Source of the DNA: Bacteroidales bacterium
GTDB lineage: Bacteria; Bacteroidota; Bacteroidia; Bacteroidales; TTA-H9
NCBI GenBank assembly: GCA_035411425.1
Contig: DAONSX010000001.1
Span: 1,678-65,677, forward strand
Length of the DNA stretch: 64,000 bases
Direction of reading: 5' to 3'
Shown here: positions 1 through 64,000 of the stretch, piece after piece
Position numbering within the stretch: position 1 is the first letter of the stretch
Layout: each line of letters starts with the position of its first letter
The notes under the pieces: model-generated
Databases searched by the model: none
What the model was told of the DNA's origin: nothing
The model's input: the letters and a program-made list of their open reading frames with translations, nothing else
Position numbers and translations under genes: made by a program

Positions 1-3000
1 TGCACGGTGGCAATTATTTGTGAACCATCAGGCGGAAGCTGATATAATGGCTGTTTGTGACGCAAGCGATTTACAGCATCCCAAAACTTGACCATCTCAA
101 ATTTTAGATTCCCTTCTACATCTTTGTAAATAATGCAATGATGATTATTTCTGGGATCAACATAGCAATTTATATTTGGCTTTAATTTAACAGCATTTCC
201 CTTATATTCAAAAATTCTAACTGTATATACAGGAACAGGATCACCTCCTTTGCGATTTGGAAGCCGTATAGCAGGATTTTTATCCTTATCGAAAAAGAAG
301 CCATTTGGGATATTATAAGGTTTTGAAATATCGATATTAAATACATTTTGAAGTCGGTTTTCAATTAGCTTCTTAATAGTAGTATCAACGATTTTCGCTA
401 CGTGTTTATGATCTTTTATTTCGGTAATATTACATCTTACATGATATTGTTGTGGTTTAATACCTGGTAGATATTTAGCAGCCGATACTATTTTACCTTC
501 TCCCTGGTCAAGAATATAACCTCCATAGAATGTATCTTTGTGAAGTTGCCCTTTTACCGAATATCCTTTGGAAACATAAGTATCATGATTTTTACGAATT
601 CTCTTATAAACAGGCACCAAAACTCTATAGTTAGTTCGATAAGATACCAAAATTTTTGAAATTGCTTCTTTTACAGCATTTTGAAAGTGTGGGTTAGGTT
701 GTTCGAATTTGGGTTTTGGAGCCAAATTACGTTGTTTATTTTTGAGATTACCAAAATAAGTAGATAGTTTTTGATAGTAACTTGTAGTAGCAGAAGCAAT
801 TACAATGGCGTCAATGGCATGATGACGCTGGTCTTCACGATTTTTCTTCGGATCAATAATAATTTCTCCCGTCTCGGTATCCACCCTAATCAAACTTTCA
901 ATTATTTTTTCGTTATTATTTTTATCGATAATGGGCTTAGGATTTTCAATAGGTTGAAAATTAATGATTTCCTGTATTTTAAAATAAATAAAGTAACGCC
1001 CTGGTGCAACATCGGCTTTTAATTTCCAATTGTAGTCCATATCGGGACAAAATATGCCCTGGCTATCCACAGTTCCATTTAGTGTATAATAGTTTTCAGG
1101 AGGACGAGGTAAATTAAGTGCCGGTAAAAAATCAGCATTATTTACATCAAAGTCTAATAATGCAGTATAAAACCCGTTGATTAGTTGAGCTTCACAGGAA
1201 TAAATGGATGATATAAATTTTTGATTTGAAACTCTACCTTGGATGCTTATTTTATTTTCATTCTTTCTATTATCATTAATATCATTTTGTTTGATTTCAG
1301 CTTTGATTACAGGAATTATAGCCCAATAATATCCATCTTCTATTATTTTGTTCGTATTGAAATTAATTCCATGACTTTCGTTAATGAATCTTTTTTTCTT
1401 GAGATTACCCTTAATAATTATTACATTTTCGCTAATTTGGGGTTGAGGAGTAAACCTTGGAATGAATTCCTGTGCAGCCTGAGCTTTTATAAAGGCCCAA
1501 TATTTCCCAGTTTCAAAGCCATTTGCAGGAATTTTTAGTGAGGCATAGTATTTACTATCTGATTCAAAATAGAATTTATTCCCAGTCTCTTTTTTTATTT
1601 CACCAGGTATGGCTAACTCATTATCCATTGGTATGGGTTTGAAATTTATTTTTGGGATGGCTTTTTTAACATGATTGTTTTCATCAACGATAAGATAATG
1701 AATAGTTGGTTCGCTTTCGTTTATATTTAAATCATTCAAGGGAATATCGGTTATAGGTTCACTAAGAATATCGTTTAGTCCCCATAATCGGCGTAAATCG
1801 GCTATAAGTTGGCCAGGGAATGACCTAACGTCGTCGCATATTTCCCTTAAGATTTGTACTGATTTTTTGCTGATATAACGTGTGTCGTTGAGTTGTCGTT
1901 GAATAAAATCGTCAAGCATAGCGGGTTTTTTTGAAGTAAAACGCCTTGCTTTTTTATAGGGCAAGATTTGGAAGACTCTTTGCTCGATTTCTTCCCATGA
2001 ATCAGCATTCCATAAAGATTTACTACTGTTTTTTAAATAAAACTGATAAGGTGTCAATTCACCTTTCGAACGATTGAAATTGGCTTCACATAGAGTTTTA
2101 TTTCCGAATGAATCGTCTAAACTAACGGAATAGGGTATAATATGTTCAATTTGGAAAAAATTATGAGGCCCAAGCAAATCGGAAAGGCGAATGGTTTTAC
2201 CCGTATAGGGACAGATTACGATACCATTTTTCTGTTCGATTTCACTATAAAGTAGATACTTAATGATGTTATCACGTGAAGGTTTTAAGCCTGCTTCAAT
2301 GATTCTTTCGCGAGCTTCCTTATTTTTTTGTTCATTAATTGCATTTTCTTTTCTGATTTCCTGTCGCCTTTTTTTATTGTTTTTCAAATCGCGTCCAACC
2401 TCAACATGGATGCGATCAAAACAGAAATCTGGCCCAAATTCGGGCATACTACGATATTTTTTCAGTAGATAATTTACGAGCCGGCGCATTTCATTTAGCC
2501 CAATTTGGACAAGTGGATTTCTTAAATTCTCGACAGGTGAAATGTAATCTCCCTTTTTCTCTGGACCTACCTCCCGACTGGGATGGTATAATTTTAAAAA
2601 GGCTTTATCATTAGGGTTAAATCCAAAATTATTAACAGTGCTCGAAAGGTATTCTTTTATATTCTGAATAATTTCGCCTTCATGATATTTTTTGCCATTG
2701 CAAAGATCTTTGATAAATTGTTCTATATCACTATGATAATCTTTAAAATATTCCCATCTGCTGCCAAAAGTGTTTTTGATCCCTCCAAGCAAGACGGCTT
2801 GTTGAAAAATAAATCCCTTTTCAAGGAAAGGCAGTATGTTATGAATAGCTTTTAATGAGATTGATGCATACCCATCTTCAAGTGTAATTTTTGCGCTTTT
2901 TTGGGCTTTTTCTTCAGTGAAATGGTATTTTTTTATGAGCCGTTGGGTCAAAAGTTCTTCATCTTCAAAAAACATGAAATCATGCCATATTTCATGTTTA

Positions 3001-4355
3001 TTCTGCACCCATATCTCAGTAGGAAACAAACTTTTTAATTTTTTTATAGTAGGACATCCAGAAACTTTTTGGTCTGCATCGTAATTGAAATATTCATTTT
3101 GCAGCTTTAAGGCATCAATAATAACTTTAAAGTCGAAAACTTTATCCTGATATGATATTACATTTAAAACAGTTTGCCGCTGACTAGCATCAAGCGGTTG
3201 TTCCTTTCGACCGTATCGTATATTATTTATCAATTGCCATGCTCTATATAGTTCGAAATCAGGATGAGAAATTGGACAAGGGGTAGGCCCGGTTTCTATC
3301 CATTTGTTGGTAGTTTTATCAAACATTATTCTCTTTTCGAAAGTACATTTTGACAAAAGATGTTTTTGTGATCTTAATGGCCGTTGCCAGAATAAAAGAC
3401 TATCCTGACTTCTATATAATATTTCATGAGTTTCGTCATTAATTTCGATTCGTCCCCCAAAAAGAGTTTTTAAGGAGATCTGTTGTGCAACTTTTATGGT
3501 TTTCCCAGTAATAGTAACATTCTCAATGCCATATTGCAAGTAAATTTTATTGATTCTTTGCTTATTTCTTTCAGAATCATTATTCCCAGAAAGATGAAAG
3601 GATTTGAATATCGTAACAGTTTTATCATTTAATCCTAAATGTGGAGCTTGTTTTTCCCAAATAGCATGAAATTCCTTAACATACATTTCTCTTAAGGTAT
3701 ATCGGTTACGGGCTCTTAGCGGACGTCTATTCTCATCAGTTCTGTAGATATAAGTCTGATGCTCGGGAAGAATCATTTCATACAAAGTAGTTCCAAGAGT
3801 TTTATTATAACCAATTTCTTTCTCGGTCTCGAGTATACCAATGGTATTATTTTCCCCTTGATAAATCTTTCCTGAATCTTTTCCTTTTCGACTACTGTAA
3901 AAACCCCTTCTCTGAATAAAATGATAAAAGATTCTTCCGAGTTGTTCTAAGCTTAAATCTTCTTCTAATGCTTTTTTCCGCAATGCGTAAGGATTCATTT
4001 TCAACCATTCTATAAACTCAGGATCATTTGGAAACTTTCTTCCATCCGATTTCAATTCATTGTTCCAATTTTTCCATTTTTTCAATGAGTTTAATGATAA
4101 GGGGCACATTTTAAGAGGGATCAATGTCTCAAGTAATTTGATCTTACTTAATCTTTTTCTGTAATAATGTCTCCTGAGTTGTCTTTTTTCTCTTCTCTGT
4201 GCATTTTTTGAAGTCTCTTTTTCCCCCTGTCCTAAATTTTCTACTCCTTCAGGGAAAATTCTAACCCCGCAGTCAATAATTGACGCTTTTTCATCATCTA
4301 CAACTGCCCATCCAATGCTATTGACTCCTAAATCGAGTCCAAGGATTTTGCTCAT
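1..4355 (-). CDS. cas9: CRISPR-associated endonuclease Cas9, type II (II-C-like, long Bacteroidota form); partial, C-terminus beyond left edge (>=1451 aa visible)
   Basis: Hand translation of the minus-strand frame from ATG 4355 to nt 3 gives 1451 codons with no stop. Motifs in order: RuvC-I MSKILGLDLGVNSIGWAVV (D8); Arg-rich bridge helix QRREKRQLRRHYYRKR; LGRIFYHFIQRRGF; LFWQRPLRSQK; RuvC-II DRIHVEVGRD (E652); HNH CPYTGK..QIEHIIPYSVSLDDSFGNKTLCEANFNRSKG (H738); RQLNDTRYISK; RuvC-III RHHAIDAIVIA (H1178, D1182). It is missing from the ORF track because its stop codon lies left of the window. Confidence 0.93.
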   Translation of the reverse strand, partial: MSKILGLDLGVNSIGWAVVDDEKASIIDCGVRIFPEGVENLGQGEKETSKNAQRREKRQLRRHYYRKRLSKIKLLETLIPLKMCPLSLNSLKKWKNWNNELKSDGRKFPNDPEFIEWLKMNPYALRKKALEEDLSLEQLGRIFYHFIQRRGFYSSRKGKDSGKIYQGENNTIGILETEKEIGYNKTLGTTLYEMILPEHQTYIYRTDENRRPLRARNRYTLREMYVKEFHAIWEKQAPHLGLNDKTVTIFKSFHLSGNNDSERNKQRINKIYLQYGIENVTITGKTIKVAQQISLKTLFGGRIEINDETHEILYRSQDSLLFWQRPLRSQKHLLSKCTFEKRIMFDKTTNKWIETGPTPCPISHPDFELYRAWQLINNIRYGRKEQPLDASQRQTVLNVISYQDKVFDFKVIIDALKLQNEYFNYDADQKVSGCPTIKKLKSLFPTEIWVQNKHEIWHDFMFFEDEELLTQRLIKKYHFTEEKAQKSAKITLEDGYASISLKAIHNILPFLEKGFIFQQAVLLGGIKNTFGSRWEYFKDYHSDIEQFIKDLCNGKKYHEGEIIQNIKEYLSSTVNNFGFNPNDKAFLKLYHPSREVGPEKKGDYISPVENLRNPLVQIGLNEMRRLVNYLLKKYRSMPEFGPDFCFDRIHVEVGRDLKNNKKRRQEIRKENAINEQKNKEARERIIEAGLKPSRDNIIKYLLYSEIEQKNGIVICPYTGKTIRLSDLLGPHNFFQIEHIIPYSVSLDDSFGNKTLCEANFNRSKGELTPYQFYLKNSSKSLWNADSWEEIEQRVFQILPYKKARRFTSKKPAMLDDFIQRQLNDTRYISKKSVQILREICDDVRSFPGQLIADLRRLWGLNDILSEPITDIPLNDLNINESEPTIHYLIVDENNHVKKAIPKINFKPIPMDNELAIPGEIKKETGNKFYFESDSKYYASLKIPANGFETGKYWAFIKAQAAQEFIPRFTPQPQISENVIIIKGNLKKKRFINESHGINFNTNKIIEDGYYWAIIPVIKAEIKQNDINDNRKNENKISIQGRVSNQKFISSIYSCEAQLINGFYTALLDFDVNNADFLPALNLPRPPENYYTLNGTVDSQGIFCPDMDYNWKLKADVAPGRYFIYFKIQEIINFQPIENPKPIIDKNNNEKIIESLIRVDTETGEIIIDPKKNREDQRHHAIDAIVIASATTSYYQKLSTYFGNLKNKQRNLAPKPKFEQPNPHFQNAVKEAISKILVSYRTNYRVLVPVYKRIRKNHDTYVSKGYSVKGQLHKDTFYGGYILDQGEGKIVSAAKYLPGIKPQQYHVRCNITEIKDHKHVAKIVDTTIKKLIENRLQNVFNIDISKPYNIPNGFFFDKDKNPAIRLPNRKGGDPVPVYTVRIFEYKGNAVKLKPNINCYVDPRNNHHCIIYKDVEGNLKFEMVKFWDAVNRLRHKQPLYQLPPDGSQIIATV
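845..1775 (-). other. Insertion of about 300 aa within the Cas9 RuvC-III region (between LRRLWGL and NREDQRHHAIDA)
   Basis: W858-G-L is encoded at nt 1784-1776 and H1178 at nt 824-822, so about 315 residues separate motifs that are roughly 10 residues apart in NmeCas9 and CjCas9 as I recall them. The frame is continuous, so this is not an IS or intein-like disruption. It contains three related modules: GKYWAFIKAQ...VIIIKGNL, GYYWAIIPVI...KISIQGRV, GRYFIYFKIQ...KIIESLIRV. Confidence 0.7.
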
Positions 4356-4419
4356 AATTGATTAATTTTTAAATTATTAGATTTAATTTTAGATTTCTGA
4401 GTGTGGTTTGTCCAGTTAA

Positions 4420-4427
4420 TACCTTTG
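4420..4427 (+). promoter_or_regulatory. Candidate Bacteroidota -7 box (TACCTTTG), possible promoter for a long tracrRNA form
   Basis: Exact TAnnTTTG match. A TTTC at 4394-4397 could serve as a weak -33 element. It lies about 62 nt upstream of the anti-repeat element. Confidence 0.35.
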
Positions 4428-4492
4428 TTTTCCTTAGAAGATGGGTTAAAATTAAATATTTTTTATGAAAGTGTTGCATAATAAAAAAGTTG

Positions 4493-4500
4493 TATCTTTG
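4493..4500 (+). promoter_or_regulatory. Candidate Bacteroidota -7 box (TATCTTTG) inside the anti-repeat element, possible promoter for a short tracrRNA form
   Basis: Exact TAnnTTTG match. It would place the transcription start near 4507, giving an RNA of about 86 nt that ends at the T7 tract. Confidence 0.4.
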
Positions 4501-4567
4501 TTGACGAAGATTATTCCAATCTTATCTTATCACAACAAGGCTATATGCCGAAGGACTTAGTCCTATG

Positions 4568-4592
4568 CCCCTGCTTCGGTAGGGGTTTTTTT
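4568..4592 (+). terminator. Rho-independent terminator of the tracrRNA
   Basis: A 7-bp stem CCCCTGC/GTAGGGG (one G-U pair) closes a TTCG tetraloop and is followed by seven T. Confidence 0.8.
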
Positions 4593-4784
4593 AGTTTGTG
4601 ACTTTATCCTTTCCATTTGATCCTACCGGTTAAGTCGGAGATTTATTGATTTAATAAAATCAGTAATCTTCGTGTCGTAGCTCATTTATTAAATTTCTAT
4701 AAAGGTAGCACAAATGTCTTCGTCAAAGATGTTTTTTTGCAAAATTGTCCGGAATCTCTTTGTTTTGCAGAAATTCAGGGTTAG

Positions 4785-5579
4785 ATGTTAATAGATAAGG
4801 ATGAACCAATTTGCTGTTATTTCGAGAATCTTTCGAGATTTGACGGGGAAATTCTGCATTTTGTTTCCACACGAAGGTTTCTAAAAGATCAGCAGTTTTC
4901 CATTTCCTTCAATGGTTCTTTGTCGAAAGATAGAGTAAGAGTAAACCGAAAAGTCCTTTTCTCGAAATTTGGACTCGATGTGAGTAGTTCTGTGTTTACC
5001 ACACAGGTTCATGGAAACAAGGTGGAGCGCATTTCAATAAAAGAGAAGGGCAGGGGTGTCAACGAAGTTTTAAAAACCTGCCTTGGCAGCGATGGCATGA
5101 TAACGCAACATCAGGAGATTTGTCTGGTTATTCAAATGGCTGATTGCGTTCCCCTGTTATTTTTTGATCCTATAAAAAAGGTTATAGCTACTGCCCACGC
5201 TGGTTGGAGAGGAACTGTAATGAAAATTGGCGCAAAAGTTATCGAAGAGTTTCGTAATGTTTACGATTCGGACCCGGCAGATATTTTGGCAGGCATTGGG
5301 CCATCCATCGGGCCATGTTGCTATGAAGTAGGGAATGAGGTCATAAGCAAAGTGGAAGAAGCCTTTCGTGATACCAAAGGCATTTTGCTGAATCATCCCA
5401 AATTTTCTCGGCCCGTATTCGACTTATGGGAAGCCAATCGAAGAATTTTGATAGAAAAAGGCATAAATCCCCGCAATATCGAAATGGCGAACCTTTGCAC
5501 GCGTTGTCATTCAGATATGTTTTTCTCGGCTCGTGCTGGCGATGAAGGCCGTTTTGGTTCTTTCATTATGTTGAAATAA
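4785..5579 (+). CDS. pgeF: Peptidoglycan editing factor PgeF / YfiH (polyphenol-oxidase-like, DUF152) family protein
   Basis: 264-aa ORF with the family motifs HAGWRGT, GPSIGPCCYEVG and CTRCHSDMFFSARA. Confidence 0.85.
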   Translation: MLIDKDEPICCYFENLSRFDGEILHFVSTRRFLKDQQFSISFNGSLSKDRVRVNRKVLFSKFGLDVSSSVFTTQVHGNKVERISIKEKGRGVNEVLKTCLGSDGMITQHQEICLVIQMADCVPLLFFDPIKKVIATAHAGWRGTVMKIGAKVIEEFRNVYDSDPADILAGIGPSIGPCCYEVGNEVISKVEEAFRDTKGILLNHPKFSRPVFDLWEANRRILIEKGINPRNIEMANLCTRCHSDMFFSARAGDEGRFGSFIMLK

Positions 5580-5633
5580 ATATTTCAATCAAGGGAAAAC
5601 AGCAGAATGTTTAGACCGAGTGATGAAAATCTC

Positions 5634-5641
5634 TATTTTTG
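5634..5641 (+). promoter_or_regulatory. Candidate -7 box TATTTTTG
   Basis: TAnnTTTG match 41 nt upstream of the ATG at 5682. Confidence 0.4.
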
Positions 5642-5681
5642 CAACATGAACCAACATTTTACAAACCCAAATTAATAAGCG

Positions 5682-6779
5682 ATGAGAAAAATTTTACTTT
5701 CTGTATTATTGATGTCTTTGGGAGGCTGGTTATCAGCTCAGAGTCTTCAGCTTAAAACCTTGGATGGAAAGTTGATTGCCAATGATGCTACTCTTTATTG
5801 GGGTGGATTGCCCACCGAATATATGGTGGCCAGAATTTTGGTAAGCAATACTTCTACCGAGGCAAAGAATGTTTTCGTGAAGAAGTATGAGGAATTTGCC
5901 GCCAAGGATTCTACTGCAACTTTTTGCTGGGGAGCTTGTTTCCCATGGTTTGTCAACGTAAGTCCCGAAGGCATTGTGATTGATGCTGGAGGCACTTCTA
6001 CTGATTTTACGGCCGATTATGATGCCGGTGGCGTACTGGGTCATACACGGCTGAAGTTTACTTTTTTTGTGGAAAATAATCCCAACGACAGCGTTTCGTT
6101 TCGTGTAGAATTTTCGCCTTCCTACCTTAGTCTGAGAAACACAGAAGATTCCATTCCTACTGCTTCTGTTCTGAATGTTGTGGGCTCATATACGGAGGTG
6201 ATACAATATGATTTGATATTGACCAATCACAGCAAAGAAACGAAGAATGTGAGCATGCACAAGATTCATCTGTCGGTGATTGAGGGTACTGAGATGTATT
6301 TTTGTTGGGGAGATTGTTATCCACCCGATGTATTTGAACTTCCCGAACCCATGGTTATGGCTGCTGGAGAATCATCTCAAGGGCTGAGTGTGGATTATGA
6401 CCCAAAATCGCATTCGGGAACATCAACCATAACCTATGTATTTTATGATTTTGATCATCCCGCTGATTCGGTTTGGGTTGATTTTGCCTTCGATGGTCAG
6501 GCCGCCGGAATCGATTATCTCGCCTCGGATATTTTGAAGATTTCTTACAGAGCTTTTAGTCATGAACTTTTCATCGAATGGGAAAACGAAATTTCATATG
6601 GCAGTAAAAATCTTCAAGTAATTGATATGAGCGGAAAGGTTGTTTTTACAAAAACCTTATCCAGCAATAGCAGGCAGCAAACTATTACACTTCCTTATCT
6701 TTCTCAGGGCATATATATGATTGTAATAAATTTGCCAGACGGAATGGTTTATCGAAATAAATTCCTTATTAGTCGTTAA
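5682..6779 (+). CDS. Secreted protein with a T9SS C-terminal sorting domain and two tandem homologous modules
   Basis: Signal peptide MRKILLSVLLMSLGGWLSAQS. Two modules of about 125 aa each contain FCWGxC(F/Y)P...DYD. The C-terminal ~80 aa (LQVIDMSGKVVFTKTL..GIYMIVINLPDGMVYRNKFLISR) resemble Por/T9SS sorting domains. Confidence 0.6.
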   Translation: MRKILLSVLLMSLGGWLSAQSLQLKTLDGKLIANDATLYWGGLPTEYMVARILVSNTSTEAKNVFVKKYEEFAAKDSTATFCWGACFPWFVNVSPEGIVIDAGGTSTDFTADYDAGGVLGHTRLKFTFFVENNPNDSVSFRVEFSPSYLSLRNTEDSIPTASVLNVVGSYTEVIQYDLILTNHSKETKNVSMHKIHLSVIEGTEMYFCWGDCYPPDVFELPEPMVMAAGESSQGLSVDYDPKSHSGTSTITYVFYDFDHPADSVWVDFAFDGQAAGIDYLASDILKISYRAFSHELFIEWENEISYGSKNLQVIDMSGKVVFTKTLSSNSRQQTITLPYLSQGIYMIVINLPDGMVYRNKFLISR

Positions 6780-6806
6780 ATAATTTTTTATCGTATATTT
6801 TTAAGG

Positions 6807-6847
6807 CTGCCGGAGTTTTAAATTTTTAAATATTCGGCAGTTTTTTT
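6807..6847 (+). terminator. Probable intrinsic terminator
   Basis: Stem CTGCCGGA/TTCGGCAG (6807-6814 / 6833-6840) followed by T7 (6841-6847), downstream of the 5682-6779 gene. The loop is rather long at 18 nt. Confidence 0.5.
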
Positions 6848-6878
6848 GTTTTTTTAAGGAAACTTCTTTCAAAAAAAT

Positions 6879-6886
6879 TATTTTTG
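6879..6886 (+). promoter_or_regulatory. Candidate -7 box TATTTTTG
   Basis: TAnnTTTG match 33 nt upstream of the ATG at 6919. Confidence 0.4.
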
Positions 6887-6918
6887 CTTTAGGATATAAA
6901 TTTTGATTGGTATAAAAC

Positions 6919-7542
6919 ATGAAACCACAGGGAAAAGCGAGTCGGGAAGAGATTTTGGAAGCCGCCCGCAAGGTTTTTATAGAGAATGGTTACGATGGGG
7001 CCCGCATGCAGGAAATTGCCGATGAGGCAGGGGTAAATAAAGCCCTTATTCATTATTATTTTCGGTCGAAGGAAGAACTTTTTCAGGAAGTTTTTTTAGA
7101 GGCCTTTATTAAGGTAGTTCCCTCGGTGATGGTGATTTTAAACTCCGACGAGCCATTGTTCAAGAAAATCGAACAGTTTGTTTCGAAATATCTCGACACT
7201 TTGAATGAAAATCCATTGATTCCGGGATTTATACTTCACGAACTTGCTCATGGCCGCCAGCATATCGATGCCTTGATCAGAGGGACAGGACTAAATCCTC
7301 AGTTTTTTATCAATCAAATATACAGAGAAATTGACGCGGGGAAAATCAAAAACTGCGATCCAACCCAGCTCATCATTAATATCCTTTCCTTGTGTATTTT
7401 TCCTTTTGTTGCTCAGCCTATTTTGAAGGGTGTATTCTTTCGTAACCGGGAAGATGATTACGCGCGATTTATGCTGGAACGCAAGTCGGATGTTGTCAGG
7501 TTTATCATTGCCTCCATCCGTAAACAGCAGGAAGAAAGTTGA
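6919..7542 (+). CDS. TetR/AcrR family transcriptional regulator
   Basis: N-terminal HTH signature GYDGARMQEIADEAGVNKALIHYYFRSKEELF; 207 aa. Confidence 0.85.
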   Translation: MKPQGKASREEILEAARKVFIENGYDGARMQEIADEAGVNKALIHYYFRSKEELFQEVFLEAFIKVVPSVMVILNSDEPLFKKIEQFVSKYLDTLNENPLIPGFILHELAHGRQHIDALIRGTGLNPQFFINQIYREIDAGKIKNCDPTQLIINILSLCIFPFVAQPILKGVFFRNREDDYARFMLERKSDVVRFIIASIRKQQEES

Positions 7543-7614
7543 TTTGAGTTTTTTGGCCGATGTTTCCTCTAAAGAGTTATTCTTTGGGAGTGAGTTGTCG
7601 ATAAAAACCTGTTA

Positions 7615-8739
7615 TTATTTAGGGGCTTTGAGCAATAACCAGATAGCTATAATTCCAAAAAAGATATTAGGAAGCCAGGTAGCCAGCATGGGCGCCATAT
7701 TTCCATAAACCGAGAATTGAGTAGTGATCTGCATGAACAGAATATAAGTAAAAGTAATGCCAATACCGATACCCAGGTGCATACCTGTTCCTCCTCTAAC
7801 TTTTCTGCTCGACAGTGCCATACCAATCAATGTAAGTATGATGGCCGATATAGGTTCGGCTATACGTTTGTGCATCTCCGTCTCGTAATATTTTATCGTA
7901 CTGCTTCCTTTGAGTTTTTCTCTCTCGATGAACGCCTTCAACTCATTGAAATTCATTATCTTCATGTCTTCCTTGTCCACTATGATTTCTGTGGGGCGAA
8001 GATTGAGAGTAGTGTCCTTTTGGCTTCCAAATACCAGGCTTTGCTCAAAGGTAGCTGTATCGATAAAGCGTTCGGTGTAATTGATGATGTGCCATTTCGA
8101 TTTTATTGAATCCCATTTTATCTGATCGCTCATGAGTTTGTAGCTGAGTTTACTGTTTTCTATTCTTTCGATGGTAAAGCGGTAACCGTTTTTTCTGGCA
8201 TTGTCCCATGATTCGAAGTAAACGAATACACCGGGTTCGATTTGTAAGTGAAGATTGAGGGATTTGCTTCGGAGAGGATTCTTGATATATTGTTTTTCGA
8301 AGTCTCTAAGCTTGATGTTTGTATGGGGAATGAGGAAATTAGAGAAATAGAGTGTAAGAATGACGAGGAATGTTGCAGAGATCAAATATGGTTTGAGCAG
8401 TCGAAAGAAATTGATTCCGCTACTGAGCATTGCAATGATTTCGGAGCGTTCGGCAAGTCGTGATGTAAAAAAAATGACGGCAATAAAGGTGAAGAGCGAA
8501 CTGAAAAGATTGATAAAATAGGGAATGAAATTCAGGTAATAATCGAAGATGATAGCTCGCAGAGGTGCTCGTCGGGTTAAGAAATCATCGATTTTTTCGG
8601 AAACATCGAAAACGACGACGATAATGATGAGCAGGCCAATAGAATAGAAAAATGTTCCGAGGAATTTTCGGATAATATAACGATCGATTACGGTGAGTCG
8701 GAATGATATAAAATTTTTCCTCATGAATATGGGATACAA
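7615..8739 (-). CDS. LptF/LptG (YjgP/YjgQ) family LPS export permease
   Basis: 374-aa membrane protein with N-terminal TM helices, a large central soluble loop and C-terminal TM helices, typical of the family. LptF versus LptG is not resolved. Confidence 0.75.
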   Translation of the reverse strand: MYPIFMRKNFISFRLTVIDRYIIRKFLGTFFYSIGLLIIIVVVFDVSEKIDDFLTRRAPLRAIIFDYYLNFIPYFINLFSSLFTFIAVIFFTSRLAERSEIIAMLSSGINFFRLLKPYLISATFLVILTLYFSNFLIPHTNIKLRDFEKQYIKNPLRSKSLNLHLQIEPGVFVYFESWDNARKNGYRFTIERIENSKLSYKLMSDQIKWDSIKSKWHIINYTERFIDTATFEQSLVFGSQKDTTLNLRPTEIIVDKEDMKIMNFNELKAFIEREKLKGSSTIKYYETEMHKRIAEPISAIILTLIGMALSSRKVRGGTGMHLGIGIGITFTYILFMQITTQFSVYGNMAPMLATWLPNIFFGIIAIWLLLKAPK

Positions 8740-8748
8740 AGTGCGAAT

Positions 8749-9891
8749 TTACAATCTTTGACTCAATCGGGGGATCATCAGGTTTTTCCATTCTCCGAAA
8801 TCGCCTTTCATGATATGTTTTCTCGATTCTTCCATCAGCCAGTGGTAAAAGCGAAGGTTATGAAGGCTTGCGACCATGGGGCCGAGAATTTCGCCAGTTA
8901 CGAAAAGATGACGCAGATAAGCGCGAGAATACAAGTGATCTACAAAGGAAGTGCCTTCTTGGTCTATTTGGCTAAAATCGTTTTTCCATTTTTCGTTTTT
9001 AATGTTGATGATGCCCTCCAAAGTAAATAACTGTCCATTGCGGCCGTTGCGGGTAGGAAGTACACAATCGAACAGGTCGATGCCCAGTGCTATGCTTTCG
9101 AGAATATTGGCCGGAGTGCCAACTCCCATCAAATATCGTGGCTTATCGGATGGTAGAATTTGGCAGACTTTTTCGGTAAGTTGATACATTATTTCGGCAG
9201 GTTCGCCTACCGACAAGCCTCCTATGGCATTCCCCGGAGCATTTTTCGAAGCAATGTATTCGGCCGATTGCAGGCGAAGGTCTTCGTAAACACTTCCTTG
9301 AACAATGGGAAATAAACTTTGGTCGTAATGGTATTCGGGCTGGGTTTCGTTAAATCTTTTCAAGCAGCGGTCGAGCCATGAATGTGTTAGTTGCAAGCTT
9401 TTCGAGGCATAATCGTAGGAGCATGGATAAGGAGTGCATTCGTCAAAAGCCATGAGAATATCGGCACCAATAATTCTCTGAATATCAATAACCCTTTCGG
9501 GAGTAAATAGATGGCGAGAACCGTCGATATGCGATTGAAAAACTACACCTTCTGGAGTGAGCTTACGGCGCAAAGCCAGGCTATAAACTTGATATCCTCC
9601 GCTATCGGTCAGTATAGCACCATTCCAGCTGCTGAATCTATGCAGACCTCCTGCTTTCTTCAAAACCTCGAGCCCTGGCCTTAAATATAAATGATAGGTG
9701 TTGCCTAAAATAATAAGGGCAGAGGTATCTTCGAAAAGATCTTTTGCATGAACGGCTTTTACGCTGCCCGCTGTTCCTACAGGCATAAACGCCGGAGTTA
9801 ACACGAGTCCGTTATCTGTATCCAAACATCCAGTTCGTGCTTGGGTTTGACGATCAGTAAATTTTATGTTAAATTTTATCAAAACAGACAT
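8749..9891 (-). CDS. tgt: tRNA-guanine transglycosylase (queuine tRNA-ribosyltransferase)
   Basis: ARTGCLDTDNGLVLTPAFMPVGTAGSVKAV, LGNTYHL, DSGGYQV and MAFDEC motifs; 380 aa. Confidence 0.92.
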   Translation of the reverse strand: MSVLIKFNIKFTDRQTQARTGCLDTDNGLVLTPAFMPVGTAGSVKAVHAKDLFEDTSALIILGNTYHLYLRPGLEVLKKAGGLHRFSSWNGAILTDSGGYQVYSLALRRKLTPEGVVFQSHIDGSRHLFTPERVIDIQRIIGADILMAFDECTPYPCSYDYASKSLQLTHSWLDRCLKRFNETQPEYHYDQSLFPIVQGSVYEDLRLQSAEYIASKNAPGNAIGGLSVGEPAEIMYQLTEKVCQILPSDKPRYLMGVGTPANILESIALGIDLFDCVLPTRNGRNGQLFTLEGIINIKNEKWKNDFSQIDQEGTSFVDHLYSRAYLRHLFVTGEILGPMVASLHNLRFYHWLMEESRKHIMKGDFGEWKNLMIPRLSQRL

Positions 9892-10052
9892 TTATTTTAA
9901 GGCTGCAAAATTAATGTTTACGTGTCTTTTTATCGAAAGCGGTTTCCCAAGCGGTGTAACTTATCAACAAATTGTTCATAATTTTGGAGGGAGTTTTCAT
10001 TTTCCAGCAACGGCTTTTGAATAATTTTGCAGCAATCATCATACTCCGTCTT

Positions 10053-11186
10053 ATGGATTTTAATAACCTTCCCCAACTTCCTTATTTCTGGCTCTTTATT
10101 ATTTATTCAAGTGTAATTATTATCCAGCTTTTCTATTATTGGGGTATATTCATTCGTTTGGCCTTCCACAATTATAGACCTGCTATTATTGAGCAATGGC
10201 CGGAGGTGTCTGTAGTAATTTGCGCCCGAAACGAATACGAAAATCTGAAAAAGAATCTGCCTTATATTTTAAATCAGGATTATCCTGTTTTCGAGGTGGT
10301 TGTGGTAAATCATACCAGTGATGACGATAGCCTTTATGTGTTGAGGAATTTTCAGAAAGAATACCCTAATCTTTCGATTGTGAATATCGAAAAAGACCTG
10401 AATTTTTTCTCGGGCAAGAAATTTCCATTAAGCATTGGTATAAAATCGGCAAAACATGAAATTATACTGCTTACGGATGCCGATTGTCGTCCCGCTTCCG
10501 CCCAGTGGATCAAGACCATGGTATCGGCTTATACCCATGAAACCTCGGTCGTTTTGGGATATAGTGGCTTTTACGAAACCAAGGGACTCGGGAATATCAT
10601 TCAGCGTTTCAATGCCTTCCATACGGCTTTGCAGTATCTTTCGCTGGCCATGGCAGGGATGCCCTATATGGGAGTGGGTCGCAATTTGAGCTATAAGAAA
10701 TCGCTGTTTTATCAGGTAAACGGTTTTATTTCGCATTATTCTCTCGAGTCTGGCGACGATGATTTATTCATCAATCAGGTAGCTACGAAGAGCAATACTC
10801 GTTGCAGTCTCGACTCTGCTTCGTTTACCTTTTCGTCAGCCAAGAAAAACTTCAGGGAATGGATTCGACAAAAACGCAGGCACCTGACTACAGGCCTGCA
10901 TTATAAACCTTGGCATAAATTCGTGCTGGGCTTATATTCCCTGAGTCAATTCCTCGTATTTTTCTTTTTCATTATTTTGTTATTGCTCGGATTTCCATGG
11001 CCATTAGTAGTTTCAATGTTCATATTACGCCTAATAAGCCAGTTAGTTATCTATGGCAATGCCATGAAAAAACTTCAAACAGGTAAATTATTGTTAATTT
11101 CGCCAATTCTGGAATTCATCGAAATGATCGTACTCCATTACGTGGTATTGACCAATCGTTTTGTTAAAAGAAAGCAATGGAAATAA
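10053..11186 (+). CDS. Family 2 glycosyltransferase, membrane-bound
   Basis: VSVVICARNEYENLKKNLPYILNQDYPVFEVVVVNHTSDDDS and LLTDADC motifs plus C-terminal TM helices. The track ORF starts at TTG 9972; ATG 10053 (MDFNNLPQ) is the more likely start. Confidence 0.75.
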   Translation: MDFNNLPQLPYFWLFIIYSSVIIIQLFYYWGIFIRLAFHNYRPAIIEQWPEVSVVICARNEYENLKKNLPYILNQDYPVFEVVVVNHTSDDDSLYVLRNFQKEYPNLSIVNIEKDLNFFSGKKFPLSIGIKSAKHEIILLTDADCRPASAQWIKTMVSAYTHETSVVLGYSGFYETKGLGNIIQRFNAFHTALQYLSLAMAGMPYMGVGRNLSYKKSLFYQVNGFISHYSLESGDDDLFINQVATKSNTRCSLDSASFTFSSAKKNFREWIRQKRRHLTTGLHYKPWHKFVLGLYSLSQFLVFFFFIILLLLGFPWPLVVSMFILRLISQLVIYGNAMKKLQTGKLLLISPILEFIEMIVLHYVVLTNRFVKRKQWK

Positions 11187-11797
11187 GTACAGAATTCACC
11201 GAAAAGGCCAATCGAGATTATCAATGGATACAGCAAGCCTTGCATGGGGGCGACCAGCGTGCTTATGCAAAATTAATGGACAATTACCGCGAATCGTTGT
11301 ATTATCTTATGCTGAAAATGACCAACGATGTGGACGATGCCGAAGATATGATGATGGAAGCTTTTAGCAAGGCATTTAAAAATCTCCACCAGTATACTCC
11401 TATCTATGCATTTAGTACCTGGCTTTTTAGGATTGCTGCCAACAATTGCATCGATTTCATGAGGAAGAAGAAGAATACCTTGTCGCTGGATGCTTCTAAT
11501 TATACTTATAATTGTGATGATACGGGTTTTGATCAACTTTCGTGGGGTTTACCCGATGACTGCCTTGACCCCGAACAAGCTCTCATGAAAAAACAATCCA
11601 ATCAATTTCTCCGTGAGATAGTCGATCAACTTAAACCAAGGTATAAACGCTTGGTGCAGATGCGTTACTTTCAGGAAATGAGTTATGAAGAAATTTCGAC
11701 TGAACTCAATATGCCCTTAGGTACGGTTAAAGCTCAACTCTTCAGAGCTAGAGCACTTTTATCGGGCATCCTGAGTCAAGTAAAACATATACCGTAA
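11177..11797 (+). CDS. RNA polymerase sigma-70 family (ECF-type) sigma factor
   Basis: Region 2 (FSTWLFRIAANNCIDFMRKKK) and region 4 (QMRYFQEMSYEEISTELNMPLGTVKAQLFRAR) signatures. Overlaps the upstream gene by 10 nt. Confidence 0.85.
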   Translation: MEISTEFTEKANRDYQWIQQALHGGDQRAYAKLMDNYRESLYYLMLKMTNDVDDAEDMMMEAFSKAFKNLHQYTPIYAFSTWLFRIAANNCIDFMRKKKNTLSLDASNYTYNCDDTGFDQLSWGLPDDCLDPEQALMKKQSNQFLREIVDQLKPRYKRLVQMRYFQEMSYEEISTELNMPLGTVKAQLFRARALLSGILSQVKHIP

Positions 11798-11846
11798 TTT
11801 AACGAATTTTTTTATTTTTACGATTCGAATCAATTGCATTATCATT

Positions 11847-13856
11847 ATGGATAACACCGAATTCAAGAATCAAATTCTGCAGGGTATTCCGGATGAACTC
11901 CCTTTGCCCAAACCTTACGATCCTAACATAAATCATGCTCCAAAGCGTAAGGATATATTAACCAAGGAAGAAAAGAAATTAGCCGTTCGTAATGCGCTAC
12001 GATATTTTCCAGCAAAGCATCATGCTGTTCTGGCGAAAGAATTTGCCGAAGAATTGAAGCATTATGGCCGAATTTACATGTACCGTTTTCGTCCTGATTA
12101 TAGAATTTATGCTCGCCCTATCTGGGAATACCCTGCTCAAACTCCTCAGGCTGCCGCCATCATGCTGATGATTCAGAACAATTTGGATGAAGCCGTAGCC
12201 CAGCATCCTCACGAATTGATCATCTACGGAGGCAATGGAGCTATTTTTCAGAATTGGGCACAATATCTCCTCACCATGAAATATCTGGCTACTATGACCG
12301 ATCATCAGACTTTGGTGATGTATTCGGGACATCCTTTGGGATTGTTCCCTTCTCATCCTGAAGCACCTCGCGTAGTAGTTACCAATGGAATGGTTGTGCC
12401 CAACTATTCCAGTCCTGACCATTGGGAAAAATTCAATGCACTTGGAGTATCCCAATATGGGCAGATGACCGCCGGTTCATACATGTATATTGGTCCTCAG
12501 GGAATTGTGCATGGTACAACGATTACCATTATGAATGCCAGCCGGAAAATATCTCGTAAAGATTCGGCTTCAGAAATGAAATTATTTGTTTCGAGTGGTT
12601 TGGGAGGCATGTCGGGTGCGCAACCAAAAGCAGGGAATATTGCAGGCGTAGTGAGCCTGGTGGCCGAAATCAATCCCAAGGCAGCTTACAAGCGTTTCAA
12701 CCAAGGCTGGGTAGACGAAGTGATCGATGATGTAGAAAAGGCTATTCGAACTGCTTTGCATTGGAAAGAAATGGGTAAGCCTCATTCGATTGCTTATCTG
12801 GGGAATGTGGTCGATTTATGGGAAAGGCTTGCCATCGATGATATTCACGTAGATATTGGTTCCGATCAAACTTCTTTGCATAACCCCTTTGCAGGTGGTT
12901 ATTATCCGGTCGGTCTTTCTTTCGAAGAATCACAGGAAATGATGGTTAGCCAGCCCGAAGTTTTCAAGGAAAAGGTAAAAGCGTCACTGCGCAAGCAAGT
13001 GGCAGCCATCAACAAAATTGCAGCTAATGGAATGTATTTCTTCGATTATGGCAATGCATTCTTATTGGAATCGGGCAGGGCAGGAGCCGATATCTTCAAT
13101 GCAAGTGGAAATTTTATTTATCCTTCGTATGTTCAAGATATTATGGGGCTATTGTATTTCGATTATGGTTTTGGTCCGTTTCGTTGGGTGTGCACCAGTG
13201 GCAATCCGGCCGATCTGGACAAAACCGATCAGATTGCCGGAGATATTTTCGAAAAAATGCTCACAGATGCTCCTGTCGAGATTCAGCAACAGTTGAAGGA
13301 CAATCTTTTATGGATACGTCAAGCAAAAACCAATAATCTTGTGGTAGGTTCTCAGGCCAGGATCTTATATGCCGATGCCGAAGGGCGCATTCGTATTTCG
13401 GAAGCCTTCAATCAGGCCATCGCCAGAGGAGAAATTTCGGCTGCCATAGTTCTAGGACGAGATCATCACGATGTTTCGGGTACTGATTCTCCCTTCAGGG
13501 AAACTTCGAACATCTATGATGGTTCATCATTTACGGCCGATATGGCTGTACAGAATATGGCAGGAGATTCTTTCAGAGGTGCCACTTGGGTTTCGCTTCA
13601 CAATGGCGGAGGTGTTGGCTGGGGTGAAGCCATTAATGGAGGTTTTGGCCTTGTTCTCGATGGAACGGCTGAAGCCCAGCACCGTCTTAGATCCATGCTC
13701 TTCTGGGATGTAAACAATGGCATTGCACGGCGTTCATGGGCACGTAACCAGGGCGCTATGCTCACTATCCAAAAAACCATGCAGCATGAACCCCACTTGA
13801 AAGTTACGCTTCCTAATCTGGTCGATGATAACCTGATCGAAACTCTCGATTTTTGA
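11847..13856 (+). CDS. hutU: Urocanate hydratase
   Basis: 669-aa ORF with urocanase signatures (GGMSGAQPKAG, GSDQTSLHNP, RDHHDVSGTDSPFRETSN). Confidence 0.9.
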   Translation: MDNTEFKNQILQGIPDELPLPKPYDPNINHAPKRKDILTKEEKKLAVRNALRYFPAKHHAVLAKEFAEELKHYGRIYMYRFRPDYRIYARPIWEYPAQTPQAAAIMLMIQNNLDEAVAQHPHELIIYGGNGAIFQNWAQYLLTMKYLATMTDHQTLVMYSGHPLGLFPSHPEAPRVVVTNGMVVPNYSSPDHWEKFNALGVSQYGQMTAGSYMYIGPQGIVHGTTITIMNASRKISRKDSASEMKLFVSSGLGGMSGAQPKAGNIAGVVSLVAEINPKAAYKRFNQGWVDEVIDDVEKAIRTALHWKEMGKPHSIAYLGNVVDLWERLAIDDIHVDIGSDQTSLHNPFAGGYYPVGLSFEESQEMMVSQPEVFKEKVKASLRKQVAAINKIAANGMYFFDYGNAFLLESGRAGADIFNASGNFIYPSYVQDIMGLLYFDYGFGPFRWVCTSGNPADLDKTDQIAGDIFEKMLTDAPVEIQQQLKDNLLWIRQAKTNNLVVGSQARILYADAEGRIRISEAFNQAIARGEISAAIVLGRDHHDVSGTDSPFRETSNIYDGSSFTADMAVQNMAGDSFRGATWVSLHNGGGVGWGEAINGGFGLVLDGTAEAQHRLRSMLFWDVNNGIARRSWARNQGAMLTIQKTMQHEPHLKVTLPNLVDDNLIETLDF

Positions 13857-13886
13857 AATTTTTCTTTTACTCTCAAGCTACAACCT

Positions 13887-14630
13887 ATGAAGATAGCAGG
13901 CATCATTCCTGCAAGATATGCTTCGACAAGATTTCCGGGTAAACCTCTGGCTGATATCAAAGGCAAAAGCATGATAATGCGAGTTTATGAACAAGCTGCA
14001 AAAGTGCAAAAACTCGATGAGGTTGTTGTGGCTACCGACGATCAACGCATTTTCAAACATGTAATCGAAAACGGTGGCAAGGCCGTGATGACTTCTCCTG
14101 ATCATCCCAGTGGAACCTCTCGCTGTGCCGAAGCAATCAAACTTATCAGTCGGAATGATCACTTCGATTCAGTAATAAATATTCAGGGTGATGAGCCTTT
14201 TATACGGCCCGAACAGATTGGAAGAGTTGCCCAACTGCTCTGTCGCAATGAAGTACAAATAGCCAGTTTATACAAGAAGATTACTACGGCAACCGACTTA
14301 TTCGATCCAAATATAGTCAAAGCCATTGTTTCTAATCAGGGAAAGGCTTTATATTTCTCGCGCCAAGCGGTTCCATTCGTTAGAAATGTGTCAATGGAAA
14401 AATGGCTCGAATTGACTGTTTTTTACAAGCATATCGGCATATATGGATATAGAGTTGATACTCTATTCCAAATCATTCAATTACCCGAATCGCCATTAGA
14501 AAAGGCTGAATTACTGGAACAGCTTCGATGGCTTTATCACGGTTTCGACATTTACATGGAGGAAACTCATTTCGAGAGTTTTTCGATTGATACTCCCGAA
14601 GACTTATCAAAATTTATGAACAATTTGTAA
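13887..14630 (+). CDS. kdsB: 3-deoxy-manno-octulosonate cytidylyltransferase
   Basis: MKIAGIIPARYASTRFPGKPLADIKGKSMI and NIQGDEPFI motifs; 247 aa. Confidence 0.9.
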   Translation: MKIAGIIPARYASTRFPGKPLADIKGKSMIMRVYEQAAKVQKLDEVVVATDDQRIFKHVIENGGKAVMTSPDHPSGTSRCAEAIKLISRNDHFDSVINIQGDEPFIRPEQIGRVAQLLCRNEVQIASLYKKITTATDLFDPNIVKAIVSNQGKALYFSRQAVPFVRNVSMEKWLELTVFYKHIGIYGYRVDTLFQIIQLPESPLEKAELLEQLRWLYHGFDIYMEETHFESFSIDTPEDLSKFMNNL

Positions 14631-14649
14631 ATCTCCCGAGAAGTTTTTT

Positions 14650-14657
14650 TAAATTTG
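14650..14657 (+). promoter_or_regulatory. Candidate -7 box TAAATTTG
   Basis: TAnnTTTG match 25 nt upstream of the ATG at 14682. Confidence 0.4.
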
Positions 14658-14681
14658 TGAGCAAAGATTTCAAATTCTTTT

Positions 14682-15797
14682 ATGGAAGAAGGAGAACTTT
14701 ATACTGAAATAACGAAATTAATTGTCGATTTGTTACCATCGAGCGGATGTATGATTATTCCAGATGTGGGTGGTTTTATTACCTACAATGTTTCTGCTCG
14801 AATCGATCAGACATCGAATCGTATTTATCCACCTTCGGGAAGGGTTGGTTTCAATTCTGCTTTAAAGGTAAATGACGGGCTTCTGGCATCTCATTATGCA
14901 CTGCTTAAGGGAATCAGTTATCCACAGGCTCTCGATAAGATTCAGCGATTTACATTTTACTGTATTTCTGAGCTGAATGCGGGAAAAATTCTGCATTTCG
15001 CTTCATTGGGCAATTTGCGACATGACAATACGAAGAATTTAATTTTCGAACCCGATCCTCATACCAATTTTCTCGATGATGCCTTTGGCCTTGCTCCCGT
15101 GTCGGCAATGCCGGTTCGCAGAAAACTTGCAGAAGTCGGCTCGATGGCTCACAATAGAAAACATTTCTCCCGATTTCGGACACATAATGTTGCAGAAGGA
15201 CTGAAATGGACACTTATGATATTGCCTATATTACTGCTGGCACTGTATTCAGTTTATCAAACAGGCGTCCTCGATGGCGTTGTCAATTACTCTTCGTTAG
15301 GTGGAAACATTTCTCAACAACCCATCGACGAAAAAGCAATTTCAAACCCATATACCATTGAACCGAGAATTCCTCATATAGAAAAGAAGTTTCAACCCGA
15401 AGAATATTCACTCAATAGAATTCATGATGCTTTTACAGATACTGTTTTCCCAGTAATCGTGCTCAATGCTGATATAATGCGTATTTCATCTTCGAAGGAA
15501 AAATCACAGGATCGTTTTGACGAATACAATGCCAAAGTATCGGTAACAGACGAAAATTCTATGGCATCTTCGCAGCGATTCCATCTTATTGCCGGGTGTT
15601 TTAAAGACATCAATAATGCCTACCGGCTCAGGGACGAGCTCAGGCAAAAAGGGTTCGACGCAACTTTGGCAGGTACTTCTTCCTTGGGGCTTACAAGAGT
15701 GAGCATCGCTTCGTTTTTTTCGAAACAGGACGCTCAGCATGCACTCAACGAATTCAAAACAAAATCATTTCAAGATTTGTGGATTTTGAAGATTTGA
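14682..15797 (+). CDS. SPOR domain-containing membrane protein (HU-like N-terminal domain)
   Basis: The C-terminal ~75 aa (RFHLIAGCFKDINNAYRLRDELRQKGFDATLAG..RVSIASFFSKQDAQHALNEFK) look like a SPOR peptidoglycan-binding repeat. There is a central TM helix (WTLMILPILLLALYSVY). Confidence 0.65.
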   Translation: MEEGELYTEITKLIVDLLPSSGCMIIPDVGGFITYNVSARIDQTSNRIYPPSGRVGFNSALKVNDGLLASHYALLKGISYPQALDKIQRFTFYCISELNAGKILHFASLGNLRHDNTKNLIFEPDPHTNFLDDAFGLAPVSAMPVRRKLAEVGSMAHNRKHFSRFRTHNVAEGLKWTLMILPILLLALYSVYQTGVLDGVVNYSSLGGNISQQPIDEKAISNPYTIEPRIPHIEKKFQPEEYSLNRIHDAFTDTVFPVIVLNADIMRISSSKEKSQDRFDEYNAKVSVTDENSMASSQRFHLIAGCFKDINNAYRLRDELRQKGFDATLAGTSSLGLTRVSIASFFSKQDAQHALNEFKTKSFQDLWILKI

Positions 15798-15977
15798 TTC
15801 TTCCGAAGATTTTTAGAGAAATGGCCATCTTTTTGAAGAAGAATCGAATTTTTATATAATAAAAACGTAAACAACGCCTTATCGAAGCATTTTATCGAGT
15901 GAAGTCCGGCAAATGACGATTGAAATTTTATTGCATTGGATGAGCGGCTAATTTTGCAATCTCTAATCTTTTTAAGT

Positions 15978-16667
15978 GTGGCAAAAAAGAAACGGATTTT
16001 TTGGGCTGAAAGCAAGAAACTTCCTCATTTTTTTGAGCCCGCATATTGTGAACTTATTGAAGGTTTTCGACTACGTGGGAATTGGTATCCTAGTTTTTTT
16101 TCGCAACCATCGCCTATATACCTCGAAGTGGGCTGTGGGAAAGCAGAGTATACGGTATTCAATGCAAGGAAATACCCTCTCAGAAATCATGTGGCTGTAG
16201 ATATAAAGGGTGCCCGAATGTTCATAGGTGCCCGGCAATGCCTTCAGCTCGGCCTGACGAATGCCGCATTTGTCCGAACACAAGTGCAAAACCTTCATAA
16301 GATTTTTGCTCCCGGTGAAGTCAACGAAATATTTATCCCTTTCCCTGACCCCCAACCCAATAAACCTTCCGAACGCCATCGACTTACTTCTCCTCGATTC
16401 CTCGATACTTATGCTAATATACTCAACCCTGACCATGTTATTCACCTTAAAACCGACAACCTGTCTTTTTTTGAATATACCTTGAATGTGATTTCCAATG
16501 AAGGGCATAGACTGCTTTATGCCACCTACGATCTCTATTCATCTACAGATGATAATGATATCAAGCAGGTTCAAACTTTTTACGAAAAACAATGGCTTGC
16601 CTCGGGTGCTAAAATCCTTTATCTTCGATTTCAGCTCAAAGATGTACTGCTGAAGCCGAAAGAATAA
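15978..16667 (+). CDS. trmB: tRNA (guanine46-N7)-methyltransferase
   Basis: LEVGCGKAEYTV SAM-binding motif and IFIPFPDPQPNKPSERHRL motif. The track ORF starts at TTG 15936. In-frame GTG 15978 gives a typical length of 229 aa, but the start is uncertain. Confidence 0.8.
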   Translation: MAKKKRIFWAESKKLPHFFEPAYCELIEGFRLRGNWYPSFFSQPSPIYLEVGCGKAEYTVFNARKYPLRNHVAVDIKGARMFIGARQCLQLGLTNAAFVRTQVQNLHKIFAPGEVNEIFIPFPDPQPNKPSERHRLTSPRFLDTYANILNPDHVIHLKTDNLSFFEYTLNVISNEGHRLLYATYDLYSSTDDNDIKQVQTFYEKQWLASGAKILYLRFQLKDVLLKPKE

Positions 16668-16887
16668 TCCTTCGACCATGATGTGAGCATTCCGACAAGC
16701 TTTTGCTATTTGTTTTTATGTCTTTGGCATTTCAACTCGTGAATATTTATAAATTTGGTGCATTAATGTTATTCGTGCTTTAATTACCTATGAATATCTA
16801 TTTAAAATATTGCAAACGAATAAATTAACCTTTTATTTCCGGATAAGGATATATATTTTAAAATCTACCCATTAAAATTAAAATTCG

Positions 16888-18531
16888 ATGAAAATCAAAA
16901 AGTTATTATTGATGAGCGTGGTGCTGCTGATTGTAGCAAGTAGCTGCCAAAGGAATCAGCCAAAACAAGATGAAACGAAGATGGCTGCTATGAAACAAAA
17001 AGTTGATGAATATGCTATTGTTCAATTAACCACTGATTTAGGTCAACTCACCGAAAAGGAAAGGCAGATACTTCCTTTGCTTTTTCAAGCCGCAGATATC
17101 ATGGACGAGCTTTATTGGTTACAAACCTATGGGAATAAGGAAGAATTATTGCCAGGGCTCGATTCATTAACCAGGCGTTTTGCCGAGATCAATTATGGGC
17201 CATGGGATAGGCTTAATAATAATGAGCCTTTCATAGATGGAGTTAGTCCGAAACCTTTAGGGGCAAATTTCTATCCCCAGGATATGACCACAGAAGAATT
17301 CGAAAAATTGGCTGATCCTTCAAAAACGAGTTTATATACGCTAATTCGACGTAACGCGAAAGGAGAATTGATTGTGATTCCTTATCGTGAGGCTTATAGT
17401 GACCAATTGACGAAAGCCTCGGCTTTACTGCTTGAGGCGGCTTCGTTAACCGAAGATTCTGGTTTGAAGAATTATTTACAACTCAGAGCTAAAGCACTAA
17501 CCACCGATCATTATTATGAAAGTGATTTGGCGTGGATGGACATGAAAAACAATCATATCGATTTTATTCTTGGACCCATCGAAAACTATGAAGATCAGTT
17601 ATTTGGATATAAAACTTCGTTTGAATCCTTCATACTGATAAAAGATCTGGAATGGACTAAGAATATCGAACATATCGTGACTTTATTGCCCAAACTTCAA
17701 AAATCTCTTTCCGTGCCTGAAGCCTATAAGGCTGAAACCCCTGCTTCATCTTCCGATCTGGGCGTTTACGATGCCATTTATTACGCTGGCGATTGTAATG
17801 CAGGAAGCAAGACCATAGCCATTAACCTCCCTAATGATCCTCAGATTCAGAAATTAAAGGGAAGTAGAAGACTGCAGCTAAAAAACACCATGCATGCCAA
17901 GTTCGATAAAATTTTATTACCCATTGCCACTTTGGTGCTCGATCCTTCCCAATTAAAATATGTCAGATTCGATGCTTTTTTCGAAAATGTCATGTTTCAC
18001 GAGATTGCTCATGGGCTCGGCGTTCACCAAACCATAAAAGGGAATGCCGATGTCAGGGAAACCTTGAAAGACACATACAGTGCACTTGAAGAAGCCAAGG
18101 CTGATATCACCGGTCTTCATTTGATAACTACCATGCATAACATGGGAGAAATGACCGACCGCGATCTGATGGAAAATTACGTTACTTTTCTTGCAGGGAT
18201 TTTTCGTAGTGTGAGGTTCGGTGCCTCGAGCGCCCATGGCAAAGCTAATATGATTCAATTCAACTATTTTCTTCAAAATGAAGCCATAAAAATGGATCCC
18301 TCTACGGGCACATATAAGATCGATCTCGAAAAAATGAAAAAAGCTGTCAGCGATCTTTCGGGTATGATCATTCAAATTCAGGGAGATGGGGATTATCGGA
18401 AAGCTCAGCAATTGATTGCCGATATGGGAAACATTCCTCCTAAAATGCAGACTTCGCTCGATAAGATTGCTCAAGCTGGCATACCAAAGGATGTCGTATT
18501 CGAGCAAGGATTGAAGGTGGTAGGGCTTTAA
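16888..18531 (+). CDS. Zn-dependent hydrolase/peptidase, DPP-III (M49)-like, lipoprotein
   Basis: Lipoprotein signal (LLIVASSC). HEIAHGLG and EEAKAD motifs are spaced as in the M49 HExxxH...EExxAD zinc site. Confidence 0.65.
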   Translation: MKIKKLLLMSVVLLIVASSCQRNQPKQDETKMAAMKQKVDEYAIVQLTTDLGQLTEKERQILPLLFQAADIMDELYWLQTYGNKEELLPGLDSLTRRFAEINYGPWDRLNNNEPFIDGVSPKPLGANFYPQDMTTEEFEKLADPSKTSLYTLIRRNAKGELIVIPYREAYSDQLTKASALLLEAASLTEDSGLKNYLQLRAKALTTDHYYESDLAWMDMKNNHIDFILGPIENYEDQLFGYKTSFESFILIKDLEWTKNIEHIVTLLPKLQKSLSVPEAYKAETPASSSDLGVYDAIYYAGDCNAGSKTIAINLPNDPQIQKLKGSRRLQLKNTMHAKFDKILLPIATLVLDPSQLKYVRFDAFFENVMFHEIAHGLGVHQTIKGNADVRETLKDTYSALEEAKADITGLHLITTMHNMGEMTDRDLMENYVTFLAGIFRSVRFGASSAHGKANMIQFNYFLQNEAIKMDPSTGTYKIDLEKMKKAVSDLSGMIIQIQGDGDYRKAQQLIADMGNIPPKMQTSLDKIAQAGIPKDVVFEQGLKVVGL

Positions 18532-18576
18532 TTTAAAATCATTCAAAACTATACGTTTGGATTTAGTAAAAAGGAT

Positions 18577-18584
18577 TAATTTTG
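18577..18584 (+). promoter_or_regulatory. Candidate -7 box TAATTTTG
   Basis: TAnnTTTG match 67 nt upstream of the ATG at 18651; it abuts the 14-bp hairpin. Confidence 0.35.
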
Positions 18585-18614
18585 CGGGTCGGAAAAGGAA
18601 CTTTTCCGACCCGC
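18584..18614 (+). terminator. Perfect 14-bp hairpin (probable terminator of the upstream gene, no strong U tract)
   Basis: GCGGGTCGGAAAAG-GAA-CTTTTCCGACCCGC, located 53 nt after the stop at 18531. Confidence 0.45.
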
Positions 18615-18650
18615 ATCTATTTATAATAAATCTTTAAACCTCACTAAATT

Positions 18651-18896
18651 ATGAATAATCAAGATATAGAAAAAAAAGTCCGTAATGTAATAGATCAGAT
18701 TCGTCCTTATCTGCAGCGCGATGGTGGTGATATAGAATTTCTAGACCTTACCGACGATATGCAGGTAAATGTAAAACTCGTTGGAGCTTGCGGCACCTGC
18801 CCTTTCAGTATCCTGACTCTGAAAAATGGAATTGAACAAGCTATGATAAAGGCAATCCCCGAAATCAAATCGGTCGAAGCCATCAATATAGAATAA
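18651..18896 (+). CDS. NifU-like Fe-S cluster assembly domain protein
   Basis: IRPYLQRDGGDIEF..VKLVGACGTCPFS motif (Nfu/NifU C-terminal domain); 81 aa. Confidence 0.85.
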   Translation: MNNQDIEKKVRNVIDQIRPYLQRDGGDIEFLDLTDDMQVNVKLVGACGTCPFSILTLKNGIEQAMIKAIPEIKSVEAINIE

Positions 18897-18951
18897 CAAA
18901 TAAAAAATTTTTTCTATCGAAAATCAGTGAATCATATAAAAATCCATTTCT

Positions 18952-19482
18952 ATGAAAAAAATTACATTCTGGGGTTTATCACTTATTCTTCTGATGCTGA
19001 TGAGTTGCAAACACGAAAAGGTATATAATCAAATCGTGAAAGATGAAACTACCGGTAAGGATATTTATGTAGGCTATGTAAATGTTGAAGGCTTGAAAAC
19101 CGAAATTTTCAAAGATTTCTATAATAATGGCTTGTATAACTACGAACCCAATGATTCATTAGTGCAAGCCCTGAAACCCTATTTGGATGATGTTACTTTC
19201 AGGGTCATCATGGGAACTTGGTGCACCGATACTCAGGAAGAAATTCCACGCCTTTTACATGTTCTTTATACAGCAGAGTATGATCCCTTGAATCCGGAAA
19301 AATTCGAAATGATTTGTGTTGACAGGAACAAAAAGGCTGGCAATATCAATGTGAAAAAGTACAATATCGAGAAGATTCCCACTATTATTTTGTATAAAAA
19401 TGGAAAAGAAATCGGGCGCATAGTCGAAAGATTTACCAAACGACCCGAAGCCGACTTGCTCGATATTGTAAAACAGAATTAA
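18952..19482 (+). CDS. Thioredoxin-fold lipoprotein
   Basis: Lipoprotein signal (LILLMLMSC). Thioredoxin-like region with GTWCTDT (single Cys, not CxxC) and IPTIILYKNGKEIGR. Confidence 0.5.
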   Translation: MKKITFWGLSLILLMLMSCKHEKVYNQIVKDETTGKDIYVGYVNVEGLKTEIFKDFYNNGLYNYEPNDSLVQALKPYLDDVTFRVIMGTWCTDTQEEIPRLLHVLYTAEYDPLNPEKFEMICVDRNKKAGNINVKKYNIEKIPTIILYKNGKEIGRIVERFTKRPEADLLDIVKQN

Positions 19483-19488
19483 ATTGAA

Positions 19489-20343
19489 ATGCAATTAGTT
19501 ACAACTCGGGCTGAAGCCACGCAGTTTTCTCTTTCTGAACAATCGTTGGGGAAAAAGGTAGGATTTGTCCCAACGATGGGCGCTTTGCACCAGGGACATT
19601 TGTCTCTGGTTCATCAATCGATTCGACAAAACGACAGCACAATCGTTAGCATTTTTGTAAATCCAATCCAATTTAATAATGCTGACGACCTCAAGAAATA
19701 TCCTCGTACGCTGGATAATGATCTCGAACTTCTTGAATCTGAGGGATGTAACATGGTTTTTGCACCTTCGGTCGAAGAAATGTATCCCCAAGTTCCGACC
19801 GAATCTTATTCGTTTGGATTGCTTGAACAAGTGATGGAAGGTTTTTATAGGCCAGGGCATTTTAATGGAGTTGCCATTGTAGTCAGGCGTTTATTCGATA
19901 TTCTTCGGCCTCATCGAGCTTATTTCGGAGAAAAGGATTATCAGCAACTGGTCATCATCCGAAAGATGGTCGAGCAATTTCAATTACCCGTCGAAACTAT
20001 AGGATGCCCCATCGTAAGAGAGCCCGATGGATTGGCCATGAGTTCGAGAAATCGGCACCTTGCGGCTTCCGAAAGGGCTCAGGCTTCATTTATATATCAA
20101 AATCTCGTTTTTGCTCAGGGAAATGCTGGCAAATTGACGGTCAAAGATTTAAAAAACGAAATCATCCGCCGGTTTCAGAATCACCCATCTTTCAGGCTCG
20201 AATATTTCGAATTTTCTGATTCATCGAGCCTTCAGCCTGTCGATGACTGGAATGATGCTGCTAACATCAGGGCATTTATTGCAGTTTATCTCGGTGAGGT
20301 TCGTCTAATTGACAATATTGTATTAAAAGAAACTCGAGTTTGA
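19489..20343 (+). CDS. panC: Pantoate--beta-alanine ligase
   Basis: VGFVPTMGALHQGHLSL, FVNPIQF and GEKDYQQ motifs; 284 aa. Confidence 0.92.
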   Translation: MQLVTTRAEATQFSLSEQSLGKKVGFVPTMGALHQGHLSLVHQSIRQNDSTIVSIFVNPIQFNNADDLKKYPRTLDNDLELLESEGCNMVFAPSVEEMYPQVPTESYSFGLLEQVMEGFYRPGHFNGVAIVVRRLFDILRPHRAYFGEKDYQQLVIIRKMVEQFQLPVETIGCPIVREPDGLAMSSRNRHLAASERAQASFIYQNLVFAQGNAGKLTVKDLKNEIIRRFQNHPSFRLEYFEFSDSSSLQPVDDWNDAANIRAFIAVYLGEVRLIDNIVLKETRV

Positions 20344-20401
20344 GTTGAATAGGGTTGAAAAACCTTAAAAGATCCAGAATTAAATTTTGCTTGTTAATCT
20401 T

Positions 20402-20752
20402 ATGATGATTGAAATATTGAAATCGAAAATCCATAGAGCTACGGTAACGGCTGCCGACTTGAACTATATTGGAAGCATTACCATTGATGAGGATTTGATG
20501 GATGCAGCCAATATTATCGAGAATGAAAGGGTTTTTATTTATAATATCAATAATGGCCAACGTTTCGAAACCTATGTAATAAAAGGGAAAAGAGGCAGTG
20601 GTGTAATAGCCATCAATGGTGCTGCTGCACGTATGGTAGCAGTGGGTGATCTGGTAATCATCGTTTCCTATGCGACTATAGATTTTGAAGAAGCAAAGAA
20701 TTTCAAACCTACCATTATTTTTCCTGGTAAGAATAATCAATTGAATTGGTAA
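20402..20752 (+). CDS. panD: Aspartate 1-decarboxylase
   Basis: [29 protein letters not shown] (processing-site GS). The track start at 20387 is an alternative codon; ATG 20402 fits the family N-terminus. Confidence 0.92.
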
Positions 20753-21792
20753 TGAGGAAGAAATTACTGAACATTTTCCGTTTTCTGTTTTTCCTCAGTA
20801 TAGGGATTTTTTTTATCTGGATTTTCGTACGCAACCTTACTGCTCAGGAACGCAGCGAAATTATCGCTTCATTTCGTAGAGCCAATTACTTCTGGATTGC
20901 AATTTCTATTTGTATAGGATTAGCCAGTCATGCTTCGAGGGCTCGACGTTGGGTCATCCTGATGGAACCCATGGGATACAAGCCCAAATATTCCAACGTT
21001 TTAATGGCAGTCTTTGTGGGCTATTTTGCCAATCTGGCACTTCCTCGCTTGGGTGAACTCGGCCGTTGCGGTGTGCTGGCACGTTACGAAAAAATCCCTT
21101 TCAATAAATCGCTCGGCACAGTCATCACCGAACGAACCCTCGATCTGATCGTTTTTATTCTTTTGTTCATTCTAAACCTTGTTCTGCAAATCGACCTCAT
21201 TCGTCAGTATGTCAACGAAAAAATTTATACTCCATTGATGCATTCATTAGGATCGGTCGAAAACGTTGGTTTGTTGAAATGGGCTATTTTAGGCGCTTTT
21301 GTGCTTTTAATCGTTTTGCTGATTGTTTTTCGAAAAAAATTCTATCGTTTTAGATTTGTAAGAAAACTCAAGGATATGGGTAAAGGGGTATGGGATGGCA
21401 TTTGGTCTATCTTAAAATTAAACCGGCCTATCGAATTTATTTTTCATACTCTGTTTATCTGGGTAGCATATTTTTTTATGTCGTGGATAGTTTTTCTAAG
21501 CTTACCCGAAACTTCCGGTTTAGGCTTAGGTGCTGGTTTGGCAGTGCTGGTATTTGGTTCGATAGGTATTATTCTGGTACAGGGCGGCATAGGTGTATAT
21601 CCAGCTATCGTAGCCGAAACTCTGGTAATTTACGGCATCAGTTCCATTATTGGTTATGCCATGGGCTGGTTATTATGGGCAACGCAAACTATTATGCTCA
21701 TAATAGCTGGTTTATCATCATTGATTCTATTACCCGTTAAAAATAAAGTATCGTATGGATTTAGAATATTTAATACAGAAGAAAGTATTTGA
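20752..21792 (+). CDS. Flippase-like / lysylphosphatidylglycerol-synthase TM-region (UPF0104) family membrane protein
   Basis: Polytopic membrane protein with about 8 TM segments. Its ATG overlaps the panD stop (TAATG). Confidence 0.55.
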   Translation: MRKKLLNIFRFLFFLSIGIFFIWIFVRNLTAQERSEIIASFRRANYFWIAISICIGLASHASRARRWVILMEPMGYKPKYSNVLMAVFVGYFANLALPRLGELGRCGVLARYEKIPFNKSLGTVITERTLDLIVFILLFILNLVLQIDLIRQYVNEKIYTPLMHSLGSVENVGLLKWAILGAFVLLIVLLIVFRKKFYRFRFVRKLKDMGKGVWDGIWSILKLNRPIEFIFHTLFIWVAYFFMSWIVFLSLPETSGLGLGAGLAVLVFGSIGIILVQGGIGVYPAIVAETLVIYGISSIIGYAMGWLLWATQTIMLIIAGLSSLILLPVKNKVSYGFRIFNTEESI

Positions 21793-22255
21793 TGCTGACT
21801 CGATCGAGCTGCAGCGTCTATTAGCTTACTGGCGATTCAAGAACTTTAAGATCGTTTTTACTAATGGCTGTTTCGATCTGGTTCATCTGGGCCACATCGA
21901 TTATCTTATCCGGGCCGCCGATCTGGGAGATATTCTCGTTATTGGCCTCAACTCCAATGAAAGTGCCCGGCGTATTAAAGGCGAAGGCCGACCCATTATG
22001 GACCAGAAAAGCAGGTCATCGCTCTTGGCGAGTTTTATATTCGTCGATGCTGTAATTATTTTCGAGGAAGATACTCCTATCGAACTTATACGAACGATTC
22101 AACCCGATATTCTGGTAAAAGGAGCCGACTATAAACCCGAAAAAATTATTGGTTCCGACATAGTTACCGAAAATGGCGGTGAAGTGGTTACGCTTCCTCT
22201 TGTCGAAGGATATTCTACCAGCTTGATCGAGCAAAAGATTCGACAAAGCTCCTGA
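21755..22255 (+). CDS. D-glycero-beta-D-manno-heptose 1-phosphate adenylyltransferase (RfaE domain II-like cytidylyltransferase)
   Basis: FTNGCFDLVHLGHIDYL nucleotidyltransferase motif; 166 aa. Confidence 0.8.
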   Translation: MDLEYLIQKKVFDADSIELQRLLAYWRFKNFKIVFTNGCFDLVHLGHIDYLIRAADLGDILVIGLNSNESARRIKGEGRPIMDQKSRSSLLASFIFVDAVIIFEEDTPIELIRTIQPDILVKGADYKPEKIIGSDIVTENGGEVVTLPLVEGYSTSLIEQKIRQSS

Positions 22256-22295
22256 ATTTTTTGTAATTTCGGTGGCAGATCGCCATAGGGCTGTT

Positions 22296-23648
22296 ATGAG
22301 AATCAAAAGTGCATTTTTTTGCAGCAATTGTGGAACGGAATCTCCGAAATGGCTCGGGCGCTGCCCGGTTTGTGGAGAATGGAATACTTATGTGGAGGAA
22401 GTGATACATCGGCATAGTGATTCAATCGAAAAAAAATCTTCTTCTCATGGGGCAATTCATATCGACTCTATTCAAAATATCGAGCAGCCAAGAATTCCGA
22501 CACATTACCCCGAATTCGACAGGGTATTAGGTGGAGGTTTCGTCCCTGGTTCAATTATCCTCATTGGAGGTGAACCTGGCATTGGTAAATCTACATTGTT
22601 GCTGCAAGTCGCACTCGACATGAAACAATATAAAATCATGTACGTATCGGGTGAGGAATCGGAGCTTCAATTGCATATACGTGCCGAACGGCTTCAGAAA
22701 AATGGTTCGCAATGTTACATTTTTACCGATTCAGACTTGGAAGAGGTTTTTCACCAAGCGGAACAACTTCAACCCGAAATCCTCATCATAGATTCTATTC
22801 AAACCCTACAAACCGATGTAATCGACAGCCCAGCAGGCAGTATTTCGCAGGTGCGTGAATGCACAGCCCAATTACAGAAATATGCCAAAACCACCAATGT
22901 TCCAGTGGTATTGATTGGTCATATTACAAAGGATGGAGCACTTGCAGGACCTAAGGTTCTGGAACATATTGTAGATACGGTTTTACAATTCGAAGGCGAC
23001 CGCAATCATGGCTATCGCATTTTACGAACCATGAAAAATCGTTTTGGCTCGACCAATGAACTGGGAATTTTCGAGATGAATGCTAATGGACTTCGCCAGA
23101 TCATCAATCCAGCCGAACTGCTTATTTCTCAGCATCCTGACGATATTTCAGGGATTGCTGTCGCTACCATCATCGAAGGATCAAGACCTATGTTAGCCGA
23201 AGTTCAGGCACTCGTGGCTACTTCGACTTTTGGTGTTCCACAGCGTTCATCGACCGGATTCGATTATCGCCGTATGAACATGATATTGGCAGTTCTTGAG
23301 AAACGTCTTGGATTTAGGTTTTCGAACAAGGATGTCTTTTTAAATGTAGCCGGAGGCATCCGCCTCGACGATACAGCCGCCGACCTTGCTATAGCCGCCG
23401 CCTTGCTTTCCTCTTCCGAAGATATTCCCTTGCCCATTCATTTATGCTTTGCTGCCGAAATGGGCCTTTCAGGCGAAATCAGACCCGTTACACGACTCGA
23501 TGCCAGAATTGCAGAGGCTCAAAAAGCTGGCTTCAAAAAAATGATCATCTCCCGCTTTGCCTTGAAAAATTCTTACGATAAAAATAAAGAAATAGAAATT
23601 ATTACAGTGGATAGAATGGATGAAATGATTCGGTATATTTTTGGATGA
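22296..23648 (+). CDS. radA: DNA repair protein RadA
   Basis: Zinc ribbon FFCSNCGTESPKWLGRCPVCGEWN, Walker A GGEPGIGKST, KNRFG motif and Lon-like C-terminal domain. ATG 22296 is preferred over the track's GTG 22272. Confidence 0.92.
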   Translation: MRIKSAFFCSNCGTESPKWLGRCPVCGEWNTYVEEVIHRHSDSIEKKSSSHGAIHIDSIQNIEQPRIPTHYPEFDRVLGGGFVPGSIILIGGEPGIGKSTLLLQVALDMKQYKIMYVSGEESELQLHIRAERLQKNGSQCYIFTDSDLEEVFHQAEQLQPEILIIDSIQTLQTDVIDSPAGSISQVRECTAQLQKYAKTTNVPVVLIGHITKDGALAGPKVLEHIVDTVLQFEGDRNHGYRILRTMKNRFGSTNELGIFEMNANGLRQIINPAELLISQHPDDISGIAVATIIEGSRPMLAEVQALVATSTFGVPQRSSTGFDYRRMNMILAVLEKRLGFRFSNKDVFLNVAGGIRLDDTAADLAIAAALLSSSEDIPLPIHLCFAAEMGLSGEIRPVTRLDARIAEAQKAGFKKMIISRFALKNSYDKNKEIEIITVDRMDEMIRYIFG

Positions 23649-23673
23649 TGGTAGTTTTACAAGGGGGAAAATT

Positions 23674-25938
23674 ATGCAAACCGAAAAACTCTTATTGATA
23701 GGATACGATGTTCAGGCCGAACGGAAAGAAATACTGAAACGCTACAAGCGTCTTTTGACTGCTTTCCATCTTAAACCTGAACAAGCAAAAGAAGATCTTG
23801 CCCTCATCAGAAAAGCCTTCGAAGTGGCGCTGGATGCCCATAAGGACATGAGGCGGAAAAGTGGCGAGCCTTATATTTATCATCCCTTGGAAGTTGCCCG
23901 CATTTGTGCCGAAGAAATCGGACTGGGAGCTACTTCTATTGCTGCTGCCTTGCTCCACGACGTTGTGGAAGACCGCTCCGACCTATATTCCGTTGAAGAT
24001 ATCCATCGACTCTTCGGAGATAAAATAGCTCGCATCTGCGAAGGTTTAACCAAAATCAAGGAAATTTTCGATCACACCCAACCTTCCGACCAAGCCGAAC
24101 ATTATCGCAAACTTCTGCTTACTCTTTCCGATGATGTAAGAGTAATCCTCATCAAATTGGCCGACCGGCTTCATAATATGCGCACCCTTCAATATATGCG
24201 GCCTGAAAAACAATTGAAGATTGCTGCCGAAACCACTTACCTCTTTGCACCATTGGCTCATCGACTAGGCCTTTACAGCATTAAGAGCGAAATGGAAGAC
24301 CTCGCCCTCAAATTTACCGAACCCGAAATATATAAAGAAATTTCACGACGCATGGCCGAATCCGACCCCGTCCGAGCCAACTTCGCCGAAGAATTTATCA
24401 AACCCATCGAAAAAGACCTCAAAGAAAAAGGGTTCAGATATAGAATCATGAGACGAAACAAATCAGTCTATTCTATCTGGACCAAGATGAAAAAAAAACA
24501 TATCCCCTTCGATGAAGTTTACGATGTATTCGCCATACGCATTATTCTGGATGTGCCCATTAATGACGAAAGATCTGCATGCTGGCAGGCTTATTCCATT
24601 GTTACTTCTCATTACCGTCCGAAACCCGACCGTTTGAGAGACTGGATTTCCATTCCACGCGCCAATGGCTATCAAGCATTGCATACAACAGTGATGAGCA
24701 AAGAGGGCAAATGGGTCGAAGTACAGATTCGTAGCGAACGTATGGACGAAATTGCTGAAAAAGGATATGCCGCACATTGGAAATATAAAGGACAGTATTA
24801 CGATGATAAGAACATCGACAATTGGCTCGATCGTATACGTGATATGCTTCAAAATGGAGAAGCAGGAGCTCTTGATTTTCTCGAAGATGTGCAAGGTTAC
24901 CTTTTTTCGAGCGAAATCTTCGTGTTCAAATTGGATGGAGAACTTCGTATTTTGCCCGCCGGCAGCACCGTCCTTGACTTTGCATATGCAATCAATCCCG
25001 ATGAGGGAAACCATTGCATAGGGGCCAATGTAAATCATAAACTCCAGAACCGTTTTTATGAGCTAAAGAGTGGCGACCAAATCGAGATTTTGACTTCGAA
25101 AATTCAGGAACCATCGGAAGATTGGTTAGACCACGTAAAGACTTCAAGGGCAAAAACAAGAATTCGGGAATATATCCGAGAAAAAAAGAAAAAATTTTAT
25201 AACGTGGGCGAACAAAAAGTCCTCCAAATATTTAACAAACTCAATATCCCTTTTACAGATGAAAAATTGAACGAATTACTGCAAAAAACCAACCGGGCAA
25301 ATACACTCGATCTTTATTATGATGTCGCCCAGGGAATACTCGATCCCAAGTATATTTCGTCTATCATGGCACCCCCCAGTCGTAGCTGGTTCTCTCTTAA
25401 CCCGTTTCATCGCAGCAAACACAATCCCAATAGCTCCTTGTCGTTTGAAATCATTCATCACTTACGTAAAAATTCCGAACTTCAACTTCTCGACAGTAAT
25501 CTCGATCAAGTTAAATATATTGTGGCAGATTGCTGTAAACCAATCCCTGGCGACGATGTCATCGGTTATATCGACCATCATCAGGGCGTAGTGATCCACA
25601 GAGCACAATGCATCGAGGCTGTCCATTTGATGTCGACATTTAGCCATAACGTGGTGAAAGTAAAATGGACAGAAGAATTGAACCTTTCGGTGATGACAGG
25701 CATTAAGCTCGATGCCATCGATCGGAAAGGCCTTTTACATGAATTATCTGAACTTATTTCCAACGAAATGGATATCAATATTAAATCAATTCACTTTGAA
25801 AGCGATAATGGAGTTTCGGAGGGTATCTTCTTTCTGTATGTTGTGAATGTAGATCAACTCAATAATTTAATAAATAAATTGAAAAAGGTTAATGCAGTTC
25901 AAAGCGTTACACGAATCGACAATTATTCACCTTTATAG
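23674..25938 (+). CDS. Bifunctional (p)ppGpp synthetase/hydrolase, RelA/SpoT (long RSH) family
   Basis: HD hydrolase region (RKSGEPYIYHPLEVA..LLHDVVED), synthetase region (YRPKPDRLRDWISIPRANGYQALHTTV), TGS and ACT-like C-terminus. ATG 23674 is preferred over TTG 23641. Confidence 0.9.
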   Translation: MQTEKLLLIGYDVQAERKEILKRYKRLLTAFHLKPEQAKEDLALIRKAFEVALDAHKDMRRKSGEPYIYHPLEVARICAEEIGLGATSIAAALLHDVVEDRSDLYSVEDIHRLFGDKIARICEGLTKIKEIFDHTQPSDQAEHYRKLLLTLSDDVRVILIKLADRLHNMRTLQYMRPEKQLKIAAETTYLFAPLAHRLGLYSIKSEMEDLALKFTEPEIYKEISRRMAESDPVRANFAEEFIKPIEKDLKEKGFRYRIMRRNKSVYSIWTKMKKKHIPFDEVYDVFAIRIILDVPINDERSACWQAYSIVTSHYRPKPDRLRDWISIPRANGYQALHTTVMSKEGKWVEVQIRSERMDEIAEKGYAAHWKYKGQYYDDKNIDNWLDRIRDMLQNGEAGALDFLEDVQGYLFSSEIFVFKLDGELRILPAGSTVLDFAYAINPDEGNHCIGANVNHKLQNRFYELKSGDQIEILTSKIQEPSEDWLDHVKTSRAKTRIREYIREKKKKFYNVGEQKVLQIFNKLNIPFTDEKLNELLQKTNRANTLDLYYDVAQGILDPKYISSIMAPPSRSWFSLNPFHRSKHNPNSSLSFEIIHHLRKNSELQLLDSNLDQVKYIVADCCKPIPGDDVIGYIDHHQGVVIHRAQCIEAVHLMSTFSHNVVKVKWTEELNLSVMTGIKLDAIDRKGLLHELSELISNEMDINIKSIHFESDNGVSEGIFFLYVVNVDQLNNLINKLKKVNAVQSVTRIDNYSPL

Positions 25939-25989
25939 TCAATCTGAACCAGGATGAAAATTATTTAAAATTAGTTTTAATAAAAATAG

Positions 25990-25997
25990 TAACTTTG
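25990..25997 (+). promoter_or_regulatory. Candidate -7 box TAACTTTG
   Basis: TAnnTTTG match 61 nt upstream of the ATG at 26058. Confidence 0.35.
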
Positions 25998-26057
25998 GTT
26001 TTTTAATGAATTTGTAATTGATTAAGATAGAACATCCATTGTAATATTTATCGGGTT

Positions 26058-26525
26058 ATGAATCAAAAGAATGCTAATAAAGCCACTTTAGAAACAGTTC
26101 AGAATTTCTTTGCGGAATATTTACAGCAGAAAGGACATCGAAGGACTCCCGAACGTTTTGCCATTTTGAGGGAAATTTATTTAACCGATGGTCATTTCGA
26201 CATAGAATCGCTCTATCTGCACATGAAGCGGAATAAATATCAAGTTAGCCGTGCAACTCTCTATAATACAATGGATTTATTACTCGATTGCGGCCTGGTT
26301 TCGAAGCATCAATTTGGCTCTGCTTCTGCAGTATATGAAAAATCCTTCAAATTTCAGCAGCATGACCATGTAATTTGCTATCAAGACGGCGAGGTGAAAG
26401 AAGTACTCGAGTTTTGCGACCCTCGTATCATCGAAATTCAGAAAGACGTTGAGCGTCTATTAGACGTTGAAATTGATGGACATTCCCTTATTTTTTTCGG
26501 AAAACGCAAACAAGCAGAAAACTAA
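26058..26525 (+). CDS. Fur family transcriptional regulator
   Basis: 155 aa with a winged-helix N-terminal domain ([26 protein letters not shown]) and a C-terminal dimerisation domain with HDH. The metal specificity (Fur/Zur/PerR) is not resolved. Confidence 0.8.
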
Positions 26526-26538
26526 TCTTAACTTTTCT

Positions 26539-26546
26539 TATTTTTG
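26539..26546 (+). promoter_or_regulatory. Candidate -7 box TATTTTTG
   Basis: TAnnTTTG match 165 nt upstream of the purA ATG; the long leader makes assignment uncertain. Confidence 0.25.
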
Positions 26547-26566
26547 TGAGTATTGTTGCGGGATGA

Positions 26567-28009
<1,443 letters not shown>

Positions 28010-28026
28010 TTGGAATGTCGGTTAAA

Positions 28027-28066
28027 GAAAAAATGCTCCTGACTGTTTTACCGGGAGCATTTTTTT
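28027..28066. terminator. Bidirectional intrinsic terminator between convergent purA and infB
   Basis: A-run, stem ATGCTCC/GGAGCAT (28033-28039 / 28054-28060), then T6. Confidence 0.65.
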
Positions 28067-28089
28067 GTTTATCGGAGGACAAGGTTTTT

Positions 28090-31000
28090 TTATTTCAATG
28101 ATTTTTTTACTTCGATTTCTTCGAACCCTTCGATAATATCGCCTATTTTAATATCGTTGAACCCTTCGACATTTAGGCCGCATTCCTGACCTGTCTTCAC
28201 TTCCTTTACGTCTTCTTTGAATCGTTTGAGTGAACCCAGACGGCCTGTATAAATCACGATGCCATCCCGGATTAATCTGATTTTCGTATGCCGGTTGATG
28301 CTGCCATCGAGGACGAGGCATCCGGCTACCGTCCCTATCTTGCTGATATTGAAAATTTCCTTTACCTCGAGATTACAAACGATTTTTTCTTCGATTTTGG
28401 GTGCCATCATTCCTTCGATAGCGGCTTTTATTTCATCTATAGCTTGATAGATAATGGAATAGATCCTGATGTCTATTTGTTCCTGCTCGGCTAATTTTTT
28501 AGCATTGGCCGAAGGACGTACCTGAAATCCCACAATAATTGCATTGGAGGCCGACGCCAGCAAAACGTCGGTTTCGGTAACCTGACCTACCGATTTATGA
28601 ATGACATTTACCTGCACCTCATCGGTAGATAATTTCAACAAGGCGTCAGAAAGAGCTTCAACCGAGCCATCTACATCGCCCTTTACAATGAGGTTGAGTT
28701 CTTTGAAATCGCCAATGGCTATTCTACGGCCAATTTCATCGAGGGTAATATGTTTCTGTGTCCTAATCTCCATTTCACGTTGAAGTTGCTGACGTTTATT
28801 AGCAACTGCTTTAGCTTCCTTATCATCGAGGAACACGTTGAATTTGTCGCCTGCCTGTGGGGCACCACTGAGTCCAAGAATGAGAATGGGAGAGGAGGGC
28901 CCAACTTCTTTTACGAACTGGTTGCGTTCGTTGTACATTGCCTTTATTTTTCCATATACATTACCGGCAACAATAATATCGCCCTGATGAAGTGTGCCAT
29001 TTTGGACAAGAATTTTGGCTATGTAGCCACGGCCTTTATCGAGGCTGGATTCAATGACCGTACCAATAGCCGGCCGTTTAGGATTGGCCTTCAGATCGAG
29101 TAACTCGGCTTCAAGCAAGACTTTTTCCAGAAGCAAGTCAACATTTTGACCGGTTTTTGCAGAAATTTCCTGACACTGATATTTCCCTCCCCAATCTTCT
29201 ACAAGAATATTCAAACTGGCAAGTTCTTCTTTAACTCTGGTAGGATTGGCTGTAGGTTTATCCATCTTATTGATAGCGAACACCAAAGGAACACATGCTG
29301 CTAGTGCATGGTTGATGGCTTCTTTGGTTTGAGGCATTACCCCGTCGTCGGCAGCTACAACTATAATGGCAATATCGGTAATTTTTGCACCACGTGCACG
29401 CATGGCTGTAAAGGCTTCATGACCAGGAGTATCGAGAAAGGTAATTTTTTTCCCATTGCTTAATGTTACTTCATAAGCCCCAATGTGTTGAGTTATACCG
29501 CCATATTCTCCTGCAATTACATTTGAGTTGCGGATATAGTCGAGAAGTTTGGTTTTGCCGTGGTCAACATGGCCCATCACAGTAACGATAGGGTGTCGTG
29601 GCAAATAATCTTCGGGTCGATCTTCGAATCTTTGCTCTGAATCTTCTAAGATCTCTTCTTCCGAAAAGGCTACTTCATATCCAAATTCAGAAGCTATGAT
29701 ACTGATAGTTTCTGCATCAATCCTTTGATTTATCGAGACAAACAGACCTAAGTCGAGGCAAGTTTTAATTACTTCATTCACCGGAACATTCATCAAGCTG
29801 GCCAATTCATTGGCTGTAACAAATTCGGTAACTCTCAATACTTTTTTCTGTTCTTCTTCTTCTTCAAGCCTTCTGGCATTTTTCTCGAGTTGGGCAGCTC
29901 TTTTAGCTCGTCTGATCTTGGCCGTTTTTGATGTAGAACTGGTTTGCGATTTAAGAGCTGAAAGCGTTTCCTTTACCTTTTTTTGAATTTCTTCTTCTGT
30001 CAATTCAGGCTTGACCTCTTCTTTTACTCCCCTGTAATCCTTTGACTTGTCTTTCCTCTTTCTTGCCTTATGAACCACAGGTTTATGAGTTTCGACAGGA
30101 GTTTGAGATTTTGGTGTTGTTGCCTTTTCCAGGAGGCTTTCGCCGCTGATTCTTTTCCTTTTCTTCTTTTTCGATTTCTTGCCTACGACTTCTGATGAGG
30201 TGGCAACAGGCTCCTTGCCGGTAAGTTTGCCTCCCTTGACTTGTTCAAGTTCGATCTTCCCTATAATAGTAGGGCCAGGTAACTTTTTTACTTTGGTAGG
30301 AATGAAATTGTCGGGTTTGGTTGTTTTTTCCTCTGGTTCTATCTTTTTCACCGGAATAGGTTCTGTTATTTCGGGTTCAACCTTTACCATGGAGCTGGGA
30401 ATTTTTTCGACTTCTTGCCTGGTTTTCTGTGCTTCAAGAATCTCGGTTTCGGTTTTTATCTTTCTTTGAACTTCTGGTTCATCTTTCTGAATGGATTCCA
30501 AAACTCCGGCCTGCTCCTCTATTTCAGCCTTGGTTTGTATTTCGGCGGGTTGTTCCAGTGTAGGTGGTTGAATTGTTTTGCCCTCTAATGAAGGGGGAGG
30601 CCCCTCGTCTTCTTCCTTGATTGTAGAAACTTCCTCGATTTTTTTCTCTTCTATGACTGGAGTTTCCGTCTGTAGTTTTGGAGATTTTTTCCCTGAAACC
30701 TTGGGTGTAGCTGTTTTAGTGCTTTTTTTAGATGGTTTTTGTTTTTCGAGATCAATTTTGCCCACGATTTTTGGGCCTGGTATAATCTCTTGAACAGTTG
30801 ATCGAATTGAATTTTCTTCGGTCTCTAACTCTGGAGTAGTTGGTATGGTTTCTTGTATTGGTGGCTTTTCGGTAAAAGCAGTAGAACCAGTTTCAGGTTG
30901 GACAATAGTAGATTTTACCGAAGGAGGTGTAGGAGGTCTGATAACATTTTCTTTAATAATGATACTTTCACTTTCAGTGTCGGCTGAGGTTTCTTCTTTT

Positions 31001-31254
31001 ATCTTCCTGGTTTCTGTTGAGGGAATTTCTTTTTTAATGGAGGAGATACTTTTTTTCTCTACGGATTCTTTTATTTTTTTGTCAGATTCATACAATTTGC
31101 GCAATAAATCATATAATTCGGCAGGAATCCTGGTGTTGGGATTATTTTCGATTTTATGACCCTTCTTAGCCAGGTCTTCGACGATGGTACTAATCCCTAC
31201 ATTAAATTCCGTCGCAATTTTACTCAGCCTCACTGATAGTTTTTCTTCTGACAT
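28090..31254 (-). CDS. infB: Translation initiation factor IF-2
   Basis: 1054 aa. GTPase domain ([26 protein letters not shown]) preceded by a long K/E/P/T-rich N-terminal region. Confidence 0.95.
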
Positions 31255-31285
31255 AAATTTTATTTATGATACGCTATAATTTTTG

Positions 31286-31293
31286 CAAAATTA
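31286..31293 (-). promoter_or_regulatory. Candidate -7 box TAATTTTG (minus strand)
   Basis: TAnnTTTG on the minus strand, 32 nt upstream of the infB ATG (31254). Confidence 0.35.
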
Positions 31294-31384
31294 GTCGATT
31301 AATATGAAATATCGGGTTATTATCATATTTCTATGGGTTTTGGTGAATAGGAGTGATTATTACTAAACATATTCGTAAATTTTA

Positions 31385-32617
31385 TTATTCGAATTCGGCT
31401 TGCAGTATTTTTCTAACTTCGAGAATAGTTTCTTCTTCAAGGTCGGTGCGGCGGATCAGTTCTTCCACACTTTCGTTTAGAACGCTTTTCGCAGTATCGA
31501 GGCCAATAGATTTAAAGGTATCGATGATCCATTGGTCAATTTCATCGGCAAATTCTTGCAAATCAACATCTTCGTACTCAGCATCGCTATCACGATAAAC
31601 GTCTATTTCATAGCCTGTAAGCTTTCCTGCTAGTTTGATGTTATAACCGCCTTTCCCGATGGCAAGCGAAACCTGGTCGGGTTTCATGTAAACTTCGGCT
31701 CTTTTGTTTTCTTCGTCGATGACGATGGATGAGACTTTGGCTGGGCTTAAGGCTCTTTGGATGAAAAGGCTTGGATTGGAAGTATAATTGATTACATCGA
31801 TGTTTTCGTTTCGGAGTTCACGTACAATTCCGTGAATACGCGAGCCTTTCATCCCCACACATGCGCCTACAGGATCGACGCGGTCGTCGTATGACTCTAC
31901 GGCCACTTTTGCCCTTTCTCCAGGTACTCTCACAATTTTCTTGATCGTAATCAGTCCATCATAAACTTCCGGTACTTCTTGCTCGATAAGTTTTTCGAGA
32001 AACAGGGGCGATGTACGTGAAAGGATTATAACTGGCTGGCTATTGCGCAGTTCCACTTTTGCAACTACAGCACGTATGGTATCGCCTTTATGATAATGGT
32101 CGTGAGGTATCTGTTCGCTTTTAGGCAACGAAAGCTCTATCCCTTCGTCGTCCAACACCAGTATTTCCTTTTTCCATATCTGATAAACTTCTCCGGTGAT
32201 AATTTCTCCAACTTTGTCCTTATATTTTCGGTAAATGTTATCCTTTTCGTATTCCTGCACTTTGCTGATCAGATTCTGGCGAATTGTAAGAATTTCACGG
32301 CGTCCGAAATCTTCGAGCTTGATTTCCTGATACACCTGTTCTCCAATTTCGAAATCCGGCTCTAATTTTATGGCCTCCGAATATTCGATTTCCTTGTTGG
32401 GATCGGTAAGATTCCCATCTTCGACTATGGTCAGAGTCCTCCATATTTCAAGGTCTCCCTTGTCGATATTTACAATGATGTCGAAATTCTCGTCAGTACC
32501 GAATTTTTTAATCAAAGTATGACGGAAAACATCTTCCAGGATGCGCATAAGCGTTTCTCGGTCGATATTCTTATAATCTTTGAACTCTGTAAAAGAGGTT
32601 ATTAAATTATGTTCCAT
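31385..32617 (-). CDS. nusA: Transcription termination/antitermination factor NusA
   Basis: N-terminal domain, S1 domain (GEIITGEVYQ) and two KH domains (GACVGMKGSRIHGIVRELRNENIDVI; AIGKGGYNIKLAGKLTGYEIDV). Confidence 0.95.
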   Translation of the reverse strand: MEHNLITSFTEFKDYKNIDRETLMRILEDVFRHTLIKKFGTDENFDIIVNIDKGDLEIWRTLTIVEDGNLTDPNKEIEYSEAIKLEPDFEIGEQVYQEIKLEDFGRREILTIRQNLISKVQEYEKDNIYRKYKDKVGEIITGEVYQIWKKEILVLDDEGIELSLPKSEQIPHDHYHKGDTIRAVVAKVELRNSQPVIILSRTSPLFLEKLIEQEVPEVYDGLITIKKIVRVPGERAKVAVESYDDRVDPVGACVGMKGSRIHGIVRELRNENIDVINYTSNPSLFIQRALSPAKVSSIVIDEENKRAEVYMKPDQVSLAIGKGGYNIKLAGKLTGYEIDVYRDSDAEYEDVDLQEFADEIDQWIIDTFKSIGLDTAKSVLNESVEELIRRTDLEEETILEVRKILQAEFE

Positions 32618-32645
32618 AAACTCAAAATTTTATTTCGTTGTAAAG

Positions 32646-33110
32646 TTATTTAAAGCTTAGTTCGATGCGGGCTTCTTCGATATTTTCGAAAGGGAAAAAT
32701 TTCTCGATGAAATGGATTTTTTTCTTTCCTTTTTCGGTGATGATGGTTTCTTGAATGTTCAGGACAATGCCCTCCGGTTCAACTCTTTGAAGTTCTCCTC
32801 TAACTTGATGTTTGTCGGTCAAGATGATTTTGAATTTTCGGCCGATGTGTCGTTTGTATTGCCGTTTAAGGCGAATGGGTGCATCGGCGCCTGTCGACGA
32901 AACTTCCAAAGAGTAGTCTTCTTCGTCACGGTTTAGTTTCGATTCGATAAACCGACTTAGTGTGGCACAATCCTCAATATTTATGCCATGATCACCATCG
33001 ATAAATACAAGGATTTTATTCCCCGGTTTAATTTTCAAATCAACCAGGAACTTGTCGCTCCCTTCGAGGTACAAATCAATGATTTCCAATATTTTGAAAC
33101 TGTCAATCAC
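32646..33110 (-). CDS. rimP: Ribosome maturation factor RimP
   Basis: 154 aa, immediately upstream of nusA-infB. SSTGADAPIRLKRQYKRHIGR matches the RimP signature (SSPG.drpL). Confidence 0.88.
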   Translation of the reverse strand: MIDSFKILEIIDLYLEGSDKFLVDLKIKPGNKILVFIDGDHGINIEDCATLSRFIESKLNRDEEDYSLEVSSTGADAPIRLKRQYKRHIGRKFKIILTDKHQVRGELQRVEPEGIVLNIQETIITEKGKKKIHFIEKFFPFENIEEARIELSFK

Positions 33111-33193
33111 TTGTGAATTATTATTTTAGAAATAAAAATTGGGGATTGAATCCCCACCTTTATTTTGCATTTTCCATGCGCATAAATCGTTTG

Positions 33194-33201
33194 CAAAATT
33201 A
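33194..33201 (-). promoter_or_regulatory. Candidate -7 box TAATTTTG (minus strand)
   Basis: TAnnTTTG on the minus strand, 84 nt upstream of the rimP ATG (33110). Confidence 0.35.
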
Positions 33202-33309
33202 GTATATTTTAAAATTAATCAAAATTATTAGTATAGAATGACATGAAATTTTTGCAAGTATAAATTCTTATTAAACAGTGAATAATTAAACGGATATTGA
33301 TAGATTGAG

Positions 33310-33317
33310 TAAGTTTG
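33310..33317 (+). promoter_or_regulatory. Candidate -7 box TAAGTTTG
   Basis: TAnnTTTG match 22 nt upstream of the ATG at 33339. Confidence 0.4.
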
Positions 33318-33338
33318 CCATGAAAATTGACTTGAGAA

Positions 33339-34490
33339 ATGCCAAGGATTTTAGTTGTAGATGATGAGCGTGCCATCCGCAATACCTTGAGGGAGATTCT
33401 TGAATATGAGAAATATATGGTGGATGAAGCGCAAAATGGACAGGAAGCCATTGAAAAGGTTCAATCCAACGATTATGATTTGGTTTTGTGCGATATTAAG
33501 ATGCCCGGGATAGATGGCATAGAGGTATTGGATAAGATATTAGAACAAGGTGAAACGCCTGTTATCATGATATCGGGTCATGGCACAATCGATACTGCAG
33601 TAGAAGCGATTAAGAAAGGTGCCTTCGATTATATCAGCAAACCTCTCGATTTGAATCGATTGCTTGTCAGTGTAAGGAATGCGTTGGATCGCTCGAGATT
33701 GCTCACCGAAACTCGAAATCTCAGGAAGAGGGTTTTAAAGAATAATCAAATCATAGGCGAATCGAATGCCATAAAGAATGTTCTGGCCATGTTAGAGAGA
33801 GTAGCTCCTACCAATGCTAGAGTATTAATTACGGGAGAAAACGGTACTGGTAAAGAACTTGTAGCCAGGGCATTACACGAAAATAGTCCCAGAGCTCATA
33901 ACCCATTTGTGGAGGTGAATTGTGCTGCTATTCCTTCTGAACTTATCGAAAGCCAATTATTTGGACATGAAAAGGGATCTTTCACTTCGGCCATCAAGCA
34001 AAGGAAAGGAGATTTCGAACTGGCAAATGGAGGAACTTTGTTTCTGGATGAAATAGGCGATATGAGCTTGTCGGCTCAGGCCAAGGTGTTGAGGTCGCTA
34101 CAGGAAAATAAAATTACACGTGTAGGAGGAGAAAAGGAAATTCCGGTAGATGTACGAATAATAGCAGCTACCAATAAGGATTTGAAAGCGGAAATTGCTA
34201 AGGGAAACTTTAGAGAAGATCTTTATCACCGTTTGAGTGTCATCATCATTCATGTACCTTCGTTAGCCGAACGAACAGAGGATATTCCTTTGCTAGCAAA
34301 GCATTTTATGGAAATTATTTCGGCCGAAATGGGTAAACCACCCCTCGAATTTACCCCTGATTCCCTCGAAGCTCTTAAAAAACGGAAATGGACTGGGAAT
34401 GTGCGTGAATTGAGAAATATGGTAGAAAGGCTGGCTATATTGTGCGATCGTGTGATTACGGCTGAAGATGTAATAAAATATTCCAATTAG
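33339..34490 (+). CDS. Sigma-54-dependent response regulator (receiver + AAA+ domains, no C-terminal HTH)
   Basis: Receiver domain (ILVVDDE..DLVLCDIKMPG), AAA+ Walker A GENGTGKE, GHEKGSFTSA (variant of GAFTGA), and RELRN sensor II. The protein ends about 15 aa after the AAA+ domain. Confidence 0.85.
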   Translation: MPRILVVDDERAIRNTLREILEYEKYMVDEAQNGQEAIEKVQSNDYDLVLCDIKMPGIDGIEVLDKILEQGETPVIMISGHGTIDTAVEAIKKGAFDYISKPLDLNRLLVSVRNALDRSRLLTETRNLRKRVLKNNQIIGESNAIKNVLAMLERVAPTNARVLITGENGTGKELVARALHENSPRAHNPFVEVNCAAIPSELIESQLFGHEKGSFTSAIKQRKGDFELANGGTLFLDEIGDMSLSAQAKVLRSLQENKITRVGGEKEIPVDVRIIAATNKDLKAEIAKGNFREDLYHRLSVIIIHVPSLAERTEDIPLLAKHFMEIISAEMGKPPLEFTPDSLEALKKRKWTGNVRELRNMVERLAILCDRVITAEDVIKYSN

Positions 34491-35158
34491 AGATCATCGT
34501 TTGCCTTATTTCTCAGCATAGGAACAAAGGCAAAAAAACCATGTTCTTCTTTCGTAAGACTTCCATCGGCATTCTTGATAAGCAATGTCATGATTTGCAT
34601 GGAATTTTTACCTATGGGTACCACTAACCTTCCTCCAGGCTTCAACTGCTCGATAAGTGCCTGGGGTATTTCGGGAGCTCCAGCCGTAATAATTATCTTG
34701 TCGAATGGAGCATAAGCAGGTAAGCCTTTATATCCATCGCCATAAAAACACCGTATATCAGAAAATCCTGCCGCTTGCAAGAACTCCTTGGTTTGTTGAT
34801 AAAGTTTCTTTTGGCGTTCGATAGTAAAAACTTTTGCTCCAAGTTTCGATAAAACGCAGGCTTGGTATCCAGAACCCGTCCCAATCTCCAGAACCTTTTC
34901 CATGGGCTGTATATCGAGAAGTTGAGTTTGAAATGCCACTGTATAAGGTTGCGATATGGTTTGCTGGTATCCAATCGGAAAGGGTTTATCCTGATAGGCA
35001 AATTCGAGAAATGCCACATCGAGAAACCAATGACGTGGAATTTCTTCGATAGCTTTTAATACATTTTCACTGGTAATGCCTTTTCTTCTGATTTCTTCGA
35101 CCAGTTTTTTCCTCAAACCTTTATGACGATAATTATCTTCGAATTTTCGCTGGAGCAT
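34487..35158 (-). CDS. pcm: Protein-L-isoaspartate O-methyltransferase
   Basis: ISQPYTVA, VLEIGTGSGYQ and GGRLVVPIG motifs; 223 aa. Confidence 0.9.
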   Translation of the reverse strand: MLQRKFEDNYRHKGLRKKLVEEIRRKGITSENVLKAIEEIPRHWFLDVAFLEFAYQDKPFPIGYQQTISQPYTVAFQTQLLDIQPMEKVLEIGTGSGYQACVLSKLGAKVFTIERQKKLYQQTKEFLQAAGFSDIRCFYGDGYKGLPAYAPFDKIIITAGAPEIPQALIEQLKPGGRLVVPIGKNSMQIMTLLIKNADGSLTKEEHGFFAFVPMLRNKANDDL

Positions 35159-35259
35159 ATTTTACTTTGTTCGCACTGCGAAATTACGTTTTTAGAATGA
35201 ATTTAAGCATTCCTTATTCGTTAATTCTTGGGCTATTTTGGAGATGAGATGATTTTTCC

Positions 35260-35267
35260 TACGTTTG
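35260..35267 (+). promoter_or_regulatory. Candidate -7 box TACGTTTG
   Basis: TAnnTTTG match 32 nt upstream of the ATG at 35299. Confidence 0.4.
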
Positions 35268-35298
35268 CAGGTTTTATCTTCGATAGGGGAAATAATTC

Positions 35299-36276
35299 AT
35301 GAATAAGTTGAAAATAGGTGTTTTAGGTGCAGGTCATCTGGGGAAGATTCATATTCGTTGCATACGAGAAATAGAAACTTATCGGTTGATGGGTTTTTAC
35401 GATCCAGATGGTCAAACCGCTGCGAAGGTTTCGGAAGATTTTTCGTTAAAGTCGTATCCTGACATCGATTCGTTGATAGAAGATGTTGATGTAGTCGATA
35501 TTGTAACTCCTACGGTCGAACATTTCAAATGCGCTTCGAAAGCGCTAAGAGAGTCGCGGCATGTATTTATCGAAAAACCCATCGTAGCCACTCCCGACGA
35601 AGCACGCGAACTTATGAAACTGGCATACGAGGCCAATGTGAAGGTGCAAGTAGGACATGTTGAGCGTTTTAATCCTGCCTTTCTGACGGCTAAACCTTTT
35701 TTCAACCGTCCTATGTTTATCGAAGCTCACCGGCTTTCGATGTTCAATCCCCGCGGGCTCGATGTCCCGGTCATACTCGACCTGATGATTCACGACCTCG
35801 ATATTGTTTTAAGCTTAGTAAAAAGCGATATCAAACGCATACATGCTAGTGGGGTCGCCATCATTAGTGATACACCCGATATTGCTAATGCCCGATTGGA
35901 ATTCGAAAATGGCTGTGTAGCCAATCTTACTGCCAGTCGGATGAGCCTGAAAAACATGCGTAAGATTCGTTTTTTTCAGCATGATGCTTATATCTCGGTA
36001 AATTTTTTAGATAAAAAAGTCGAAATTGTACGTATCAAAGACCATGATCCCGAACGTCAAGGTCCTTTCGACATGGTTCTCGATATGGGCCCGGGTAAAC
36101 CTGCAAAACAATTTGTGTTCGAAAACCCTCCCATCGTACCGGTAAACGCTATTAAAATGGAGTTGGAAAGCTTTGCTACCGCACTCATTTATGACGACAT
36201 ACCACCGGTAACTATTCAGGATGGTATCAATGCCCTTAATCTGGCCTATATGATCATGGAGAAAATAAATATGTAA
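35299..36276 (+). CDS. Gfo/Idh/MocA family oxidoreductase
   Basis: N-terminal Rossmann motif KIGVLGAGHLGKIH and EKP motif (VFIEKPI); 325 aa. Confidence 0.85.
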   Translation: MNKLKIGVLGAGHLGKIHIRCIREIETYRLMGFYDPDGQTAAKVSEDFSLKSYPDIDSLIEDVDVVDIVTPTVEHFKCASKALRESRHVFIEKPIVATPDEARELMKLAYEANVKVQVGHVERFNPAFLTAKPFFNRPMFIEAHRLSMFNPRGLDVPVILDLMIHDLDIVLSLVKSDIKRIHASGVAIISDTPDIANARLEFENGCVANLTASRMSLKNMRKIRFFQHDAYISVNFLDKKVEIVRIKDHDPERQGPFDMVLDMGPGKPAKQFVFENPPIVPVNAIKMELESFATALIYDDIPPVTIQDGINALNLAYMIMEKINM

Positions 36277-36369
36277 CCCGATATTTTCTCAATTTTTTTA
36301 TTCACATCAATAATATTCAGCCTACAATCTGCGTTTTCAAAACGAACCCAAGTTTCTTTTTGCTTTTTT

Positions 36370-37281
36370 ATGAGCGTTAAATTCCTCGATATATTTTGTT
36401 TAATCTTGTTTTCAATCGCGTTCTTGTCATGCGAGGATTTTGAAGGCGAACAAACCATTCCGGCTTATTTAAAAATTGACAGCATAGCTTTAAAAATCGT
36501 ATCACCTTCACAGGGAAGTGCTTCGAGCAAAATTACAGATGCATGGGTTTATATCGATGAACAGCTAATTGGTGCTTTCGAACTGCCTGCAACTATTCCC
36601 TTGCTTTATACCGGCAAACACCGTCTTACTATTATTCCTGGCATCAGAATGGACGGAATGGTGCAACTGCGAGCTTATTACCCCCTCTACAATCAAATAC
36701 GCCGCGAAATCTTTCTTTCCCCTGATTCGGTTACCATCATAAAAGGAAATTTAATCAACGGGAAAAATACAATCTATACCACATACAAGGATTTGGTTCA
36801 ATTTTCCTGGAGTGAAAATTTCGAAGATGAAAACCTTGCCCTTGATACTACAAAAAAAAGCAATGTCAATTTTATGCTCACTCCCGAAGATGATCCAGCC
36901 ACATTCGAAGGCTTACATTCAGGGAAAATTATTCTTACATTGACCGATACCATTTTCGAAGCCATGACTTCCGAAGCCATAAGTCTGCCCCGTAATGGCT
37001 CACCAGTGTTCCTCGAAATGAACTATCGTTGCACAAACACATTTACTTTCGGAATCATTGCACTGGGAAGCGATCAATATATTCAATCTCCAATCCTCGA
37101 TCTGAACCCATCTGCAAGTTGGAATAAAATTTATATAAACCTCACTCCAAACGTTAGTAGCTCTGATGATGCCCTTAAGTTTAAACTCTTCTGGGGAGCC
37201 ATGCTCGATATTGGGCAGGAGCAAACCGAGATATATTTCGATAATATGAAATTGGTTTATTTAAATAATCAGTCGAAGTAG
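36370..37281 (+). CDS. Hypothetical lipoprotein
   Basis: Lipobox LFSIAFLSC. I recognise no motif. It lies 3 nt upstream of the sugar transferase gene. Confidence 0.5.
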   Translation: MSVKFLDIFCLILFSIAFLSCEDFEGEQTIPAYLKIDSIALKIVSPSQGSASSKITDAWVYIDEQLIGAFELPATIPLLYTGKHRLTIIPGIRMDGMVQLRAYYPLYNQIRREIFLSPDSVTIIKGNLINGKNTIYTTYKDLVQFSWSENFEDENLALDTTKKSNVNFMLTPEDDPATFEGLHSGKIILTLTDTIFEAMTSEAISLPRNGSPVFLEMNYRCTNTFTFGIIALGSDQYIQSPILDLNPSASWNKIYINLTPNVSSSDDALKFKLFWGAMLDIGQEQTEIYFDNMKLVYLNNQSK

Positions 37282-37284
37282 TTT

Positions 37285-38697
37285 ATGAATAAAAATTTAC
37301 AAATTGCTAAATATGTTGTTGCTGATTATCTTACTGCACTACTAGCATGGAGCTTGTTTTTCTTTTACCGCAAATATTATGTCGATCCTTATTTTCTCGA
37401 ACATTATACCGTGGTTTTCGATGATCCCAAATTCTTTTACGGCATTATTGGAATTCCCTTTTTCTGGCTAATTCTTTATGCTATATCAGGCCAATATCGT
37501 AAAATTTATCGTAAATCGAGGTTGAAGGAATTGGGTCATACTTTGATCATTACCCTGATAGGGGTTCTAATTATTTTCTTTGTTTTGATTCTTGATGATG
37601 TAATTCGTTCTTATAAATCCTATTATCAATCATTTTTAGTTTTATTCGTTTTGCATTTTTCATTTACTTATTCGGCCCGATTTTTACTAACTACTATTAC
37701 TAACAACAAGATTCATCGACGAAAGATTGGATTCAATACGGTTATGGTGGGCTGCAATGGCAATGCCTTATCCATATATCAGGAAATCGAAAACCAGCCT
37801 TTGTCGCCAGGCAACAAATTTGTTGGATTTGTCGATGCGGGGGTTTCTGAAAAGAATTTACTCGATGGTTATATGCCTCATTTGGGAAGCTATAAGGATC
37901 TGAAAAGAATAATCGATGAATATAAGATTGAGGAAGTAATCATTGCATTCGAGCGATCGGAAAAAGATACTGTCGAACGGGTAATTACCGAACTGGAAGA
38001 TGCCAATGTGGTGATAAAGATTGCTCCCATCATGCAGGATATTCTTCTGGGGTCGGTTCGTACCTCCTCCATTTATTCACCCTTGATTGAAATTTCGACC
38101 GATTTGATGCCTGCATGGCAAATGGTATTGAAACGAGCCATGGATATTGTCGTTTCATTGATTGCGATTATTGTTCTTTCTCCCGTATTTTTATTCACAG
38201 CCATTGGAGTAAAACTTTCGTCGCCGGGTCCTATACTCTATAGCCAACCACGAGTAGGACTGAGAGGGAAAACATTTAAAATGGTCAAATTCCGTTCTAT
38301 GTATCAAGATGCCGAAAGCAATGGTCCACAATTATCCTCGAAAAACGATCCGCGAGTAACACCTTTTGGAAGAATCATGCGGCAATACCGATTGGACGAA
38401 ATCCCTCAGTTTTTTACAGTACTGAAAGGTGATATGTCCATAGTAGGTCCGAGGCCCGAACGTTCTTATTACATCGAACAGATCATCCAAAAAATGCCTC
38501 ATTACAAACTGTTACTCAAAGTAAAACCAGGAATAACGAGTTGGGGACAGGTAAAATTTGGTTATGCCGAAAACCTCGATCAGATGACCGAAAGGGCAAA
38601 ATTCGATCTCATATATCTGGATAATATGTCAATTGCCATGGATATTAAGATACTCGTCTATACCATCATGATTGTTTTACAGGGAAGAGGAAAGTAA
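37285..38697 (+). CDS. Polyprenyl-phosphate glycosyl-1-phosphate transferase (bacterial sugar transferase, WbaP/EpsB-like)
   Basis: N-terminal TM helices, then the C-terminal bacterial sugar transferase domain (KRAMDIVVSL, KFRSM, DPRVTPFGRIMRQYRLDEIPQFF, GDMSIVGPRPE). Confidence 0.85.
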   Translation: MNKNLQIAKYVVADYLTALLAWSLFFFYRKYYVDPYFLEHYTVVFDDPKFFYGIIGIPFFWLILYAISGQYRKIYRKSRLKELGHTLIITLIGVLIIFFVLILDDVIRSYKSYYQSFLVLFVLHFSFTYSARFLLTTITNNKIHRRKIGFNTVMVGCNGNALSIYQEIENQPLSPGNKFVGFVDAGVSEKNLLDGYMPHLGSYKDLKRIIDEYKIEEVIIAFERSEKDTVERVITELEDANVVIKIAPIMQDILLGSVRTSSIYSPLIEISTDLMPAWQMVLKRAMDIVVSLIAIIVLSPVFLFTAIGVKLSSPGPILYSQPRVGLRGKTFKMVKFRSMYQDAESNGPQLSSKNDPRVTPFGRIMRQYRLDEIPQFFTVLKGDMSIVGPRPERSYYIEQIIQKMPHYKLLLKVKPGITSWGQVKFGYAENLDQMTERAKFDLIYLDNMSIAMDIKILVYTIMIVLQGRGK

Positions 38698-38703
38698 TTG
38701 CTC

Positions 38704-39357
38704 TCAAAGAGCACCGTTTTCGATTAGAACCACGATCTGTTCGATAGTGGCATCTTTTCCGTAAGGGTCGTATTTTTCTTTCAAATTATATCCAAAAATC
38801 CGGGCAAATGAATGCCAGAAAAAAGCCATAAATTTTCCCTTGAGTTCTTTTACGAGTTCATACGAAGAATTACCCGTTTCTCTATCTAATAGTTTAAATA
38901 GAATCTTCCCTTGTGTAAAGGTGAGTTTTTCCAATTCGTCGGAATATTGTTCGGTTAGCTCTTTTTCTAAACGATTGACATATTTTTTCCGTTCCTTTTC
39001 CGATTTAGAGGTCAAAATGAGATTTTCGTATTCCTGAAATTTAATGCCTGCCAATCGTGCATAAGGATACACTTTTTTCACATTACGTACCAATTTTTCC
39101 CATTGACGCTGATCCTTCTTGTTTTTGAATACGGGTAAACCATAGATTGTAACAGGGTTGAGGTTTATCAAAGGGATAGTATCATTCTCGAATATAGTAG
39201 CCCTGACCACTATTTGAGGTGAAGTTTGAGCTTCAATGGTCATTGCTGTACATAGAAGAAGAATGCCTGTTACAATCGACTTTTTCACGGTAAAAATTCT
39301 CGAAACGAATTTGAATGAGAGTGCAAATTTAATACCGGAATAAACACCCGGAAACAT
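38704..39357 (-). CDS. Hypothetical secreted protein (DUF4294-like)
   Basis: Signal peptide (VTGILLLCTAMTIEAQ). The family call is from memory of KVYPYA-containing Bacteroidota proteins and is unverified. The start could be GTG 39288. Confidence 0.45.
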   Translation of the reverse strand: MFPGVYSGIKFALSFKFVSRIFTVKKSIVTGILLLCTAMTIEAQTSPQIVVRATIFENDTIPLINLNPVTIYGLPVFKNKKDQRQWEKLVRNVKKVYPYARLAGIKFQEYENLILTSKSEKERKKYVNRLEKELTEQYSDELEKLTFTQGKILFKLLDRETGNSSYELVKELKGKFMAFFWHSFARIFGYNLKEKYDPYGKDATIEQIVVLIENGAL

Positions 39358-39438
39358 ATTCCTTACTCTATTTCCTCTATAAATCTCATAATTTTTTTAT
39401 AAGGGTCTTATAACGGACAATTATGAATTTTTTTTATT

Positions 39439-39446
39439 TAAGTTTG
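39439..39446 (+). promoter_or_regulatory. Candidate -7 box TAAGTTTG
   Basis: TAnnTTTG match 65 nt upstream of the ATG at 39511. Confidence 0.35.
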
Positions 39447-39510
39447 CATATAGAGTAAAAAAGTTGGAATCAAAAAGGAATAAATTCATAACAAAACCAA
39501 ATTATTGAAA

Positions 39511-40605
39511 ATGAACAGAGTATTAGTAGCTACGGGTGGTGGCGATTGCCCTGGATTGAATGCAGTAATTCGGGCTATAGTAAAAAGAGCAGCCAGAGAG
39601 AAGAATTGGGAAGTGATAGGAAGCATAGAAGCTTTTAATGGAATTTTAAGAGAACCCACCGAGATTATGGTACTCAACGAAAAAGCCGTTTCAGGTATTC
39701 ATTATCAGGGAGGTACTATATTAGGAACCACTAATAAAGGAGGTCCATTTGCCTGGCCTGTAAGACTACCTGATGGAACCTGGGAAGAAATTGACAGAAG
39801 CGATGAAATGCTTCGCAAACTGCAATATTTGGGTGTAGATGCGGTCATCAATATTGGAGGAGAAGGATCACAGACCATCTCGCAGGCTTTGTACGAAAAA
39901 GGGCTCAACATTATTGGAGTACCAAAAACCATCGACAACGATTTGCTGGGAACCGATTCTACTTTCGGATTTCAAACTGCCGTACAGATTTGTACTGAAG
40001 CTGTGGATAAGCTTGTTACCACTGCTGCGAGCCATAATCGTATTTTGATTCTTGAAGTGATGGGGCGTTATGCCGGATGGATTGCCATGAATGCAGCTGT
40101 GGCTGGCGGAGCTGAAATATGCCTAATTCCTGAAATTCCTTATGATATCGATAAGGTTCTTCAAAAAATCGATTCCCGCTTCGTAAAGGGACGAGGTTTT
40201 GTGAATATAGTGATTTCGGAAGGTGCTCGTCCTATAGGAGGCGATTTTGCAAGAAAGGAAACCGGCGAAGTGGGCTATCACAGCGTTAAACTTTCGGGAG
40301 CAGCCGAACGCCTCATGCAAGAATTGAAGGAAGCAGGCTGCCCTTATGATATGCGAGCTACCGTTTTAGGCCATGTGCAGCGAGGAGGTGTGCCTATTGC
40401 CTACGATCGCGTCCTAGCTACTCAGTTTGGAGTGAAAGCCATGGAACTGGTAATGGAAGGAAAATTTGGACAAATGGTGTCGTACCGTCATCCTTACATT
40501 ACCTCCGTTCCCTTGAAAGATGCCATTAAAAGATACAATTTCGTAGATATGGATACCGCATTAATAAAAACTGCGCGTGGTGTGGGTATATGTTTTGGCG
40601 ATTGA
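39511..40605 (+). CDS. pfkA: 6-phosphofructokinase
   Basis: VLVATGGGDCPGLNAVIRA, IGGEGS, PKTIDNDL and MGRYAGW motifs. ATG 39511 is preferred over TTG 39505. Confidence 0.9.
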   Translation: MNRVLVATGGGDCPGLNAVIRAIVKRAAREKNWEVIGSIEAFNGILREPTEIMVLNEKAVSGIHYQGGTILGTTNKGGPFAWPVRLPDGTWEEIDRSDEMLRKLQYLGVDAVINIGGEGSQTISQALYEKGLNIIGVPKTIDNDLLGTDSTFGFQTAVQICTEAVDKLVTTAASHNRILILEVMGRYAGWIAMNAAVAGGAEICLIPEIPYDIDKVLQKIDSRFVKGRGFVNIVISEGARPIGGDFARKETGEVGYHSVKLSGAAERLMQELKEAGCPYDMRATVLGHVQRGGVPIAYDRVLATQFGVKAMELVMEGKFGQMVSYRHPYITSVPLKDAIKRYNFVDMDTALIKTARGVGICFGD

Positions 40606-40630
40606 ATCATAGGAAAATATTTTCTCCAAA

Positions 40631-40666
40631 TTTAAAGCCCTGAGTCTTACCGATCAGGGCTTTAAA
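40631..40666. terminator. Bidirectional intrinsic terminator between convergent pfkA and clpX
   Basis: TTTAAAGCCCTGA-(10 nt loop)-TCAGGGCTTTAAA, a 13-bp stem flanked by A/T runs. Confidence 0.65.
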
Positions 40667-40703
40667 TTTCTTTGTCAGAATAAACGTGAATATTCAATCC
40701 AAT

Positions 40704-41939
40704 TCAGGCCACCTTCAATCTGCTGATGCCAGAGGTTTCGAATTTTTCTTGGGCATAATCAAGCGTAATGTGCAGAGTAGGAGCAAGTTTTCCAGAAGGC
40801 GCCTCGAACATTAAATCCTTAAGAATGCTTTCCATGATGGAACGTAACCCTCTGGCACCAAGTTTGAATTCTATGGACTTTTGAACGACGAAATCAAATA
40901 CCTCATCATCGAAGCTCAGTTGGATTTTGTCCATTTCGAATATCTTCTTATACTGTTTTACCAGAGCATTTTTAGGTTCGGTGAGGATACGCTTCAAAGC
41001 ATTGGCATCTAAGGGTGATAGATGGCAAACCACAGGAAAACGACCTACAAGTTCCGGAATAAGGCCATAAGCTCTCAAATCAGGAGGAGAAACATACTGC
41101 AGCAAATTGTCTTTTTCGATTTCGGTAAATGGCTCTTTTTTAAAGCCTACGATATTGGTTCTAAGCCTCGAGGCAATTTTATTCTCGATTCCATCGAAGG
41201 CGCCTCCGGCAATAAAGAGAATATTCTGAGTGTTCACCTGAATGAATTTTTGCTCGGGATGTTTGCGACCTCCCTGTGGAGGAACATTCACAATGCTTCC
41301 TTCGAGGAGTTTGAGCAAAGCTTGTTGAACCCCTTCACCCGATACATCACGTGTAATGCTTGGATTGTCGCTTTTACGAGAGATTTTATCGATTTCGTCA
41401 ATAAAAACAATACCCATTTCTGTGGTAGCTATATCGTAATCGGCGGCTTGCAGCAACCGAGCTAATATGCTCTCGACATCTTCTCCCACATAACCGGCTT
41501 CGGTTAAAACAGTGGCATCAGCTATGCAAAAAGGTACATTGAGCAAGCGCGCTATGGTTTGAGCCAGAAGTGTCTTCCCTGTACCGGTTTCCCCTACAAA
41601 GATGATATTCGATTTTTCGATTTCTACATCATCTATATTGTTCTGGCTGATAGGTTGTGAAATTCTCTTATAATGATTGTAAACCGCAACCGAGAGCACT
41701 TTCTTGGCCTCTTCCTGCCCGATAATGTATTGATCGAGGTAGGCTTTGATTTCTGCAGGTTTATAGATTTTCTTCGAATGAACCTTCTTCTTTCGTGCGG
41801 AAGTTATTTCCTGCAAAACAATATCACGGGCCTGTTCTATACAACTATCGCAAATATTGGCATTTATTCCACTGATGAGCAGATTGACTTCTTTTTTACT
41901 TCGCCCGCAAAATGAACAGTATTCCAATGTTTTTGCCAT
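40704..41939 (-). CDS. clpX: ATP-dependent Clp protease ATP-binding subunit ClpX
   Basis: Zinc finger CSFCGR..CDSC, Walker [13 protein letters not shown] and FIDEIDK motifs. ATG 41939 is preferred over TTG 41975. Confidence 0.95.
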
Positions 41940-41988
41940 CGATTTCTTCCTTTTGTACAAAATATCTCGAGCCAAAGAAAAAGAATCC

Positions 41989-42696
41989 TTAGGCTTGATT
42001 TGAACTATCTTTCGTATTCCTTTCCCTGAACAATACTTCGTCGATCATTCCATATTCCTTGGCTTCATATGAAGTCATCCAGAAATCACGGTCGGCGTCT
42101 TGCCAGATTTTTTCGAAAGGTTGGCCTGTATGATAGGCAATAATTTCATACAGTTCCTTTTTTAATTTTTGAATTTCTCTGGCAGTGATTTCTATATCGG
42201 AAGCTTGTCCTTCGGCACCTCCCATAGGTTGATGAATCAGGATGCGTGAGTGCTTGAGGGCTGTTCTTTTGCCTTTGGCACCAGCACATAGGATTACTGC
42301 ACCCATCGAGGCAGCCATGCCTGTACAGATAGTGGCCACATCGGCTGCAATATATTGCATGGTATCATAAATCCCTAATCCCGCATATACCGAACCTCCA
42401 GGCGTGTTCAAATAGATTTGAATGTCTTTACGTGGATCGGTACTTTCGAGGAATAGAAGCTGTGCCTGAATAATATTGGCCACATAATCATCGATGGGTA
42501 CTCCTAAAAAAATGATTCTATCCATCATCAACCTCGAGAACACGTCCATTGTGGCTACATTGAGTTGACGTTCCTCAATAATTGTAGGCGATATGTAATT
42601 ATCATGTACCGCAATGTATTTCTGCAAAGCCAAAGGATTTATTCCTACATGGCGAGTTGCAAATTTGTAAAATTCATCTTTATTCATATTATTCAT
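41989..42696 (-). CDS. clpP: ATP-dependent Clp protease proteolytic subunit ClpP
   Basis: [20 protein letters not shown] (active-site Ser) and IHQPMGG (His) motifs. Confidence 0.93.
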
Positions 42697-44119
42697 TATT
42701 TTGATTTTCTGTATTGTTTTCCATTATTTCATTACTTTTTTCTTCCTGAGCCTCTTTATCTTCTTTCTTCGTATCTTTTGTAATTGAAGCCATGAATGTT
42801 GTTGAATCCAGTTCTGTAATTTCGAGTGGAAGGTTCGATTTTAGGAATTCTATAATTTTACGTTCTCTCAGTTCGTTCTCTGCATTCTCAATATTTTTTT
42901 CATTTTTCATTGCTGCATCCACGTACTGTGATATTTTTTCTACTATATTAGGATTATTCTGAAGATAAGGGAAACTCGAAGATACAATCTTCTGTGCTAA
43001 ATGATTTCTGATGTCTTCTTCATCAATTTTTATATCTGCTTTTTCAATAATATAATTGATTAGTAAGTCTATACGAATTGATTCGATATAATCATCAATA
43101 CCTTTATCAACTTCTTCTAAATCTTTATTTTCGTCGGTGGCTATCCATCTTTTGAGAAAATCTTTGGGCAGGGGAATATTCGTTTGATTAAGTATCATTT
43201 GCATGGAAGCCAAGTAGAATAATCTGTCGCTATATTCTTGCAAAACATTTAAATTAATTTTTTTTGCTACTTCGGCTCTGAATTCTTCTAACGTTTCTAT
43301 GTTTTGTTCGGGGAAAACTTGGTGAAAAAAGTCCTGATTTAGCTCAGGCAATTTTTTATGAGAAATGCTAATGATTTTAAGTTGAAGATTCTTGTATAAA
43401 TTCTCCGCTTCGCTTAGGCTAATTCCAATAAATTTGGCTAAATCTTCGGATGAACCAAACAGAAAGTCGATGATTTCATCTTTTCTTAAACCTAATAGCT
43501 TATCCTTAATTTCTTGAGGAAGGGATTCCTCTCTAATATCAAATCTTATTGGTTGATGATATCCATCCTCCTTTGGCGAGCCTGAATTGTCTATTTCGAA
43601 CAGTTCTCCCTCGATGATAGCCTCTCCATCCACAGTTTCTATCTCCACCAATTCGGCAAACTGTTCTCTAAATTTCTCGATTTGACGATCTATATCGGTT
43701 TGCGTAGGGACGATTTTAATGTACTTCACCGGTTGTATTTCGGAGAAATTAATTTCTATTTCGGGTGTGAATGCTATATCGAAAAGAAATTCGGGTTCCT
43801 CACCTTGATAATACTCCATATTAAATGACCCAGCTTGCTGGTTGATTAACGGATATCCTAAGATAGGCAATTGGTTTTCTGTTATATATTGAATGACTGT
43901 TTCAATAAGTAATTTATTAATATAGTCAAAAAAGAGTGAATAACCATACAATTTCTTTATATGCTCCATAGGCACCTTTCCTTTGCGAAATCCAGGAATG
44001 ACTGCCTCACGTTGTAATTTATTAAGTTCGGCTACAATTTGAGGAAGAAAATCTTCTTCAGATAACTTCAAATGAAGTGTTGCGGTCAATTCACCTGTAT
44101 CTTCTCGAATAATTTCCAT
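42689..44119 (-). CDS. tig: Trigger factor
   Basis: N-terminal ribosome-binding signature [10 protein letters not shown]. Sits upstream of clpP-clpX. 476 aa with an acidic C-terminal tail. Confidence 0.85.
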
Positions 44120-44227
44120 GGATAATTTAAGTTTTTATTTTGAAAGTTTGCTCGTAAATATTGATGTTTAGGTTTGCCTTTTCTCTGTGTCTTCCCAGAA
44201 TTTAGGTAAGGCAGTTATAAGCATTTT

Positions 44228-44521
44228 TCAATCATTCGACTTAACAATGTTGCTTAATTTTTCAATGGCTTGTTCTATCTGATGGTTTAAATCGTTTTCT
44301 ATGCTCCTGAAATGAGCTTTAACCGCACGAGGGTCATCTTTGCCTTCGATATGATTCACCCGGTACACAAGGTTGTTGCGGGTATTGACAAGTTCTCTCA
44401 GAAGGTGATAAACTTCTTCTTCTTTTTTACCCGGATAAAGATGAAGTACATTTAAACAGTCAGAGATTACCTCATCGATGGCATATTCAATATATTTTTT
44501 GGTATCTTTTTTACTGGCCAT
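44228..44521 (-). CDS. Hypothetical small helical protein (97 aa)
   Basis: Complete ORF with no overlapping alternative and no recognised motif. Confidence 0.4.
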   Translation of the reverse strand: MASKKDTKKYIEYAIDEVISDCLNVLHLYPGKKEEEVYHLLRELVNTRNNLVYRVNHIEGKDDPRAVKAHFRSIENDLNHQIEQAIEKLSNIVKSND

Positions 44522-44575
44522 TGGGTTTTTTAAGTTTTAAGTAAGGATATTAAACTATTAGAAAATATGTTACTG

Positions 44576-44657
44576 TGCGGATGAAGGGACTCGAACCCCC
44601 ACGCCTTTCGGCACCAGATCCTAAGTCTGGCTCGGCTACCAATTACGACACATCCGC
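44576..44657 (-). tRNA. tRNA-Leu (anticodon TAG)
   Basis: The minus strand reads GCGGATG...CCAGA-CTTAGGA-TCTGG (anticodon TAG), with long variable arm GCC-GAAA-GGC, T loop GGTTCGAGTCC, and acceptor CATCCGC plus A. Confidence 0.85.
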
Positions 44658-44778
44658 ATAGGGTTTGCAAAATTACAATAATTTATAAGATTGGCAACCG
44701 AATTAAAGAGAATGGCTTTCGTTGCTTAAATGGCTTTTGTTCGAAGATTTTCATCGGAAGGTATTGCTTATTTTCAGC

Positions 44779-44786
44779 TATTTTTG
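44779..44786 (+). promoter_or_regulatory. Candidate -7 box TATTTTTG
   Basis: TAnnTTTG match only 6 nt upstream of the GTG 44792 start given for yidD. Confidence 0.35.
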
Positions 44787-44791
44787 CAAAC

Positions 44792-45094
44792 GTGCTGAAG
44801 CAAATACTAAAAACTCCGTTGATTATTCTGATAAGGGTGTATCAATTTGGTATTTCACCATTTACACCCGCCAGTTGCAGGCATTGGCCTAGCTGCAGCA
44901 CTTATGCTATCGAAGCCATCAAACGGTATGGCATATTTCGAGGTGGGATGCTTGCCATCAACCGTATTTTGCGGTGTCATCCGTGGGGAACTAGTGGCAT
45001 CGACCCTGTCCCACTTTTCTTATTCCATCGCTTTTATTCCAATAAAAAACTAAGTTGTAACAGGTTGAAGCCTCATCCGGAAAATTTGCAATAA
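44792..45094 (+). CDS. yidD: Membrane protein insertion efficiency factor YidD
   Basis: YQFGISPFTPASCRHWPSCSTYAIEAIKRYG..RILRCHPW signature. The start is uncertain (GTG 44792 or TTG 44816). Confidence 0.85.
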   Translation: MLKQILKTPLIILIRVYQFGISPFTPASCRHWPSCSTYAIEAIKRYGIFRGGMLAINRILRCHPWGTSGIDPVPLFLFHRFYSNKKLSCNRLKPHPENLQ

Positions 45095-45301
45095 GCTGAA
45101 AATGTACCCATTGAATTGTCTCGATGATTTTCTGGCTTCGAAATATCCTTCGTAAGAGATTGGAATTTTAAAGAACTGAGCCTCCTATTTCATTGGTTTA
45201 GCATTGCTCGAATGCGACCAAAATAGCACGATGAATCTTTGAAAAAGTATAAGGAGTTTGTCGACAATTCGTAAGTGTTCGAAAAGTAGAGATTTTAATT
45301 T

Positions 45302-46312
45302 TTATTTGCTTCCTACCATCATTCCGCAAGCAGCCGAAATATCGTAACCAGAAGATATTCTGATGGTTACCCTGAGGCCGTACTCGTTTAATATTTCTCT
45401 GAAGTTTTCGATGGTTCGAAGACAAGGTCTTCTGAAATTTGCCCCAGCAATGGAATTGTAGGCAATCAAATTAATATGACACCGGAGGCCGCTCAAAAGT
45501 CTGCCGGTTTCATGAGCATGTAAGGGGCTATCGTTGAATCCTCCCAGCAGAAGATACTCGAATGAAAGCCTGCGTTTGCCTGTAAATTTTTTCGTTTTTA
45601 GCATTTTTATCACCTCCTTGATGGGATAAATACTTTCAACAGGCATAATGCTCTTTCTTTCTTCGTGAAATGGAGAATGTAAGCTAATGGCGAGATTGCA
45701 TTTCAATTCTTCGATTACCTTCGAAAGTTCAGGAAATATACCAACTGTGCTAATGGTAATATATCGGTTGGCTAATGAGACTCCCCACCATGCATTCAGT
45801 ATTTCAACGGCTTTCTTGACGGATTGGTAACTGTCGAGAGGCTCGCCCATTCCCATGAATACGATGTGATTGAAAGGTTTTCGAAGTCCAAATACCTGCG
45901 AGAGAATTTCAAAAGTACTTAAATTGCCTCTGAATCCATGCTGCCCTGTTGAGCAAAATTTGCATCCAAACCTGCAACCCGCTTGCGATGATACGCAGAT
46001 AGTCATTCGTTTTGCGGCTGGAATCCATGCTGCTTCGAACGCTTTCCCTCCCTCACTCTCGAATAGACCTTTTATCGTACCATCGGACGATTGAAGTTTT
46101 AAAATAGGTTGTAAAACCTCTATTGAAAAATTATCTTCGAGAAACCACCTCAATGACTTAGGATAAGCCTCAATGGAACTCAAAGGTTTGCCATATTTCT
46201 TATACAAATTGTGCGCAAGCAGCGATGGATCTTTGGTTTCATAGCCGGCTGCCATAAAAATATTTCTTAGTTCTTCGAGATTTTTACCTATGAGATTTGC
46301 CGAATTATCCAT
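45302..46312 (-). CDS. rlmN: 23S rRNA/tRNA (adenine-C2)-methyltransferase RlmN (radical SAM)
   Basis: Radical SAM cluster motif CRFGCKFCSTG, GMGEPL, and C-terminal SAACGMM. RlmN versus Cfr-like is not formally resolved. Confidence 0.85.
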   Translation of the reverse strand: MDNSANLIGKNLEELRNIFMAAGYETKDPSLLAHNLYKKYGKPLSSIEAYPKSLRWFLEDNFSIEVLQPILKLQSSDGTIKGLFESEGGKAFEAAWIPAAKRMTICVSSQAGCRFGCKFCSTGQHGFRGNLSTFEILSQVFGLRKPFNHIVFMGMGEPLDSYQSVKKAVEILNAWWGVSLANRYITISTVGIFPELSKVIEELKCNLAISLHSPFHEERKSIMPVESIYPIKEVIKMLKTKKFTGKRRLSFEYLLLGGFNDSPLHAHETGRLLSGLRCHINLIAYNSIAGANFRRPCLRTIENFREILNEYGLRVTIRISSGYDISAACGMMVGSK

Positions 46313-46683
46313 GTCATAAAGCTCAGCCGCAAAGATACCTATGTTTCAATAAAATGGCTGGTAAGGACATAGGCTTAGTTTAGTCGATCGACGCATTCAG
46401 CCCTCACCTCCCAAAATTTACGACATGTGGAAGCTCCAATTACTAAATTTTTTTAAACCCAATAGGCCTCTAAGACCTGTTAGGTCTGAATTTCGAAGGA
46501 ATATTATTGAAATTTTGGAGGTTTTTACCACTGAGACATTCAAGGTGATCCGGAACGGTTTTCCTGACAATTTGCAAAAAGTATGCGTAAATAATCCATA
46601 GCTTATGTTTTCGAACGTTTTCCTTTTGTCGAGTGTGATATTTATAAATCACTTATATTTACCTCGTTTAAAATTTTTGGGTT

Positions 46684-47763
46684 ATGAAAAGCTTAAAATT
46701 CACAGTGTGCTTGTTTTTTGCTTTGCTCGCAGGGCAATTGTATGCTCAGGATGCATCCACAGAACAGAAGCTTGAGCATCTTATGAAGAAGGTTCAGGAT
46801 CTGGAACATGAGTTCGATATCTTGAAAAAACTCAGCGACGATATTTTATGGTTCGATCGGGTAGGGGATATGGCACATATCGATAAGGTATATATCACGG
46901 GGCCACCACCCCAGGTAGTAAAGAATCCTGATGCCACTGGTGCGCGAAATCCTTTGAAATTTTATTGTTATGTTTTCATTCCCCGACAGCTCGACTATTC
47001 GAAGAAATATCCACTGATTATATTGCCGCATGGAGGTGTTCATGCCGATTTTACCACTTATCATACCCATATTATTCGGGAGATGATTTATCAGGGATAT
47101 ATCGTAATTGCACCCGAATATCGTGGTTCAACAGGCTATGGAAAATCATTCTACGAAAAGATTGATTATGGTGGCCTCGAGATTGAAGATGTTCACGCAG
47201 CACGAAACTATATGGTCGAAAATTATCCTTTTGTCGACAAGAACAGGATAGGATTGGTGGGATGGAGTCATGGAGGGCTTATAGCCTTGATGGATGTTTT
47301 CGAGCATCCATCGGATTATGCTGTGATTTTTGCGGGTGTGCCGGTAAGTGATTTGATAGCCAGAATGGGATATCAAGGGCCATCCTATCAGGAACTCTTT
47401 TCGGCCGATTATCATATTGGCCAAACCGCAGCCGAGAATACAGCAGAATACCGTCGCAGGTCGCCGGCATGGAATGCAGAAAAACTCCAAACGCCATTAC
47501 TTATTCATACCAACACCAGCGACGACGATGTGAATGTTTTAGAGGTAGAACACCTGATAAAATCATTAAAAGCCGCAAACAAGAAATTCGAATATGAAAT
47601 CTTTCAGGAAGTGGAAGGAGGACATTCATTCGACAGAATAGATACAAAAACCGCAAAAGAAATCAGAGTAAAGATATATCGGTTTATAGGGACTTATTTA
47701 AAACCCCCCCGACAAATCCAAACTGTCGATCAAATCAACAAAGCAGCTTATTTCTTCGAATAA
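46684..47763 (+). CDS. S9 family (prolyl oligopeptidase-type) serine peptidase / alpha-beta hydrolase, secreted
   Basis: Signal peptide, nucleophile elbow GWSHGG, DDDVNV (Asp) and GGHSF (His). Confidence 0.75.
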   Translation: MKSLKFTVCLFFALLAGQLYAQDASTEQKLEHLMKKVQDLEHEFDILKKLSDDILWFDRVGDMAHIDKVYITGPPPQVVKNPDATGARNPLKFYCYVFIPRQLDYSKKYPLIILPHGGVHADFTTYHTHIIREMIYQGYIVIAPEYRGSTGYGKSFYEKIDYGGLEIEDVHAARNYMVENYPFVDKNRIGLVGWSHGGLIALMDVFEHPSDYAVIFAGVPVSDLIARMGYQGPSYQELFSADYHIGQTAAENTAEYRRRSPAWNAEKLQTPLLIHTNTSDDDVNVLEVEHLIKSLKAANKKFEYEIFQEVEGGHSFDRIDTKTAKEIRVKIYRFIGTYLKPPRQIQTVDQINKAAYFFE

Positions 47764-47799
47764 TTTCTTTCATGAAGTTTTGAAATCAGAAAATTTTCT

Positions 47800-47807
47800 T
47801 AATTTTG
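47800..47807 (+). promoter_or_regulatory. Candidate -7 box TAATTTTG
   Basis: TAnnTTTG match 14 nt upstream of the tRNA-His 5' end. Confidence 0.45.
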
Positions 47808-47820
47808 CATCCAATTATAC

Positions 47821-47896
47821 GGTGGGCGTAGTTCAGCGGTTAGAGCGTCGGATTGTGGTTCCGGATGTCGTGGGTTCGAATCCCACCGTCCACCCA
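47821..47896 (+). tRNA. tRNA-His (anticodon GTG)
   Basis: Extra 5' G(-1); acceptor GTGGGCG/CGTCCAC; anticodon stem-loop TCGGA-TTGTGGT-TCCGG; T arm GTGGG-TTCGAAT-CCCAC; 3' CCA encoded. Confidence 0.9.
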
Positions 47897-47902
47897 AAAA
47901 AT

Positions 47903-47921
47903 GGCCGAAAGGCCTTTTTTT
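47903..47921 (+). terminator. Intrinsic terminator after tRNA-His
   Basis: GGCC-GAAA-GGCC followed by T7. Confidence 0.6.
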
Positions 47922-48131
47922 ATTGCATCATGCTTAGCCTTCCCGTTTTTTAACTCGTCTTCCTTCCAAAATTTTAGAAAAATAAGATCAGAAGTCGTAT
48001 CCATAAGTAAAATAAAGTTTTTGCCTCATGTTGTGTATGCAAAAAACTGATTTATTGATTTATGGAGCATCATCCTATCTTGATGCATGGAATCCCGCTA
48101 AATCCTCTAAAAAAGCCATGGAGATAGGTAT

Positions 48132-48677
48132 TTAAAAGAGTGAGGACAATATTTCTTGATAGATCGAATAATTTTCGTTATCATAACACACGAAGATGAC
48201 CTTTTGAGGAAACTCATGAGATGGTAAGAATTGGATAACTGTATGGATGGCAATTTGAGCTGCATCTTTTTTGGGGAAGCCATAAATGCCCGTACTGATA
48301 TTGGGGAAAGCCACCTGCCCGAATTTGTTTTCGAAACTCAGGCTTAAACATTTCCGATAACATGATGCTAAAAGATGAGCTTCGTCGTGCTTACCACCTC
48401 TCCAAACTGGGCCTACGGTATGTATTACCCACCTTGCCTTTAAGTTAAAACCTGGTGTGATTACTGCATCACCTGTCGGACAACCGTCCAGTTTCTTGCA
48501 AGCCTCGAGCAAGAGAGGGCCTGCGGCTCGATGAATTGCTCCATCTACTCCGCCTCCACCTCTCAAGGAAGTATTGGCTGCATTGACGATGGCATCTACC
48601 TCACATCGAGTAATATCTCCCTGTGCGACCTCTATCCTTTCTTTTATTTTTTCTAAATTTTCCATGCTTAAAATCAT
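48132..48677 (-). CDS. Macro domain protein (O-acetyl-ADP-ribose deacetylase, YmdB-like)
   Basis: GDITRCEVDAIVNAANTSLRGGGGVDGAIHRAAGP and NISTGIYGFP macrodomain motifs. Its ATG overlaps the nfeD stop (TAATG). Confidence 0.88.
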   Translation of the reverse strand: MILSMENLEKIKERIEVAQGDITRCEVDAIVNAANTSLRGGGGVDGAIHRAAGPLLLEACKKLDGCPTGDAVITPGFNLKARWVIHTVGPVWRGGKHDEAHLLASCYRKCLSLSFENKFGQVAFPNISTGIYGFPKKDAAQIAIHTVIQFLPSHEFPQKVIFVCYDNENYSIYQEILSSLF

Positions 48678-50053
48678 TAGTTTTTAACTTTAACATAAAG
48701 CTGAGCATTTTCGTAACGCACCACCTCCACTTCCTGTCCCTTCGAGATATATCCATTTATAGCAACAGCATCGAATACTTCTTCTTCGATCATGATTTTA
48801 CCTGCAGGTCGAAGTATGGTAAGTGCAAAACCGGTTTTCCCAACCATGCTGGAATAATCCTCATTGGCAATGGTATATCCGAGTTCTTTGTCCTGAGTAG
48901 TATCGAGGGCCAGACTTCCCAGGAAAGGGACAGGATGACTGAAGAGGCGCTTACTGCCATAGAATGAAGAGATCAACGAAATAAAAATGGCTATGATTAC
49001 CGTAAAGAATGCCTTAAGAATATCCTGAACGATTTGGCCGGCAGGTATGGCATTGAAATTTCCCACGAGGCTGAGTGTAAGACCGGCTACCACGAGAATA
49101 ATCCCGCTAATTCCCGTCACTCCGAAGCCGGGAATGGCAAATATCTCGATAGCAATCAAGATAAGACCGATAATGAAAAGCAAGATTTCCCAATGTGCTG
49201 CCAATCCTTCCAGGTATAATGGAGCAAAATACAAAATAGCACCGAGTATGGCGATTGCCAATGGAAAGCCAATGCCCGGGGTCTGGAGTTCGAAATAGAT
49301 TCCTCCAATTATCAGCATGATTAAAAGAGCCGAAACGATGGGATGTATCAAGAAATTGATGATTTTATCCACTCCGCTCAACTTTTGGGTGATGATAACA
49401 GCATCGTCCCATCCATATTTTTTCAGTATTTGTTGAATATTTTCAGTTTCTCCTTCGCAAAAACCGTATTGGATGGCTTCCGAGGTGGTAAAGGTAATGA
49501 CGGTTGTGGAGTCGTCTATGCCGGGGACGACGATACGTGTATCCACCATAGCCTGTGCAATTTGAGGATCGCGTCCCTTGGCTTCGGCTGTTGAACGCAT
49601 CATCGAACGCATGTAGGACTGATATTTGTCGGGTAAAGCTCCGCCAGACTGGTCAACTACCGTAGCAGCTCCAATATTGGCTCCTGGTCTCATATATATT
49701 GAATCGCAGGCAATGCTGATGAGTGCACCAGCCGAAGCAGCATTATTATCTATGAAAACCCAAACGGGCAATGGAGATGTCAAAATTATGGTACGTATGC
49801 TGTCGGCTGCATCCAGTGTGCCTCCGTAAGTATTCATGTGAATAATAATCAGATCTACTCCTTTTTCTCTGGCTTCTCCAAATCCCTTCTGTACTTTTCG
49901 CCGCATGGGAGGAGCAATCTCTTCCTTCATTTCAATAACATAGACTTTCCCTACCTTCTCGGGTAAGGTTTTTTTCTTGACTGTATATGTCTGCTCAGCC
50001 AATAAAAATAAACCCATGCCCAAAAATGTCATGATCAAAAATAAATGTTTCAT
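48677..50053 (-). CDS. NfeD family membrane-bound ClpP-class serine protease
   Basis: Signal/TM MKHLFLIMTFLGMGLFLLA, ClpP-like domain (NTYGGTLDAADSI..AASAGALI), several TM helices and a C-terminal OB-like NfeD domain. ATG 50053 is preferred over the track's extended start at 50266. Confidence 0.78.
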   Translation of the reverse strand: MKHLFLIMTFLGMGLFLLAEQTYTVKKKTLPEKVGKVYVIEMKEEIAPPMRRKVQKGFGEAREKGVDLIIIHMNTYGGTLDAADSIRTIILTSPLPVWVFIDNNAASAGALISIACDSIYMRPGANIGAATVVDQSGGALPDKYQSYMRSMMRSTAEAKGRDPQIAQAMVDTRIVVPGIDDSTTVITFTTSEAIQYGFCEGETENIQQILKKYGWDDAVIITQKLSGVDKIINFLIHPIVSALLIMLIIGGIYFELQTPGIGFPLAIAILGAILYFAPLYLEGLAAHWEILLFIIGLILIAIEIFAIPGFGVTGISGIILVVAGLTLSLVGNFNAIPAGQIVQDILKAFFTVIIAIFISLISSFYGSKRLFSHPVPFLGSLALDTTQDKELGYTIANEDYSSMVGKTGFALTILRPAGKIMIEEEVFDAVAINGYISKGQEVEVVRYENAQLYVKVKN

Positions 50054-50106
50054 TTTCGATGATACGGATTTCACCACGAAATTAGTTATATTTTTTAGAA
50101 AAGCCA

Positions 50107-50898
50107 TCAAGGGAAAAACATCTGAATTTGATTCAAAAGCTGTTGATGGAGGATTCCGTTCGAGCTCAGGATCTGGCGTCCGAATACATGATGAGGTTTT
50201 CCTTCGAAATCGGAACATTTTCCTCCGGCTCTTTCCACAATGAAGGAACCTGCCGCAACGTCCCACTCGTTCAAGCCATATTCATAAAATCCATCGAAAC
50301 GTCCACAGGCAACCCAGGCAAGGTCGAGCGCAGCCGAGCCCAAGCGCCTGAGACCCCGTGTGTTCTTCATAAAATGTTTAAAAAGTGCTAAATACTGATC
50401 CAGTAAATCATAGTCGTAATAAGGAAATCCTGTGGCTAATAAAATTTCTTTAACATTCGAACGACGTGAAACTTGTACAGGTTTACCATTGCAAAGGGCA
50501 GGTCCATCTTTCCATGCTAAGAAACTCTCTCCCGAAAAAATTTCGAGCACTTCGCCTACCACAATCTCGCTATTTTGCATCAAAGCAATGCTCACCGAAC
50601 AGATGGGAACTCCATGAATGAAATTGGTAGTTCCATCCAAGGGATCAATAATCCAATTAAACTCCTTGCCTCTTAGGTTTTGGGTATTTTCCTCGGCTAT
50701 AAATCCTGCATTGTTAATCAAAGGCTTTAAATGATCGATGATCAAGCTTTCGGAACCTTTATCGATATAAGTAACATAGTTATGTAAACCTTTGGTTTCG
50801 ACGTCCGATTCAGATAATGATTTTCTTTGCTCCAAGATGTATCGGGCGGCTTCTTTGGCAATACTTTCTACCTCGAAGGCAATTTCCTTAAAATTCAT
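50107..50898 (-). CDS. Inositol monophosphatase family protein (SuhB-like)
   Basis: IDPLDGTTNF and WDVAAG motifs. 263 aa from ATG 50898, which overlaps the lgt stop (ATGA). The track ORF extends artificially to 51225. Confidence 0.85.
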   Translation of the reverse strand: MNFKEIAFEVESIAKEAARYILEQRKSLSESDVETKGLHNYVTYIDKGSESLIIDHLKPLINNAGFIAEENTQNLRGKEFNWIIDPLDGTTNFIHGVPICSVSIALMQNSEIVVGEVLEIFSGESFLAWKDGPALCNGKPVQVSRRSNVKEILLATGFPYYDYDLLDQYLALFKHFMKNTRGLRRLGSAALDLAWVACGRFDGFYEYGLNEWDVAAGSFIVERAGGKCSDFEGKPHHVFGRQILSSNGILHQQLLNQIQMFFP

Positions 50899-52064
50899 AT
50901 TCGTTGGGTTTGTAAATGTTTGTATTTGCGATAGAAAACAATGGAGAACACAACACCAGTGATGAAAATGGCTATGGCAATGATTTGAGCTTGACTCAAT
51001 TCGATCGGGCCTATGATATGATAATTGCGGTTGACACGAATTTCTTCGATGAAAAATCTCTCGAAAGCATTCAAGATTAAATAGATTCCGAACAGTAAGC
51101 CGGGAATTCTGAGTTTTTTCCTTATTCCCCATAAAACAAGAAAGAACAAGGTGCAAATGATGGTTTCGTATAAAGGAGTAGGGAAAACGGGCTGTTGAAG
51201 CACGAAGCAATGCTGACCTTCGCAACCTGGGATTGGAATCCCTTCATTAATAACATTATGAGGATAATTAAACGCCCATAACCAATTGGGTAGAAATGAA
51301 AGCCAATGGGGTTTGGGACTAGTATTGGGAATTCCCCAGCAACCGTCGCCCGACAGTTGGCATCCAATTCGGCCAACGGCATAGGCCAGTATTAAAGCTG
51401 GTGCTGTTGCATCTGCAATATGTTCGAATGCAATTCCATATTTTCTGGCATAAAATACCACGGCTATCGCAGCCAGAATCAAACCACCATAGAAAGTAAG
51501 ACCACTAAATGAAAATAAAGTACCTAAAGGATCACGGACTAACTCATCCAGATGCTCCATCACATCGAATAACTTGGCTCCTATGATACCGAACACCACA
51601 GCTACAAATAATATATTGACGGTTAATTGATGAGGATGAATTTCTACGAATTTGGTCTTAGGTTTGGGCAGCTTTTTCTTTTCTTTGGAATGCCAGATGT
51701 AATAAGCAGAAAATCCGCCCGCAAGTAATCCTCCCAACCAGCTTCCTTTCCATGAGAGAATGAATTCTTGAGGATGATCGGCAAAAAAATTATAATCCAG
51801 AATAATGCCTATGATCTTGAAGCCAAGTATGAATGTAATGAAACCAGACAAAGCAATTTCGATAGGAGTGGCTGGTAAGCCCTCGATGATCTTTTTAGTA
51901 TGAGGTTTTAAAATCCCCTCCCTTTCTTTCCGCTTCAATTCGCTGTTGAGGATGAGCCCGCCTACTACAAAGGCAATTGCCATCATCATCCCATACGACT
52001 GAATTGGCAAATTAATATGAGTTCCGAAAATATCGTTGATTAGATCACTGATTTTAGGATACAT
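50895..52064 (-). CDS. lgt: Prolipoprotein diacylglyceryl transferase
   Basis: YGMMMAIAFVVG and GRIGCQLSGDG (Lgt signature GR.gNf.N.E-like) motifs; polytopic membrane protein of 389 aa. Confidence 0.85.
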   Translation of the reverse strand: MYPKISDLINDIFGTHINLPIQSYGMMMAIAFVVGGLILNSELKRKEREGILKPHTKKIIEGLPATPIEIALSGFITFILGFKIIGIILDYNFFADHPQEFILSWKGSWLGGLLAGGFSAYYIWHSKEKKKLPKPKTKFVEIHPHQLTVNILFVAVVFGIIGAKLFDVMEHLDELVRDPLGTLFSFSGLTFYGGLILAAIAVVFYARKYGIAFEHIADATAPALILAYAVGRIGCQLSGDGCWGIPNTSPKPHWLSFLPNWLWAFNYPHNVINEGIPIPGCEGQHCFVLQQPVFPTPLYETIICTLFFLVLWGIRKKLRIPGLLFGIYLILNAFERFFIEEIRVNRNYHIIGPIELSQAQIIAIAIFITGVVFSIVFYRKYKHLQTQRI

Positions 52065-52090
52065 ATATGAAAAATGAATTGAAGGATGAT

Positions 52091-53398
52091 TTATCGAGGA
52101 TAGTAGGCATAATTTCCTGTAACATTTCTTTGTTCGAGTGGTAAATGAATGATTTGATTTACAAAATCTTCTCTGAAAGGGGTTTCTACGCGAATATAAT
52201 TTTCGGAATAACCCGACATCATGCCATCAGTGTTTTCCGATTCGAACAACACGTTTACCCACTGATGTTGGCATAGTTTATAGAATTGGTCGAGTTTTGC
52301 TGCTGAGTACTGGTGAAGCATCTGACTCCTTTGGTGTTTTATTTGGGGTGAAACCTTGCCATCGAGGCTTGCAGCAGGTGTGTTGGAGCGTTCGCTGTAA
52401 GTAAAAACATGCATATACGAAAGAGGAAGACTTTGAATAAACTGACGGGTTTCCTCGAAAAGCTCGTCGGTTTCGCCATGGAAGCCTACAATTATATCGC
52501 AGGCAATACATGCATAAGGCATTAACTGTTTAATGTATTTAACCCGACTCTCAAAGACTTTGGTCGTGTATTTTCTCTTCATTCTTTTTAGTATTGTATC
52601 CGAGCCGGATTGCAAAGGAATATGGAAATGTGGCATTAAAACCCGTGATTCAGCTATTAATCGAATGATATCATCGCTCAATAACTCTGGCTCGATGGAC
52701 GAAAGGCGAACTCTCTTTACAATTCTTCCCTTATCGAAAAGTTGCAGCAAATCATATAATGATTCTCCATTTTTTCTACCAAAATCACCAATATTAACGC
52801 CCGTAAGAACGATTTCCTTTACTCCGTCTGCTGCGGCTTTTTGCGCCCATTGAAGAGCTTCTTGTACAGATGGACTGCGCGACTTACCTCGAGCATAAGG
52901 TATGGAACAATAGGAACAGAAATGGTCGCACCCATCTTGAATCTTCAGAAAGGAACGAGTCCTATCGCCCGAGGAATAAGCAGGATGAAACTCTTGCAAG
53001 TTTTTTGAAGGTTCTGAATCTAAAGATGTAACCGAAACCTCGAGGTTTGTTGAAAAATCACGGGAAATCAGTTCGGTAATCCGAAATTTTTCCTGATTTC
53101 CCAAAACCCACTGCACTCCGCTGATCGCTTTCAATTTTTTTGCCTCGAGCTCGGAGTAACATCCAATCACAGCTATAAAAGCCTTTGGATTTCGCCGGTG
53201 AGCCTGATATATGGCTGCACGGCTTTTCTTTTCAGCCACCGATGTAACACTGCAGGAATGTATGATATAGATATCGGCTTCTTTATCGAAATCAGTAATT
53301 TGATAACCAAGTTCTCGAAATTTGCGTATCAAAGTGGAGGTTTCTGCAAAATTCAATTTGCATCCCAATGTATGAAAAGCAACTATTATTGAATTCAT
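52091..53398 (-). CDS. mtaB: tRNA (t6A37) methylthiotransferase MtaB (radical SAM)
   Basis: UPF0004 N-terminal domain (FHTLGCKLN), radical SAM motif CDHFCSYCSIPYARG, and a TRAM-like C-terminus. Confidence 0.85.
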   Translation of the reverse strand: MNSIIVAFHTLGCKLNFAETSTLIRKFRELGYQITDFDKEADIYIIHSCSVTSVAEKKSRAAIYQAHRRNPKAFIAVIGCYSELEAKKLKAISGVQWVLGNQEKFRITELISRDFSTNLEVSVTSLDSEPSKNLQEFHPAYSSGDRTRSFLKIQDGCDHFCSYCSIPYARGKSRSPSVQEALQWAQKAAADGVKEIVLTGVNIGDFGRKNGESLYDLLQLFDKGRIVKRVRLSSIEPELLSDDIIRLIAESRVLMPHFHIPLQSGSDTILKRMKRKYTTKVFESRVKYIKQLMPYACIACDIIVGFHGETDELFEETRQFIQSLPLSYMHVFTYSERSNTPAASLDGKVSPQIKHQRSQMLHQYSAAKLDQFYKLCQHQWVNVLFESENTDGMMSGYSENYIRVETPFREDFVNQIIHLPLEQRNVTGNYAYYPR

Positions 53399-53442
53399 GC
53401 GGCAAAATTAATATATTCCTTTCTATCGATTCTTCTTTATTT

Positions 53443-54348
53443 TCACTGAGCTTTTCTCCCTTTTTTCTCTATATCAGGTACATATTGCTGCATGATGATA
53501 CCTACTACGACCAAAATCAAGCCTGTGATGGTACTTAACATGATCCTTTCCTTCAATATAAAATTGATATAGAACAATGAAAGAAATGGAGAAAGGAAAA
53601 CCAGATTGCTGATATGAGCTGTTGTTTTTGAATATTTTAAAGCTTTTAGCCAAAAGATGAAAGTGAGTCCCATTTCGAAAATTCCTACATAAATAGCTCC
53701 AGCCAATCCCTTAATAGGAGGGAAAGTCAAGCTATGTTTGATAGCCGAATAAATGATAATGAGAATTGTACCACTTAAAAAACCAATAAAAAGTTTTTCG
53801 ACCTCATCGCCAGCTATCTTCATATTTAGAATCCAATATATTGCCCATATAAAAGGACAGGTAAGAGCTAGTACAACCCCTAAAGGATTACTGAATTGCA
53901 TAAGCCAAGGTTTTCCATGGGTGCTGATGATGACAATTCCTATAAAACTGATGAAAACTGAAATTATGCTCATCCAGCTTATTTTTTGACCAAGCATGGG
54001 AATGGAAAGCAAAACCAGAACTACAGGCCAGAAATAATTTAAGGTTCCGGCTTCTTGAGCTGGCAGTAACTCATAAGCTTTTAATAGAATTAAATAATAA
54101 AGGAAAGGGTTTAATATCCCATTGAATGCTAATCGCAACAGTTCTTTGTGTGGCCTATCAAATACATTCCTGAGTCTTTTGTTGATGATTAAATAAATGG
54201 TGAAAAAGAGGGTAGAAGTAAGACTGGCATAAAGGAGTAATTCTACAAAACTAACATATCTCAGAGTAATCTTGAAAGCCGTGGCAATAGTTGACCAGGC
54301 AAGGATAGCCAATCCGGCAAAAAGATATGCTTTATTCTGGCTTTTCAT
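53443..54348 (-). CDS. EamA/DMT family transporter
   Basis: 301 aa with ten predicted TM segments arranged as two EamA-like halves. Confidence 0.78.
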   Translation of the reverse strand: MKSQNKAYLFAGLAILAWSTIATAFKITLRYVSFVELLLYASLTSTLFFTIYLIINKRLRNVFDRPHKELLRLAFNGILNPFLYYLILLKAYELLPAQEAGTLNYFWPVVLVLLSIPMLGQKISWMSIISVFISFIGIVIISTHGKPWLMQFSNPLGVVLALTCPFIWAIYWILNMKIAGDEVEKLFIGFLSGTILIIIYSAIKHSLTFPPIKGLAGAIYVGIFEMGLTFIFWLKALKYSKTTAHISNLVFLSPFLSLFYINFILKERIMLSTITGLILVVVGIIMQQYVPDIEKKGRKAQ

Positions 54349-54358
54349 CTGGCAAAGT

Positions 54359-55342
54359 TTAGAAAATACCTTCTAAAACTTCATCGAGCGAGGCGCGATT
54401 AAAATAACGTTCTATTTCGTACTCTTTTAGCTTTTGTTTAACATCACTATATTCATGCGGGAGTCCTTTCAAAGCCGATTCTATTTCGGATATCTCGTCA
54501 GAACTGAAAAAGTCGCCAAAAATTTTAACCGATGTTATAATTCCTTTTTCAACCATAAGGTCGAATTCTACAAATCCCCCAGAAGTTTTTACAATTTTTC
54601 GAAAGTTGTATTCGGGTGAGTTCCCAAAATTCCATTCCCATGTTTCGTATTTGCTATTTTGTAAATTTGTAATGTAGGTAATATCTTCAGGTTTGAATTC
54701 ATAAATCTTGCTTTCGGGATACATTTGGGAAATATGCGTGAAAATTAAATCACGAAACTGGATTATATCTATGGTTTTTTTTAAATATTCACTAACATTG
54801 GCAACCCGACTGCAGGTAGATTTTACCGCCTTGTCCTGAAATTTAACAGGATCGACCTTTAAGGCTGAAGAAAGATTGGGCAAATGTGCTGAATACAATA
54901 TGGTGCCATGATGTAAAAACCGGTTTTTATAAACGCATTCTGCATTTCCTGAAATTTTCTTTCCATCGATTACGATATCATTCCGGCCTTCAAAACGAGC
55001 ATCGACTCCTAAATTAACCAGAACATCCACTATGGGCTGAGTGTATTTTTTGAAATTCATCACCGGCTTGCTATTGGGTGAATTCGAAATGAAGGTAAAA
55101 TTTAAATTGCCCAAGTCGTGAAATACTGCTCCTCCACCCGTGATACGCCTTACAACCTTTATATGATTTTCTTTTACGTATTCGATATTGATCTCTGCCA
55201 GAGCGTTTTGATGTTTTCCAATAATAATAGAAGGCTCATTCCTCCAAAGCATAAAAACATCTTCCTCGTAGTTTTTCAGAAGATATTCTTCGCTTGCTAA
55301 ATTGAAATAAGGGTTAGTATTTTGATTGTTAATGCAAAACAT
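54359..55342 (-). CDS. lplA: Lipoate--protein ligase
   Basis: NPYFNLASEEYLL, RRITGGGAVFHDLGN and KISGNA motifs; 327 aa. Confidence 0.88.
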   Translation of the reverse strand: MFCINNQNTNPYFNLASEEYLLKNYEEDVFMLWRNEPSIIIGKHQNALAEINIEYVKENHIKVVRRITGGGAVFHDLGNLNFTFISNSPNSKPVMNFKKYTQPIVDVLVNLGVDARFEGRNDIVIDGKKISGNAECVYKNRFLHHGTILYSAHLPNLSSALKVDPVKFQDKAVKSTCSRVANVSEYLKKTIDIIQFRDLIFTHISQMYPESKIYEFKPEDITYITNLQNSKYETWEWNFGNSPEYNFRKIVKTSGGFVEFDLMVEKGIITSVKIFGDFFSSDEISEIESALKGLPHEYSDVKQKLKEYEIERYFNRASLDEVLEGIF

Positions 55343-55483
55343 AATTATTTAGATTAATTTTTAATAAGCAGCGAAATTAATAAAACTTCGAAATATTTGA
55401 GTCTAAGTCAAAAAACTCGTAAATACAAGAAGTAATTGAATGAGACCTTGATAAAACTTTGACATTCTCCGATTTTATTTGGA

Positions 55484-55491
55484 TAATTTTG
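55484..55491 (+). promoter_or_regulatory. Candidate -7 box TAATTTTG
   Basis: TAnnTTTG match 45 nt upstream of the ATG at 55536. Confidence 0.4.
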
Positions 55492-55535
55492 TGCTCGATA
55501 TTATCATTTTAAGAAATGCTTCAAAATTTTGAATT

Positions 55536-56729
55536 ATGTCGAAGTCGCTGAGTGAAATTCTGTTCGAAGAAGGAGAAGAACGTGAAAGGTATTACAATGC
55601 CGTAAGCCCTCCATTGATACAAACTTCCAACTTTGTTTTTTCGACGGTAGAGCAAATGCGTCGTGCATTGAGTGATGAATATACACATTCGGTATATAGC
55701 AGAGGAAATAATCCAACTTTAGCCATTTTACGTAATAAACTGGCCAAACTTGAGGGCGCCGAAGATGCGCTGGTTTTTTCGAGTGGCTGCGGTGCCATAG
55801 CTGCAGCTTTGTTTAGCCAGTTACGCCATGGCGATCATCTGGTTTGCATTCGAAAACCCTATAACTGGGTAGCGCATTTTTGCAGGATAATTTTGCCGAA
55901 ATATGGCATTCAGACTACTTTCGTTGAGGAAGGCAGTGCGCGAGCTTATGAAGCTGCCTGCCAGCCCAATACCAAATTATTTTATCTTGAGTCGCCCAAT
56001 ACTTTTACGTTCGAGATAACCGATATCAGAGCCGTAGCCGAAATAGCCAAATCGAAAGGCATTGTGACAGTCATCGACAATAGTTATTCTACTCCTCTTT
56101 ATCAGTCGCCTTTATCCTTAGGGATTGACCTTGTATTGCATTCGGCATCGAAATATCTTGCGGGTCATAGTGATGTAATAGCTGGAGTTTTAGCGGGTAG
56201 CAAGGAAATGATTGGCAAAATTTATAATTCGGAATATCTGGCCTTTGGTGCAGTGTTACCTCCATTCGAGGCTTGGTTGATGCTCAGGGGCTTACGAACC
56301 CTCGAGATTCGCCTTCAGCGAAGCAGTTCCAATGCTAAAGCACTTATCGAGGCCATCGAAAACCATCCTCGCATAAAAAGGATTCTTTATCCTTTTCATT
56401 CGCAACATCCTAAAAACGAAATCGCTCGAAGCCAGATGAAAGATTGCAGCGGTTTGTTTTCGATCGAATTGGAGGCAGATACTCCCGATGAAGTAATTTT
56501 GTTTTGCAATAGTTTAAAGCATTTTTTGAAAGCGGTTTCGTGGGGAGGATTCGAATCTTTGGTCGATCCTGCTATCACCGTTTATAATTTTGACCATCCT
56601 GAATTAAATGAGCTCTCCTGGCGTACTGTGCGCTTTTATTGCGGATTGGAATCACCTGAAATATTAATAGATGATGTATTACAGGCCTTGAATATTCTTG
56701 ATAATGGAGCAACAAACAGGCAAAAGTAG
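55536..56729 (+). CDS. Cys/Met-metabolism PLP-dependent enzyme (cystathionine beta-lyase / gamma-synthase family)
   Basis: YSRGNNPT and HSASKYLAGHSD (PLP lysine) motifs; 397 aa. Confidence 0.85.
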   Translation: MSKSLSEILFEEGEERERYYNAVSPPLIQTSNFVFSTVEQMRRALSDEYTHSVYSRGNNPTLAILRNKLAKLEGAEDALVFSSGCGAIAAALFSQLRHGDHLVCIRKPYNWVAHFCRIILPKYGIQTTFVEEGSARAYEAACQPNTKLFYLESPNTFTFEITDIRAVAEIAKSKGIVTVIDNSYSTPLYQSPLSLGIDLVLHSASKYLAGHSDVIAGVLAGSKEMIGKIYNSEYLAFGAVLPPFEAWLMLRGLRTLEIRLQRSSSNAKALIEAIENHPRIKRILYPFHSQHPKNEIARSQMKDCSGLFSIELEADTPDEVILFCNSLKHFLKAVSWGGFESLVDPAITVYNFDHPELNELSWRTVRFYCGLESPEILIDDVLQALNILDNGATNRQK

Positions 56730-56730
56730 A

Positions 56731-57099
56731 ATGGCAAGGCTGCTAAAAAGCTTCGAGTATGCAGGCCGAGGCCTCTTGGAGATGATAAGAAGTCAGATGA
56801 ATGCGCGAATTGAATTATTTATACTCACCGTTGTGATGATTGCAGGTTTTGTCTTCAAGATTCGGGTCAATGAATGGATAACGATAATACTCGTTTCAGG
56901 CTTGGTTTTAGCGGCCGAGGCATTCAATAGCGCTATAGAAAATCTGGCCAATGCGATATCGTTACGCCAGTTCGATTCCAAGATTAAAAAGATAAAAGAC
57001 CTTGCAGCCAGTGGGGTTTTAATTTCTGCTGTTTGTGCATTTGTTATAGGTTTGATTATTTTTATTCCTTATATTGTTCGGTTTTTTGTATCCTTATGA
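56731..57099 (+). CDS. dgkA: Diacylglycerol kinase
   Basis: 122 aa from ATG 56731. SFEYAGRGL, AEAFNSAIENLAN and DLAASGVL motifs; three TM helices. Confidence 0.85.
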   Translation: MARLLKSFEYAGRGLLEMIRSQMNARIELFILTVVMIAGFVFKIRVNEWITIILVSGLVLAAEAFNSAIENLANAISLRQFDSKIKKIKDLAASGVLISAVCAFVIGLIIFIPYIVRFFVSL

Positions 57100-57944
57100 T
57101 TTTAATCGTTGATAGTGGAGCTACGAAGGCCGAATGGCGTTTATTGCTCGAGAATGGGGATGTGCAAGCTGCAAATACCACGGGAATCAATCCTTATTTT
57201 ATTCGGTCGGAATCTATTGGTAATATTCTGATGAATGAATTGCCTGATAATTGGATTCATGAAAGTAAAATCGGGAAGATTTATTACTATGGTGCCGGAT
57301 GCGGGAGTGAGATACAAGAAAAAAGTATCGAAAAAGCTTTGAAAGCCATATTTCCGGAGGCGAATTTGTTCATTTCTTCCGACCTTTTAGGAGCGGCAAG
57401 AGCTTTGTGGCAGAGGGATTCTGGTTATACCGCTATTTTAGGTACGGGTTCCAATGCAGGATATTTTAATGGTCAGCAAATCGAGAAAGGGATAAAATCG
57501 TTGGGTTTTATCCTGGGTGATGAAGGCAGTGGCGCTGATTTGGGGAAACGCTTGCTCAAAAGATATTTAGAAGGAAAATTCAACCAAGATTTAGCAGAAA
57601 ATTTTTACCAGCAATTTCCCTTCGACCTTGCTGATTTTTTAGATGCCATCTATTCGAAACCTTTTCCTAATCGTTTCATGGCAGGGTTTGTTCCATTTAT
57701 GAAGGAAAACTCGAACGAAATAGAAATCCAGTTGATTGTGGAGGAAGCATTCGATGATTTTTTTGGATTGGTGCAAACGATAGCACAATCTTCTTTTCGA
57801 AAGTCGATACGATTCACCGGTTCGGTGGCCTGGGCTTTCGAGGAAATTTTACTCGGAGTTGCTGCGCAACATCATTTCGAGGTGTCATTGGTAGTAAAAA
57901 ACCCTATCGATCTTTTGGTAAAATTTCATCATGCTCAGCCATAA
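57096..57944 (+). CDS. BadF/BadG/BcrA/BcrD-type ATPase (N-acetylglucosamine kinase-like)
   Basis: ILIVDSGATKAEW, ILGTGSNAG and GFILGDEGSGADLG motifs. ATG 57096 overlaps the dgkA stop (ATGA). Confidence 0.75.
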   Translation: MILIVDSGATKAEWRLLLENGDVQAANTTGINPYFIRSESIGNILMNELPDNWIHESKIGKIYYYGAGCGSEIQEKSIEKALKAIFPEANLFISSDLLGAARALWQRDSGYTAILGTGSNAGYFNGQQIEKGIKSLGFILGDEGSGADLGKRLLKRYLEGKFNQDLAENFYQQFPFDLADFLDAIYSKPFPNRFMAGFVPFMKENSNEIEIQLIVEEAFDDFFGLVQTIAQSSFRKSIRFTGSVAWAFEEILLGVAAQHHFEVSLVVKNPIDLLVKFHHAQP

Positions 57945-57947
57945 ATA

Positions 57948-58539
57948 TCAGGCATTTCTTTTTAAAAGAGTAGAAAACCAATCTTTATGATATGATTTTA
58001 CATAGAGACGCCTCGATTGAATAAGATCTTCGATTTCGAGATGCATATTATGGTTTACTTGCAATGCCATGGGGAGAATAAACTTTTCGTAAAGATTCAG
58101 ATTGGTTTTAATTTTATTCAAGGAAATATTGTCGATATGAAGATCGGTAAGATTGCTGATTACGTCGGCACATTTCAATATTTTAGCTTTTTTGGAGCCC
58201 TGGTGGAGCAACCTTTCATAAAATTCTCTTTTTGATTCTGGAAAGTGTCGCGTTACTTCCTTAACAAGCCGTATCACTTCTTCCACGTCTTCGTCTTGAA
58301 TCTCGCGTATATTTTCTTCCCTTGCTTCATGAAAATCTTCAAGAAGATCGTGAAGTATGGCAGCTTTTAAAAGTACAGAATCGATGTAATGATAATCGAT
58401 GAGGATACTCATGGTAGCCATCGCATGCCTGAACTGATTCCCTCCAGTTTTACGGGCTGATGCTAATCAAGGCATAGGCTTTTTGAATATATGGGGCGAG
58501 CACAATAGATGCAAGCCTATTTTTCTCATCGTTATTCAT
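57948..58539 (-). pseudogene. HD-domain phosphohydrolase, apparently split by a 1-nt frameshift near 58453-58466
   Basis: The main ORF (57948-58421) carries the HD motif AAILHDLLED, and its frame stays open upstream to 58466 (..ASARKTGGNQFRHAMATM..) without a start codon. A 29-codon ORF (58539-58450, MNNDEKNRLASIVLAPYIQKAYALISISP*) in another frame supplies the likely N-terminus. Confidence 0.5.
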
Positions 58540-58838
58540 GAATTTTTTCTTTGTTTCTGATAGGAGAAAGTACTCTTCAATGTTCTGAAGATGAATGAAT
58601 AAAAAAAGATTTAAATAGATAAAATTTTTTATTTCTATAACTTATCTACAAAAAATCTGCCATATAATCGATTTGTTACATATGGTTTAGAATCAGCATT
58701 CGATATAGGGAAAGGGTCGTCGACGCAGATTGAGATAAATTCCGAAATCGAATCTGCGATTTTATCATCTTATCTTTTAAAAGGCGATCGAATCATTCCG
58801 CTTGGTTATTTCAAAGAGATGATAAAATATACTGGTAT

Positions 58839-58882
58839 AAAAAAACAGGAGAATGCCTATCTATAAACATTCTCCTGTTTTT
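58839..58882. terminator. Bidirectional intrinsic terminator (serves tRNA-Val on the minus strand)
   Basis: A7, then an 11-bp stem ACAGGAGAATG/CATTCTCCTGT (58845-58855 / 58868-58878), then T4. Confidence 0.65.
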
Positions 58883-58886
58883 ATTG

Positions 58887-58961
58887 TGGGAGCTATAGGA
58901 GTCGAACCTATGACCCTCTGCTTGTAGGGCAGATGCTCTAAACCAACTGAGCTAAGCTCCC
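58887..58961 (-). tRNA. tRNA-Val (anticodon TAC)
   Basis: The minus strand reads GGGAGCT-TA-GCTCAGTTGGTTTAGAGC, with anticodon stem-loop TCTGC-CCTACAA-GCAGA, T arm ATAGG-TTCGACT-CCTAT, and acceptor AGCTCCC plus A. Confidence 0.9.
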
Positions 58962-58977
58962 CTTCGATATTGCGCTG

Positions 58978-58985
58978 CAAAGATA
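58978..58985 (-). promoter_or_regulatory. Candidate -7 box TATCTTTG (minus strand)
   Basis: TAnnTTTG on the minus strand, 17 nt upstream of the tRNA-Val 5' end. Confidence 0.45.
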
Positions 58986-59128
58986 GAGCATAATCTTCGT
59001 TGTTTCCAAATTTTTTCGATATAATTCTTGGAATTTCCTTCTATGGGATGAGATTTTTTGTTAATTAGAAGAATATCAAATTATTTATATATCGCCCTTC
59101 GGGTTGGATTTCATTATGCCATAATTTC

Positions 59129-59136
59129 TATCTTTG
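59129..59136 (+). promoter_or_regulatory. Candidate -7 box TATCTTTG
   Basis: TAnnTTTG match 11 nt upstream of the TTG 59147 start of the Omp85-family gene. Confidence 0.35.
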
Positions 59137-59146
59137 CACTGTTACC

Positions 59147-61519
59147 TTGCAAGTTGTGTACGATAAATATTTCATCGGATATATATTACTGATTGTGATT
59201 TTATCGGGCTGTAATCCAACCAAAAAACTACCCGAGAGGAAGTTTCTACTTACCGAAAACAAAATTGAGATAGAGCCTGAAAAGCAGATGAAGGCATCTG
59301 AAATACAGAAATATATTCTTCAAACTCCCAATAAGAAGTTTCTGGGAATGTTTCATATCAATCTATGGCTTTATAATGAAACGGCAAATTGGAAGGCATC
59401 GAAGTTTCGTGACTGGTTAAGGAGGTTAGGAGGGAAACCACCGGCTATTTACGACCCTAATCTTACCTTGTCGAGCGAAAGAAACATCAAAAATTATCTT
59501 TACAACAAGGGATATTTCAATGCAACTATAAAAAGCCAAGAAATTCTGCAAGACAAAAAAGCTGAAGTAGTTTATCATATAAAACTAAATAAATCATTCA
59601 AAATACGGAATTTTCTCTTAGAGGCAGAAGATACACTTGTAAGCCGTTATGCGAATCGAATCATGGCTAACACCCCCATTCGTCCAGGAGAAATCTACGA
59701 TTATTATGTATTGGAAGGGGAAAGGGAACGACTAACTGTTGAAATGCGAAATGCAGGATTTTATTTTTTCACCAACGATTACATTTTCTACGAAATTGAT
59801 ACTACCATAGGGCAAAAAAATCTGGATATAAGAATGTTGATTTTGAATCCATCAAATTTTACGGGTTTTGATCCTGGCCGAGCCAACGAATGGTTGGCTT
59901 TGCATCACTTGTACAAGATTCGAAATATTTATGTGTTTCCACAATACAGTAGCCACTCCGAAACAAATTCATTTTCTGACACCTTAGTCTATAATCGTAC
60001 AGGAACGGATGATACAAGTCAGGCGAAAAATGATATACTATACCTTATATATAATGAACCTCTGAAAATTCAGCCAAAAATTATTTCTCAGGCTATTTAT
60101 ATACATTCTGGTGACTTGTACTGCTTAAGGAATGCTGATTTGAGTTTTCGGGCATTAGCCGAGTTCCCCATTTATCGTTCTATCAATATCGAATTCAGGC
60201 TGGCCGATACAGCTGGTATTTCCCTGACGCGACATGGCCATCTCGATTGTTATATCTACTTGTCGCGAGCTGAAGTACAGGGATTCACTATCGAAACAGA
60301 AGTTACCAATACGGGAGGTGATCTGGGATTGTCGGGTAATTTGGTTTATACCAATCGAAATGTTTTTCGAGGAGCCGAGATGCTAAGGCTAAAACTGAGA
60401 GGTGCAGCCGAAATGCAAAAATCGTTCGAGCAAACTTCACAGAATAAGCTTCTTCTGTTCAATACTTATGAATCAGGAGCCGAACTCAATCTGACTTTCC
60501 CGCGTTTTGTTTGGCCTTTGAAAGGATTACGTTTTCCCAGTTCCATGCGAACTAAGTCGAATCTTCTGGTTGGATACAATTATCAAAACCGACCCGATTA
60601 TATTCGCCATATTACTAATGCTGCCTTTTCTTATCAATTGAAAGTATCCGATTTTAAGAGTCATCTTTTAACACCCTTAGAATTGAACGCTATAAAAATA
60701 TATGCAACTCCTTCATTCCAGCAACTCATCGATTCGATCGACGATCAAGGCATTCGGAGTCAATATAGTGATCATCTGATACCAGCCTTGAGATACAGCT
60801 ATATTTTTACCAATCAGGAAATTGGTAAATTCCACAATTACAAATATTTCCGTTTCGACTTCGAATCATCGGGCAATACCCTTTACGCTGTGGATCGATT
60901 AACCAATGTATCACCGAATATTCATAACGAATATACCTTCTTGGGAATTGCCTATGCACAATATTTGAAAGCCAGTTCCGATTTTCGGTATTTTTATATG
61001 TTTAACTTGAATAATACCTTGGTTATGCGAATTTTTGCCGGGGCTGCTATTCCCTATGGTAATAGTAATTATCTTCCCTTCGAAAAGGGCTTCTTTGCTG
61101 GCGGGGCAAATGGCATGAGGGGATGGACGCTTCGAATGCTGGGACCTGGCCATTTTTCAAGCGAAGGTGGTCAAAGATATAACCGCATGGGCGATCTCCA
61201 TTTCGAAACCAATCTCGAATATCGTTTCCCTATGTATAATTTCTTTAAAGGTGCATTCTTTCTGGATGCAGGAAATATTTGGCTGGTAAAATCCAATCCA
61301 ATGTATCCGGGAGGCCTGTTAAATGCCAGAACTTTTCTCAAGGAAATTGCCATGGATGCTGGTATAGGTATCCGTTTAGATTTTACTTATTTCGTTTTTC
61401 GTTTGGACGCTGCGTTGCCTCTTCTCGATCCTGCAAGGCCAGAGGGATCACGATGGCTACTGCCAAAATCTCGTTTATCGGATCTGGTATGGAATTTTGG
61501 GATAGGTTATCCTTTCTAA
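59147..61519 (+). CDS. BamA/TamA (Omp85) family outer membrane protein
   Basis: 790 aa. Lipoprotein-like signal (LIVILSGC), POTRA-like N-terminal region, C-terminal beta-barrel with alternating aromatic pattern ending ..WNFGIGYPF. The start is TTG 59147 or GTG 59156. Confidence 0.78.
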   Translation: MQVVYDKYFIGYILLIVILSGCNPTKKLPERKFLLTENKIEIEPEKQMKASEIQKYILQTPNKKFLGMFHINLWLYNETANWKASKFRDWLRRLGGKPPAIYDPNLTLSSERNIKNYLYNKGYFNATIKSQEILQDKKAEVVYHIKLNKSFKIRNFLLEAEDTLVSRYANRIMANTPIRPGEIYDYYVLEGERERLTVEMRNAGFYFFTNDYIFYEIDTTIGQKNLDIRMLILNPSNFTGFDPGRANEWLALHHLYKIRNIYVFPQYSSHSETNSFSDTLVYNRTGTDDTSQAKNDILYLIYNEPLKIQPKIISQAIYIHSGDLYCLRNADLSFRALAEFPIYRSINIEFRLADTAGISLTRHGHLDCYIYLSRAEVQGFTIETEVTNTGGDLGLSGNLVYTNRNVFRGAEMLRLKLRGAAEMQKSFEQTSQNKLLLFNTYESGAELNLTFPRFVWPLKGLRFPSSMRTKSNLLVGYNYQNRPDYIRHITNAAFSYQLKVSDFKSHLLTPLELNAIKIYATPSFQQLIDSIDDQGIRSQYSDHLIPALRYSYIFTNQEIGKFHNYKYFRFDFESSGNTLYAVDRLTNVSPNIHNEYTFLGIAYAQYLKASSDFRYFYMFNLNNTLVMRIFAGAAIPYGNSNYLPFEKGFFAGGANGMRGWTLRMLGPGHFSSEGGQRYNRMGDLHFETNLEYRFPMYNFFKGAFFLDAGNIWLVKSNPMYPGGLLNARTFLKEIAMDAGIGIRLDFTYFVFRLDAALPLLDPARPEGSRWLLPKSRLSDLVWNFGIGYPF

Positions 61520-61553
61520 ATGCACGTGTTCTGTTAAAACGATTATTGAATAC

Positions 61554-62843
61554 ATGACTTATACTGAAGCGGTAGATTATATTTTTCAACATTTGCCTAT
61601 GTTTACAAAAATAGGAGGTGTTGCCTATAAAGCCGATTTGAGCCGCACTCTTTATTTGTGTGAAAAGCTCGGTAATCCTCATCTAAACTTTCGTTCCATT
61701 CATATTGCAGGTACAAATGGAAAAGGCAGCGTGGCCTCTTTTCTAAGTTCCATCTTCATGGAGTCGGGTTCGAAAACAGCTTTGTTTACCTCCCCTCATC
61801 TGCGCGATTTTAGAGAAAGAATTACCATAAATGGAATACTCATCCCCGGAGATTATGTAGCTGAATTCATCGAAGAAAACAGACCAAATTTCGAAACCAT
61901 TCAACCTTCATTTTTTGAAATGAGTTTTGCTCTTGCTGTCAAATGGTTTAGCGACCAAAAGGTAGATGTGGCCATCATAGAAACCGGAATGGGAGGCAGG
62001 CTCGACTCAACCAACGTAATCCTTCCTGAGATAAGCATCATAACCAATATTGGACTAGACCATCAGCAATTTTTAGGCTCGACACTTGCTGAGATAGCTG
62101 CCGAAAAGGCCGGAATCATCAAACCAAACATTCCCGTGGTGATAGGCGAGCATAATCAGCAAACCGATCGTGTTTTCATCGAAAAAGCTATCCAAACTCA
62201 TTCATTACTCTTTTGGGCTGAAGATTTAAGTTCTGTCGAAGATTCCTTCTATGATGTTGAGAATAATTACTTGAACCTTTCGCTGATGATCCTTTCGGGA
62301 AAACTTATCCAGCTGCAAAGCCCTCTTCCGGCTGAGTACGAAATTAAAAACATAAGAACCGTGATGGCCGCTGCCGAAGTTTTAAACCAAAGCGGATATT
62401 CCCTTTCCGATGAAATTCTGGCTAATGGAATAAAAAATGTGCTGAAAAACACTGGTTTGAAAGGCCGTTGGCAAATTCTATCCAAAAATCCTCTCATTGT
62501 TGCTGATATTTCTCACAACGAACCCGGCATAAAGGAACTTATGAAGCAATTGAATAAATTGAAATACAATCATTTGCATTTCGTATTAGGAATGGTTTCC
62601 GATAAGGACAGTTTTTCTATTTTGCAGCTTTTTCCCAAAGAGGCTACCTATTATTTTTGCCAACCCAATATTCCTCGGGGCAAAGATGTCGAACAACTGG
62701 CCGATGAAGCTCATGAATTTGGTTTGCAGGGCAAAATATTCCACAGCGTAGAAGAAGCTTTCCGGACTGCTTGCGCTTCAGCCCTGGCCGACGATATGGT
62801 GCTGATAAGCGGCAGTGCCTTTGTAGTGGCTGAAATCATCTAA
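61554..62843 (+). CDS. folC: Bifunctional folylpolyglutamate synthase / dihydrofolate synthase
   Basis: HIAGTNGKGS P-loop, ETGMGGRLDSTN and the Mur-ligase fold pattern; 429 aa. Confidence 0.9.
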   Translation: MTYTEAVDYIFQHLPMFTKIGGVAYKADLSRTLYLCEKLGNPHLNFRSIHIAGTNGKGSVASFLSSIFMESGSKTALFTSPHLRDFRERITINGILIPGDYVAEFIEENRPNFETIQPSFFEMSFALAVKWFSDQKVDVAIIETGMGGRLDSTNVILPEISIITNIGLDHQQFLGSTLAEIAAEKAGIIKPNIPVVIGEHNQQTDRVFIEKAIQTHSLLFWAEDLSSVEDSFYDVENNYLNLSLMILSGKLIQLQSPLPAEYEIKNIRTVMAAAEVLNQSGYSLSDEILANGIKNVLKNTGLKGRWQILSKNPLIVADISHNEPGIKELMKQLNKLKYNHLHFVLGMVSDKDSFSILQLFPKEATYYFCQPNIPRGKDVEQLADEAHEFGLQGKIFHSVEEAFRTACASALADDMVLISGSAFVVAEII

Positions 62844-62921
62844 AGTAAAGGCTATTTCGCTTTTCTTATCAATTCCCTCTTGTTTCGTTCACCGAAACTT
62901 TTCATCTGAACTGAAAATTTG

Positions 62922-62929
62922 TAGGTTTG
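62922..62929 (+). promoter_or_regulatory. Candidate -7 box TAGGTTTG
   Basis: TAnnTTTG match 121 nt upstream of the ATG at 63050. Confidence 0.25.
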
Positions 62930-63049
62930 CCAGACAATATGCTTTATGATAAGTATTCGAATGAATGAGAATCTATCATGCATTAGACAAGGATTTTTAA
63001 TCTTATTGGTCAGTAAGATGAAAGCCTATTTAATTTCGAATTTTATCCC

Positions 63050-64000
63050 ATGATACTGAATTATATCTGGTTCGGTTTCTTTATTATCGCCTTCGTCATA
63101 GCTCTGGTTCATCTAATTTTTTTCCAAGATTCCAGTGTATTTGATGCTATTCTGCAATCTACGTTCGATAATGCCAAGGTAGGTTTTGAATTATCGCTTG
63201 GTTTGACTGGAGTGATGACTCTGTGGCTTGGTGTGATGCGAATTGGAGAAAAGGGGGGTATGGTCGAGATTTTAGCCAAACTCATAAATCCACTTTTCAG
63301 GAGGCTTTTTCCTGAAATACCGGCTAATCATCCGGTAAATGGATCTATATTATTGAATATAGCCGCTAACATGCTTGGTCTAGACAATGCAGCCACACCT
63401 CTGGGACTAAAAGCCATGAACCAGCTTCAGGAATTAAATCCTGAAAAGGAAAAGGCTTCCAATGCCATGATTATGTTTCTGGTTATCAATACTTCAGGCT
63501 TAACCATTATCCCCGTGAGCATAATGGTATATCGAGCTCAATTGGGCGCCGCAAATCCTGCCGATGTTTTCCTTCCAATTCTGCTATCTACCTTCGTCTC
63601 TACCTTGGCAGGAATCATTTCGGTCAGTCTGGTACAAAGGATTAATCTTGTTCAAAAAACCGTGCTATTATATTTGCTTGGATTCACTGCCATTGTTGGA
63701 GGATTGGTGTGGTATTTGAGCATTGTCGATCAACAAACCATGAATAAAATTTCGACAGCAATCAGTAGCGTTATTCTATTTTCGATTATCATTATTTTTA
63801 TGGTAATTGCTACGGTAAAAAAGGTAAGGGTGTACGATGAATTTATCGAAGGAGCCAAGGAGGGTTTTCATATTGCAGTAAGAATCATCCCTTATCTGGT
63901 GGGAATGTTAGTAGCCATTGGTGTATTTAGGGCATCGGGAGCTATGGATAGTCTGGTCGATGGAATTTCGTGGTGTGCACAAAAGGCAGGTCTCGATACT
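63050..64000 (+). CDS. Nucleoside recognition domain membrane protein (SpmA/SpmB-like); partial, runs off the right edge
   Basis: I translated from ATG 63050: MILNYIWFGFFIIAF..LGLTGVMTLWLGVMRIGEKGGMV..NMLGLDNAATPLGLKAM. It is open for 317 codons to nt 64000 and is absent from the ORF track because no stop lies in the window. Confidence 0.75.
   Translation, partial: MILNYIWFGFFIIAFVIALVHLIFFQDSSVFDAILQSTFDNAKVGFELSLGLTGVMTLWLGVMRIGEKGGMVEILAKLINPLFRRLFPEIPANHPVNGSILLNIAANMLGLDNAATPLGLKAMNQLQELNPEKEKASNAMIMFLVINTSGLTIIPVSIMVYRAQLGAANPADVFLPILLSTFVSTLAGIISVSLVQRINLVQKTVLLYLLGFTAIVGGLVWYLSIVDQQTMNKISTAISSVILFSIIIIFMVIATVKKVRVYDEFIEGAKEGFHIAVRIIPYLVGMLVAIGVFRASGAMDSLVDGISWCAQKAGLDT

Follow-up and report, generated by a model that had tools for sequence, protein, structure and literature searches.

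The left end of a 64,000-nucleotide stretch of DNA (the whole of which is called the window here) encodes a Cas9 whose host is an uncultured Bacteroidales bacterium, and there is good support for reading it as an active type II-C enzyme that carries a new inserted module. As a whole, the data are best explained by a complete, naturally active II-C system, with cas9 and tracrRNA in the window and the module lodged in RuvC-III, an explanation that we hold to be highly probable. The enzyme is large mainly through this 309-aa module, in addition to ~145 extra residues in its REC lobe, and the module appears to be undescribed so far.

The cas9 reading frame and its catalytic residues

An earlier note on this DNA had described a minus-strand frame running open from 4355 to 3, and translation of the window bears this out, with 1451 stop-free codons. 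Only short ORFs (≤99 aa) are listed between 1 and 4784, four of them ≥60 aa, in agreement with the four short ORFs of the note, and the note was right that cas9 is missing from the ORF track on account of a stop codon left of the window, because ORFs running off the source go unlisted. Leftward extension on contigs 100% identical to the window, as the note proposed, recovers the 92 codons that were missing, together with the stop codon, giving a full protein of 1543 aa. The protein P0143 is 100% identical to the window Cas9 across 1451 aa, the start (MSKILGLDLG) agrees with the N-termini of full-length relatives, and the exact protein is already present in public databases, as Cas9.

Profile searches and solved-structure matches support the identification as Cas9 made in the earlier note. 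With 92 aa absent, the protein scores 494.5 bits against the TIGR01865 cas_Csn1 equivalog (cutoff 100), Pfam HNH_4 (67.7 bits) and RuvC_III (89.3 bits) both exceed their cutoffs, and the PADLOC Cas9 models match the window protein. The best matches among solved structures are all Cas9, the top ones in the PDB being II-C Cas9s, and the II-D model NF049971 (Cas9d) reaches 90.3 bits, below its cutoff of 375, which places the protein outside that subtype.

The domain layout is that of a Cas9 (Table 1): a split RuvC with its Asp in part I, Glu in part II and His and Asp in part III, an HNH domain with catalytic His and Asn between RuvC-II and RuvC-III, and a bridge helix with five invariant Arg after RuvC-I. 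D8, E652, H738, N761, H1179 and D1182 are present in the window Cas9 and, by alignment, invariant across 34 relatives, in keeping with the earlier statement that all nuclease residues are there. The motifs, residues and nucleotide positions quoted at the time (D8, E652, H738 and RHHAIDA at 810-824) are likewise correct. For the RuvC-III pair given as H1178/D1182, D1182 stands, but the HHA.DA alignment identifies the second His, H1179, as the equivalent of SpCas9 H983; both H1178 and H1179 are invariant in the family. Similarly, the canonical order of the motifs holds, but RuvC-III is split by a large insertion that had gone unremarked, with ~350 residues from RQLNDTRYISK to RHHAIDA vs. ~56 in compact relatives. 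The protein is indeed larger than SpCas9 and the compact II-C enzymes, as had been noted; the excess sits in RuvC-III and the REC lobe, not at the PAM-interacting end, and the C-terminal WED/PAM-interacting region, with the 92 off-window residues included, is about as long as that of compact II-C enzymes.

Table 1. Features of the cas9 locus in the window (aa, residues of the Cas9 protein; positions in nt).
Feature	Position	Strand	Basis
cas9 CDS, codons 1-1451 of 1543	1..4355, in frame 4355 to 3	-	translation, profile searches, identical contigs
RuvC-I catalytic Asp D8	4332..4334	-	translation; invariant in family
Arg-rich bridge helix QRREKRQLRRHYYRKR, aa 53-68	4152..4199	-	translation; R54, R58, R61, R62, R66 invariant
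REC lobe, ~aa 72-600	2556..4142	-	alignment to 9ar4_A; weak Cas9_a match
RuvC-II motif FDRIHVEVGRDL, catalytic E652 at 2400-2402	2388..2423	-	translation, invariant column
HNH, aa 715-770; H738 at 2142-2144, N761 at 2073-2075	2046..2213	-	Pfam HNH_4, invariant columns
RuvC-III N-terminal part, aa 817-861 (RQLNDTRYISK ... LRRLWGLN)	1773..1907	-	Pfam, structure-chain alignment
Insertion module, 309 aa, aa 862-1170	846..1772	-	chain alignment, Pfam gap, AF2 model, unit homology, relatives
Module unit U1, aa 909-968	1452-1631	-	
Module unit U2, aa 974-1025	1281-1436	-	
Module unit U3, aa 1031-1080	1116-1265	-	
Module unit U4, aa 1086-1137	945-1100	-	
RuvC-III C-terminal part, aa 1171-1245; invariant K1171-x-R1173, then RHHAIDA with H1179 (819-821) and D1182 (810-812)	621..845	-	Pfam RuvC_III profile positions 89-178
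WED / PAM-interacting region, incomplete, aa 1246-1451	3..620	-	chain alignment, recovered C-terminus
-7 promoter box TATCTTTG (TAnnTTTG), Bacteroidota-type, upstream of tracrRNA	4493..4500	+	
Predicted tracrRNA, divergent from cas9	4506..4592	+	fold, conservation, repeat duplex; 5' end inferred from promoter box
tracrRNA anti-repeat	4512-4536	+	
tracrRNA nexus AAGGCTATATGCCGAAGG	4537-4554	+	
tracrRNA second hairpin	4553-4563	+	
tracrRNA terminator stem, U-tract up to 4592	4567-4586	+	

Locus, predicted tracrRNA and spacers

The remaining genes and the CRISPR array lie outside the window and were read from contigs identical to it (L006 and L007 show 0 mismatches to the window in 14,355 nt). 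Left of the window, the order is the rest of cas9, cas1 (294 aa), cas2 (101 aa), a leader and the array, with cas1 overlapping cas9 by 4 nt and cas2 and the array following in L004-L007. The search for cas1, cas2, csn2 and cas4 suggested in the earlier note thus finds cas1 and cas2 directly downstream, typed as Cas1_II and Cas2_II, and no csn2 or cas4 in the gene content of L004-L007. As the locus holds only cas9, cas1 and cas2, without csn2 or cas4, we assign it to type II-C; the array adjacent to a cas1-cas2 adaptation module on the identical contigs is typical of type II. On these contigs the arrays comprise 69, 45, 50 and at least 22 repeats, with 36-nt repeats and 30-nt spacers. The upstream neighbor of cas9 is a Cu-oxidase_4 family protein of 264 aa, and the flanking genes are housekeeping genes.

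The upstream intergenic region contains a predicted tracrRNA, overlooked by the earlier note. This computed RNA carries an anti-repeat near cas9, as in type II systems, and its fold, at z = -3.6, has a terminator at the end; five family loci conserve it, with compensatory changes at 4 of the 16 predicted pairs, and no Rfam family matched it. The anti-repeat forms a duplex of -28.8 kcal/mol with the locus's own 36-nt repeat, bulged into three helices with internal loops between them, and in one family locus (L003) it has co-varied with that locus's own repeat. TAnnTTTG is the -7 promoter consensus of Bacteroidetes, and a box equivalent to the one upstream of the tracrRNA occurs in all five family loci.

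Arrays of different samples differ at the leader (cas2-proximal) end and share their distal spacers. For six spacers or spacer pairs (s2, s110/s122, s131, s142, s150 and s163), phage-like contigs contain a match with 0-2 mismatches, at least 6 spacers match one phage contig, and one of the matched phage-like contigs encodes an endolysin. In the 3' flanks of 7 protospacers, all from one phage lineage, A occurs at +5 in 7/7 and at +2 in 6/7 (chance probability ~0.0009), which tentatively suggests NAANA as the PAM 3' of the protospacer. From these patterns the system looks active in nature, and the array turnover and phage-matching spacers support the earlier view of a functional locus and not a remnant, the nuclease activity itself being something that we infer. 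A cas9 that is decaying or has been repurposed, as a nuclease-impaired binder or an array-less orphan, would agree with the lack of any array, cas1 or cas2 within the window, but is already contradicted by catalytic residues that are all intact and invariant, by the cas1, cas2 and long arrays on identical contigs, and by the leader-end turnover between samples with spacers that match a co-occurring phage; we regard it as highly improbable.

In an active II-C system following the canonical Cas9 model, the tracrRNA anti-repeat would base-pair with each repeat over its 5' part and the dual RNA would then load into Cas9. The enzyme would read the putative NAANA motif 3' of the protospacer, and the target strand would be cut by HNH (H738) and the non-target strand by RuvC (D8, E652, H1179 and D1182).

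The insertion module in RuvC-III

The module is inserted between the WGLN strand and the invariant K-x-R-E motif preceding the catalytic His, and consists of four homologous beta units flanked by an N-terminal and a C-terminal hairpin. The units are mutually homologous with 96.8-98.8% probability, and the module represents a ~55-aa beta unit tandemly duplicated to four copies. An AF2 model of the module is all-beta (pLDDT 90.8, pTM 0.79). No match was found in Pfam, PDB sequences or PDB profiles, and a Foldseek search with the model, a method that can miss repetitive beta structures, returned nothing below E 0.001 in PDB or BFVD.

All of the 120 closest relatives have the module, at 296-337 aa, and 29 species genomes from several orders keep it without decay to fewer units. 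The loci fall into three size classes, with 45 at 56-59 aa, 29 at 345-359 aa and two at 112-115 aa, and the absence of any 2- or 3-unit form among these loci argues for the module as one cooperative fold. The window Cas9 is one of a Bacteroidota clade, with members of 1508-1616 aa that bear such a module of ~300 aa. Orthologues are also found in cultured Flavobacterium strains.

The clean interruption of a Pfam domain by 309 aa could point to an artefact or selfish element (misassembly, intein or mobile insertion) that is not in the mature enzyme. We find this scarcely credible: hundreds of independent contigs carry the identical stretch in frame, every relative has it at the corresponding site even though identity to the window protein there is just 29-35%, Pfam shows no intein or endonuclease match in it, and in the AF2 model it folds as an all-beta repeat.

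Within the protein, conservation is lowest in the module, at 29% identity vs. 42-68% elsewhere, and the positions conserved there are mostly structural residues (Gly, aromatic, Pro). The module is acidic, with a net charge of -7, and no conserved basic or charged patch was found. Electrostatic DNA binding by the module is therefore unlikely. The same low conservation, structural character and lack of a charged patch, together with compact sister enzymes of ~1125 aa that do without the module, also agree with a neutral or merely stabilizing decoration, a tolerated surface-loop expansion fixed once in the clade. That explanation seems to us somewhat unlikely: it has to contend with retention in every one of the closest relatives and in the 29 species genomes with no loss of units, with the maintenance of ~900 nt in lineages 35-49% identical, which implies purifying selection on the fold, and with a site immediately beside residues needed for non-target-strand cleavage (PMC5680257).

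Read from the insertion point and the motif alignment, the module probably adjoins the residues that hold the non-target strand. It may form an additional lobe, rigid, closed and pseudo-symmetric, at the rim of the non-target-strand groove, where it would shape or gate the path of the displaced strand into the RuvC site or else offer a docking surface; we put forward this role as a tentative possibility. Rather doubtful, in our view, is a further reading in which the module, its fold absent from solved structures, acts as a functional Cas9 domain of a new kind and alters displaced-strand handling at the RuvC mouth. If so, RuvC might be gated until the R-loop is complete, the non-target cut might be shifted or trimmed, RuvC-targeting anti-CRISPRs might be blocked, and partners such as the adaptation machinery might dock.

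Comparison with known Cas9 enzymes

The nearest module-free relatives are compact Bacteroidota II-C Cas9s of ~1125 aa, such as those from Cellulophaga baltica DSM 24729 (L054, 1122 aa) and Flavobacterium poyangense (L056), with 36-40% identity over the whole query. These enzymes share the RuvC and HNH motifs with the window Cas9, among them RQLNDTRYISK, WGLN and (K/S)RED.RHHA.DA, but have a loop of ~10 aa (e.g., TILNDENIK) in place of its 309 aa and a shorter REC, and are ~410 aa smaller overall. The best solved-structure matches (E 4e-42) are the compact II-C chains 9ar4_A and 8uza_A (1082 and 1087 aa), which from their sequence we take to be Geobacillus-type Cas9. They are colinear with the window Cas9 through RuvC-I, bridge helix, RuvC-II, HNH, RuvC-III and the C-terminal region, and the part after RuvC-III is of equal length (372 vs. 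373 aa). In contrast, compact chain residues 710 and 711 are adjacent, leaving 0 residues where the window Cas9 has aa 862-1170, and the REC of the window Cas9 is longer than theirs by the ~145 residues given above.

Similarly to the window Cas9, CbCas9 (PDB 8iyq, 1442 aa) is a large Bacteroidota II-C enzyme; in Chryseobacterium it works with an accessory PIN protein, PcrIIC1, according to Zhang et al. (2024; cited by PMC13153721 and PMC12669027). Clade X has 45-50 bp repeats and a fully complementary repeat:anti-repeat duplex (Gasiunas et al., 2020; PMC7606464). Size, a Bacteroidota host and II-C gene content could suggest that the window Cas9 belongs to this known large Bacteroidetes II-C group, PcrIIC1-associated CbCas9 included, but we judge this very unlikely. 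CbCas9 is of the long-repeat group with PcrIIC1, whereas the repeats here are 36 nt, not 45-50 bp, and their duplex is bulged; no ORF, and hence no pcrIIC1-like PIN-domain accessory gene, lies between the overlapping cas9 and cas1 in L004-L007. Moreover, CbCas9 has only ~40 extra aa at the same RuvC-III site, with no four-unit module and its extra mass elsewhere, and matches the window Cas9 more weakly (E 3.7e-27) than do the compact II-C chains.

SpCas9 (II-A, 1368 aa) has the same catalytic architecture, but sequence similarity to the window Cas9 is detectable only over HNH (E ~1e-10), and it differs in having csn2, another REC and PI, and no insertion between Y973 and K974. [quoted passage not shown]

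The cas9 locus

The minus-strand frame that the earlier note read by hand at the left edge of the window proved real: translation of window positions 3-4355 yields 1451 codons with no stops. The ORFs listed between positions 1 and 4784 are all of 99 aa or less, and the gene is absent from the ORF track, as had been supposed, because the listing leaves out ORFs that run off the source; the track thus hid a 4.6-kb gene at the window edge. Every Cas9 motif quoted in that note lies at the residue and nucleotide assigned to it. The RuvC-III motifs also stand in canonical order, but they are far apart, and motif alignment places the equivalent of SpCas9 H983 at H1179, the second His of RHHAIDA, not at H1178 as proposed. 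An alignment with 33 relatives shows D8, E652, H738, N761, H1178, H1179 and D1182 to be invariant. The recommended profile HMMs all match, namely the NCBIfam equivalog TIGR01865 (494.5 bits, cutoff 100) and the Pfam families HNH_4 (67.7 bits) and RuvC_III (89.3 bits); the NCBIfam Cas9d model scores 90 bits, below its cutoff of 375. Sequence search of the PDB gave 43 matches, every one a Cas9 protein and the best of them compact II-C enzymes (E 4e-42).

Extension to the left, called for in the same note, was achieved via identical copies and recovers the C-terminus, giving a full length of 1543 aa. With part of the protein as query, a search of representatives returned a partial copy (P0121), which agrees with it at 100% identity over 930 aa and extends it by 92 C-terminal residues, and the 90% cluster of this copy holds a 1543-aa protein (P0143) with 100% identity to all 1451 window residues. 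This protein has NCBI entries (e.g., HNQ59045.1) from Bacteroidales MAGs, is carried by hundreds of contigs, and is annotated in databases as Cas9, Csn1 or "HNH endonuclease domain-containing protein". The window gene is Cas9, ordinary as a gene and already deposited.

Four contigs carrying P0143 (L004-L007) have the neighbour genes of the window, and two of them (L006 and L007) show no mismatches to it over 14,355 nt. In all four, cas1 and cas2 lie downstream of cas9, where the earlier note advised looking for them, and neither csn2 nor cas4 was found in these loci; the gene content is therefore that of subtype II-C. The arrays of the four contigs hold 69, 45, 50 and at least 22 repeats. Since no mobile-element genes were found among the neighbours of cas9 in the window, the CRISPR locus sits in a stable chromosomal context, common to all four identical contigs.

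Features of the cas9 locus, of related loci and of target contigs
Feature	Location	Strand	Detail
cas9	window 1-4355	-	incomplete at left edge
Neighbour genes	window 4785-13856	+/-	Cu-oxidase_4 family, Por_Secre_tail (T9SS-sorted) protein, TetR, LptF/G, tRNA-guanine transglycosylase, glycosyltransferase, sigma-70 factor, urocanase; all ordinary housekeeping
-7 promoter box	window 4493-4500	+	TATCTTTG
Predicted tracrRNA	window 4506-4592	+	
Anti-repeat	window 4512-4536	+	
Nexus	window 4537-4554	+	AAGGCTATATGCCGAAGG
Second hairpin	after nexus	+	
Terminator	window 4567-4586 plus U7 tract	+	strong
cas1	L004-L007, 4-nt overlap with cas9		294 aa; Cas1_II 357 bits
cas2	L004-L007, after cas1		101 aa; Cas2_II 148 bits
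Leader	L004-L007, between cas2 and array		~130 nt
CRISPR array	after leader		36-nt repeats GTTGTGGTTTGATAAGAAATTGGAATAGAAGACATT (start GTTGTGGTTTGATAAGAAATTGGAATA...), 30-nt spacers
cas2-proximal arrays	L006 and L005, locus coordinates from 15997		
~200-aa protein gene	L003:13381-14007; L008:10849-11430; L009:11662-12303		between cas9 and cas1
IS21-type element	L009:12942-15252		rve transposase + IstB
Coding tandem repeat in phage ORF	L013:3624-4081; L014:66-342		ORF of 246 aa

Some related loci have additional features. Three of them (L003, L008 and L009) encode homologous ~200-aa proteins, with mutual identities of 37-46%, which have no convincing Pfam family (one member gives a weak IS200-like Y1_Tnp match, 25 bits) and may represent an accessory gene of this large-Cas9 clade; the window's own locus is without this gene, and cas9 and cas1 overlap there. 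An IS21-type element separates cas9 from a shortened cas1 (206 aa) in L009, the adaptation module of which is probably disrupted. A handful of contigs with this Bacteroidota-type large Cas9 are binned as Acidaminococcaceae, Neomarinimicrobiota, Thiohalospira or Eubacteriales MAGs (L017, L024, L041 and L045), for which mis-binning is more likely than horizontal transfer because most of these contigs are short.

Guide RNA, array turnover and targets

A predicted tracrRNA, preceded by a -7 box that we take to be of the Bacteroidota type, lies on the plus strand in the intergenic region (429 nt) upstream of cas9. The repeat:anti-repeat duplex is predicted at -28.8 kcal/mol, with three helices and small internal loops between them. 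In four relatives (L001, L003, L008 and L009) the same element likewise lies upstream of cas9 and points away from it, and 4 of the 16 pairs predicted by RNAalifold keep pairing despite changes on both sides. The repeat of L003 is divergent and its anti-repeat is altered to match, its own duplex reaching -26.0 kcal/mol compared to -15 to -19 kcal/mol for cross pairings. An Rfam scan of the intergenic region returned no tracrRNA family, only chance snoRNA-like matches (E about 0.3). We infer that the element is transcribed.

Across samples, the arrays have distal spacers in common and differ at the cas2-proximal end (spacers 35-67 are common to L004 and L006, and spacers 79-95 to L005 and L007), a polarity of the kind expected from ongoing acquisition at the leader. 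Complete arrays end in a degenerate repeat, with GACTTT for GACATT. Both L006 and L005 contain duplicated spacers, 117 and 38 as neighbouring copies in L006 and 100 and 102 again towards the L005 end, which suggests recombination or slippage between repeats.

With the newest spacer as metagenome query, we recovered further arrays and three repeat-free contigs bearing the protospacer (L010, L013 and L014); among these, L013 has a gene for a phage endolysin (phrog_181, E 9e-61). Comparison of 171 unique spacers with these contigs gave matches for six independent spacers at 0-2 mismatches and for a seventh at 4. On the 3' side, the seven protospacers are flanked by A at +5 (7/7), +2 (6/7) and +3 (5/7), a pattern that random draws from the same contig give ~0.09% of the time, and the 5' flanks show no pattern; from the 3' flanks we tentatively propose NAANA as a candidate 3' PAM, the evidence coming from one phage lineage only. 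The whole array had no matches among deposited phage genomes, nor did four exact 30-nt spacers in IMG/VR. Spacers matched the window itself only at chance level (≤19 nt); there is thus no self-targeting of the window.

The newest spacer is directed at a 22-aa coding tandem repeat (66 nt) of a phage ORF, so that a single spacer has several near-identical target sites per genome; two samples hold versions of it with differences at 2 of 30 positions that match distinct repeat copies or phage variants. We rejected the 66-nt spacing of protospacers as an array period, as it is that of the 22-aa coding repeat of the phage gene; its equality with the CRISPR period (36 + 30) appears to be coincidence.

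A repeat module inserted in RuvC-III

To locate the extra size of this Cas9, we partitioned the alignment against the compact II-C chain 9ar4_A (1082 aa). The total excess of 461 aa divides into about 145 aa in the REC lobe, 6 aa in RuvC-II/HNH, 309 aa as a single insertion in RuvC-III, and 1 aa in the C-terminal WED/PI region; the C-terminal end, to which suspicion had first fallen, is of ordinary length. The junction is exact, with residue 861 aligned to 710 of 9ar4_A and residue 1171 to 711, such that "...RWNFN/KNREE..HHAVDA" in the compact enzyme corresponds to "...LWGLN/309 aa/KNRED.RHHAIDA" here. Even the large CbCas9 (8iyq), a PcrIIC1-associated II-C enzyme of Chryseobacterium, has ~40 residues at this site (868 aligned to its 986, and 1171 to its 1026) compared to 309.

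The module (aa 862-1170) matches no Pfam family and no PDB sequence at E up to 10, and its family profile has no match in the PDB (best E 0.45). The insertion alignment searched as a profile against 5.8 billion proteins returned nothing, not even the family's own Cas9s, which are present in that set; as for other short, divergent domain alignments in this search mode, such a blank result carries no weight as a negative. Modelled by AlphaFold2 with the help of 119 relatives, aa 845-1200 give a confident (mean pLDDT 90.8, pTM 0.79), all-beta structure, predicted to consist of a hairpin at the N-terminus, then four alike units, each with four strands, and a second hairpin at the C-terminus. Foldseek searches of this model against the PDB and viral predicted structures gave nothing below E 0.001 and best TM-scores of ~0.1; the top matches (sliding clamps, spike NTDs and propellers; TM about 0.1, probability ≤0.12) were dismissed as noise.

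Self-BLAST of the insertion did not detect an internal repeat, and significance came only with family profiles: profile-profile comparison relates the four units at 96.8-98.8% probability (E 2e-10 to 5e-17), and their mutual homology indicates that the module arose by tandem duplication of a ~55-aa unit with the hallmark [IVL]x[LF]xGxVxxGxF ... DGxYWAxhxh. A library-wide search with the module alone returned 24 clusters, all Cas9s of this family except one giant Bacteroidota surface protein (P0137, 2719 aa), which matched unit 4. This protein has more than 20 near-identical ~100-aa repeats, Thr/Pro-rich linkers and a C-terminal sorting-type domain, and each repeat ends in "GRHYIYYKIRDIKD", like the last hairpin of unit 4. 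It was rejected as the source of the module, the likeness being a motif-level one, of a single "GRxYIYxKIxDI" hairpin summed over 10 repeats.

To assess the distribution of the module, we scanned one genome per species and found >521 relatives. Among the best 80 of these, the spacing between RQLND.RY and RHHA has a sharply multimodal distribution. The distance is 56-59 aa in 45 loci with Cas9s of 1120-1155 aa (Flavobacterium, Cellulophaga, Lutibacter, Cyclobacteriaceae and others), and these compact relatives have a ~10-aa loop at the site (e.g., WGLN-TILNDENIK-SREDHRHHA) in place of 309 aa. It is 345-359 aa in 29 loci with Cas9s of 1508-1616 aa, from Bacteroidales, Marinilabiliales, Draconibacterium and the cultured Flavobacterium orientale, F. 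alvei and F. piscis. Two loci, from a Bacteroidetes MAG (L048) and Gracilimonas (L092), have distances of 112-115 aa and Cas9s of ~1200 aa; their ~56 extra residues, with "DGEYLA" and "G.V..G.F", look like pieces of one unit by sequence, and the family profile does not score them. Forms with two or three units were not seen in the best 80 relatives, from which we infer that the four units form one cooperative closed fold rather than beads on a string, consistent with the high pTM. With size classes of 0, ~1 and 4 units, the family is a clear example of how a domain can arise within an enzyme by tandem duplication.

Possible role and comparison with known Cas9s

In SpCas9 terms, the module is inserted between the counterparts of Y973 and K974. 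The K974A and R976A substitutions of SpCas9 are reported to compromise only the cutting of the non-target strand (PMC5680257), and the matching K1171 and R1173 are invariant here. The module would therefore project from the edge of the groove by which the displaced strand reaches RuvC. Electrostatic DNA binding by the module seems unlikely to us because it is acidic (net charge -7 in the window protein, family median -6) and without a conserved basic patch. We consider it more probable, still tentatively, that the module acts as a lobe with a steric or gating effect or as a docking surface. That it is neutral decoration is a serious alternative, which we hold to be only slightly less likely. 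All 120 closest relatives carry the module, with lengths of 296-337 aa. No other part of the protein is less conserved (29% identity vs 42-68% elsewhere), and the conserved positions of the module are mainly Gly, aromatic and Pro. Should the module tune access to RuvC or the geometry of cutting, it would offer a natural instance of control over one of two nuclease sites, and would also mark a permissive site for engineered domain insertions beside the RuvC active site.

The analysis confirms a II-C Cas9 locus that is ordinary in kind; the notable part is a 300-aa, confidently folded domain, without recognizable relatives, gained by a widespread Bacteroidota Cas9 clade. The clade of the effector is apparently uncharacterized and the module apparently undescribed. 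To our knowledge, natural domain gains at this RuvC-III position have not been described for any solved Cas9. A full-text search of open-access papers, which is not proof of absence, found no description of a domain there, and no member with this family's motifs was seen in the supplementary files covered of a catalogue of 79 characterized orthologues (PMC7606464). The Bacteroidetes group of that catalogue, clade X, is described as having 45-50 bp repeats and fully complementary duplexes (PMC7606464), whereas the window system has 36-nt repeats and a duplex with internal loops.

What the first reader, a model, noticed from the sequence alone, without database searches (positions are those of the whole stretch)
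845..1775. Insertion of about 300 aa with a three-fold internal repeat inside the RuvC-III region of Cas9
In the Cas9 sequences I remember (NmeCas9 ..GFWGLRKVRAENDRHHALDA.., CjCas9 ..HTWGFSAKDRNNHLHHAIDA..), the WG(L/F) motif and the catalytic HHAxDA motif are about ten residues apart. Here LRRLWGL (W858) and NREDQRHHAIDA (H1178) are about 315 residues apart, and the frame is continuous. The intervening sequence is rich in aromatic and beta-branched residues. It contains three related units visible by eye. The first is PANGFETGKYWAFIKAQAAQEF...ENVIIIKGNL. The second is NKIIEDGYYWAIIPVIKAEIKQ...NKISIQGRV. The third is KADVAPGRYFIYFKIQEIINFQ...EKIIESLIRV. The common pattern is G-x-Y-(W/F)-x-hydrophobic-hydrophobic, followed about 25-30 aa later by I-x-I-x-G/L-x-(L/V). 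An extra domain grafted next to the RuvC active site could affect non-target-strand handling, DNA unwinding, partner recruitment or anti-CRISPR susceptibility. I cannot tell from memory whether other long Bacteroidota Cas9 proteins share it or whether it has been structurally described.
Basis: partly seen in the sequence, partly recalled or inferred. Interest (0 to 1): 0.72.

Follow-up and report, generated by a model that had tools for sequence, protein, structure and literature searches.

The report
Five-repeat beta domain inside Cas9 RuvC
A large group of Bacteroidota Cas9 enzymes, including this one, carries a 309-residue, five-repeat all-beta domain with no match among solved structures, spliced in eight residues before a catalytic histidine of the RuvC nuclease; no solved Cas9 has it and its function is untested.

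Summary
The insertion is real. The cas9 gene lies on the minus strand (Met1 at 4355, truncated by the window start). Residues 862-1170 (window 846-1772) sit between two positions that are adjacent in GeoCas9 (N710/K711). They split the Pfam RuvC_III model, eight residues before the HHAxDA catalytic motif.

The repeat is five-fold, not three-fold. There are five tandem units of about 56 aa, with motif (D/N)GKYW, then about 30 aa, then h-h-h-x-G-x-V-x-x-G-x-F. A profile self-alignment gives a four-step ladder (P 1e-31 to 2e-4).

All 188 full-length relatives examined keep the anchor spacing of about 300-350 residues, and 181 show all five units. They come from Bacteroidales, Marinilabiliales, Flavobacteriaceae, Weeksellaceae and Marinisomatota or Chlorobi MAGs. 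An exhaustive profile search of 1.84 billion proteins found the domain only in Cas9 (38 clusters).

AlphaFold2 gives a confident all-beta model (pLDDT 90.9, pTM 0.78). It has no Foldseek match in PDB or BFVD, and no Pfam, NCBIfam or PDB sequence match. CbCas9, the only long (>1,400 aa) type II-C Cas9 among the PDB sequence matches, has about 40 aa at this site.

Function is inferred only. The most likely role is a rigid accessory module at the rim of the non-target-strand groove. This is a new variant of a known kind.

The parts
3..4355 (-). cas9 coding sequence, residues 1-1451, cut off by the window start. The full protein is 1543 aa, judged from database fragment P0126, which is 100% identical over residues 522-1451 and has 92 further residues.
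   Evidence: Open frame. NCBIfam TIGR01865 cas_Csn1 at 494.5 bits, cut-off 100. Pfam HNH_4 and RuvC_III. PDB Cas9 hits down to E 4e-42. P0126.
846..1772 (-). The insertion: residues 862-1170 (309 aa), made of a 16-aa linker and five tandem beta units.
   Evidence: Query 861 aligns to GeoCas9 710 and query 1171 to GeoCas9 711. AF2 pLDDT 90.9, pTM 0.78, all-beta. The same strands appear in the 852-aa context model.
1584..1724 (-). Unit 0 (residues 878-924), the most degenerate unit: HYLIVDE...ELAIPGEIKK.
   Evidence: Unit HMM E 6e-8. hhalign U0-U1 P 1e-11 and U0-U3 P 3e-12.
1374..1514 (-). Unit 1 (residues 948-994): GKYWAFIKAQ...VIIIKGNLKKKRF.
   Evidence: Unit HMM E 3e-11. hhalign U1-U3 P 1.5e-16. 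Smith-Waterman z 7.3 against U2.
1200..1343 (-). Unit 2 (residues 1005-1052): EDGYYWAIIPV...KISIQGRVSNQKF.
1035..1196 (-). Unit 3 (residues 1054-1107): NGFYTALLDFD...YTLNGTVDSQGIF. It is consistently acidic (family mean charge -7.2).
   Evidence: Unit HMM E 9e-6. hhalign U2-U3 P 9e-14 and U3-U4 P 7e-14. Charge.
858..1022 (-). Unit 4 (residues 1112-1166): PGRYFIYFKIQ...KIIESLIRVDTETGEIII. Its C-terminal strand (consensus EGNIWVDKxTGEIKFDPKKNR) is the best-conserved part of the insertion and leads directly into the catalytic helix.
   Evidence: Conservation 0.44-0.66. E1164 is acidic in 100% and D1168 in 99% of relatives.
1773..1958 (-). N-terminal half of RuvC-III (residues about 800-861), ending in the anchor LRRLWGLN.
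   Evidence: Aligned to GeoCas9 up to residue 710. R..WG is present in all 120 closest relatives.
807..827 (-). RuvC-III catalytic motif RHHAIDA (residues 1177-1183).
   Evidence: Aligned to GeoCas9 HHAVDA. R, H, H, A and D are invariant in 121 sequences.
2046..2213 (-). HNH nuclease motif (residues 715-770, including H738).
   Evidence: Pfam HNH_4 E 8.6e-19.
4489..4592 (+). Candidate tracrRNA, divergent from cas9. It has a repeat-like or anti-repeat element (GTTGT...ACAAC), a nexus-like AAGGCTATATGCC, two hairpins, and a GC stem followed by T7.
   Evidence: Sequence read. RNA fold -31.2 kcal/mol, z -3.15. The ends resemble the 36-nt repeats of related loci. No Rfam hit. The window's own CRISPR array lies outside the window, so pairing could not be checked.

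Best explanation
Shown. This type II-C Cas9 carries a lineage-specific accessory domain. It consists of five tandem copies of a beta unit of about 56 aa, and the copies are homologous to one another (profile comparison), so they most probably arose by serial duplication. The domain is inserted in the RuvC-III loop between the W-G-L strand and the helix that carries the catalytic His and Asp. It is predicted with high confidence to be a single rigid all-beta module. It has no detectable relative in solved structures or curated families, and it occurs only in Cas9. It has been kept at constant size (five units, about 300 aa) across a broad Bacteroidota/FCB clade whose members sit in complete cas9-cas1-cas2-CRISPR loci, so it is under purifying selection as part of a working enzyme.

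Inferred. The entry and exit points lie in the loop that in SpCas9 holds R976 and H982. From memory, these are residues of the positively charged non-target-strand groove between RuvC and HNH. The module therefore most likely projects from the rim of that groove and acts in cis as an extra DNA-handling surface. Its mildly basic units 1-2 would contact the displaced non-target strand or the PAM-distal duplex, stabilising the R-loop and feeding the strand to RuvC. The acidic unit 3 would face away from the DNA or repel it.
For: The insertion is clean and the anchors are homologous; Pfam RuvC_III is split. There are five homologous units. The AF2 model of residues 845-1190 has pLDDT 90.9 and pTM 0.78 and is all-beta. 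The same secondary structure, with pLDDT about 90 for most of the insertion, appears in the 852-aa context model, pTM 0.67. Five units are present in 128 of 135 and in 68 of 68 full-length relatives, with anchor spacing of about 310-351 residues; the second set was not used to train the unit HMM. The domain was found only in Cas9 or Cas9 fragments among 1.84 billion representative proteins. Related loci have 11-37-repeat CRISPR arrays and cas1-cas2. The catalytic motifs are intact in the query. The charge is polarised between units: U1 +1.7, U2 +3.4, U3 -7.2. The C-terminal junction strand is the best-conserved part, which fits rigid coupling to the catalytic helix.
Against: There is no functional evidence of any kind. 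The domain as a whole is net acidic (mean -5.6, against +49 for the rest of the protein), which argues against a general DNA-wrapping surface. Conserved positions are mostly Gly, Tyr, Trp, Pro and Phe, that is, structural. Conserved basic residues are few and are not arranged as an obvious repeated phosphate-binding motif. I could not inspect model coordinates, so the orientation of the domain relative to the RuvC groove is unknown. The placement of the insertion loop on the non-target-strand groove rests on my memory of SpCas9, not on a test here.
Confidence: 0.4

Rival explanations
1. The domain is a protein-docking platform. The rigid beta array would recruit a partner in trans (Cas1-Cas2 during PAM-dependent spacer selection, a host repair or replication factor, or a second Cas9) rather than touching DNA.
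For: The domain is net acidic with polarised charge, on an otherwise very basic protein. The repeat architecture offers a large, regular surface. CbCas9 shows that type II-C Cas9 can carry dedicated partner-binding elements: its CTH domain binds PcrIIC1 (PMC13153721).
Against: No conserved extra gene accompanies the insertion-bearing cas9. L004 is a minimal cas9-cas1-cas2-array locus, L008 is cas9-array-cas2-cas1, and the gene upstream in the window looks like a housekeeping gene. Surface residues are poorly conserved, at about 30% identity against 53% for the N-terminal part, which is unusual for a conserved interface.
Confidence: 0.22
2. The domain is a shield or decoy against anti-CRISPRs. 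A bulky, fast-evolving appendage near the nuclease lobe would block or divert phage inhibitors.
For: The insertion evolves faster than the rest of the protein (30% vs 53% and 46% identity), while the fold-determining residues are kept. It sits between the HNH and RuvC regions; from my own knowledge, several type II-C Acrs target HNH.
Against: Lower conservation is equally expected for any peripheral domain. The unit number and length are almost invariant, unlike typical arms-race modules. No Acr is known for this clade.
Confidence: 0.1
3. The domain is a structurally tolerated passenger with no specific activity. A duplicated beta-hairpin expansion at a permissive loop became entrenched because its C-terminal strand now supports the catalytic helix.
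For: From my own knowledge, Cas9 tolerates large domain insertions at surface loops; engineered Nme2Cas9 insertions are an example (PMC10874451). Conserved positions are structural. CbCas9 already has about 40 aa at the same loop, which suggests a permissive site.
Against: About 930 nt have been kept, with five units and constant length, across orders and even phyla of the FCB group in at least 181 sequences. That is hard to reconcile with neutrality in bacterial genomes, which tend to lose DNA that is not under selection.
Confidence: 0.15
4. It is not a true insertion: the anchors are wrong, or it is an annotation or assembly artefact, or it is a known Cas9 domain.
For: None found.
Against: The frame is continuous. 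HMMER aligns both flanks to adjacent GeoCas9 residues. All 188 full-length relatives, from independent assemblies, keep the segment. No Cas9 structure or curated family matches it. It has no similarity to the rest of Cas9.
Confidence: 0.02

Closest known systems
Compact type II-C Cas9 with solved structures (GeoCas9/ThermoCas9 9AR4 and 8JTJ; Nme1Cas9 6JDQ; HpaCas9 8HNT)
   Same: RuvC-I/II/III, HNH, bridge helix and overall domain order are shared. These are the best sequence matches in PDB (E 4e-42 to 1e-33), and the flanks match structurally. The locus type is also the same: tracrRNA, cas9, cas1, cas2 and an array in relatives.
   Different: They have 0 residues where this protein has 309 (GeoCas9 710/711). 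This protein also has about 145 more residues before the HNH domain.
CbCas9 (Chryseobacterium, 1442 aa; PDB 8IYQ and 8WR4), the PcrIIC1-associated type II-C Cas9
   Same: It is a long type II-C Cas9; I know it to be from Chryseobacterium (Bacteroidota) from my own knowledge. It is the best structural match of the 600-1451 model (E 1.4e-14). It also has extra residues at the same RuvC-III loop.
   Different: It has only about 40 residues at the site (query 868 aligns to chain 986; query 1171 to chain 1026). The insertion profile does not match it at E <= 10, and Foldseek with the insertion model does not find it. Its extra length lies elsewhere.
HNH domain in Cas9/IscB, and the Nuc/TNB (target-strand-loading) domain in Cas12: domains inserted into the RuvC fold
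   Same: The principle is the same: a whole domain nested in a loop of the split RuvC fold of an RNA-guided nuclease (established knowledge; PMC10910872, for HNH in IsrB/IscB).
   Different: The insertion point differs: it lies inside RuvC-III, after HNH. The fold differs, and no nuclease or zinc motif is visible. There is no sequence or structure relation.
Flavobacterium columnare type II-C system (in vivo adaptation and interference; PMC5524643, PMC8092290)
   Same: Its locus layout (cas9, then the array, then cas1/cas2 in the opposite direction) and its 36-bp repeats with a GTTGT end match the F. orientale locus L008, whose Cas9 carries the five-unit insertion.
   Different: I could not obtain the F. 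columnare Cas9 sequence, so I have not verified that it has the insertion.
Repeat-built beta architectures (beta-propellers, GyrA-CTD beta-pinwheel, cell-wall/choline-binding hairpin repeats)
   Same: Tandem units of about 50 aa with three to five beta strands. The G-K-Y-W/Y motif is reminiscent of the GW/YYF hairpin repeats (resemblance from memory only).
   Different: There is no Pfam repeat-family hit. No Foldseek hit to any such structure has TM > 0.13. Strands of up to 17 residues are unlike propeller blades.

Membership tests
Type II-C Cas9 (whole protein) | RuvC-I, RuvC-II and RuvC-III motifs with an HNH domain nested between RuvC-II and RuvC-III | tested here: met
   TIGR01865 at 494.5 bits, cut-off 100. 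Pfam HNH_4 and RuvC_III. Motifs GLDLG (D8), IHVEVGRDL (E652), QIEH (H738) and RHHAIDA are present.
Type II-C Cas9 (whole protein) | Locus with cas1, cas2 and a CRISPR array, and without csn2 or cas4 | not testable with these tools
   The 3' end of cas9 and everything beyond it lie outside the window, and the window holds no array. Relatives do meet the feature: L004 has cas9, then 296-aa and 112-aa ORFs with the size and position of cas1 and cas2, then an array. L008 has cas9, an array, and 109-aa and 303-aa ORFs on the opposite strand. I inferred cas1 and cas2 from size and position only.
Type II-C Cas9 (whole protein) | tracrRNA encoded next to cas9 with an anti-repeat complementary to the CRISPR repeat | tested here: inconclusive
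   The candidate at 4489-4592 (+) has a nexus-like motif, hairpins and a terminator. The cognate repeat is not in the window, so pairing could not be tested. There is no Rfam hit.
Known Cas9 domains (REC, BH, WED, PI, HNH, RuvC) as the identity of the insertion | Sequence similarity to a curated domain model or to any solved Cas9 chain | tested here: not met
   Pfam and NCBIfam gave only sub-threshold noise. phmmer and the 22-sequence profile against PDB gave no hit at E <= 10. hhalign against the rest of the same Cas9 family gave P >= 0.019.
Known Cas9 domains (REC, BH, WED, PI, HNH, RuvC) as the identity of the insertion | Fold similarity to a solved structure | tested here: not met
   Foldseek of the pLDDT-90.9 model: best E 0.052 and TM <= 0.13 in PDB; best E 0.033 in BFVD. 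AlphaFold DB was not available.
CbCas9-type (PcrIIC1-associated) long type II-C Cas9 | The same RuvC-III insertion | tested here: not met
   CbCas9 has about 40 aa at the site, against 309 here. The insertion profile does not match it.
CbCas9-type (PcrIIC1-associated) long type II-C Cas9 | C-terminal CTH helix and an adjacent pcrIIC1 (PIN-domain) gene | not tested
   The C-terminus and the downstream genes lie outside the window. L004 shows no extra gene between cas9 and cas1.
Tandem-repeat domain (the insertion itself) | Units significantly similar to one another, head to tail, with a regular period | tested here: met
   Five units with starts 49-70 residues apart (mean 58). All ten unit pairs give hhalign P <= 3e-6, against > 0.02 for controls. 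Self-alignment ladder. Within the single sequence, four of the ten pairs reach z >= 3.4.
Beta-propeller, beta-pinwheel or cell-wall-binding repeat families | A match to the family's Pfam repeat model or to its fold | tested here: not met
   No such Pfam hit at E <= 10. No Foldseek match.

The most novel reading that the evidence does not exclude
The five-repeat module is a previously undescribed protein fold and family that exists only inside Cas9. It would give this Bacteroidota/FCB clade a mechanistic property that compact type II-C enzymes lack, for example active capture or threading of the displaced non-target strand into RuvC (changing cut position, end trimming or R-loop stability), or recruitment of a partner. 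It would then be a natural precedent for a functional domain inlaid at the RuvC-III loop.
Probability: 0.3. Interest if true: 0.7.

Novelty: new variant of a known kind. Interest (0 to 1): 0.55.

Why it matters
Cas9 structural biology rests on a handful of orthologues, and none of them has this domain. A confidently folded module of about 300 aa, found only in Cas9 and placed eight residues from a RuvC catalytic histidine, is carried by at least 188 sequenced Cas9 proteins. They include cultured Flavobacterium, Kaistella, Bizionia and Gelidibacter species. This is an unexplored piece of Cas9 mechanism. If the domain handles the non-target strand or recruits partners, it would explain why this clade is about 450 aa larger than Nme/GeoCas9. 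It would also mark a naturally validated site for inlaying effector domains such as deaminases next to the displaced strand. If it is dispensable, deleting it gives a straightforward way to shrink these enzymes. Either way, the domain deserves a family definition, because it is absent from Pfam and NCBIfam.

Tried and rejected
- phmmer of the insertion alone against the 5.8-billion-protein collection found nothing at E <= 1e-3. This was a sensitivity failure (word prefilter plus about 30% identity), not absence: the full-length query and the exhaustive profile search found the relatives.
- The look-up of encoding contigs for P0126, the fragment identical to this protein, found no record. The downstream cas1, cas2 and array of this genome were therefore not recovered.
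- The CbCas9 Nature paper is not in the library, so I compared CbCas9 through HMMER coordinates only.
- Literature searches found no description of a RuvC-III repeat insertion in Cas9 (papers read). This covers the held open-access library only.
- A beta-propeller or beta-pinwheel was considered because of the five units of roughly four strands. I rejected it because Foldseek finds no such structure and the strands are up to 17 residues long.
- Origin by duplication of another Cas9 segment (WED or PI beta strands) was rejected by hhalign.
- A foreign or mobile origin is not suggested by composition: GC 0.313 against 0.343 for the rest of cas9, and GC3 lies within the range of the flanks.
I did not search a sub-fragment, because Foldseek alignment is local and the whole-domain query already covers that case.
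Full report
**Where the feature is**

The window begins inside a cas9 gene on the minus strand. One open frame of 1453 codons runs from window 4361 down to 3. Met1 is at 4355-4353, and residue n starts at 4355-3(n-1). The gene runs off the window start. A database fragment (P0126) is 100% identical over residues 522-1451 and continues for 92 more residues, so the full protein has 1543 aa.

The protein is a Cas9. NCBIfam TIGR01865 scores 494.5 bits against a cut-off of 100. Pfam finds HNH_4 and RuvC_III. The best PDB sequence matches are type II-C enzymes: GeoCas9/ThermoCas9 at E 4e-42, then Nme1Cas9 and HpaCas9. The catalytic motifs are intact: GLDLG, IHVEVGRDL, QIEH and RHHAIDA.

**Is it an insertion?**

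Yes. HMMER aligns query 597-861 to GeoCas9 452-710 and query 1171-1294 to GeoCas9 711-838. Residues 862-1170, 309 aa at window 846-1772, therefore lie between two residues that are adjacent in GeoCas9. Pfam RuvC_III is split at about profile position 75/76.

CbCas9 (PDB 8IYQ, 1442 aa) is the only long (>1,400 aa) type II-C Cas9 among the PDB sequence matches. It aligns query 868 to chain 986 and query 1171 to chain 1026. It therefore has only about 40 residues at this site.

**The repeat is five-fold, not three-fold**

The consensus of 121 aligned relatives shows the motif (D/N)GKYW-h-K, followed about 30 aa later by h-h-h-x-G-x-V-x-x-G-x-F. The motif appears four times clearly and a fifth time in degenerate form at the N-terminus.

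- Profile-profile comparison of the five unit sub-alignments gives probabilities of 88-98.7% and P from 3e-6 to 1.5e-16 for all ten pairs. Thirty control comparisons with other Cas9 segments give P > 0.02.
- A profile self-alignment gives the ladder expected of a five-fold tandem repeat. A shift of one unit aligns 194 columns (P 1e-31), two units 129 columns (5e-17), three units 92 columns (9e-13) and four units 34 columns (2e-4).
- A unit HMM places the units at residues 878-924, 948-994, 1005-1052, 1054-1107 and 1112-1166.
- In the single sequence, only some pairs exceed chance: U1-U2 z 7.3, U1-U4 z 5.1, U2-U3 z 3.7 and U0-U1 z 3.4.

The composition claim is only partly right. Ile, Asn and Pro are enriched, but aromatic residues, Val and Thr are not. 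The insertion shows no similarity to the rest of Cas9.

**Spread**

All 120 closest relatives of the full-length query are 1342-1601 aa long and 43-49% identical. In every one with both motifs intact, the anchors are spaced about 297-351 residues apart. The insertion is less conserved than its flanks: 30% mean identity, against 53% for the N-terminal part and 46% for the C-terminal part.

The unit HMM finds five units in 128 of 135 full-length proteins. It also finds five in all 68 further relatives retrieved with the Flavobacterium orientale Cas9, which were not used to train it; their spacing is 312-323.

Named sources include Bacteroidales, Prolixibacteraceae, Marinilabiliales, Gaoshiqia, Mangrovibacterium, Carboxylicivirga, Saccharicrinis, Flavobacterium orientale, F. 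piscis and F. marginilacus, Kaistella flava, Halpernia humi, Bizionia, Gelidibacter, Lutibacter, and MAGs labelled Chlorobi, Neomarinimicrobiota and, once, Acidaminococcaceae.

An exhaustive HMMER search with a 22-sequence insertion profile against 1.84 billion representative proteins found only 38 clusters. Every one is a Cas9 or a Cas9 fragment. The domain is therefore specific to Cas9 and to one clade. A non-Cas9 protein carrying a single diverged unit could have been missed at that database size.

**Locus context**

Related loci are complete type II-C systems. L004 has cas9 (1517 aa), then 296-aa and 112-aa ORFs with the size and position of cas1 and cas2, then at least 37 repeats. L008 (F. 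orientale) has cas9, about 35 repeats, and 109-aa and 303-aa ORFs on the opposite strand. Repeats are 36 nt (GTTGTGGTTTGAT...) and spacers 30 nt. I inferred cas1 and cas2 from size and position only.

The L008 layout and its 36-bp repeats match what is published for the active F. columnare type II-C system (PMC5524643; PMC8092290). I could not check the F. columnare Cas9 sequence itself.

In the window, a candidate tracrRNA lies upstream of cas9 and divergent from it, at 4489-4592 on the plus strand. The window holds no array.

**Fold**

AlphaFold2 on residues 845-1190 with a 121-sequence alignment gives mean pLDDT 90.9 and pTM 0.78. The insertion is entirely beta, each unit contributes three to five strands, and some strands are up to 17 residues long. 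In an 852-residue context model (residues 600-1451; pLDDT 84.0, pTM 0.67), the insertion keeps the same strands and a pLDDT of about 90 over most of its length.

Foldseek with the domain model finds nothing in PDB (best E 0.052, TM <= 0.13) or in BFVD (best E 0.033). The context model hits Cas9 structures through its flanks, with CbCas9 8WR4 best at E 1.4e-14. No Pfam, NCBIfam or PDB sequence match covers the insertion. AlphaFold DB was not available and I could not inspect coordinates. The accurate wording is therefore "no detectable similarity to solved structures", not "proven new fold".

**Clues to function**

- The rest of the protein is strongly basic (mean net charge +49), while the insertion is slightly acidic (mean -5.6) and polarised: U1 +1.7, U2 +3.4, U3 -7.2, U4 -2.4.
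- Conserved positions are mainly Gly, Tyr, Trp, Pro and Phe, that is, residues that determine the fold.
- The best-conserved stretch is the last strand, EGNIWVDKxTGEIKFDPKKNR, which leads directly into the catalytic helix.
- From my own knowledge, the equivalent SpCas9 loop (K974-H983) contributes R976 and H982 to the positively charged non-target-strand groove between RuvC and HNH, and H983/D986 are catalytic. A domain leaving and re-entering the chain here should sit on the rim of that groove.

I therefore favour a cis-acting DNA-handling or R-loop-stabilising role (confidence about 0.4). The rivals are a protein-docking platform (0.22), an entrenched passenger (0.15) and an anti-CRISPR shield (0.10). 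None of these has been tested.

**Comparison with what is known**

The protein is a type II-C Cas9. Membership is met for the motifs, untestable in the window for the cas1-cas2-array part, and met in relatives. The insertion is not a member of any known domain family that I could test. In principle it resembles other domains nested in RuvC, such as HNH in IscB/Cas9 and Nuc/TNB in Cas12, but it is unrelated to them in sequence, fold and insertion point.

I found no description of it in the held literature. The CbCas9 paper is not held.

**Verdict**

The interpretation as an extra domain next to the RuvC site is supported, but its effect is unknown. I rate it a new variant of a known kind, with interest 0.55.

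Noticed in passing
window 4489-4592 (+): A candidate tracrRNA lies divergent from cas9. It has a 48-nt element that starts with GTTGT and ends with ACAAC, like the 36-nt repeats of related loci. This is followed by AAGGCTATATGCC (nexus-like), a GGACTTAGTCC hairpin and a CCCCTGCTTCGGTAGGGG stem with a T7 terminator. The fold energy is -31.2 kcal/mol (z -3.15). It is not in Rfam.
   Followed up: partly
window 1-5 (start of window): cas9 is cut by the window edge. Database fragment P0126 is 100% identical over residues 522-1451 and supplies 92 further C-terminal residues, giving a full length of 1543 aa. cas1, cas2 and the CRISPR array must lie beyond the window start.
   Followed up: partly
P0024 (1562 aa), insertion region about residues 930-980: One relative has an anchor spacing of 351 residues instead of about 315. 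It carries an extra KKYWAKIKL...NNYF segment between units 0 and 1. This looks like a partial sixth unit and so is evidence of continuing unit duplication.
   Followed up: partly
L003 (Acidaminococcaceae MAG), L014 and L016 (Neomarinimicrobiota MAGs), P0211 (Chlorobi MAG): Cas9 proteins with the full insertion occur in bins assigned outside Bacteroidota. This points to horizontal transfer within and beyond the FCB group, or to mis-binning of short contigs (L003 is a 7.3-kb contig).
   Followed up: no
L002 6342-9965 and 10675-12881: In the Saccharicrinis MAG, the cas9 ORF is only 1207 aa from its first start codon, so the gene may have a frameshift or a sequencing error. Three extra ORFs of 214-227 aa lie between cas9 and the cas1-like ORF.
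   Followed up: no
L008 5114-5200, 12546-13074, 14755-14826: In Flavobacterium orientale, 15-nt tandem repeats (ACCTGTCCGTACNNG and related units) flank the CRISPR array and the cas1/cas2 genes.
   Followed up: no
CbCas9, PDB 8IYQ, chain residues about 986-1026: CbCas9 has about 40 extra residues at exactly the loop where this clade has 309 and GeoCas9 has none. This loop may be a recurrent hotspot for insertions in Bacteroidota Cas9.
   Followed up: partly
window 4785-8739: The genes upstream of cas9 look like housekeeping genes and fit a Bacteroidota chromosome, judged by eye only. They are a 264-aa ORF with an HAGWRG motif (laccase-domain/PgeF-like), a 365-aa secreted protein whose C-terminus resembles a type IX secretion sorting domain, a TetR-like regulator and an LptF/G-like permease. 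No accessory cas gene is on this side.
   Followed up: no

Follow-up and report, generated by a model that had tools for sequence, protein, structure and literature searches.

Positions ~4505-4592 (+) of the window, by which we mean the whole 64-kb stretch of DNA analysed here (C1:1678-65677, from a genome of 90 contigs and 2.47 Mb), very probably encode the tracrRNA of a type II-C cas9-cas1-cas2 system, a reading drawn from sequence comparison. The stretch combines the properties by which type II tracrRNAs are recognised: an anti-repeat that can pair with the CRISPR repeat of its locus, adjacency to cas9, the characteristic AA/GGC placement of the nexus and a Rho-independent terminator. PMC6546382 puts the nexus stem-loop 1-3 nt (A or AA) past the hybrid region, with a stem that starts with G and often with GGC, and the AA junction with such a stem is general among II-C systems. 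The elements of the gene and its surroundings in the window are as follows:

4420-4427 (+), second TAnnTTTG box TACCTTTG, an exact motif match 73 nt upstream of the first box and a possible promoter of a long tracrRNA form
4489-4536 (+), 48-nt stretch GTTGT...ACAAC, read from the sequence
4493-4500 (+), sigma-A "-7" promoter box TATCTTTG, an exact match to the Bacteroidota consensus TAnnTTTG
4505-4592 (+), predicted tracrRNA transcript of ~87-88 nt, with the start taken from the promoter box and the 3' end from the terminator and T7 (covariance model match 4507-4593)
4512-4536 (+), anti-repeat proper, from RNAcofold pairing with repeat nt 1-27
4537-4538 (+), AA junction, from sequence, fold and cofold
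4539-4549 (+), nexus mini-hairpin GGC-UAUAU-GCC, from sequence, fold and cofold
4552-4564 (+), hairpin 2, AGGAC-UUA-GUCCU, in the MFE and cofold structures
4568-4585 and 4586-4592 (+), intrinsic terminator with a 7-8 bp G+C-rich stem, CCCCTGC-TTCG-GTAGGGG, then U7, from sequence and fold

The gene sits 134-150 nt upstream of cas9 and is divergent from it. A preliminary description of this DNA had given a distance of 134 nt to the cas9 ATG and a divergent orientation, both of which are correct because the ATG lies at 4355 on the minus strand; likewise, the 48-nt stretch (4489-4536), the nexus (4539-4549), the second hairpin (4552-4564), the terminator stem (4568-4585) and the T7 tract (4586-4592) were all found exactly where it had put them. 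The remaining components of the locus are:

window 3-4355 (-), the N-terminal 1451 codons of cas9, with the ATG at 4355, from the ORF and profile matches
C1:520-1404 (off-window), cas1, after cas9 on the same strand, matching the type II Cas1 profile TIGR03639 with 299.7 bits
C1:167-523 (off-window), cas2, after cas1, matching the Cas2 profile TIGR01573 with 65 bits
L001:37-166 (C1, off-window) (-), a leader of 130 nt between cas2 and the first CRISPR repeat
C1:1-36 (L001:1-36) (-), the first CRISPR repeat, inside which contig C1 starts

The full cas9 gene encodes 1543 aa, leaving the window on the left and reaching C1:1401, and its product matches the Cas9 profile TIGR01865 with 502.7 bits and has HNH_4 and RuvC_III domains. 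All three genes, cas9, cas1 and cas2, are full-length and the order is cas9-cas1-cas2-leader-array, with the whole set on the minus strand and no csn2 or cas4 ORF between cas9 and the array. Within a collection of 5.8 billion proteins, the best Cas9 matches were 44-49% identical, the closest being 49%, and a single-protein Cas9 search of genome contigs returned zero relatives. The genome also encodes an RNase III (C31, 178.6 bits).

In the mechanism that we propose, transcription would run from ~5 nt past the TATCTTTG box to the UUCG-capped terminator and its U7, and positions 4512-4536 of the resulting RNA would pair with the first 27 nt of every 36-nt repeat in a pre-crRNA that is predicted to be co-directional with cas9. 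By analogy with known type II systems, the 23-bp duplex would be a plausible substrate of host RNase III, and Cas9 may be expected to bind not only this duplex but also the AA junction, the nexus (GGC-UAUAU-GCC) and both 3' hairpins. The dual guide so formed would direct the 1543-aa Cas9.

The CRISPR array lies 1.64 kb to the left of the window edge. The repeat at L001:1-36 (-) reads GTTGTGGTTTGATAAGAAATTGGAATAGAAGACATT and is 36 nt long, and a terminal repeat that ends in TTT was found at C11:4-39 (+) (L002:4-39), 3 nt from the start of that contig; the first gene past the array on contig C11 (L002:227-853 (+)) encodes a PRiA4_ORF3-like (plasmid pRiA4b ORF-3-like) protein. Using the first 33 nt of the repeat as a query, we recovered 36 public metagenome contigs with the exact repeat, in 2-74 copies each and nearly all at a period of 66. 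Five sludge metagenome contigs (L147, L157, L163, L176 and L178) carry complete arrays, running from the C1 leader through 43-74 repeats to the C11 flank. Internal repeats end in ATT (1196 copies), as against the TTT of the terminal repeat, and spacers are 30 nt long in 1026 of 1172 cases, with 486 unique spacers in all. The arrays fall into two lineages, L176/L157/L178 and L147/L163, which have zero spacers in common, and this indicates recent acquisition. A comparison of the 74-repeat array of L176 with 50,697 phage records gave no match.

The preliminary description had made its case depend on the existence of an array with a complementary repeat, and such an array is present, at the ends of C1 and C11 and on those public contigs. 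It had also recommended a genome search for its predicted repeat; run with the 48-mer and with 24-30-nt parts of it at up to 20% substitutions, this search matched only the tracrRNA gene, and the real repeat was located at C1 and C11. A de novo k-mer periodicity scan of the genome likewise found no array, because the assembly retains just two repeat copies, at contig ends. Contigs from activated-sludge DNA runs link the C1 leader to the C11 flank via one repeat. We considered and rejected a single-repeat allele as the source of these contigs and read them as a graph collapse of the array, since complete arrays exist in other assemblies. Thus, the array-less look of the genome is an assembly artefact: the array is real and large, and was lost as its repeats break assemblies. 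The 36-nt repeat unitig reached a depth of 1592, compared to 19.6 for the flank, in RNA run X18, and 155 compared to 22.9 in RNA run X15; we dropped this depth as a signal of expression, since 43-74 copies per array suffice to cause it.

With the repeat in hand, its predicted form could be compared with the real one. The predicted start, GTTGTGATAAGATAAGATTGGAAT, came near the real GTTGTGGTTTGATAAGAAATTGGAAT, with the blocks GTTGTG, GATAAGA and TTGGAAT in common, but missed it at a 4-nt block (GTTT as opposed to ATAA) and by a 2-nt insertion. Short sequences at 4664-4673 and 4717-4730 that resemble decayed repeats match just the predicted form (the complement of 4504-4514), a stretch absent from the real 36-nt repeat, and their likeness is probably due to chance. 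The predicted length of up to ~48 nt did not hold: the repeat is 36 nt long here and in 18 of 18 related loci with arrays among the matches listed. The assignment to the long-repeat Bacteroidota type falls as well, given a 36-nt repeat at a period of 66 with 30-nt spacers and a duplex with an internal loop and a bulge.

RNAcofold of the repeat with the 104-nt element gave -57.2 kcal/mol and 23 bp in blocks of 8+7+8, in which repeat nt 1-8 pair with 4529-4536, nt 11-17 with 4520-4526 and nt 20-27 with 4512-4519. Between the first two blocks, repeat U9 and U10 lie opposite U4528 and U4527 in a U.U/U.U internal loop, a mismatch block that also occurs in relatives, and between the second and third an AA bulge is formed on the crRNA side at repeat nt 18-19. 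Within this cofold the nexus, hairpin 2 and the terminator fold as the preliminary description had drawn them. Its anti-repeat was too long, however, and its first 12-16 nt do not belong to the anti-repeat: only 4512-4536 of the 48-nt stretch pairs with the repeat, nothing 5' of 4511-4512 was paired in the RNAcofold structure, and 4489-4504 holds the -7 box. An internal loop of tandem G.A purine mismatches, with the 5' end of the tracrRNA facing repeat nt 28-34, was considered and dropped because it fails in other loci.

The fit between repeat and anti-repeat is specific to the locus. Paired with its own anti-repeat the repeat reached -26.9 kcal/mol, compared to a mean of -15.0 kcal/mol with 11 foreign anti-repeats (rank 1 of 12), and in 11 of 12 loci the cognate anti-repeat came first or second for its own repeat. 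Furthermore, anti-repeats co-vary with their own repeats across loci. Duplex energy is not unique within the window, where two unrelated coding sites reached -28.6 and -27.1 kcal/mol compared to -29.0 kcal/mol for the tracrRNA site, and we therefore rejected it as a decisive detector, since G.U-rich chance pairing in coding DNA scores nearly as well.

The 104-nt stretch is also folded more stably than its composition alone would give, with an MFE of -31.2 kcal/mol compared to -19.8 +/- 2.8 kcal/mol for shuffled sequences (z = -4.0; 0 of 200 shuffles as good). A covariance model, R1, built from an alignment, A1, of 90 sequences, had a single match in the 64-kb window, at 4507-4593 (+) with 90.2 bits and an E-value of 2e-19, which was also the single match in the 2.47-Mb genome; the sequence itself is among the 90 behind R1, so that its score is partly high by construction. 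Searches against Rfam gave no match to a tracrRNA family even at E-values up to 10, only sub-threshold chance matches, and an exact-string literature search for the scaffold sequence retrieved no paper. Metatranscriptome contigs from two runs, available in assembled form only, span the tracrRNA region at a depth like that of the cas genes, a depth to be read with strand and ends unreadable and with DNA carry-over possible. In these assemblies contigs break at L001:6201-6231, a 31-mer common to the tracrRNAs of other organisms.

To place the element among its relatives, we scanned one genome per species with an exact pattern for the nexus region, which gave at least 118 stretches; about 100 of at least 122 matching stretches are true tracrRNA loci. 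Among the matches listed, these loci span Prevotella, Alistipes, Prolixibacteraceae, Marinilabiliales, Flavobacteriales, Balneolaceae and others, and they have a common scaffold, ...UCUUAUCACAA(U/C)-AA-GGCUAUAUGCC-GAAGG-hairpin-terminator. The tracrRNA proposed in the preliminary description, with its AA junction, GGC...GCC nexus, second hairpin and UUCG-capped intrinsic terminator, is thus one instance of a scaffold conserved in ~100 loci among these matches. In 18 of 18 loci with an array inside an 8-kb stretch, again among the matches listed, the repeat is 36 nt long, starts with GTTGTG and lies on the strand opposite the tracrRNA. The loci reached via Cas9 relatives (L011, L012, L013, L015 and L017), with Cas9 identities of 45-49% among these relatives, agree with this arrangement: each has a divergent small RNA directly upstream of cas9, the 5' part of which matches its own 36-nt repeat and the 3' part of which reads ...ACAA(U/C)-AA-GGC..GCC-GAAGG-hairpin-terminator.

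Paired positions have changed together across the alignment. The terminator shows changes on both sides at 7 of 7 pairs across the 90 loci, with 99.2% of cells paired, and in hairpin 2, where 92.6% of cells are paired, the two inner pairs are altered on both sides in 26 and 16 of the 90 sequences. When the 3' partners were slid by 1-3 columns, pairing in A1 fell to 37-51%, compared to 97.3% of cells overall when unslid, and the covariation score was 0.352 compared to 0.117 for shuffled alignments, with 0 of 500 shuffles equal to it. The nexus columns of A1 were set by the search pattern, so invariance there is built in; the GGC...GCC nexus is also kept in loci found without the pattern (L012 and L013). 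At L013:3102-3202 (-), in genome G049, a palindromic insertion, CTTGC GCAAG, occupies the nexus loop and leaves the GGC...GCC stem intact, which agrees with the nexus loop being an insertion hot spot, as set out in the relevant part of PMC6546382. Among 61 relatives, R1 found one match per genome in nine; in eight of these nine it directly adjoins the upstream side of a cas9 and points away from the gene, and in the remaining one it falls where a 2.5-kb contig ends. The loci outside the model scored 98 bits (L012) and 44 bits (L013).

The start of the transcript was placed from the promoter box. Of 100 homologous loci among the matches listed, 76 have a TAnnTTTG box whose start lies 25-70 nt ahead of the AAGGC anchor, with a background for this motif of 0.59 per kb per strand; the offset of the box is -44 here and -44 to -47 in the closest relatives. 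In Flavobacterium, where start sites have been mapped, the TAnnTTTG box occupies positions -12 to -5 with respect to them (PMC9723704). Applied to the box at 4493-4500, this spacing gives a +1 at 4505-4506 and an RNA of ~87 nt, and transcription of the tracrRNA probably starts near these positions. Positions 4489-4504, a part of the 48-nt stretch, are probably not transcribed, because the -7 box lies there and relatives have conserved it at this offset. The 48-nt stretch would then probably consist of ~16 nt of promoter or otherwise untranscribed DNA, an unpaired 5' end of ~7 nt and the 25-nt pairing segment.

The predicted 5' end has a property of its own. In 36 of 100 loci among the matches listed, the predicted tracrRNA opens with 6-7 nt, (A/G)UAAGAU, that form a perfect complement to the AUCUUA(U/C) segment within its own anti-repeat; the same count in a control region gave 1 of 100. 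Of 32 loci with a recognisable 5' arm, 26 have it beginning 5-6 nt past the promoter box, which is the site of the mapped Flavobacterium starts, and where the arm has G the anti-repeat has C in 10 of 10 cases. At the present locus the arm is weaker, AAGAU (4507-4511), and pairs with AUCUU at 4519-4523 or at 4524-4528. In free tracrRNA the 5' end might thereby close into a hairpin, masking part of the anti-repeat for as long as no crRNA repeat displaces it, an idea that we put forward tentatively and consider improbable for now; if true, such a hairpin would be a built-in gate or stabiliser.

The position of the start also bears on the possibility that the tracrRNA extends further in the 5' direction, with transcription beginning at or before 4489, or at ~4432 from the TACCTTTG box, in which case the whole 48-nt stretch would be RNA, maybe in a long isoform that serves a separate function. 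The second exact TAnnTTTG match, at 4420-4427 on the same strand, speaks for such a form, as does S. pyogenes, for which the part of PMC6546382 on this organism describes long and short tracrRNAs made from two promoters. Yet a box in the -120 to -116 bin occurs at the present locus only, 1 of 100 among the matches listed, so the box at 4420-4427 is not conserved, whereas the inner box keeps its offset in relatives and the 5' arm follows it by 5-6 nt in most loci that have one. Moreover, 4489-4511 would stay unpaired with the real repeat, and in the MFE structure of the long form 4496-4503 pairs with 4533-4540, occupying the last four bases of the anti-repeat, the AA junction and the first two bases of the nexus stem. 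We thus regard a 5'-longer tracrRNA as unlikely and retain the start near 4505-4506.

An intact RNA gene could also belong to a system that is silent or restrained, through repression, an anti-CRISPR or loss of interference, so that the tracrRNA is conserved but idle. Three spacers match their own genome at 30 of 30 positions (G000 C65:9038-9067, C15:10701-10730 and C14:21006-21035), in rpiB, a beta-eliminating lyase gene and an acyltransferase gene, none of them an obvious mobile element. Two of the three, both aimed at genes of housekeeping type, are retained mid-array in 8-9 independent public contigs, and the third comes from one RNA-run contig only; the 3' flanks of the three self-protospacers have no PAM-like motif in common. 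Such retained spacers could point to a system that part of the cells keep restrained or inactive, and a canonical promoter was found neither for the array nor for cas9, the exact TAnnTTTG box being absent from the cas9 strand upstream of cas9 (window 4356-4800 (-)), from the array leader (L001:37-166 (-)) and from the repeat. Against an idle system stand the size of the arrays (43-74 repeats), the diversity of their 486 unique spacers and the lack of common spacers between lineages, the full-length cas9, cas1 and cas2, and the anti-repeat, which is still the best fit to the repeat among the 12 tested. Self-matching spacers at about this frequency are, moreover, a known phenomenon. A silent system therefore seems to us less likely again than a 5'-longer RNA; a separate notion, suggested by the self-matching spacers, that the system has some non-immune, self-directed use, is doubtful to about the same degree as the closed 5' hairpin. 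That the element has nothing to do with CRISPR and is a generic small RNA, a leader of pgeF or a mere terminator is hardly credible. It does lie ~190 nt upstream of pgeF (4785-5579) on the same strand, and it matches no Rfam family, but upstream there is no plus-strand gene that the terminator could serve, and the RNA accompanies cas9 and not pgeF: relatives carry unrelated genes on the pgeF side, the match to the model lies beside cas9 in eight of nine genomes that have one, and the 5' part of the RNA is complementary to, and co-varies with, its own CRISPR repeat.

A tracrRNA of a type II-C system therefore remains the reading that we favour, and its scaffold has described counterparts. In the part of Faure et al. 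2018 that treats the "Bacteroides" branch4 (PMC6546382), tracrRNAs of this group have an AA junction followed by the nexus, the stem of which has GG at its base, and the stretch that joins nexus to terminator is unusually conserved. As far as that part of the description goes, the present scaffold fits the group, with 36-nt repeats and 90 bits to model R1. Within the group, the present locus and its nearest relatives (L012, L015, L017, L105 and L133) have ACAAC in place of ACAAU before the junction, and their duplex of ~23 bp over repeat nt 1-27 compares with ~20 nt in the Prevotella/Alistipes type. The associated Cas9 is no more than 49% identical to its nearest relative in the protein collection.

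The preliminary description had taken SpCas9 as its point of comparison, and the same modules do occur in the same order: the SpCas9 tracrRNA likewise has an anti-repeat with a mismatch or bulge, an A-rich junction, an AAGGC nexus start, 3' hairpins and a U tract. SpCas9 belongs to subtype II-A with csn2, however, and the sequences of its anti-repeat and hairpins differ; the junction here is closer to that of the Nme1Cas9 guide, which reads ...CUACAAU-AA-GGC...GCC-GCAA and has been used experimentally (PMC6594998). The likeness to the Nme1Cas9 sgRNA (PMC6594998) extends to a repeat start of GUUGU(A/G)G, an anti-repeat end of ...ACAA(U/C), the AA junction, GGC...GCC followed by G(C/A)AA, and a G+C-rich terminal hairpin. 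The two differ in the nexus, which is longer in Nme1Cas9 (GGCCGUCU-GAAAA-GAUGUGCC) than the 3-bp stem and 5-nt loop found here, and in the separate 5-bp hairpin ahead of the terminator, which is present here and not in Nme1Cas9. Furthermore, Nme repeats are reported to carry their own promoters, whereas no Bacteroidota-type promoter box lies inside the present repeat.

A further cluster of Bacteroidota Cas9 proteins is associated with long repeats. Chylinski 2013 described a Bacteroidetes subcluster with repeats of up to 48 nt (PMC3737331), and Gasiunas 2020 a clade X with 45-50-nt repeats and fully complementary duplexes without bulges (PMC7606464). The present locus has the phylum and the type II assignment in common with this cluster and is not a member of it, with its 36-nt repeat and its duplex interrupted by a loop and a bulge.

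Conceptually the finding is ordinary, since the tracrRNA layout is well known and the scaffold is widespread in Bacteroidota, and its value is practical: it fills in the missing parts of a type II-C system with an unusually large and divergent Cas9 (1543 aa). Now that the repeat, the register of the anti-repeat, the positions of loop and bulge and the 3' scaffold are defined, they allow the design of a single-guide RNA with which to test the enzyme. Two errors that would have entered such a guide are corrected, in that the repeat measures 36 nt instead of 48 and the anti-repeat as originally proposed begins with 16 nt that are, on the promoter evidence above, probably promoter DNA.
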